IMG/VR virus record: IMGVR_UViG_3300026185_000029
Length of the DNA: 20,000 bases
Reading direction: 5' to 3' (one strand)
Source: an uncultured virus (IMG/VR IMGVR_UViG_3300026185_000029)
Taxonomy: Duplodnaviria; Heunggongvirae; Uroviricota; Caudoviricetes
In this document: positions 1 through 20,000 of the stretch, in pieces
How the letters are laid out: every line of letters begins with the position of its first letter
How positions within the stretch are numbered: the first letter of the stretch is position 1
Notes under the pieces: generated by a model
Databases searched by the model: none
Seen by the model: only the letters and a program-made list of their open reading frames with translations
What the model was told of the DNA's origin: nothing
Made by a program: the position numbers and the translations under genes

Positions 1-1
1 A

Positions 2-274
2 GATTATATCGAAGCACCTTCTAAGGATGAACTAAGACGCATTCTTAGCTTTATTGAAGAGAAGGGAGCTACTGGTTGGGATGAATTATTAGATGCTGGT
101 TTTGAATATCAGCATTTAGTCTGGGTGTATAACTCTTATATCATTGAGACTATCAGAGCTATGGATCCCACTATTGTCATAAGAAAAGGTATTGGAGATC
201 TAGACGAGGTAGTAGAAGAGTACTACGATAGTATCGTAGAAAGGATTTCGAAAGAGTTTAAAGAATACTCTTAG
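2..274 (+). CDS. 3' end of a hypothetical protein (5'-truncated by window edge)
   Basis: Frame 2 is open from base 2 (DYIEAPSKDELRRILSF...ISKEFKEYS) to TAG at 272-274. Not in the ORF track. Confidence 0.75.
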   Translation, partial: DYIEAPSKDELRRILSFIEEKGATGWDELLDAGFEYQHLVWVYNSYIIETIRAMDPTIVIRKGIGDLDEVVEEYYDSIVERISKEFKEYS

Positions 275-276
275 TT

Positions 277-334
277 AATAGTAGGTATCGATGTTACTTA
301 GTTATTAGTAGTTAAGAAATATCAGCTACCTATT
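277..334 (+). ncRNA. Candidate small structured RNA or hairpin
   Basis: TAGGTA(282-287)/TACCTA(327-332) and GATGTT(290-295)/AATATC(318-323) form a two-stem hairpin right after the upstream stop codon. Confidence 0.3.
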
Positions 335-369
335 CCTGTTAACTGAGCAGGAAACATAAAAGGTATATT

Positions 370-436
370 AAGAAAGCTAAAAGGAGTTCCTATACTTTTA
401 AGATTTAAAACTTAAAACTTACTCCTCAGCTTTCTT
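370..436 (+). ncRNA. Structured RNA motif A, copy 1
   Basis: Outer stem AAGAAAGCT/AGCTTTCTT, AAA opposite a single C, inner stem AGGAGT/ACTCCT, loop starting TCCTA and ending ACTT. Confidence 0.7.
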
Positions 437-465
437 GTTTTTCATGTTTTTGTTAAAGTTCAATC

Positions 466-501
466 ACTATTGAGCCTATGTATTTATATAGGCTCAATAG
501 T
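466..501 (+). repeat. 16-bp inverted repeat (hairpin) just upstream of the tRNA
   Basis: ACTATTGAGCCTATGT-ATTT-ATATAGGCTCAATAGT; one G.U pair in + sense. Confidence 0.8.
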
Positions 502-505
502 TTAT

Positions 506-578
506 CCCCTAGTAGCTCAGTGGTTAGAGCGCCCAACTCATAATTGGGATGTCGAGTGTTCAATTCACTCCTGGGGGA
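506..578 (+). tRNA. tRNA with CAT anticodon, probably tRNA-Ile2 (lysidine type); elongator Met not excluded
   Basis: Acceptor CCCCTAG/CTGGGGG; D-arm GCTC-AGTGGTTA-GAGC; anticodon arm CCCAA-CTCATAA-TTGGG; T-arm GAGTG-TTCAATT-CACTC; discriminator A578; no encoded CCA. Has C4:G69 and lacks the initiator G29-G31:C39-C41 pairs. Confidence 0.95.
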
Positions 579-657
579 CTTTCAATTACTCGAATGGAGA
601 TTCTGTTCTTATCAATCTATCAAGTCCCCAATCTTTATTAAGGAAATTTTAACTAAA

Positions 658-1056
658 ATGGAAGTCAGTCAAATGAATGATATTGAATTATTAAAAGCTT
701 ATACTGCAGAGCGTGCTTGTGGAGATATTCATGGACGAGGTTCTTTTAGTGTAAGGTACGAAACTGAGTTATTAGAAGAAATAATCTCTCGTGGATTAGG
801 AAACAAAACTATTTGGTGCGTTCTTAATAAAGAAGCGACTGGCACGATAACCTATTTGCAGAGTGATATAGAAACAGAGAGGGTTTATTCTAAAGGTACT
901 TACGTACAAGTAGAGTTACGTGACCCTAAAATCTGTCTTGATGAGGACGGGGATGGTTTCATAAATTTTAAGAAAGAGGACTTAGAAGAAGTGTTAGTTG
1001 ATATTGACGATCCCCCTTCCGATTGGAATGGGGAGACTGCTCTGTTTCAAGGCTAA
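658..1056 (+). CDS. Hypothetical acidic protein
   Basis: The ORF-track start (544) lies inside the tRNA. ATG at 658, preceded by AAGGA, is the more plausible start (MEVSQMNDIELL...). Confidence 0.7.
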   Translation: MEVSQMNDIELLKAYTAERACGDIHGRGSFSVRYETELLEEIISRGLGNKTIWCVLNKEATGTITYLQSDIETERVYSKGTYVQVELRDPKICLDEDGDGFINFKKEDLEEVLVDIDDPPSDWNGETALFQG

Positions 1057-1073
1057 ATTCTAAAGTTATTACT

Positions 1074-1137
1074 GCATAGAAGCTAAAAGGAGTTCCTATA
1101 CTTTTAAGATTTAAAACTTACTCCTCAGCTTCTTTGT
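1074..1137 (+). ncRNA. Structured RNA motif A, copy 2
   Basis: Core nearly identical to copy 1 (lacks one 7-nt TAAAACT repeat). Outer stem AGAAGCT/AGCTTCT differs from copy 1 but still pairs. Confidence 0.7.
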
Positions 1138-1163
1138 GAATACCTAATCTTTGTTGTTTATTT

Positions 1164-1202
1164 ATCAAGTCTATATGAGATTAATTTTTATATAGACTTG
1201 AT
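1164..1202 (+). repeat. 17-bp inverted repeat (hairpin)
   Basis: ATCAAGTCTATATGAGA-TTAAT-TTTTATATAGACTTGAT; two G.U pairs in + sense. Confidence 0.8.
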
Positions 1203-1217
1203 TTGTTATTACTACTT

Positions 1218-1448
1218 ATGCCCAATTACCAAGACATTAATCTTATATACGCTGAGACCGATATATCTTATTCTCAATTTATTATCGATACAGTAGAAGA
1301 AGTTTATCTAGATATAAAAGATTGGAATAGAGATGCCCTCCTTAGTAGGATATATTATCTTAATAATGTTTTAGAGATAATGGTGCCAGGAAAGGATAAG
1401 CAATTACTTATTCGTCTTATATCCGCATTAGAACCTCAAAAGAATTAA
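1218..1448 (+). CDS. Hypothetical protein
   Basis: ORF 1203..1448; ATG at 1218 (MPNYQDIN...) preferred over TTG at 1203. Confidence 0.6.
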   Translation: MPNYQDINLIYAETDISYSQFIIDTVEEVYLDIKDWNRDALLSRIYYLNNVLEIMVPGKDKQLLIRLISALEPQKN

Positions 1449-1485
1449 TGGAGATGTCGAATCTTCAATTCACTCCTGGAGGACT
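1446..1485 (+). pseudogene. Degenerate copy of the tRNA 3' half
   Basis: 35/40 identical to 541-580 (anticodon loop to past the discriminator). Two of the changes break the T-stem. Confidence 0.8.
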
Positions 1486-1495
1486 AAAAGTTTAG

Positions 1496-1792
1496 TTGAA
1501 TATATTAAAGATTATGGATAGTCAAACAGATTTTACCATTGAGAGAAATGATGGACTTATAGTACTTTTTGTAAATAGTGATCTACCTCCTCATGAAATA
1601 ATTCCTCTTGATGCTTATATCTACAAGGGTGGGGATACGGTTCTTAGGTTATGTGAGGTTGTATATCTTCAAGAAGGGAAAATAAAACATAAAGTATTGA
1701 GGCTTATCCCTTTTAATATTAAGCCAGGGGCACATTCAAATATTAAACTTGTTTGTGATAGTCAAAAACCGTTATTTCAATTTATCCAGTAA
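1496..1792 (+). CDS. Hypothetical protein
   Basis: 98-aa ORF. TTG start downstream of GGAGG (1478-1482); alternative ATG at 1514. Confidence 0.6.
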   Translation: MNILKIMDSQTDFTIERNDGLIVLFVNSDLPPHEIIPLDAYIYKGGDTVLRLCEVVYLQEGKIKHKVLRLIPFNIKPGAHSNIKLVCDSQKPLFQFIQ

Positions 1793-1808
1793 ATACATTT
1801 GCTAAGGA

Positions 1809-1857
1809 AGGTCTCTAACAGCACTCTAATTCTCATTGAATATATAAATTGAGGTCT
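1809..1857 (+). ncRNA. Candidate motif B (stem-ACAGC), copy 1
   Basis: AGGTCTC/GAGGTCT stem (two G.U pairs) followed directly by TAACAGCA; intergenic. Confidence 0.35.
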
Positions 1858-1915
1858 ATTTAAACGTAGTTATCAATTACTTATCTTATCAATAGATTTT
1901 GGGTCTGTATCTTTA

Positions 1916-3877
1916 TTAAGATAAATGGGCCCCTACTAACTTGATACTTCTTCCTAATCTGGGGATGCAATATTCATCTACTGCCTTTTGCATCTCCTCT
2001 ACTACATTGTCTTCTAAGGCTTTTATGGTTAACCCATCATGTTGCCATAAGATCGGTACATACGAGTGATGGGTCTTAATTATCATATAGGAGATTATAG
2101 ATACTTCTATAGATTGCAGGATGCCCGCTATTACTGTTAACATATTCCCTTCATCCTTTTTCATAACACCAGTCTTCTTATCTCTTCCTAGATTACGGAA
2201 CTTACGGGCGACAATCTGTTCCCCTGTAGGTAAGGTGATACGTTTCCCATCAAACTCCTTAGTTAACCATCTGAATAAACTTCTTACTTCTCTATAGAAC
2301 GGACTTGATATAAATACTTTCACAATTGCTTCATATTCCTCCTTGGAGAGAACTGAATCAGGATGGTGGTTGTTATATGTATTGACCGCTTTTTGATACG
2401 CTTTCGTACCTCCTCCTAAGAATGTTGCATGATGCATCGCTTTAATTAAACTTTTATGGAACTTGACTCCCGCTTCCTTATATAGCTCTTCATATGCAGA
2501 CCATAAGGATCCTTTAGAAAGATGAGCCTCTAGACTGGGTAGCTTGTCACCCCATAAGGCTAGGGCAATTTGAGCATGACAATTCTCTAAATCGACATCC
2601 ATGAACCCTAGCCCTTCCATCGCATGTAACCTCATCTCTTTACGACAATAGAATAAGTTATCTACTCCTTGTCCATATACTCTAGGACTGACTTTACTAA
2701 GGGTCTTATAAAGGAAAGGTAAAGCTCCTTTGCTATTCATAACAGAGAGTTGACGAGAATCTAAATCGTCAGAAGGAACATAGCTTAAGAGATTTAAGCC
2801 TAAGGCTTCATTGAAGGTGGATAGGTAAGACGCATGATCGGCGGAGAGGATTAAGGAGGCTTGATGGCGCAAGGCAGAAGGACTTAAGGTGGTGGGGCCT
2901 ATAGGGGAAGGGTGAGTAGTAGAGGATTCATAGTTGGAATCAGTGGATAAGGTTTGGGATTGGGTATTAGGAGTATTATTAGTGGTATTGGTCTTACCCA
3001 TATCACTAATATCCTTATTCATATCCATCTCCTCATCTCCTATAGTTCCGTCTTCTTGTTCTATGCCAAATCCCCTTACTGTATAGTCCTTTATCTTATG
3101 ACCTTCTTTAATCAACTTACCCACCAGCATGTTGAATGCTTTCTCTCTCCTTTCTGGTTGTATACCCGGTATAAACTTCCTAATTGCATCTCTTAGATCC
3201 TGTTGAGTTATGCTTACATCCGTTCTGCGTTTAATATCATTAACCACTTCTACGGCTCTTTTCTGGTCTTTTAATGCCTGATAGGAAGTCGCTTCTAGAT
3301 TTGCTTCTAACTGGCAGTTCTCTTGAAGTGTTGGGTTGTTAGGATAAAAGTTCTTTATCTTGACTTTAACGATGAAAGTTTCATCAATCTCGTCATATAA
3401 AGTAAAGATATTAGTGGTTATAATCTTATAGATAGCATCTGCAATGTAGCGACTCAAACCTTTTGTTTTCCTGACTTTAGCTTCTGCTGCTATATTTCTC
3501 TTATAGTTTGGCTTACTAATTTCGGCTAATACACCTTGTCCTTTAAGGTCTTGTAGGAATTGAGTAGATCTAAACTTACTCCCACTATGCAAAGTCTTTC
3601 CTTCTGATATCTTATAAGCTAATTCTGCTGGCATTATAGACCCACCATTTCTATCACTAAATGTGCTAATATTATACTTAAGAGCATCTGATTTAGATAA
3701 ACCTTTTTGATTCCACATTATATTAAGGAGAGGGAAGTGAGTAGTATAACCAGCAACAGCTTGTGAACGCTCTTTATAAGGTTTAGTTTTAGGAACTATA
3801 TAACCATTATGAATTTCTCTTTTTATAATAGGAGTCTTAAAAGATTTATCGTTAGTATGTTCTGTTCTGATTTTCAT
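1916..3877 (-). CDS. Divergent superfamily-A nucleic acid polymerase (TV-Pol-like) with unknown N-terminal region
   Basis: C-terminal part has PRVYG...RKEMR, motif A DVDLENCHAQI, motif B KAMHHATFLGGG, LQSIEVSII and motif C LWQHDGL in the expected order. ATG at 3877 or TTG at 3889. Confidence 0.7.
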   Translation of the reverse strand: MKIRTEHTNDKSFKTPIIKREIHNGYIVPKTKPYKERSQAVAGYTTHFPLLNIMWNQKGLSKSDALKYNISTFSDRNGGSIMPAELAYKISEGKTLHSGSKFRSTQFLQDLKGQGVLAEISKPNYKRNIAAEAKVRKTKGLSRYIADAIYKIITTNIFTLYDEIDETFIVKVKIKNFYPNNPTLQENCQLEANLEATSYQALKDQKRAVEVVNDIKRRTDVSITQQDLRDAIRKFIPGIQPERREKAFNMLVGKLIKEGHKIKDYTVRGFGIEQEDGTIGDEEMDMNKDISDMGKTNTTNNTPNTQSQTLSTDSNYESSTTHPSPIGPTTLSPSALRHQASLILSADHASYLSTFNEALGLNLLSYVPSDDLDSRQLSVMNSKGALPFLYKTLSKVSPRVYGQGVDNLFYCRKEMRLHAMEGLGFMDVDLENCHAQIALALWGDKLPSLEAHLSKGSLWSAYEELYKEAGVKFHKSLIKAMHHATFLGGGTKAYQKAVNTYNNHHPDSVLSKEEYEAIVKVFISSPFYREVRSLFRWLTKEFDGKRITLPTGEQIVARKFRNLGRDKKTGVMKKDEGNMLTVIAGILQSIEVSIISYMIIKTHHSYVPILWQHDGLTIKALEDNVVEEMQKAVDEYCIPRLGRSIKLVGAHLS

Positions 3878-4005
3878 ATTTAATGTCAATGAGAGATTGA
3901 TTTGTCTCTTTGATGTTTACACCCCTTATTTTAACAGATAATAGTCTGAAAAGAATAAGGGATTTTTCTTATAATTATTAAAGTTAACTAAAACAATTCA
4001 AATGA

Positions 4006-4341
4006 ATGATAACCCTCTTAAAATCCTTTTTAACTATATTAATAGCAGCAGTAATGGTGTTAGGGGAAGGGATAGGGAAAGAAGTATTAGGAGAGATTGA
4101 GACTCTTATCTTTAATATAGTGACAGAGGATAATCAACCTATACCATGCACTGCTGATAGAGGAGTTGATGGGCAAGTAAGAATGTATGTTTATCGACTA
4201 AATAATGAACAAGTAGAAAGGTTCATTGCTTGTGGCAATGAGATTGGAACATATCCAACGGTTCATTATAGTGATCTGAATCAACAACAGAAAGATTCAG
4301 TAAACTACCATATACTTCCACGTATATTTATAGAGAACTGA
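4006..4341 (+). CDS. Exported two-Cys protein, paralog 1
   Basis: Hydrophobic N-terminus; PIPC...GQV..YVY...C...YSDLNQQQKDSV shared with 8569..8886 and 9492..9800. Confidence 0.7.
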   Translation: MITLLKSFLTILIAAVMVLGEGIGKEVLGEIETLIFNIVTEDNQPIPCTADRGVDGQVRMYVYRLNNEQVERFIACGNEIGTYPTVHYSDLNQQQKDSVNYHILPRIFIEN

Positions 4342-4348
4342 GAAAAAG

Positions 4349-4378
4349 AAGTCGTATTTATTTACACAGATACGATTT
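4349..4378 (+). promoter_or_regulatory. Hairpin upstream of the 615-aa gene
   Basis: AAGTCGTATTT-ATTTACAC-AGATACGATTT; 11 bp with two G.U pairs. Confidence 0.4.
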
Positions 4379-4422
4379 AGAAAGTTTTTATTTATAATCA
4401 ATTATTTATTTATTTATTTACC

Positions 4423-4472
4423 TAGAAGGTAAAAGGAGTTCAATATGAATTTGCAATCACTTCTCACCTCTA
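4423..4472 (+). promoter_or_regulatory. Motif A copy 3, enclosing the SD and start codon of the 615-aa gene
   Basis: AGGT/ACCT outer stem, AAA opposite C4465, AGGAGT/ACTTCT inner stem. The SD (AGGAG) is paired and ATG 4445 lies in the loop. Confidence 0.6.
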
Positions 4473-6292
4473 ACAAAGAATTCACTAACGCCTGTTTAGC
4501 ATTATTTCAAGCATTACCTGAGCGAGTAGGTCAAGCGAAGCAAACTAAGATCTTACCTGAACAAGGATTAATCTTAGTATCTTCTAATATTGAATTATTA
4601 GAAGAATGGGTAAAAGAGAATGTTCTATCAGGTCATCAACTAAATAAAACCTTTCACAAGAGTTGGGGTTTAATTAAGGATAGTTCTAATGAAACATTAT
4701 TAGTTCAACAAATCCTTCATTACTTCTCCACTTACGGGCTTGAGTCTTTAGGATTAGAAGAACAGATTTGGATTCCTGCTGAGGAGTTAGAGATTCCTGA
4801 GCGATTAAAGTACCGAGTAATCAAAGATAGAGAAATAGAAGAAATCATTAACCGTTGTAAAGAGATGTTAGCTTCAGGCACTGCTCTTAAGGAATCTACA
4901 GTATTTAATATTGTAGAAGTACTTAAAGGATTAGAAGTTGACTTAGCCTCTTTAGAAGTTAACAATAAAGAAGCTCAGGTACTGGTAGTAGAAGCAACAG
5001 GTGATCTTCCTAATAAGGAGGATGAATTATTCCGTTACCTGTTCTATAAAGCTACTGGTGGTTTATTAATGGTTATTAAAAATAAGGCTTCCTATAGTCT
5101 TATTATTAATAATGGATATGAGTTACCAGAATTAACAGAGGAGCAGATCTTAGAGTTAGCTAAAGGATTTAACCGTCGTAAGCAATTATGGATGTCCTTC
5201 AAAAAAGCCAATAAGGGAAATATTAGTTTAGTCAATCGTATTGCGAAGAAGTCTAAAAAGGTCCATAGACCTATGCAGCCCGATGTGCTCAATACGTTAA
5301 CTAGTAAAAAATGGCCTATATCTCTTGTTGAAAAGGAAGCTAATAAGGCAGCTATTCCTCGATTAATCAAAGCCGTCAATGCTTTAAGATTCTATCAACG
5401 AGATGATCGTAATAGAGTCTATAGAGTGAGAAATGGTAAAGCCTTTACTAAAGAGCGGATTAGCAAGCAGCCCTCTTCATTAATGGCTTTATATGAAACA
5501 ACTCTACTCCAGGCATTAAAAGAAAAGCTTGGTATGAGAGTTGTTAAAGCGCCTAATAATATTTCTCTTAAGATCCCAAGTTCTGAAAAGAACTTTATGG
5601 GGCCCATTCCGTTTGGTAGTTCTTTAACTATCGAGATGGATAGGGGGAAGAAGCTATTAGTAGGTATTCATTGGGACTTTTACAACGGTGACTTAGATTT
5701 AAGGGCTGACTCCCGAAATCATTCAGTAGCTTGGAATAAGAGCTACAAGATAGATGAGAATGGTAACACTATTTATCATTCAGGAGATCTTGTTAGAGGA
5801 CCAGCTACAGAATGGCTATGCTTCACTCAAATCAATGAAGTCTTCAGACTTGATGTAAACGGCTATCATAATGCGGAGGAAGGGGCAGCCTTCAAGATGA
5901 TAGTTGGTCTAGTAGAGAAAGGGCCTATGCCCGATGATAAGGACCAAAATTACATTATCAATCCAGATGATGTTATTCTTGAGTTAGATGTAGAGCTCTT
6001 ATCAAAAGGGACTACTATTGGATTCATTAAGCCTTCCACTAATGATGAAGGACAAAGTTGTATGACTTTGACTTTAGGAAGTGGAGGAATGAATAACCAA
6101 GCAGTAGGAGGAGGTAAAGGTGATTTAGCAATTATTGCTGAGAAGGCAATGGTGAATAGTACCGTGGCTATGTTAGGTTTACCAGATATCTTTACGTTGA
6201 CCAATTCTGGTTCATCGGGAGAGGGTTATGTAGATTTATCAGAAGACCTGACAGCTGATAAGGTATTATCGCTAATCAGTGCTAATGGATAA
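4445..6292 (+). CDS. 615-aa protein: predicted helical (possibly Ro/TROVE-like) N-terminal region plus C-terminal TerD-like domain
   Basis: TerD-like motifs GIHW...DLDLRAD, HSGD, ATEW, VNGY. N-terminal block FHKSW...QQILHYFSTYG. Strong SD. The Ro-like assignment is an inference. Confidence 0.6.
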   Translation: MNLQSLLTSNKEFTNACLALFQALPERVGQAKQTKILPEQGLILVSSNIELLEEWVKENVLSGHQLNKTFHKSWGLIKDSSNETLLVQQILHYFSTYGLESLGLEEQIWIPAEELEIPERLKYRVIKDREIEEIINRCKEMLASGTALKESTVFNIVEVLKGLEVDLASLEVNNKEAQVLVVEATGDLPNKEDELFRYLFYKATGGLLMVIKNKASYSLIINNGYELPELTEEQILELAKGFNRRKQLWMSFKKANKGNISLVNRIAKKSKKVHRPMQPDVLNTLTSKKWPISLVEKEANKAAIPRLIKAVNALRFYQRDDRNRVYRVRNGKAFTKERISKQPSSLMALYETTLLQALKEKLGMRVVKAPNNISLKIPSSEKNFMGPIPFGSSLTIEMDRGKKLLVGIHWDFYNGDLDLRADSRNHSVAWNKSYKIDENGNTIYHSGDLVRGPATEWLCFTQINEVFRLDVNGYHNAEEGAAFKMIVGLVEKGPMPDDKDQNYIINPDDVILELDVELLSKGTTIGFIKPSTNDEGQSCMTLTLGSGGMNNQAVGGGKGDLAIIAEKAMVNSTVAMLGLPDIFTLTNSGSSGEGYVDLSEDLTADKVLSLISANG

Positions 6293-6295
6293 AAT

Positions 6296-6357
6296 ACAAA
6301 TAGGCAAAGGGAGTTCCTAATATTTTTATTGGAATAACTTACTCCCCGCCTATTTGT
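6296..6357 (+). ncRNA. Structured RNA motif A, copy 4
   Basis: ACAAATAGGC/GCCTATTTGT outer stem, AAA/C, GGGAGT/ACTCCC inner stem, TCCTA...ACTT; separated from the 615-aa stop codon by 3 nt. Confidence 0.7.
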
Positions 6358-6398
6358 TCTTAAAAGTTAAAAGGAAGATAATGAGAGTATAGATAAAA

Positions 6399-6465
6399 AG
6401 AGTATAGATAAAAAGAGTTCCTATTTATAAGAACAATAAATTACCTTACTCTTCATCTGTACTTT
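6399..6465 (+). ncRNA. Structured RNA motif A, copy 5
   Basis: AGAGTATAGAT/ATCTGTACTTT outer stem, AAA/C, AAGAGT/ACTCTT inner stem, TCCTA...CCTT; 15-nt tandem duplication AGAGTATAGATAAAA at 6384-6413. Confidence 0.65.
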
Positions 6466-6498
6466 AATACACTTATAAATCTTCCTAATAACTTCTAA

Positions 6499-6654
6499 GA
6501 GGGATAGAAAGTAAGAGGCAATTATTATTCTTAGGATCAATATAGAGAGTACAAAATCTACTCCCTGTAGATGTACTTTCATTTACATTGACCCGAATCA
6601 ATTTTGTCCATTTGAGAGATAATAATTATACTCTTACTATTCTTCCTATTCTTT
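6499..6654 (+). ncRNA. Candidate ~155-nt rod-like structured RNA
   Basis: Nested pairings AGTAAGAG/CTCTTACT, AATTATTAT/ATAATAATT, TCAAT/ATTGA, GAGAGTAC/GTACTTTC and ATCTAC/GTAGAT in an intergenic gap. Confidence 0.45.
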
Positions 6655-6672
6655 ATCTAACAAGTAAAATAA

Positions 6673-6864
6673 GTGAGTAAATTAAATATGAATACAGGTA
6701 CCGTACAACGAGTAAAAGATCTAGCTTATAAGAAAGGTCATAGGACTGGAGCTAAAAGTAAACTAGGAGAAGAAGCGAAGTGTCCTTACATTACTTCTTG
6801 GGTAAGCCTTAGATGGATGGATGGATACGAGGAAGGACAATATGAAGTTGCAGCTGCTAATTAA
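6673..6864 (+). CDS. Rmf/CrpP-fold (ribosome modulation factor-like) small protein
   Basis: AYKKGHRTG...CPY...WMDGYEEG matches the Rmf pattern AxxxGYxAG...CPY...WLxGWxE. Start GTG 6673 or ATG 6688. Confidence 0.6.
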   Translation: MSKLNMNTGTVQRVKDLAYKKGHRTGAKSKLGEEAKCPYITSWVSLRWMDGYEEGQYEVAAAN

Positions 6865-7042
6865 TCTCTTCAACCTTAAGGTAACAGGATTAGACGGAGA
6901 AGGTTTACCGTATGATCCTGAAGCTGATTTAGTAGACCTAGGGTATGGCGTATATCCTTTAGGAAAGATTAGGACTAACTTCAAAGTTAGGTTTATTCAT
7001 ACTCTATTGATCTTAGAGAGTAGATTTTTACGTCGAAAGTAG
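6842..7042 (+). CDS. Hypothetical protein
   Basis: ATG 6842 after GAGGAAGGA; short overlap with the previous gene. Confidence 0.5.
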   Translation: MKLQLLINLFNLKVTGLDGEGLPYDPEADLVDLGYGVYPLGKIRTNFKVRFIHTLLILESRFLRRK

Positions 7043-7070
7043 GTAAGTACAAAGGAAAGAGAGAGAGGCT

Positions 7071-7379
7071 ATGAAAGTATTAATCAATACGTTAGCAGGA
7101 GGATTTAATCCTTCTGACAAGTTGTTAAGTCGGTATAAAGAACTAGGAGGAAAGGTATATTATTTCCCGAATCTGATGGGAAAGAAATACTTTCTAGAGA
7201 TGAGCGAGGGATTGAGAAGAGATCCGACTCTCATTAAATTAGTTGAGCAGTTAGGTGCCGAAGCAAATGGTCCATACTGCGAATTAGAGGTAGTAGAAGT
7301 ACCCTCTAATGTTTACAAAATTAGAGCAGACGAAGATGGCTCTGAATTCGTTGATTATTTAGCAGCGATTGAGCATTGA
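7071..7379 (+). CDS. Conserved phage-type hypothetical protein
   Basis: MKVLIN..GGF..S and RxDPxLIxLVEQLGxEANG...LEVVEVP resemble a family I recall from large phages. SD GAGG. Confidence 0.75.
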   Translation: MKVLINTLAGGFNPSDKLLSRYKELGGKVYYFPNLMGKKYFLEMSEGLRRDPTLIKLVEQLGAEANGPYCELEVVEVPSNVYKIRADEDGSEFVDYLAAIEH

Positions 7380-7391
7380 TAATAACTAATA

Positions 7392-7415
7392 GCCCCACTC
7401 TTTAAAGGGTGGGGT
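7392..7415. repeat. GC-rich hairpin (terminator-like or IS200/IS605-end-like)
   Basis: GCCCCACTCT-TTAA-AGGGTGGGGT followed by CAC; no U-tract. Confidence 0.5.
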
Positions 7416-7430
7416 CACCCTAAAGAACTA

Positions 7431-7637
7431 ATGAAAAGTAGAGATAAGCCAAAGCTCAGTGGAGAATGCTTGATGCTAGCAAGTCTAGCAATATGCATTT
7501 CAGAATGTGGGTGCAATGTATCTATGGTACTTGATCATATTGAAGATATGACTGTCGCGGAATTGATATCAACTCTAGGTCCTAATGGAGTTAGATTTAC
7601 ATTAAATAAAGAAAAGACAATAATAGGAGATGAATAA
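7431..7637 (+). CDS. Hypothetical protein
   Basis: 68-aa ORF in a co-oriented cluster. Confidence 0.6.
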   Translation: MKSRDKPKLSGECLMLASLAICISECGCNVSMVLDHIEDMTVAELISTLGPNGVRFTLNKEKTIIGDE

Positions 7638-7640
7638 TCA

Positions 7641-7847
7641 ATGAAACTATGGATGGTAATTCTTCTAATGATATTATTAGTTCCGATTTGGGGCTGGTTA
7701 ATATCGATTGGATGGAACGGAAGTATAGCTATAGCAACGGGAGCTAGCGAAATAAATTATGTAAATGGGGTGCTCCTATTGTTTCTCAGCTTTTGTTTAT
7801 TCTCACCGCTACTGATTTCAATATCTGTAAAAGTAAGAAAAAGATAG
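7641..7847 (+). CDS. Small membrane protein (two hydrophobic segments)
   Basis: Two hydrophobic stretches and a basic C-terminus; SD AGGAG. Confidence 0.7.
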   Translation: MKLWMVILLMILLVPIWGWLISIGWNGSIAIATGASEINYVNGVLLLFLSFCLFSPLLISISVKVRKR

Positions 7848-8099
7848 ATAATGTAATGCATGTTAAGATTCCATCTGCAGCCTTATAGATATTGGAGTAG
7901 CAGCTCTTCTCTCTTATGTTGTAAGAGATATAGGAATAGTCCTAGATGAGATTGAGATTCATTATGGAGAGTTCATTAGAAGTACTTATAGTTTTATAAA
8001 GGTAAAACATCTATAGAAATATAGAAGATATAGAGTTCGATTCTCTATTAAGTACATTGATCAAATATATATATCCTTAAGTTATTAGGAGTAAAAGCA

Positions 8100-8444
8100 A
8101 TGAAATGGAATGAGAAAAAAGTAGAAGCTTCTGTCAAAGAGTTTATGGAACAATATGAAGGGATGTATGGAGTATATCCCTTAGAAGAGGAAGTCATAGA
8201 TTACATTAGAGAAAGAACGGCATATCCTGTCGATCAAAAAGAGATGATTCTAATTCTACTTCTGTCAGTAAAAGCTAGTAAAGCCCTAAAGTTTATGTGC
8301 AAGGCTGCTCGACTTAGGACGCATTGTAAAGAGGTAAAAACTCTAGGTGATTTCCTAAATACTTTGGGAGTGGTAGAAATCCCCACTCCAACAAGAGAAG
8401 AACTGTATGGTTGGAAGGAAACGTGGAAGGAATGCATTTCATAA
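8100..8444 (+). CDS. Hypothetical protein
   Basis: 114-aa ORF with SD AGGAG. Confidence 0.75.
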   Translation: MKWNEKKVEASVKEFMEQYEGMYGVYPLEEEVIDYIRERTAYPVDQKEMILILLLSVKASKALKFMCKAARLRTHCKEVKTLGDFLNTLGVVEIPTPTREELYGWKETWKECIS

Positions 8445-8568
8445 TTTACTATTGCTAATTATTAATAAATTCATTAATCAATAAATTAAGTACTAGATAG
8501 ATTAAGTACTAAATACATGTATAGGTTTTATATACTAAACCTATAAATGAATTAAAGACTTTAGATTA

Positions 8569-8886
8569 ATGAATTTATTAGGAACAACAATAATCGTACT
8601 ACTAAGTTTATTAATACCACTCACAAATGCAGCATACTCCTATCAAGGAGAAGTTAATAAGAGTGGTATTAATAACGTTAGAGTACTAAAGTCTACAGAT
8701 TCACCGTTCAGGTGTGATGCTTTTAACAATCAGGAAGGACAATTATTCATTGTCTATGCCGAAGGTACAGTCAGAGTTTTATGTTTAATACCAACACAGC
8801 GCCCAAGAAATTATAGGGATGTAGTTATCCGCAACTTAACTGAGGGACAAAAAGATATGGTAAACAGATATTTAAACTCTCAATAA
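8569..8886 (+). CDS. Exported two-Cys protein, paralog 2
   Basis: Signal-peptide-like N-terminus; PFRC...GQL..VY...VLC...RNLTEGQKDMV. Confidence 0.7.
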   Translation: MNLLGTTIIVLLSLLIPLTNAAYSYQGEVNKSGINNVRVLKSTDSPFRCDAFNNQEGQLFIVYAEGTVRVLCLIPTQRPRNYRDVVIRNLTEGQKDMVNRYLNSQ

Positions 8887-8897
8887 TAAAAGTAAAA

Positions 8898-8967
8898 AAG
8901 AATTAAAGGATTCCTTACAGCAATATCAATGAATTTACTTCCTGCTTATGTGCTCCTTTAGCTTCTT
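8898..8967 (+). ncRNA. Candidate motif B, copy 2
   Basis: GGATTCCTTACAGCAA; enclosing stem AAGAATTAAAGGA/TCCTTTAG(C)TTCTT, or the shorter GGATTC/GAATTT. Confidence 0.4.
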
Positions 8968-8988
8968 AATTATCAAGCTGCCAAGTCA

Positions 8989-9159
8989 ATGATTAAGAAA
9001 AGGAGAAAGAAAGGAGTCAGTAACTTTAATTCTTTAGTTCAACATATTTCGATTAGGAAAATGAATAATCAGAACATCGAGATGGTATTCATATTGATTG
9101 TTATTACGCACGTTCTAGCTTATTATATGGGTTACTTTTCAGGTATAGCAAGTTATTAA
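8989..9159 (+). CDS. Small membrane protein (56 aa)
   Basis: MIKKRRKKG...MVFILIVITHVLAYYMGYFSGIASY. Below the ORF-track cutoff; alternative ATG at 9061. Confidence 0.45.
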   Translation: MIKKRRKKGVSNFNSLVQHISIRKMNNQNIEMVFILIVITHVLAYYMGYFSGIASY

Positions 9160-9260
9160 AAAATAATTGAGTAGTTAATTAATAACAAAGATAAGTATAA
9201 AAAGTATGAATATTGTTTAATATTATTGTAATGTTTATCTTACAGATATTCATTAATTAA

Positions 9261-9485
9261 ATGCAAGACTCAATAGATGATTTGTTACCTACAATACAAC
9301 ATAAGTTTTGTAGTTTCACCTTGTACACTGGGATAAACGATAAGGGTATTTACGGTAGAATCGAGTTACACGTAAAGCCTATAAACAATAGTATTCATTA
9401 TAAATTGATATACGGGGAGGATGAGGACACAATGATATATCCAACGTTGGGACAAGCAGTTCAAGAATTTAAAGATTTAAGTTAA
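9261..9485 (+). CDS. Hypothetical protein
   Basis: 74-aa ORF. Confidence 0.6.
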   Translation: MQDSIDDLLPTIQHKFCSFTLYTGINDKGIYGRIELHVKPINNSIHYKLIYGEDEDTMIYPTLGQAVQEFKDLS

Positions 9486-9491
9486 TTACTT

Positions 9492-9800
9492 ATGACTATA
9501 TTTATGAGTCCTTTATTAGGGTTACTCTTTGATTTTTTAGTATTGGTAGAGCCATTGAAAGAATTTAGATTAAGTCAAAGAGATTCTCAGCATTATGTAG
9601 TGATATATGATAATGGTTCTCCATTGCCTTGTAATGGAATAAACTTTAAAGGTCACGTTGTTCTATCCGTATATCCTAATTCAGGATCAGTACAAGCTCG
9701 TTGTTTATCTGAAGACTTAGCAAGTCTATTAGATAGTATAAGATACAGCAGGTTGTCAGAAGAAGTAAAGGATCAGATAAGGATAGTGCTTCGAAGGTAA
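9492..9800 (+). CDS. Exported two-Cys protein, paralog 3
   Basis: Hydrophobic N-terminus; PLPC...GHV..SVY...ARC...YSRLSEEVKDQI. Confidence 0.7.
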   Translation: MTIFMSPLLGLLFDFLVLVEPLKEFRLSQRDSQHYVVIYDNGSPLPCNGINFKGHVVLSVYPNSGSVQARCLSEDLASLLDSIRYSRLSEEVKDQIRIVLRR

Positions 9801-9854
9801 AGATTAGGTTCTATTGATTATTAATTAACTCTAAATAATAATCAAACTTTCAAT

Positions 9855-10091
9855 ATGTTCAAAAGTCCTAAAAGGAGGAAAAAGATCTTTGATGATGGAG
9901 ATATATTAGTTTTTTACAATCCTCTTAATGGTAAAGCAGAGATAAAGTTATCTCCAACACATAAAGGGGAAGAGCCAGCTGTCTACCATTCATGGAAGAC
10001 ATTATGGATAGAGCGAGATTTAGGCATTGGAGAAGCCTGGGAAAGAATCTCAATTTCTCCTGAGTTCATAGCAATCAGAAAGTCACTCTAG
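9855..10091 (+). CDS. Hypothetical protein
   Basis: 78-aa ORF. Confidence 0.6.
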   Translation: MFKSPKRRKKIFDDGDILVFYNPLNGKAEIKLSPTHKGEEPAVYHSWKTLWIERDLGIGEAWERISISPEFIAIRKSL

Positions 10092-10272
10092 ACTACTAGA
10101 GTAGGTTAATTGTAGTGTAGTATTGAGATAGTAACCTTATAATAATTTAGTTACTCTAAGTCAGTACTATGATAATTAATACCACGATATTAGAAGAAGG
10201 AAGAGGTTCAGGTAGATCTACTAAATCTCCTAAACAAGTTCCCAAGAATATATTCAACTTTTATCAAATAAT

Positions 10273-10785
10273 ATGAATAGAATTTCATCAATTCTTTTAA
10301 TAGGAATTTTAGCATCATGTTCTAATACTCCTAATCCTCAACCCCAACCTCAACCTCAACCAGGTCCAGTATTATCTGAGCTGTCTATAGAAACCCTCCC
10401 TGACTCCTGTAGAGTAATAGATGGTGATACTATAAGTTGTTTCTTAGATGGTCAACAAGAGTCTATTCGATTATGTGGAGTAGACGCATATGAAAGGACA
10501 CAAGAAGGGGGTGATGCAGCTACAGCAGCATTAGAAAGACATCTTAATAACTCTGGTATAACCTTCACAAGGGGAAATAGAGATAGATATGGTAGGATCA
10601 TATCTTCTTTATTCACTAAAGAAGGAGAGAGTATAAATGCTGCACTGGTAGAAGGAGGTCATGCCTTCATGTATACGACTTATGTGGGAGGATGTGCTGA
10701 TGAGCAGTTTATTAGAGAAGCACAATTGAACAATCCGGCCGTACCAGGTATTGAATTACCTTGGGATTATAGAAGGAATAGATAA
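10273..10785 (+). CDS. Lipoprotein thermonuclease (SNase family)
   Basis: Lipobox LASC, (PQ)n linker, and SNase motifs VIDGDT, IRLCGVDAYE, DRYGR, NAALVEGGHA, PWDYR. Confidence 0.9.
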   Translation: MNRISSILLIGILASCSNTPNPQPQPQPQPGPVLSELSIETLPDSCRVIDGDTISCFLDGQQESIRLCGVDAYERTQEGGDAATAALERHLNNSGITFTRGNRDRYGRIISSLFTKEGESINAALVEGGHAFMYTTYVGGCADEQFIREAQLNNPAVPGIELPWDYRRNR

Positions 10786-10788
10786 ATA

Positions 10789-10842
10789 GATTCCCTACAG
10801 CTAGTAAGTAATGACTATCGTTATGATAAATCTAAGGGAATC
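10789..10842 (+). ncRNA. Candidate motif B, copy 3
   Basis: Perfect GATTCCCT/AGGGAATC stem followed by ACAGC; about 175 nt upstream of the DUF2828 gene. Confidence 0.45.
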
Positions 10843-10869
10843 AGCACTGACAGTAATTTTTACCTAGGC

Positions 10870-10925
10870 AGATGGATGATAATAAAGAAATGTATAAAAG
10901 TAATTATTTCCAATATCATCCATCT
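10870..10925. repeat. 12-bp perfect inverted repeat
   Basis: AGATGGATGATA ... TATCATCCATCT. Confidence 0.7.
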
Positions 10926-11017
10926 TCTCTTTGGTATTTATCCCATGATAATGGGACACATATATTTATAGAATGAATCTTTATATTAAAAGATATAGAG
11001 ATCATAAGGGAGGATGA

Positions 11018-12007
11018 ATGAGTAGCATCAAAGCAGTTAGGCCAAAGATTTCGGTCCCACAATCTACAGTGGAATTATCAAGACAACGCCGATCTGTAAC
11101 CAGGGGAAAGTTGATGAAGATATTCCTAGACTCGCTAAGAGTGAGTCCAGGTTTAACGTTAAAGGTCATATTTTATATAAGGGACATTGAAGGCCGAGGA
11201 GAAAGGAGAATTTTTAATACGGCTTTTACCAGTTCATGGGGAGATCAAGAAGATAAAAGGGTGGAACTTCTTAATTCACAGATCTTCTGGGAATTAATAG
11301 TGAAATATAGTTCATGGAAAACAGTGCTTGATTTAGCATTACCAATGATGGAGAAAGTGCTAGTTGAGACAGAAGAAAAAGAAGAAGAATATAAATTAAA
11401 AGTTATAGAAACGTCTTCAGGTTTAAATATAAAGTTAAAGATAAAGATAAACGCTAATAAGGATAATGAGAAGGAGAAGGAGAAGGAGAAAGATAAAGAT
11501 AAGACAAACTTCAATTATCTTGTTTTATTGGAGCTTATAAAAGATACGTTAAGAAAAGATATGAGTTCAAGGAACCCATCTCTCTTAGCGAAATGGTTAC
11601 CGTCAGAATATAAAGCTCATGCTGTAGCATATCCTAATGCCTTTAAAGCGTTAGTGTCGTATATAAGCGGTCAGAGAGGAATAGCAATATATAGAAAGAC
11701 ATTGACTAGCTTAAGATCTAAGATAGGTATTGTAGAGCAAAAGATGTGTGCCAATGAGTGGGGCAAAATAAATTACGGTGATATACCCATGAATGCCCGT
11801 AAGAAATACAGACGTGCTCTCAAGAGACACGGAGTGAAACCTAGTAAACGGAGAAGTAAAAGTGAAAAGGTAGAGATAGGTAAAAAGAAAGAATCTAATA
11901 TACCAACAATAGCAACAGACGACGTTCTATCAATCAAAAGAGTGGTAGAGCATAATCCTCGATACACAGAGGTAGAAGAATTAGAAGCAATTCTACGCAA
12001 TAACTAA
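11018..12007 (+). CDS. DUF2828-family (Ro/TROVE-like) protein, N-terminal domain only
   Basis: FYIRDIEGRGERRIF, KYSSWK, LLAKWLPSE, YRKTLTSLR, VEQKMCANEWGKINY. No C-terminal vWA MIDAS (DxSxS) motif. SD GGAGG. Confidence 0.75.
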   Translation: MSSIKAVRPKISVPQSTVELSRQRRSVTRGKLMKIFLDSLRVSPGLTLKVIFYIRDIEGRGERRIFNTAFTSSWGDQEDKRVELLNSQIFWELIVKYSSWKTVLDLALPMMEKVLVETEEKEEEYKLKVIETSSGLNIKLKIKINANKDNEKEKEKEKDKDKTNFNYLVLLELIKDTLRKDMSSRNPSLLAKWLPSEYKAHAVAYPNAFKALVSYISGQRGIAIYRKTLTSLRSKIGIVEQKMCANEWGKINYGDIPMNARKKYRRALKRHGVKPSKRRSKSEKVEIGKKKESNIPTIATDDVLSIKRVVEHNPRYTEVEELEAILRNN

Positions 12008-12024
12008 AGGAATAGGAAATTATT

Positions 12025-12315
12025 ATGTTATCAAAACTTCAACAAGAAGTACTCAGCATATTTTTAGCATCGTCAGACCCCAAAGAATTTAAAGAATTTG
12101 AAGATATCAGAGATGCGTTAGAATCTGATGTTTCACCATCTTATCTCCACACAGTTATAAGAGAGTTATGTAAGATGGGTTACATACAAGAACAAGAAGG
12201 AAAAAGAAGGGCGAATAAGAAAGTCTACTCTATATTAGAGTCATCGGAAAGTTATAAGCCCAACTACACCTATGCTGAAGAACCGTGGAAGATTGATCCA
12301 CGAATCTTAGATTAG
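12025..12315 (+). CDS. Winged-helix DNA-binding protein
   Basis: LSKLQQEVL...DIRDAL...SPSYLHTVIRELCKMGYI...KVYSI has a wHTH pattern. Confidence 0.65.
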   Translation: MLSKLQQEVLSIFLASSDPKEFKEFEDIRDALESDVSPSYLHTVIRELCKMGYIQEQEGKRRANKKVYSILESSESYKPNYTYAEEPWKIDPRILD

Positions 12316-12316
12316 G

Positions 12317-12988
12317 ATGAAAATACTAATAGTGGGGGATACTCATGGAGATATTAAGCTTATATATGAAGCAATAGATTATGCTAAAGAAATGGGATGT
12401 AAAGAGATTTATCAAGTAGGGGACTTTGGGTTCTTTCCTAATCTTTATCCTGATTTCCTAGCTAATCTAAATTCTCCAATCCCCTTTTATTTTATTGATG
12501 GTAATCATGACGATCATTCAGTTCTAAAAAGGTATCGTCATGAAAATAGCCCTATAAGCTTAGAAGATATGGGATATGACTCTTATAACTTTTACTATAT
12601 TCCTAGAGGATATATGAAGCTTGTAGGTTCTTCTAATATAATGTTTATCGGAGGGGCTAACTCAACTGATAGACGTTATAGAAAAGAAGGGATAGATTGG
12701 TGGAGAGAAGAAACAATAGACTTCTCAGAATATTATAGATGTATAGGTAATGTAAGCTCTTGTAAAGTAGACATCATTCTGAGCCATGAAGGTATTAGAA
12801 GTGAGGTAATAGCTTATGAAGAGAAAGATAATTGTAGGGAAGCTATTGAGCAATTGGTAATGTTAGCCAAACCTAGCCTTTTGATACATGGACACCATCA
12901 TATTAGTTATATGACTAATATAAATGGAACGTGTGTTAAAGGTTTAGGATGTACTTCCAGATCTATGTACGAAGTATTAGTAGTTTAA
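12317..12988 (+). CDS. Calcineurin-like metallophosphoesterase
   Basis: Motifs GDTHG, GDFG, GNHD, SHE and HGHHH. Confidence 0.92.
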   Translation: MKILIVGDTHGDIKLIYEAIDYAKEMGCKEIYQVGDFGFFPNLYPDFLANLNSPIPFYFIDGNHDDHSVLKRYRHENSPISLEDMGYDSYNFYYIPRGYMKLVGSSNIMFIGGANSTDRRYRKEGIDWWREETIDFSEYYRCIGNVSSCKVDIILSHEGIRSEVIAYEEKDNCREAIEQLVMLAKPSLLIHGHHHISYMTNINGTCVKGLGCTSRSMYEVLVV

Positions 12989-13004
12989 ATTTAGGGGTTG
13001 AAGT

Positions 13005-13292
13005 ATGTTAGCAGTTGATAATAATCCTAAACGTACACAAAAATGCGAGTGGGAGAAACTGTACGAGCTATTACTAACAGATGGATTAGACCCTGAGTTA
13101 GTAAGCCATTTCAAAGCAATGGTAATGAAGGAAGTGAACAATAAAAAAGTTGAAAAGGAATTCTATAGAGCACAAAATTGTGCGTCTCTAGATAGTATCT
13201 GGACATTAGCTCAACATCTTCAATTTGGGGATTTGAGTCACGATCAAAATAGAATCATTGGTATGTGGGCAATTAGAGGGTTCAGCTTATAA
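13005..13292 (+). CDS. Hypothetical protein
   Basis: 95-aa ORF. Confidence 0.65.
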   Translation: MLAVDNNPKRTQKCEWEKLYELLLTDGLDPELVSHFKAMVMKEVNNKKVEKEFYRAQNCASLDSIWTLAQHLQFGDLSHDQNRIIGMWAIRGFSL

Positions 13293-13441
13293 TGTACATG
13301 TACGTAATAGAATACGAGAGAACAGAAGAGAAACAAGTTAGGTTAAAGTATCCAAACGGTTCATACAGTAACATTAGCGAAGAGAGGTTTAATGAACTGT
13401 ATGAAATTGTTGATGATACTACTTGTATAAGGAAAGAGTAA
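13292..13441 (+). CDS. Hypothetical protein (49 aa)
   Basis: TAATG overlap with the previous stop; MYMYVIEYER...TTCIRKE. Confidence 0.55.
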   Translation: MYMYVIEYERTEEKQVRLKYPNGSYSNISEERFNELYEIVDDTTCIRKE

Positions 13442-13742
13442 GATGTAGTAAAACAAAGTAATGGAGCTAAGCAAAAGAGTGTATAAAGCAGAGAAGGAGA
13501 AAAGAAGAAAAGTATAAAAAGAAATAAGAAGAACCAGTTATTACTGATATTGATTCTTTATTCTTTGCTTTCTTCTTTCCTTTTAGATTCTTTCTATATC
13601 ATCATTAAATCATCATTAACTTAATAGAGAGAAAGAATTGATATAGGTAGAGAGTTTATAGACAAATAAGTAAAGTCTTAAAAGAGATACCGTCCTCCGT
13701 ATTCTCAATATCAGTAAGTAATTAACTGGGGAGGACTTTAAG

Positions 13743-14030
13743 TTGAATATACAGCAAGTAGCCTTACGTACTTTAAAGATCCAAATTCTAGATGAAGCGT
13801 TAGAAATAGGATCTATTCCAACTAGTAATTATACTAAACCAAGTTTAGGTTTAGAAACAATTGGGGCTGTATTTATCTCATTAAGAATAATTCTTCTTAT
13901 TTGTCATCAACTAAACTCTACAGTACTGCCTATACAATATTTCTTTGGTTCGTCTTTAGGAGAACAGTTCTGTAATATTGCAGAAGTGAAAGGGTTGGGT
14001 CGGAGTGTATCTGACGCAACATTCAAATAA
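13743..14030 (+). CDS. Possible hypothetical protein
   Basis: TTG start after GGAGG; the SD lies within hairpin GTCCTCC/GGAGGAC. Confidence 0.35.
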   Translation: MNIQQVALRTLKIQILDEALEIGSIPTSNYTKPSLGLETIGAVFISLRIILLICHQLNSTVLPIQYFFGSSLGEQFCNIAEVKGLGRSVSDATFK

Positions 14031-14089
14031 TATATAAAATGATGGTATAGAAAGATCTTTAGTTTTATTTATTTAGAGGAGTATATACT

Positions 14090-14899
14090 ATGATACATTT
14101 ACATGAAAGTAATTACGTAACACCAAAATTGAGGGCGTATCTATTAACGAAATTTACTAATAAAAGGGCAGTATGTCCTTTCTTTCATTGGGTAGTAGAA
14201 GAGAATGAAAATGGAAAGGATTGCAAATTCATTGGATATAATCCTTTATTAGTAAACAATTACAAGAGGGTTACATTAATAGTACCGAAGATAGATGAAG
14301 TGGTATCCTGGGCCGATCAATTAAATAAAGCTACGAGACAAGTTAGTTTTTCAGTCAGAAAGGAAATAGATGATGCTTTTAAAAATGAAGAAACAGAATT
14401 AACAACCAGAAAGAGGCTATGTTCTAGACTATCGATTACTATTGGTGATGCATTCAGAATCTCACCACATATAAATCCGTTAACTAAGATGGAGGTTATA
14501 CCATATCAACCTCTTGAGGGATTAAAGGATAAAGGATTTATAGAGACTAAAGACGAAATCCTTGTAAGTATAGATTTAAGTTTAGCTTCTACTTTTAATT
14601 GGTCTATATCTCCTCAAGAATATAAATTATCCTTACCAGATAAGATTACATTTGACAAGAGGAGTGGCAAATTATTCATGAAGTGGAAGGAAGAAGAAAG
14701 AGGAACTATAGGATGGAATGGTACAGAAACTATCATTATAGGTGACTCCAATATTCATAAAAAGATGCCTGAGGAAGGCATTGAGATAGAGAGTCTTTCT
14801 AAAGCCCTTCAATTAGAAGAGATGTTAAAAGCAATCTCCTCAAATCTACATAAGAAGATTCAAGAAGAGGTAAAAAGAAAAGTAATACTTAGTGTATAG
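14090..14899 (+). CDS. Hypothetical protein
   Basis: 269-aa ORF, SD GAGGAG. Confidence 0.8.
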   Translation: MIHLHESNYVTPKLRAYLLTKFTNKRAVCPFFHWVVEENENGKDCKFIGYNPLLVNNYKRVTLIVPKIDEVVSWADQLNKATRQVSFSVRKEIDDAFKNEETELTTRKRLCSRLSITIGDAFRISPHINPLTKMEVIPYQPLEGLKDKGFIETKDEILVSIDLSLASTFNWSISPQEYKLSLPDKITFDKRSGKLFMKWKEEERGTIGWNGTETIIIGDSNIHKKMPEEGIEIESLSKALQLEEMLKAISSNLHKKIQEEVKRKVILSV

Positions 14900-14915
14900 A
14901 TAGAGGTGTGTCCTA

Positions 14916-15197
14916 ATGGTCGTACTTTATAAATTCGTACATAAGGAGATTCAAGAAGAGGTAATAATATTATCACTTGAAGTAGCTGTCGATAGAATAG
15001 AGTTGTATGAGAGAGCCAGTCTAGAAAGTCTTTCAATCTTTTTTAGGATTAGAAGAGAGAGATTAAAGAAATTAAAGCAGTTAGAAGAAAGACTTCAACA
15101 GAAAATGTCTTTACCTCTTTTAATTCCCCTTACACCGAAGGAGAGATGTTATAAAGACTTTCCTAAAGGTTGGTCATTCATCAAAGATAAGAACTAA
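14916..15197 (+). CDS. Hypothetical protein
   Basis: 93-aa ORF, SD GAGGTG. Confidence 0.65.
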   Translation: MVVLYKFVHKEIQEEVIILSLEVAVDRIELYERASLESLSIFFRIRRERLKKLKQLEERLQQKMSLPLLIPLTPKERCYKDFPKGWSFIKDKN

Positions 15198-15209
15198 TTA
15201 ATAGAAAGA

Positions 15210-15698
15210 ATGAACAGTTTCATATTAGGCCCTAATGGAACCCCAACTCAAGATTATATTTTAGAAGGAGATTGGGTTTTAAGATTCAGACACGATAAGC
15301 ATGAGTCAGATGGACTTGGTATAGCCATATATTACCAACAGCAGTTCAGTGTTAACCTAGATAAATACGAGGACCCGAAGGTAGTAAAAGTCGATATAGA
15401 AGCTCTCTATACGCGACAGGACGGAGATTTTATTAGTGGACCTTTTGAGATCCACTCAAAACGTATTAATTTAAATGTATTTGTATTTGTAGTTTTCTGT
15501 GCATCAGAAAGAGTTTATATGGGATTCAGTGGGAAAGGAATTGCCGCCTCTGCTGAGAGTATAAAAGAATGGTGTACGGAGTTTATCAGTTTGAGAAAGG
15601 AGCAGAAACATCAACTATCTTCTATACTCACATCATCAATTTGGGAGTATATAAAAGAGGATAATGATAACGATGACAATGATGATGAGAACGGTTAG
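15210..15698 (+). CDS. Hypothetical protein
   Basis: 162-aa ORF with an acidic tail. Confidence 0.75.
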   Translation: MNSFILGPNGTPTQDYILEGDWVLRFRHDKHESDGLGIAIYYQQQFSVNLDKYEDPKVVKVDIEALYTRQDGDFISGPFEIHSKRINLNVFVFVVFCASERVYMGFSGKGIAASAESIKEWCTEFISLRKEQKHQLSSILTSSIWEYIKEDNDNDDNDDENG

Positions 15699-15712
15699 AA
15701 AGGTTAAAAAGT

Positions 15713-16135
15713 ATGTCATTAAATAATCCAGATATACTTAGGATCGCCAGAGAGTTATATATAGACAATTACTATAAGAGTGATCCTAGAGGGGGAGTAC
15801 CTCCCTCATCGTTTATTAAAGACGCGACTACTCTATATGAAGAATGCAAGAGTAAGATAGAAAGGAGTAAATACAATGGCAAACCGCCTTATGATGAACT
15901 AACAAGGATTATACAGAATAGTATTAACGAGTTATATGAGGATGTGAATCAAGGATATATATATAAGAATTCTAATATCCATGAGTTACTGGAAGAGTTA
16001 TTTCTTTCTCATTCTCATTCTCATACGTATTCTCCTTCTCATACTAAGGTTAAAGGATTAGAAGAGAAAGAAGAGATGCCTTGTAAACTTCGGATAGTCT
16101 GGGATAGACTCATGAAGTTTATGAATAATGAATGA
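15713..16135 (+). CDS. Hypothetical protein
   Basis: 140-aa ORF with an SH repeat. Confidence 0.7.
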   Translation: MSLNNPDILRIARELYIDNYYKSDPRGGVPPSSFIKDATTLYEECKSKIERSKYNGKPPYDELTRIIQNSINELYEDVNQGYIYKNSNIHELLEELFLSHSHSHTYSPSHTKVKGLEEKEEMPCKLRIVWDRLMKFMNNE

Positions 16136-16236
16136 TTGTAATTCATACATATAAGATAGAAATATTACAGTCATTCATTATTCTTGTTAAAGAAGATATT
16201 AAATAAAAGAAAGGAAAGAGAAAGGATAAAGGAAAG

Positions 16237-16989
16237 ATGGTTACTGGATTAGTATTAAAGGAAAAGGACACCAAAGCCCATAAAGGACATAAAGTAGAGC
16301 GTCCTTTAAAGAGATCAGAGCGGACTAAAAAGTATATTAAAAAGGTTACAAATGCTTCTACCTCCAAGGCTTCATCTTCATCTATAGAGTTAGCGGGAGC
16401 ATTTGATTCATCAGGAAATAAACTAGAGCAATTAATTGAGGTCTCGTCAACCTCTTATAATCTTGTCAAGTTGGCAAGCCAAAGTGATTATGATGCTGAA
16501 TTAGATCCAAGAAGAGATGCTTCTTCATGGGACGGTGATCCTACGAGTCATGCCTTGAGACAGAGAAGAGGGGACTTGAATGAAGAATTAGTAGCAAGCA
16601 TCCTAAAGATGTTTGAGGTGAAGGAGCTAGTTCGTTCACAACAGTTCTCGCCAGCGGATGATTTATTCGGTGTAGACATTGCTGTCCAACATCCTAGTGG
16701 AGCTTGTTACTTCTTCCAAGTAAAGGGTAGTGAGGCGGGAGTAATCTCTGCAGCTGCTAAGTTTGGTGTGTCAAATATTGACTGTGTCAATACAGTATTC
16801 GTCCGCTCTTGGAATGAGGAAGGTCCTAAAGAGTTATTAAAGGTCTTAGTACCTTTAATGGTCAAAGCAGGCTTTAAACTCTATAAAGAGTATCAGGTAG
16901 CCTTAGAAAGAAAGGTACCATATCCTAAAATCGTTAGAATTCTAAGTTCGTGGAAGACTAACGAAGAGTTAATGAGAGTAGGTAAATAA
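16237..16989 (+). CDS. PD-(D/E)XK-superfamily nuclease
   Basis: RGDLNEELV (helix Glu), GVDIAV (Asp), FFQVKGS (QxK variant); basic N-terminal extension. Confidence 0.6.
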   Translation: MVTGLVLKEKDTKAHKGHKVERPLKRSERTKKYIKKVTNASTSKASSSSIELAGAFDSSGNKLEQLIEVSSTSYNLVKLASQSDYDAELDPRRDASSWDGDPTSHALRQRRGDLNEELVASILKMFEVKELVRSQQFSPADDLFGVDIAVQHPSGACYFFQVKGSEAGVISAAAKFGVSNIDCVNTVFVRSWNEEGPKELLKVLVPLMVKAGFKLYKEYQVALERKVPYPKIVRILSSWKTNEELMRVGK

Positions 16990-17004
16990 ATTAACAAGTC
17001 TATA

Positions 17005-17047
17005 AATATTAGAGATATAACAGGTATTGAGTTGTATCTCTAATATT
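17005..17047 (+). repeat. 17-bp inverted repeat
   Basis: AATATTAGAGATATAAC-AGGTATTGA-GTTGTATCTCTAATATT; one U.G pair. Confidence 0.8.
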
Positions 17048-17111
17048 ATTTGCATATAGATTCAATATCAAATGGTAAAGAAAGTAAGGTATAGAGTATA
17101 GGGTGTAAGAT

Positions 17112-17384
17112 ATGACAAGAAGAGGAAGAAAAATCATTAAGAGTCCTAGATATGATGTAGATAAACTGTTAGAGGAATCTAAATGGGTTCTAACACATAA
17201 AGACCCAATAACGTTAAGTTATGAAGAGTGGAAAATATTAATTGTAGGTGAATTTTTCATAGTTCTTTTGAAAGAGAAAAGGAAGATCTGTAATCTAAAT
17301 AGAAAGCAGATAATGCCAATAATACGTAAAGGTAAAGTGAATAATGTAGAGGAAGAGGAAAGTTTATGTATAAAAGTTTACTAA
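17112..17384 (+). CDS. Hypothetical basic protein
   Basis: 90-aa ORF. Confidence 0.6.
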   Translation: MTRRGRKIIKSPRYDVDKLLEESKWVLTHKDPITLSYEEWKILIVGEFFIVLLKEKRKICNLNRKQIMPIIRKGKVNNVEEEESLCIKVY

Positions 17385-17394
17385 TGTAATTATT

Positions 17395-17745
17395 ATGTTG
17401 CCCTTTTTGAAAAGTCTGAAGTTAAAAAGAGTTAGACCAAGTAAGTTTATAGTTAGTTTAATTAACAAGAGTTTAAATAAACCTTGTTATAAAGAATTAG
17501 AGTTTTTATTTCTACTCTTACTCTATGCAGGCCCAAAGACTAAAGAGAACTTATATCACCATATTATTGAATATGGCCGTAGTCTTTCAATGGCTGATAT
17601 AAACGTAATGACCAAAGTATTAGCTAGTGAAGGTTTAATAGAGTCTATTTGGGGGTATAGAGAGGATTTGATTAGTATTACTAATGAAGGAAGAAGGGCT
17701 GCAGGAATTATAGAGAAGAAACTGAATAATTTAAAGAAGTTATAA
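17395..17745 (+). CDS. Winged-helix (MarR/PadR-like) protein
   Basis: LLLLYAGPKT..L...SMADINVMTKVLASEGLIE...ISITNEGR. Confidence 0.6.
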   Translation: MLPFLKSLKLKRVRPSKFIVSLINKSLNKPCYKELEFLFLLLLYAGPKTKENLYHHIIEYGRSLSMADINVMTKVLASEGLIESIWGYREDLISITNEGRRAAGIIEKKLNNLKKL

Positions 17746-17751
17746 AAGTCT

Positions 17752-18483
17752 ATGATTGAACTGACACCTGACGGAATTCTAGTATCGAATAAAGGGTTAT
17801 TCTGTGAAGGTTATACATGGCCCGATATTTTAAAGATAATCGAGGAAGATTTAAGACCCGTCTGCAATAGAAGTAATAAAATAATATACTTTACTGATAC
17901 TAGAAAGACTCCTTATAACATACCAGTAAAAGATATTTTCGAATATATGAGGAGAAATGAAATAGAGTTATTGGAGTCTCTAAAAGCCTTCAATAAATCG
18001 ATAGGTCCATTTCTTCCATCATTTGTCACTGCAGTATCAGATATAGCTATAAAAGCTTCTCACTCACCTAATAGTAACAGTTCTAGTAAAATAATTAGAG
18101 TGTTAGGAGAAGAGGAATATGCACATATCCTGAATGAATATCCATATTTAAGAAGGGGAGTAAGTAGTGCTACACCGGCAGGAAAAAGATTAATAACTAC
18201 ATTAGGTCTCAATCAAGAATTCAGTGATGAGAGATTGATCATAACTAAAGTAGTTTATGATTATATGGTCAATCCAAAATTCATTCCTTTAAAATCTTTT
18301 GTTTTAGAAGTCAAGAATTCTAGTTCTAGCTATAAGCCTATTAGATGGGATACTTGGCTTAATAAAAATGAGCCAGATGTATATATGAGTCGATGGTTAA
18401 GATTGAATATCAAGGAATGTGTGATGACTGAGTCTAGGAAACAGAGAATAAAGGAGGAGTTAGTTCCTAGTTTAAAACCTTAA
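17752..18483 (+). CDS. Hypothetical protein
   Basis: 243-aa ORF. Confidence 0.75.
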   Translation: MIELTPDGILVSNKGLFCEGYTWPDILKIIEEDLRPVCNRSNKIIYFTDTRKTPYNIPVKDIFEYMRRNEIELLESLKAFNKSIGPFLPSFVTAVSDIAIKASHSPNSNSSSKIIRVLGEEEYAHILNEYPYLRRGVSSATPAGKRLITTLGLNQEFSDERLIITKVVYDYMVNPKFIPLKSFVLEVKNSSSSYKPIRWDTWLNKNEPDVYMSRWLRLNIKECVMTESRKQRIKEELVPSLKP

Positions 18484-18518
18484 ACTTAAATCGTAAAAGG
18501 GAAGGGAGAGAGAGGAAA

Positions 18519-19196
18519 TTGACTAATATTTATTTAGCCGTAAGTGGAGGTATTGATTCAATGTACCTTCTTCATTGTCTTGTCGAAAGAAAGGCAAATA
18601 TTAAAGTTATCAATTATCATTACGGAGATCCATATTCTGATCAAGTCGATAATTTATTAAGGGAGGTTTGTAATCAATATAAAGTACCTTTAATACTTAG
18701 TAGTGAGTTAGAAGGAATCCATAATAAGGATTGTAGTAATAACAATAAGGAAGCTAATTGGAGGGATAGTAGATATAAATTCTTTGCAAGAGTCTTAAAT
18801 AAAACGAATACAGCTTCTAATGAACGACCTGTATTGTTAGTAGCTCATCATGAAACAGATCAATTAGTTTCGTGGATAATGTCTAGACTGAAAAATAGTC
18901 GAAGATGTTTTATTCCTTTAATAGGGAATCATCAAGGTGTAAAGGTTGTAAGACCTCTATATCGAATGGCTAAAGAAGATATAAAAAGAGAGGTCATTCG
19001 TAAGAGTATTCCTTATTTAGAGGATCCTGAGAATAGTCATGGTGATAGAGCAGCTGTAGAGAAATTAATCCCAGCGCTCAAAGAAGCCATCTCACAAATG
19101 CAAGGAGCTTTCGCTAATCAATACGAAGATTGGTTAAATAGATATATCACTAGCTTAGACAAAGAAGACCAGGCTTTATTAGCTAGTTTAAGTTAG
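18519..19196 (+). CDS. tilS: tRNA(Ile)-lysidine synthase-like PP-loop enzyme, catalytic domain only
   Basis: AVSGGIDS PP-loop, EANWRDSRY, AHHETDQ, VRPL, YLEDPEN. TTG start after a purine-rich SD. Confidence 0.8.
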   Translation: MTNIYLAVSGGIDSMYLLHCLVERKANIKVINYHYGDPYSDQVDNLLREVCNQYKVPLILSSELEGIHNKDCSNNNKEANWRDSRYKFFARVLNKTNTASNERPVLLVAHHETDQLVSWIMSRLKNSRRCFIPLIGNHQGVKVVRPLYRMAKEDIKREVIRKSIPYLEDPENSHGDRAAVEKLIPALKEAISQMQGAFANQYEDWLNRYITSLDKEDQALLASLS

Positions 19197-19215
19197 AGTT
19201 GTAGAAATAAAGAAA

Positions 19216-19292
19216 GATAGATAGTACCATCCATGTATATAATTTATGAGACTTCTAGTTTTATCTTATATACATAGATGGTACTATCTATC
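19216..19292. repeat. 27-bp inverted repeat with one mismatch and a 23-nt spacer
   Basis: GATAGATAGTACCATCCATGTATATAA ... TTATATACATAGATGGTACTATCTATC. Confidence 0.85.
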
Positions 19293-19421
19293 GAATAGTG
19301 ATAGAAAGAGCAAGGAAGAAGGAAACAATTTGGTCAATATAAGATAACATCAAACCGTATTTAAGTTATCAACTTAAATATTGACCATCAATGTACTAAG
19401 TAAAAAGGCAGGAAGGAAACA

Positions 19422-20000
19422 ATGAAAATCAACCAATTTAATTCCACTACCCAACAAGAACAAAAACAAGTAATGACTACTAGTCGAGTAGCCCTTTATA
19501 TCGGTAAAAACAATCCCGATTTATATACTAAGGATGTAATGGTCAAGGGGGAGCCTTGGAAACTAGTTCTTGGTCAATTTATCGACAATGCGGAAGGTAA
19601 TGCTCAATGCATTCCGAGCCTAGTTGTCCGTGAAGCCAACGGAACGAAGTATGAAGAGACAGATGAAAACTTAGGTATCGCACCCATTAAAAAGGGTGAC
19701 ACTGTACGTCTCTACATGAAAGAAGAAGACTACGCTCGTGTTAACGCCGCCATGAAAGATACAAAAGTGGCTACGTTAATTATTTCTCACAAGGAGATTC
19801 TCCCAGCGACTTTAGGTCTCGATTTAAGTGACGGAACCCAGCGTGTCGATTTCTTTAACATTACGATGTGGCCATCGACGGTTAATATGGAAACCTCTGT
19901 GTTACGTTTAGGGGCTCCTGAACATCCTTTAGTAGAGGACTTCCGAGAGCAACAACAGCGTGAACGAGAAGAACGTGCTCAAAGTACACGGGAGTCTTCT
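19422..20000 (+). CDS. Hypothetical protein (3'-truncated by window edge)
   Basis: ATG 19422 after GGAAGGA; open to the end of the window (MKINQFNSTTQQEQKQVMTTSRVALYIGK...). Confidence 0.8.
   Translation, partial: MKINQFNSTTQQEQKQVMTTSRVALYIGKNNPDLYTKDVMVKGEPWKLVLGQFIDNAEGNAQCIPSLVVREANGTKYEETDENLGIAPIKKGDTVRLYMKEEDYARVNAAMKDTKVATLIISHKEILPATLGLDLSDGTQRVDFFNITMWPSTVNMETSVLRLGAPEHPLVEDFREQQQREREERAQSTRESS

Follow-up and report, generated by a model that had tools for sequence, protein, structure and literature searches.

The hairpins that surround a 615-aa gene in the 20,000-nt window analysed here, the whole stretch of DNA from an uncultured virus, probably (at a rough probability of 0.6) represent a hitherto undescribed family of small, structured RNAs from the sense strand, whose core is recognised by the 615-aa protein, the two forming a ribonucleoprotein for RNA or tRNA repair, surveillance or protection. 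The hairpins are structured as RNA, lie on the strand of the gene and are linked almost exclusively to one gene family, and their co-occurrence with this family in large phages and bacteria suggests an undescribed RNA-protein partnership. The original prediction of such a partnership is, overall, supported.

Four copies on the + strand of the window share one layout, in which an outer stem leads through an internal loop, with AAA facing one unpaired C, to a 6-bp inner stem closed by a loop with UCCUA at its start and CUU at its end. Copy 1 (370-436; 79.7 bits with R1, a covariance model built from the four window copies only, and 65.7 bits with the second-round model R2; fold z-score versus shuffles, -4.19) has a 9-bp outer stem, an AAA/C internal loop, an AGGAGU/ACUCCU inner stem and a 33-nt loop containing a 7-nt duplication. 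The core of copy 2 (1076-1135, with a stem extendable to 1074-1137; R1, 82.8 bits; R2, 66.3 bits; z = -3.32) is almost identical, and a tRNA-Met (CAU) gene (506-579, + strand; ARAGORN; Rfam tRNA, 68.1 bits) lies between these two copies, which flank it as predicted. Copy 3 (6296-6357; R1, 78.3 bits; R2, 72.2 bits, the top match of the R2 search; z = -6.52) begins 4 nt past the stop codon of the 615-aa gene (4445-6292, + strand, ATG at 4445) and combines a 10-bp outer stem with a GGGAGU/ACUCCC inner stem. Copy 4 (R1, 68.7 bits; R2, 57.6 bits; z = -4.23) has an inner stem of AAGAGU/ACUCUU and an outer stem with a single U·G pair; it had been placed at 6399-6465 and stands as a motif, with coordinates that we read as 6401-6463. 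A 15-nt tandem duplication starting near 6386, before copy 4, makes a second pairing register possible.

Of the five copies originally proposed, these four are confirmed as real, far beyond chance. In a window search with filters off they scored 68.7-82.8 bits with R1 and their reverse strands 9.6-24.5 bits, and the 6.5-20 kb part of the window held no further + strand R1 match below E = 0.1. Standard pairs fill 98.3% of the 60 pair cells in the four-copy alignment, and both sides change in 9 of 15 pairs, a level of pairing and covariation reached by 0 of 500 shuffles; covariation also holds in the larger alignments below. The fifth copy (4422-4473, + strand; R1, 22 bits, E = 0.002; z = -0.51) is doubtful and can be no more than a degenerate remnant: it does not contain the invariant UUCCU, is missing from the R2 matches at E <= 0.01, and spans the ribosome-binding site of the 615-aa gene (in its 5' half), the ATG and the first codons.

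The copies do not behave as plain terminators, an outcome that would have counted against the original prediction. All four good copies are intergenic, each behind + strand genes, and a T-rich stretch comes after copy 1, as might be expected of ordinary intrinsic terminators or insulators that are kin merely by local duplication. However, a terminator scan of positions 1-7000 called none of the four, its sole site being another hairpin (1164-1202), and T-runs (at least 6 T in 8 nt) after the last unit of an array are rare (7/74 viral and 7/71 bacterial arrays). The arrays moreover sit upstream of genes, and phages and bacteria share the conserved unpaired bases, so that we consider the terminator explanation extremely unlikely.

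The conserved core of the wider family comprises a GGC/GCC helix end, an A-W-A bulge facing one unpaired C, a 6-bp purine/pyrimidine helix whose pairs vary through compensatory changes, UUCCU and a variable apical loop. UUCCU is invariant in all 138 distinct rows, and the fourth position of the GGC-A-W-A-RR core is A in 135 of them; the outer stems, four inner-stem positions and the AU-rich apical loops vary. The inner helix is paired in 99.5%, 98.9% and 99.0% of cases in three larger alignments, with double-sided changes in 5, 5 and 4 of its 6 pairs, counts that lean towards structure because R2 and the alignments A7, A8 and A10 were fitted to the model. The ratio of G·U pairs to A·C mismatches is 18:1 for the inner helix and 28:2 for the proximal outer helix; at one pair, 64 of the 121 distinct bacterial rows have G·U. 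The excess in the inner helix points to a sense-strand RNA, in line with the + sense originally deduced from G·U pairs. The distal outer stem, about 76-84% paired, has no such excess (30 G·U vs 56 A·C). The motif had not been recognised as a named family, and a cmscan of the whole window against Rfam 15 (E <= 5) likewise found no family at any of the four copies, with only the tRNA above cut-off; the RNA family, with hundreds of instances, is absent from Rfam 15. Neither the RNA nor the protein is described in Rfam, Pfam, NCBIfam, PHROGs or the literature searched, the coverage of which leaves out Burroughs and Aravind 2016.

We found a close linkage between the motif and homologs of the 615-aa gene, as the original prediction anticipated. 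Among 64 viral loci with relatives of the gene, 44 held R1 matches (68 in total at E <= 0.005), all on the gene strand: 56 within 700 nt upstream, seven further upstream, five within 1 kb downstream and none inside the gene. With R2, 154 matches were detected in 59 of the 64 loci, again all co-directional with the gene (123 no more than 1 kb upstream, 16 at 1-2.6 kb upstream and 15 within 1 kb downstream), and five loci had no match; in bacteria, 211 R2 matches covered 80/80 loci kept, every one upstream and on the gene strand. Most matches form tight tandem arrays just 5' of the gene, with 1-7 units in viruses and, in bacteria, a last unit that stops about 10-20 nt before the start codon. Searches that started from the motif in ten whole genomes led back to the gene for 30 of 32 matches (first 150 candidates scored in 8 of the 10 genomes), comprising 16/16 in five phage genomes (178-504 kb) and 14/16 in five bacterial genomes (4-5.4 Mb). 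As a negative control, 100 viral loci sharing merely a 14-nt core yielded two matches at E <= 0.001, with 24-26 bits. The viral family members have no other conserved neighbour, the next commonest family occurring in 8 of 64 loci. tRNAs were present in 15 of 60 related viral loci scanned, and the module often lies in or beside tRNA arrays, with its units embedded in the same direction as the tRNAs.

The strand of these matches also bears on whether the copies could be repeats that function as DNA, such as hairpins recognised in single-stranded form by a transposase or recombinase, with the protein acting on DNA. REP elements cluster around RAYT genes much as these hairpins cluster around one gene, and single-stranded DNA tolerates G·T wobble too. 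Nevertheless, all 154 + 211 R2 matches lie on the gene's strand, the units are co-directional within tRNA arrays and inside the tRNA-like RNA described below, the motif is not dispersed through genomes, and no nuclease or recombinase domain was recognised in the protein; the probability of this explanation is close to negligible.

Beside the module in Flavobacteriia is a tRNA-like RNA that carries a circularly permuted copy of the motif. Among the 80 bacterial loci, 48 have such a permuted copy immediately 5' of the array, and the strict permuted-motif pattern fits 26 of the 37 tRNA-like elements examined. The tRNA-like RNA of locus L227 scored 22 bits with the Rfam YrlA model (cut-off, 69 bits), and no SPFH gene was found among the ORFs scanned in this locus. 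In 53 of the 80 bacterial loci, RtcB was encoded co-directionally at a distance of up to 3 kb (46 upstream and 7 downstream of the gene), and RlaP is another neighbour. The RtcB link is phylogenetically narrow, occurring in 44/45 Chryseobacterium loci vs 9/35 other bacterial loci, in 1 of 64 viral loci and in none of five whole phage genomes. The neighbouring RtcB ligase, RlaP and tRNA arrays suggest a role in RNA or tRNA repair, surveillance or protection, parallel to that of Ro60 and Y RNAs.

The position of the arrays raises the question of a purely cis-acting leader, in which the hairpins of the protein's own mRNA would autoregulate or attenuate its translation or transcription and would neither persist as stable free RNAs nor act in a separate ribonucleoprotein. 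Most R2 matches are indeed upstream and co-directional with the gene, the last unit lies right against the start codon, the degenerate copy of the window covers the ribosome-binding site and ATG, and locus L227 has a seven-T run between the last hairpin and the ATG. Given the 10-20 nt spacing in bacteria, the array doubles as the mRNA leader, and cis regulation alone is compatible with most loci. It does not fit the 15 viral matches downstream of the gene or the 16 lying 1-2.6 kb upstream, nor does it fit the window itself, where two intact copies follow the stop codon and copies 1 and 2 are 3.3-4 kb upstream, beyond the tRNA, several ORFs and an opposite-strand ORF. A single operator would suffice, yet arrays reach 7 units; a permuted copy occurs in the tRNA-like RNA; and T-runs after the last unit are rare. 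On balance we regard a leader function alone as unlikely, though deserving of serious consideration. The conserved unpaired A-W-A, C and UUCCU, in tandem units of a 5' leader, could likewise be read as ligand-sensing, riboswitch-like elements controlling the downstream gene. This reading, which we judge very unlikely, faces the same positional exceptions and the same permuted copy, the scarcity of T-runs leaves it no evident expression platform, and the association is with a single gene family, not a metabolic regulon. A ribonucleoprotein in which the 615-aa protein recognises the hairpin core remains the preferred reading.

The protein family comprises 1208 clusters (50% identity) at E <= 1e-30, and the AF2 model of the 615-aa member has a pLDDT of 88 and a pTM of 0.86. 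Its C-terminal domain (about 395-569) adopts a TerD fold in this model (2qz7_B, Z 10.2, rmsd 2.8 A over 138 aligned residues; 2kxt, Z 8.6), within which D416, D418, G447, D448 and E456 are invariant in the family. The TerD domain originally assigned to the protein is therefore borne out by fold but not by Pfam, which returned no family at E <= 10, its TerD model included; PHROGs and NCBIfam likewise contain no family for the protein. The likeness to the TerD family of tellurite-resistance proteins lies in the C-terminal fold and its conserved acidic and glycine positions, whereas here the domain is fused to a 390-residue part without recognised relatives. This N-terminal domain (about 1-390) is predicted to be helical (pLDDT 84.3) and has no clear match to any solved structure, with no Foldseek hit at E <= 0.001. 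No ter operon context surrounds the gene, and linkage to structured RNAs is absent among the Ter-system contexts in the sections of PMC7824862 on which we draw.

In rsr-yrlBA-rtcBA operons, the tRNA-like RNA YrlA is found near RtcB, and Ro60/Y RNA systems also occur in phages. The module resembles these operons in its RtcB neighbour at the bacterial loci and in its presence in phages. As in Ro60/Y RNA systems, small structured RNAs are encoded co-directionally with the protein gene and no more than a few kb away; they combine a variable module with a conserved, asymmetrically bulged helix, and one RNA form has a tRNA-like domain. According to the relevant passages of PMC4201824, YrlA itself was found by looking for an ncRNA within about 4 kb on the strand of the protein gene. 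The same passages give the Ro-binding motif as GGUCCGA, or GNCGAAN0-1G in bacteria, and the core described here has A where that Y-RNA motif has G. It also differs from Y RNAs in its arrays of up to 7 units and in the circular permutation of the tRNA-like form, and the C-terminal domain of the protein is TerD, not the vWA of Ro60. No homology to TROVE/Ro60 was detected: Pfam gave no TROVE (PF05731) match at E <= 10, and hhalign of family alignment A1 against a Chryseobacterium TROVE protein returned a probability of 2.3%. When compared with the HEAT-repeat ring of Ro60, the N-terminal model aligned with Ro60 structures (1yvp, 9l5y, 2nvo) at Z 5.5-5.6 over 57-69 residues, ranking 23-30 among unrelated helical proteins. 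The Ro/Y-RNA-like reading proposed originally is thus retained in layout, RtcB context and the tRNA-like RNA as an analogy, since no TROVE signal points to homology.

Tandem stem-loops with variable palindromic stems, one adjoining protein gene and frequent occurrence in phages also recall TIGR-Tas, as described in the portions of PMC12045711 concerned with its arrays, in which the palindromic edges vary as well. The units could then be guide-like or specificity RNAs of an array-plus-effector system of the TIGR-Tas or CRISPR kind, whose variable outer stems, four inner-stem positions and apical loops choose targets; tandem arrays beside one large protein in phages would agree with this. In those portions of PMC12045711, however, Tas proteins have a Nop domain and the units contain two unpaired 8-12-nt spacers flanked by box C/D, whereas here the variable segments pair together and are not free spacers, the conserved elements are different, the loops are AU-rich and arrays have only 1-7 units. 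Neither a nuclease or recombinase domain nor a Nop domain was recognised by Pfam or fold matches, the latter being weak for Nop, and we give a guide function very little credence.

The sequencing runs listed as containing the window are all of DNA. For the favoured protein-RNA partnership, we infer transcription and processing into units, direct binding and a repair-related role. Tandem arrays, transcribed in the direction of the gene and in many cases as part of its leader, would yield the RNAs; the 615-aa protein encoded next to them would recognise the conserved hairpin core, probably through its N-terminal helical domain, so that RNAs and protein assemble into a ribonucleoprotein. The variable apical part may carry other functions, including, in Flavobacteriia, one whole tRNA-like body attached via circular permutation. 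RNA-repair scaffolds with cognate RNA modules (Rot/TROVE with Y RNAs; SPFH/Band-7 with a tRNA-like RNA) were reportedly described by Burroughs and Aravind in 2016, and the present module would be a third scaffold-RNA pair beside RtcB and RlaP. More tentatively, at somewhat short of even odds, the TerD-domain protein with its hairpin and tRNA-like RNAs may constitute an unrecognised class of ribonucleoprotein, a non-homologous counterpart of Ro60/Y RNA in Bacteroidota and many large phages. Its core would dock the protein, while swappable apical modules, the tRNA mimic included, would recruit substrates or enzymes such as RtcB for tRNA repair, protection or survey in phage-host conflict, with TerD perhaps sensing a metal or nucleotide signal.

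If the pairing is real, it would represent a second, independently evolved Ro60/Y-RNA design, in which a protein is paired with modular small RNAs that include a tRNA mimic, and would give a first way into the function of a large protein family without a Pfam, NCBIfam or PHROGs model. The circularly permuted form provides a clean natural experiment on the protein-binding core, and the system is testable in cultivable Flavobacteriia and in the cyanophages S-CRM01 and S-CBWM1. The finding also bears on why large phages carry tRNA arrays and on which accessory factors accompany them.

On reading the sequence, we recognized the hairpin architecture proposed in the original prediction in four copies on the + strand, at 370-436, 1076-1135 (with a stem extendable to 1074-1137), 6296-6357 and 6401-6463, hereafter copies 1-4. 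In each, an outer stem of 7-10 bp and a 6-bp inner stem are separated by AAA facing a single unpaired C, and the loop opens with UCCUA and closes with CUU; all four fold much better than their shuffles (z from -3.3 to -6.5). Standard pairs filled 98.3% of the 60 pair cells of the four-copy alignment, and both sides had changed at 9 of 15 pairs, which was matched by 0 of 500 shuffles. A covariance model built from these copies (R1), run with filters off, gave them 68.7-82.8 bits on the + strand, against 9.6-24.5 bits for the opposite strand, and found no further convincing copy in the whole 20 kb. Five copies had been claimed, but the fifth, at 4422-4473, did not stand: it folds with a z of -0.51, is without UUCCU, scores 22 bits with R1 (E = 0.002) and overlaps the ribosome-binding site and ATG of the gene for the 615-aa protein (4445-6292, +), and is possibly a relic rather than a motif member. 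The copies gave no match in Rfam 15 at E ≤ 5, so that the hairpin belongs to no family there; the prediction had not recognised the motif as a named family. A 15-nt unit is tandemly duplicated at ~6386-6415, just before and into copy 4, and therefore offers two possible registers for the outer stem of this copy, the upstream one being used in the minimum-energy fold.

We further searched for the motif around relatives of the 615-aa protein. While a locus search with the single protein returned zero viral loci, a 10-sequence alignment as query yielded 64, which were taken with 6 kb on each side. R1, a window-only model, gave 68 matches (E ≤ 0.005), every one in the orientation of the gene and spread over 44 of the 64 loci: 56 lay ≤ 700 nt upstream, 5 ≤ 1 kb downstream, 7 farther upstream and none within the gene. 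A second-round model built from these viral matches (R2) gave 154 matches (E ≤ 0.01) in 59 loci, and none at this threshold in L147, L150, L173, L175 and L182. As before, every match has the orientation of the gene; 123 are upstream by ≤ 1 kb, 16 by 1-2.6 kb, and 15 lie ≤ 1 kb downstream. The viral arrays comprise 1-7 units with a median gap of 8 nt. No second conserved gene was found around the viral genes, the next family occurring in 8 of 64 loci, and no other ORF of the window recurs among them. tRNAs were carried by 15 of the 60 viral loci scanned (five or more in 9), with units placed between tRNAs or directly after them; in S-CRM01, the gene sits within a tRNA array.

The motif also accompanies the gene in bacteria, where 175 relatives were found in one-genome-per-species contigs. 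The best 80 of these 175 were mostly from Flavobacteriia (45 Chryseobacterium loci, plus Tenacibaculum, Winogradskyella, Kordia and others) and Saprospiraceae, with a few others. R2 gave 211 matches (E ≤ 0.01) in these 80 loci, all upstream and on the gene strand, and the match table has at least one in every locus; a typical locus holds three units, the last ending 10-20 nt ahead of the start codon. Co-occurrence of motif and protein gene, expected under the original prediction, thus extends to 59/64 viral and 80/80 bacterial loci. At the scale of whole genomes, all 16 R2 matches (E ≤ 0.01) in five phage genomes that are complete or close to it (178-504 kb) adjoin the gene, as do 14 of 16 in five bacterial genomes (4-5.4 Mb), the other two being weak (28 bits); these counts come from the first 150 candidates scored in 8 of the 10 genomes. 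By comparison, in 100 control viral loci that merely contain the 14-nt core of the hairpin, R2 gave 2 weak matches at E ≤ 0.001, and this 14-mer, present in at least 117 loci, was discarded as a marker, being common and uninformative on its own. One 6.9-kb contig from a MAG labelled as archaeal (Thermoplasmata; L209) has the gene preceded by two units, which score 51.3 and 47 bits, and could be a virus or a mis-binned contig.

Both sets point to a conserved RNA structure. In alignments fitted to the covariance model, the inner helix was 98.9% paired among 138 distinct viral rows, with double changes at 5 of 6 pairs, and 99.0% paired among 121 distinct bacterial rows, with double changes at 4 of 6, so the covariation first noted in the window persists in larger samples; pairing fell to 37-55% in slid-register controls. 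The consensus runs outer stem, GGC, A-W-A, RRNRGU, UCCU-A-W, variable loop, ACYNYY, C, GCC, outer stem. All 138 viral rows have UUCCU without change, 132 have the bulged C, and the two bulge As are found in 135 and 129. The ratio of G·U to A·C is 18:1 for the inner helix and 28:2 for the proximal outer one; among the 121 bacterial rows, 64 have G·U at one particular outer pair. These biases indicate that the sense strand, as RNA, is the functional form, in agreement with the + sense structure previously read from G·U pairs. The distal outer stem is less regular (76-84% paired overall; A·C 56 vs G·U 30).

Such hairpins might be plain terminators, but a consensus terminator scan called none of the motif copies, and T-runs are rare after the last unit of an array (7/74 viral, 7/71 bacterial); the copies thus do not behave as plain terminators. 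The only site called in 1-7000 was 1164-1202, one of two simple strong hairpins (with 466-501) that lie ~30 nt past copies 2 and 1, respectively. With 1164-1202 being terminator-like, copies 1 and 2 would occupy the 3' ends of transcription units. A promoter reading of the loop, which contains TATACT in copies 1 and 2, was rejected because the -35 positions would fall within the variable outer stem and because promoter-like sites in the region show no excess over shuffles (20 vs 24.5).

Many of the bacterial loci also carry a second RNA. In 48 of the 80, ARAGORN placed immediately ahead of the array an 'intron-containing tRNA' whose anticodons were inconsistent. In L227, a Chryseobacterium sp. 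locus, this tRNA-like RNA scores 48.6 bits with the Rfam tRNA model and 22 bits with the YrlA model (cut-off 69), and a 44-nt insertion replaces its anticodon loop. The insertion is a circularly permuted form of the motif, in the order ACYNYY, C, GCY, a short cap loop, RGC, A-N-A, the complementary purine strand and UCCUAU. Of the 37 elements examined, 26 fit a strict pattern for this order and the remainder were similar by eye; the pattern found nothing in the 64 viral loci or the window. The permuted elements show compensatory changes between the two inner strands. It follows from the permuted order that the tRNA body is attached at the hairpin's apical loop, with a plain cap closing the outer stem. 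The two-dimensional module thus stays the same under different strand connectivity, as expected of a unit recognised in trans. This bears on the main rival explanation, that the arrays act purely in cis as a leader or operator. The geometry of the bacterial loci fits such a role; however, it accounts poorly for the downstream and distant copies, for the window itself, where two copies lie past the stop codon and the other two precede the gene by 3.3-4 kb, and for the permuted tRNA-like form. A cis-acting leader role and a protein-RNA module could also coexist.

The gene order in L227 is RtcB RNA ligase, tRNA-like RNA, three hairpins, the TerD-domain gene and RlaP (PF10127), the last described in a passage of PMC12776372 as an RNA-ligase-associated nucleotidyltransferase. 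In 53 of the 80 bacterial loci, an RtcB gene in the same orientation is found no more than 3 kb away (46 upstream, 7 downstream); these comprise 44 of 45 Chryseobacterium loci vs 9 of 35 others. The figures are 1 of 64 for the viral loci and 0 of 5 for whole phage genomes. The three array units of L227 (2808-2987) differ in inner-stem sequence, and the tRNA-like RNA has a fourth. Given the similar unit positions and scores in other Chryseobacterium loci, the units may be distinct paralogous RNAs, not redundant repeats. In seven Flavobacteriaceae loci (L189, L193, L199, L200, L207, L212 and L226), the module stands beside arrays of 7-20 tRNA genes, and some of them have two tandem tRNA-like RNAs. 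This setting resembles the phage layout, and these regions may be prophages or tRNA-array islands.

The named relatives of the 615-aa protein are only those of Synechococcus phages S-CRM01 and S-CBWM1 and gut phage Phass-1 (28-34% identity), and Pfam, PHROGs and NCBIfam hold no model for the family. A word-indexed search found 67 relatives, and an exhaustive profile search of 50%-identity clusters found 2831 (E ≤ 0.001), 1803 (1e-10) and 1208 (1e-30). The AlphaFold2 model, built with 43 homologs (pLDDT 88, pTM 0.86), bears out the predicted TerD domain: residues 395-569 adopt the TerD fold (2qz7_B, Z 10.2, rmsd 2.8 Å, 138 aligned; 2kxt, Z 8.6), and the Pfam TerD model gave no match. Sequence searches against the PDB found nothing, and the ESM Atlas returned unnamed viral clusters only, plus one automatically named 'TerD family'. 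Full-length Foldseek matches to clostridial neurotoxin entries were discarded as meaningless (TM ~0.1, rmsd ~30 Å). The N-terminal 390 residues, modelled separately (pLDDT 84.3), have no convincing structural relative, the top VIA score being Z 7.3 over ~60 residues, and gave nothing in Foldseek at E ≤ 0.001.

The original prediction had likened the system to Ro60 and its Y RNAs; homology of the protein to Ro60 was not detected. Three Ro60 entries scored Z 5.5-5.6 against the N-terminal model, at ranks 23-30 amid unrelated helical proteins, and aligning the family with a TROVE protein from a bacterium in hhalign gave a probability of 2.3%. A canonical TROVE gene was found in 0 of 5 phage genomes and 1 of 5 module-bearing bacterial genomes, a Chryseobacterium, where R2 found no match beside it. 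Taken together, these results make the 615-aa protein no detectable Ro60 homologue. In layout, the proposed module parallels that of Ro60 with YrlA/YrlB next to rtcB. YrlA was discovered, as a passage of PMC4201824 relates, through its same-strand proximity to the Ro60 gene, and a passage of a jumbo-phage review (PMC7824862) counts TROVE proteins, together with a tRNA-like partner, among the components of RNA-repair sets in phages. That review is also the only source found that names RtcB and TerD together, in unrelated passages. Compared with the Ro/Y pair, neither partner here is homologous by the tests run. Our literature search found no description of this system, and none of a TerD-domain phage protein with a noncoding RNA. 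Burroughs and Aravind 2016, which might mention the family, reportedly deals with RNA-repair systems in which Rot/TROVE and SPFH/Band-7 scaffolds have cognate RNAs.

The window, with many small + strand ORFs and a G+C content in the low thirties, looks like part of a large phage genome. The eight runs listed as containing this stretch are all DNA from soil metagenomes; megablast of 300-6600 against phages gave no match, and an exact 42-mer from copy 3 was not found in viral contigs. The sole long opposite-strand gene (1916-3889, 657 aa), without a family in Pfam or PHROGs, separates the upstream copies from the TerD-domain gene, which gives it the look of an insertion in the module. The 3' half of tRNA-Met (506-579) is repeated at 1449-1486. 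From ~1449 onward this copy is almost the same as 546-580; it overlaps the end of ORF 1218-1448 just ahead of ORF 1514-1792, and resembles a trace left by insertion or recombination at the tRNA. Two long AT-rich near-perfect hairpins (13481-13597 and 19213-19295) with sub-threshold Rfam microRNA-precursor matches are probably just long inverted repeats. A 329-aa ORF (11018-12007) matches DUF2828 (PF11443, E = 2.3e-11) and phrog_850 'RNA-binding protein', and has no sequence relative in the PDB. Also downstream of the module, a staphylococcal-nuclease homologue (10273-10785), a calcineurin-like metallophosphoesterase (12317-12988) and a PP-loop ATPase (18519-19196; PF01171, a family that includes tRNA-modifying enzymes) are loosely suggestive of RNA or tRNA transactions.

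The best reading of these data is that the hairpins and the TerD-domain protein form a protein-plus-cognate-RNA module, from which we infer that the RNA is expressed, that the units are processed and that the protein binds them. The neighbouring protein would dock on the conserved hairpin core, and the variable apical part would serve as effector or adaptor, in one form as a tRNA mimic. The resulting protein-RNA assembly may serve to repair, survey or protect RNAs or tRNAs.

Follow-up and report, generated by a model that had tools for sequence, protein, structure and literature searches.

Y RNAs are encoded beside Ro60 and mimic tRNA, and the motif by which Rsr recognizes the stem of a Y RNA is GNCGAA(N)G, according to Chen et al. 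(2014; PMC4201824). In Salmonella, Rsr, Y RNAs, and the rtcBA genes are found together in one operon (rsr-yrlBA-rtcBA), described by Hughes et al. (2020; PMC7790460).

The hairpins described in the following lie beside a protein gene and, in one case, over its translation start, and were compared with systems of other kinds as well. Among proteins that bind RNA, autogenous control by ligand mimicry is common and is found for ribosomal proteins, ThrRS, T4 gp32/RegA, and the MS2 coat protein. In ToxIN, a type III toxin-antitoxin system, tandem RNA repeats are located directly 5′ of the protein gene. TerD proteins, which share a fold with part of the protein encoded at our locus, have been associated with the binding of Ca2+ and with resistance to tellurite and are not known to bind RNA.

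The window, i.e., the whole stretch of 20,000 nucleotides of viral DNA which was analyzed, is phage-like, with a large number of small ORFs in the same orientation, a single tRNA(CAT), and genes of the nuclease, phosphoesterase, and PP-loop types. A hairpin, here called motif A, is present in four intact copies and in one degenerate copy, the latter covering the translation start of the gene for a 615-aa protein. Matches were scored with R1, a covariance model built from seven other motif A copies with the start-site copy excluded. The features of the window are:

370..436, + strand: motif A copy 1, intact, 70 nt 5′ of the tRNA gene (R1 70.1 bits, E 2.6e-18; fold −12.9 kcal/mol)

506..579, + strand: tRNA gene with anticodon CAT, in the same orientation as the hairpins (ARAGORN; Rfam tRNA 68.1 bits)

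1076..1135, + strand: motif A copy 2, intact, the reference copy of the preliminary description (R1 74.8 bits, E 1e-19; fold −14.3 kcal/mol, z −2.62)

4422..4473, + strand: degenerate copy of motif A, spanning the site where translation of the 615-aa gene begins (5′ arms 4424-4439, loop with the ATG, 3′ arms 4459-4471)

4434..4438, + strand: Shine-Dalgarno sequence AGGAG, identical with the 5′ inner-stem arm of the motif, 6 nt 5′ of the ATG (read from the sequence)

4445..6292, + strand: gene of the 615-aa protein (ORF; 67 relatives, including g174 of S-CRM01)

6297..6356, + strand: motif A copy 3, intact, beginning 5 nt past the stop codon (R1 73.6 bits; fold −19.9 kcal/mol, z −4.41)

6401..6463, + strand: motif A copy 4, intact (R1 60.7 bits; fold −7.2 kcal/mol)

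Motif A is approximately 60 nt long and consists of a variable 7-bp outer stem, a 6-bp inner stem with a purine-rich and a pyrimidine-rich strand, and an internal loop in which A-W-A (AAA in the window copies) is placed opposite a single C. The hairpin loop opens with UCCUA (TCCTA as DNA), and UCCU was found in 134 of 134 distinct intact copies, an invariance which is partly a matter of ascertainment, given that UCCU is demanded by the seed pattern as well as by the model. Column counts along the 5′ strand read G/R/C/A/W/A/R, with A at the fourth position in 132 of the 134 sequences. Within the seven seed copies, both partners vary in 9 of the 13 base pairs, and 95.6% of the cells pair. Among the 134 distinct matches from viral loci, both partners vary in each of the 13 pairs, with 91.7% of the cells paired; this alignment (A4) was fitted to the structure of the model, which favors that structure, and slid controls as well as the hand-checked seed alignment agree with it. 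The slid controls for the 134 sequences pair at 39–50%, and none of 500 shuffles reached the observed values. Departures from Watson-Crick pairing are G-U or U-G in 53 cases versus A-C or C-A in 25, an excess which favors an RNA read from the strand of the gene. Based on these results, motif A is a real structured RNA.

Rfam 15, applied to the window at the gathering threshold, recognized the tRNA alone, and simple motif A copies had no Rfam match at E ≤ 1 (window positions 1–7100 and 21 related loci). The hairpins were also considered as intrinsic terminators; a scan of positions 1–7100 gave one site (1164–1202), which is off the motif copies, and the tails of most copies carry neither T-runs nor U-tracts. 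Pedo-repair RNA (RF01715), which we had taken to be a candidate identity for motif A, gave no match at E ≤ 1, neither at L248, the locus from Pedobacter, nor at any of five further loci, and its sole match in the Pedobacter genome, with 16.6 bits compared to a gathering score of 150, is located away from the locus. The literature searched contains no account of motif A or of the 615-aa family; the motif may be present, unnamed, in a catalogue of viral structured RNAs (Fremin et al., 2023; PMC10690425).

The element at the start of the 615-aa gene is similar to motif A beyond chance. As the preliminary description had stated, positions 4423–4441 (TAGAAGGTAAAAGGAGTTC) match copy 2 (1077–1095) at 18 of 19 positions. 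The single difference, C to G, is accompanied by a change of the partner base in the 3′ arm from G to C (ACCT), so that the stem pair is preserved, and this compensation had been claimed correctly. The proposed pairing of the Shine-Dalgarno sequence was reproduced as well: AGGAG at 4434–4438 can pair with ACTTCT at 4459–4464 (codons 5–7), including one G-U pair, and the unpaired C (C4465) is kept while the ATG (4445–4447) lies in the loop. Allowing for up to three mismatches, the 19-mer has three occurrences versus 0.04 expected, and three were reached in none of 200 shuffles. R1 scores the region 4422–4473 with 23.5 bits (E 1.6e-4), the fifth-best match in the window, outranked by the four intact copies with 60.7–74.8 bits.

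The stability of the motif-like fold at this site is marginal. Its energy is −7.5 kcal/mol compared to −8.7 kcal/mol for a different minimum free energy (MFE) fold; positions 4423–4472 alone have a fold z-score of −1.31, with 16 of 200 shuffles at least as stable, and the value within a stretch of 101 nt is −0.05. Pair probabilities range from 0.35 to 0.67 in the isolated 50-mer and from 0.11 to 0.31 in contexts of 101–141 nt. Of the features which a mimic of the RNA ligand of the protein would be expected to keep, the start site retains the AAA of the internal loop, the bulged C, and the two stems, but the loop lacks the invariant UCCU (GTTCAATA in place of GTTCCTAT), next to the weak fold and the low R1 score. 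Shine-Dalgarno sequence and ATG of the 615-aa gene are both situated inside 4422–4473. Ahead of the invariant Phe (F21), the protein has 20 residues, versus a family mode of 7–8, and a 12-residue N-terminal extension of the window protein is encoded by the hairpin loop and the 3′ arms. Over positions 4340–4560, contigs of near relatives show a single deviating letter, in a short contig (X6), with no further difference listed; they are uninformative as to whether the stem is under selection.

A scan of IMG/VR with a degenerate pattern returned 95 loci, nearly all of them due to chance, with the full motif in L005, L056, L062, and L075 only; three of these four contigs encode homologs of the 615-aa protein with 31–34% identity. 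No relatives were found in a single-protein search of viral contigs with the 615-aa protein or using blastn against GenBank phages. The family alignment, used as query, led to 156 viral relatives, from which 80 loci were fetched (75 distinct loci and 5 duplicates). In the 80 loci, R1 has 173 matches at E ≤ 0.1, and 173 of 173 are on the strand of the gene. One to four copies are present upstream of the gene in 69 of the 75 distinct loci, and downstream copies in 5 of the 75. Six loci lack upstream copies; they include L153, which is truncated by the end of its contig, and L144, which has three downstream copies.

In complete phage genomes, motif A is found almost only beside the gene of the 615-aa family. 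One of them (G001, 114 kb) contains just two R1 matches, both immediately 5′ of the homolog. The phage records G002 and G003 have two strong matches each (66–68 bits), one at the start of the gene and one past its stop codon, and G002 has one extra weak match elsewhere (17.2 bits, E 0.055). S-CRM01 (178 kb) has four matches, three in tandem ending 11 nt 5′ of g174 and one directly past the stop codon, and S-CBWM1 has two, of which one ends 13 nt 5′ of gp22 and one is placed between two tRNA genes. The association is looser in Phass-1, where the copies are non-adjacent, approximately 1.3 kb downstream and approximately 9.5 kb off. A further record (G004) contains three copies and no intact 615-aa homolog; an HNH gene occupies the spot, and the last 13 residues of its product weakly resemble the N-terminal peptide of the family (hhalign E 0.19).

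Species-representative genomes contain 373 relatives of the protein, and 80 of these loci were fetched, mostly from Bacteroidota (many of them Chryseobacterium chromosomes) together with several archaeal MAG contigs. R1 has 186 matches at E ≤ 0.01 in these loci; 186 of 186 are on the strand of the gene and all are located just upstream. The link between motif A and the 615-aa protein, which had been proposed from the window alone, is strongly supported by this same-strand adjacency in phages, bacteria, and archaeal MAGs, and an RNA-ligand relationship is the best reading of it.

The fold is generally not kept around the start codon of the homologs. A hairpin is present upstream in 69 viral loci; in 61 of these, all candidate start codons lie 3′ of the last hairpin, and a start in or before the last hairpin is possible in 8 of the 69. 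A parallel to the window is given by G002 and G003, in which the whole hairpin lies within the first 20 codons. The last hairpin ends 2–25 nt 5′ of the start codon in 40 of the 61 loci, and where the gap is longer, the sequence in many cases shows additional complex copies which R1 had failed to detect. Some autogenous control is therefore possible in those 40 loci, but simple operon packing accounts for the short spacing equally well. Concerning autorepression, the preliminary description was right in that the element overlaps the Shine-Dalgarno sequence and the ATG, but the layout with the start codon in the loop is not a conserved one.

Besides bare hairpins, tRNA-like modules were found, carried by several of the longer copies. 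Some loci have sub-threshold matches to YrlA (RF02553; 35.9, 39.0, and 42.4 bits, gathering score 69), and these copies contain, inside the motif loops, a T-arm and then a D-arm with a closed stem between them, in the permuted order typical of YrlA. In other copies, an acceptor/D/T scaffold is combined with the motif helix, which replaces the anticodon loop; by the tRNA model, these scaffold copies score 37–58 bits, with an insert of approximately 45 nt holding the motif. Of the 60 viral loci scanned for tRNA genes, 20 have them at a distance of up to 2.5 kb, without exception in the orientation of the gene of the 615-aa family, which is embedded among tRNA genes in S-CRM01 and S-CBWM1. In one locus (L169), the hairpin at 747–822 directly abuts the 3′ end of a tRNA (672–746).

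Repair-type neighbors were sought in the 80 genome loci by tblastn within 2.5 kb. An rtcB homolog was found in 38 of the 80 loci, on the same strand and upstream in 36, a count which is dominated by Chryseobacterium species, so that the loci are non-independent. RlaP was detected in 10 of the 80 loci, and a PrfH-like gene with an RF-1 domain and an RNase T-like gene in 5 loci each; in 36 of the 80, all four tested neighbors are absent within 2.5 kb. In one Chryseobacterium (L235), rtcB is followed by a motif-bearing tRNA-like RNA, by three hairpins, by the gene itself, and then by RlaP. Among the 80 viral loci, rtcB is nearby in one only. As a pattern, these contexts resemble rsr-yrlBA-rtcBA of Salmonella and the placement of Y RNA genes beside Ro60.

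The 67 relatives of the 615-aa protein were obtained with a word-indexed search, and the family has no match in Pfam (searched with 62 members), PHROGs, or PDB sequences. An AF2/AlphaFold model of the protein has a pLDDT of 91 and a pTM of 0.89. Residues 395–569 of the model form a TerD fold (2qz7_B with Z 9.6 and rmsd 2.8 over 138 residues; 2kxt with Z 8.3), and a lead from the ESM Atlas likewise points to PF02342. The Pfam TerD model matches none of the 62 family members at E ≤ 1. The N-terminal part of approximately 390 residues is mainly helical and without a matched fold. Folded alone, it has a pLDDT of 79, and the fold search with it returned generic helical matches only (Foldseek E > 0.1; best VIA Z of 7.5, for a helical hairpin). 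Foldseek with the whole protein gave low-TM chance hits only (TM about 0.1). Residues 120–365 are basic, with a pI of 9.9; this would suit nucleic-acid binding and proves nothing.

Ro60 was considered as the identity of the protein and rejected. TROVE (PF05731) was found in none of the 62 members at E ≤ 1, and the Ro structure 1yvp aligns over 62–63 residues with Z 4.4–5.8, tied with unrelated helical proteins. S-CRM01, S-CBWM1, Phass-1, G001, and G002 have no TROVE gene in a search by which the positive-control genomes were detected. The window also encodes a DUF2828 protein, which has no relative in the same phage genomes.

We consider it probable that the hairpins are the RNA partners of the 615-aa protein in a particle similar to that of Ro and Y RNA and connected with tRNA biology and with repair by RtcB, and that the start-site element is a decayed gene-proximal copy. 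The motif RNAs are encoded as one to four tandem copies beside the gene, normally just 5′ of it, and would probably be co-transcribed with the gene and either neighboring tRNA genes (in phages) or rtcB (in Bacteroidota). The co-transcripts would then be processed into small RNAs, some of them with a tRNA-like module, and protein and RNA would form a particle acting in tRNA/RNA repair or surveillance, similar to Ro60/Rsr and Y RNA but made of unrelated parts. For the window, the simplest history would be a shift of the start codon upstream into the loop of the last hairpin. The purine-rich 5′ arm of this hairpin would have turned into the Shine-Dalgarno sequence, its 3′ arms would now be translated as the 12-residue N-terminal extension, and its loop would have lost UCCU. 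If the remnant is still bound by the protein, the latter would block the ribosome-binding site of its own gene. Judged from the sequences, such a decay would weaken the idea of a tuned operator, while residual binding would remain compatible with it. Counter to the particle reading, the one recognized domain of the protein is TerD, and the adjacency of gene and RNA could instead reflect a transcript shared with another binding factor.

The preliminary description had viewed the start-site element as a working operator: the protein would bind a mimic of its ligand, stabilize the hairpin over the Shine-Dalgarno sequence and the ATG, and repress its own translation, so that its level would track the free motif RNA. 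We regard such an operator as rather unlikely, even if the retained internal loop AAA, the unpaired C, and the two stems with their compensatory change are features expected of it, and even if Shine-Dalgarno sequence and ATG are both within the element. The UCCU of all 134 intact copies is missing, the score is far below that of the intact window copies, and the motif-like fold is marginal, not the MFE fold and with a z-score near zero in context. Where the hairpin ends 2–25 nt 5′ of the start codon, a bound protein could hinder the 30S subunit, and the hairpins of G002 and G003 also lie within the first codons; but tight packing gives a short spacing too (hairpins within arrays are, by their coordinates, only a few nt apart), and the start-in-loop layout is missing from 61 of the 69 homologous loci. 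Autorepression, with its presumed binding to the element, would be compatible with the particle reading, but is not conserved in form. A different role of the hairpins, which we judge improbable, is that of cis-acting processing or stability elements, or of ligands of another factor (a host RNase, RtcB, or a tRNA-processing enzyme), with a non-binding 615-aa protein and the start-site copy as a relic. In polycistronic transcripts with tRNA or rtcB, the hairpins would then serve to set the mRNA apart and to protect it. This would agree with their presence in co-oriented tRNA arrays, with the L169 copy at a tRNA 3′ end, and with the absence of a recognized RNA-binding domain from the 615-aa protein; further, stacked stems of 7 + 6 bp have approximately the length of a tRNA acceptor/T minihelix. 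However, the motif occurs almost only at the 615-aa gene and not at other genes of the same tRNA arrays, and intact copies are located 3′ of the gene in the window and in L144. In addition, a partner travelling with the module is favored by the unpaired bases, whose conservation extends from cyanophages to Bacteroidota and archaeal MAGs.

Finally, the repeats might act as DNA instead of RNA, e.g., as hairpins by which a mobile gene cassette recombines or transposes. The gene has copies on both sides in G002, G003, and S-CRM01, copies 1 and 2 of the window are identical over 41 nt, and an HNH gene is present at the module of G004. Against this, the copies keep strictly to the orientation of the gene (173 of 173 viral and 186 of 186 genome matches), G-U pairs exceed A-C pairs, and tandem, non-identical, covarying hairpins and their fusions to T- and D-arms fit an RNA; further, no transposase or integrase is linked to the module in the 24 genome loci whose neighbors were scanned. 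We give this explanation very little credence.

The start-site element is real and, going by its sequence, would best be read as a decaying copy and not as a proven operator. The worn hairpin and its family-wide company point to an undescribed protein-RNA partnership tied to tRNA genes and RNA repair. Should the particle form, it would be a second, independently evolved solution to the task of Ro60 and Y RNA. The module is present in hundreds of genomes of phages and Bacteroidota, with 156 relatives among viruses and 373 among species genomes, and is placed where tRNA supply and RNA repair are encoded, which bears on the reason why phages carry tRNA arrays. Motif A is a covarying RNA family new to Rfam 15 and would provide a large group of “hypothetical proteins”, among them g174 of S-CRM01 (a cultured cyanophage), with a name and with a partner that can be tested, while the link to rtcB can be approached in culturable hosts, Chryseobacterium and Tenacibaculum. 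More tentatively, as a possibility to which we would give somewhat less than even weight, the module may be an undescribed and widespread ribonucleoprotein, consisting of a TerD-domain protein with a new N-terminal domain and of dedicated Y-RNA-like hairpin and tRNA-like RNAs. It would be a non-homologous counterpart of Ro60-Y RNA, acting with RtcB on the repair or surveillance of tRNA in Bacteroidota and, in phages, in the protection or mimicry of tRNA against tRNA-targeting host defenses, with autogenous control via the gene-proximal hairpin.

In comparison to known systems, the protein resembles TerD proteins (2qz7, 2kxt) in its residues 395–569, which superpose on them with Z 9.6 and 8.3. 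Unlike these, it has an unmatched N-terminal part of approximately 390 residues, the Pfam TerD model misses all 62 members, and there are no ter-operon genes among the neighbors scanned. ToxIN is similar in that tandem structured RNA units lie immediately 5′ of, and co-oriented with, the gene of the presumed binder. In contrast to ToxIN, motif A units are diverged covarying hairpins and not near-identical direct repeats, the protein has approximately 600 aa with a TerD-fold domain and without similarity to ToxN/AbiQ, and no terminator is seen between array and gene. With operators which mimic a ligand, as in ribosomal-protein operons, ThrRS, gp32/RegA, and MS2/PP7, the window shares a hairpin with an unpaired base over the Shine-Dalgarno sequence and start codon of the presumed binder, and a start-site element resembling free RNA copies encoded elsewhere. 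However, the mimic in the window lacks the most conserved loop bases, binding is presumed here, and the layout is unconserved, since homologs have an intact hairpin 5′ of the start codon.

Several features are shared with Ro60/Rsr and Y RNA: a protein gene is flanked by one to several co-oriented small-RNA genes, often 5′ of it; the RNA has a terminal stem with a conserved asymmetric loop and, in some copies, a tRNA-like T-/D-arm module; weak matches to Rfam YrlA occur, rtcB is adjacent in many bacteria, and the system is found in phages. On the other side, the 615-aa protein is not a TROVE/vWA protein and has a C-terminal TerD fold instead, most motif A copies are bare hairpins in tandem arrays, and the 5′ strand of motif A reads G-R-C-A-W-A-R compared to GNCGAA(N)G in Chen et al. 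(2014). By analogy, the module would function like Ro60 and its Y RNA, while not belonging to that family.

The tRNA(CAT) gene of the window (506-579) has a partial second copy, its final 40 nt being repeated with 88% identity about 905 nt downstream, at 1446-1485. Two small ORFs, copy 2 of motif A (the covarying RNA hairpin of approx. 60 nt) and a 17-bp hairpin at 1164-1202 are located between the gene and its partial repeat. The intervening segment looks like an insertion which duplicated the 3′ part of the tRNA. A PP-loop ATPase gene (PF01171, E-value 8.8e-26) is found in the same window at 18519-19196. PF01171 is the family which includes the lysidine synthase TilS; the tRNA(CAT) might therefore be a lysidine-modified tRNA-Ile rather than a tRNA-Met.

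Further, the window contains a cluster of three genes with an RNA-metabolism flavour at 10273-12988, comprising:

within 10273-12988, SNase-type nuclease gene
within 10273-12988, DUF2828 / PHROG 850 "RNA-binding protein" gene, 329 aa
within 10273-12988, metallophosphoesterase gene

Relatives of the DUF2828 protein were not found in five other phage records carrying the module, i.e., a homolog of the 615-aa protein gene together with the hairpins. An inverted repeat of 27 nt (96% complementary, 23-nt spacer) is situated between two ORFs at 19216-19292.

On another viral contig (L147), a permuted tmRNA (RF04321), whose score of 80.3 bits exceeds the gathering score, is located just downstream of the homolog of the 615-aa protein gene, at 4268-4520. 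At the viral locus L190, the tRNA which ARAGORN predicted at 2175-2250, shortly before the homologous gene, has an anticodon of four bases (ctat); the listed matches of the covariance model of motif A include none at this locus. In the viral record G004 (L103, 1501-2759), an ORF for an HNH endonuclease comes after three copies of motif A and a tRNA-like stretch. The last 13 residues of this ORF weakly resemble the N-terminal peptide of the 615-aa family, suggesting that a homing endonuclease has inserted into the 5′ end of the gene. In cyanophage S-CRM01, the three hairpins preceding the family member g174 have a YrlA-like RNA (L115 1379-1493, corresponding to 132222-132336 of the phage; 35.9 bits, below the gathering score) directly on their upstream side. 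In this RNA, for which the GenBank record carries no annotation, the T-arm precedes the D-arm.

In cellular genomes, a nucleotidyltransferase gene of the CCA-adding / poly(A) polymerase type with an HD domain (L263 1086-2180) adjoins the module on an archaeal MAG contig, on the opposite strand. In two Tenacibaculum loci (L232 and L236), the module is preceded by a PrfH-like RF-1-domain gene and followed by an RNase T-like exonuclease, in place of rtcB and RlaP, which flank the tRNA-like RNA, hairpins and gene at the Chryseobacterium locus L235.
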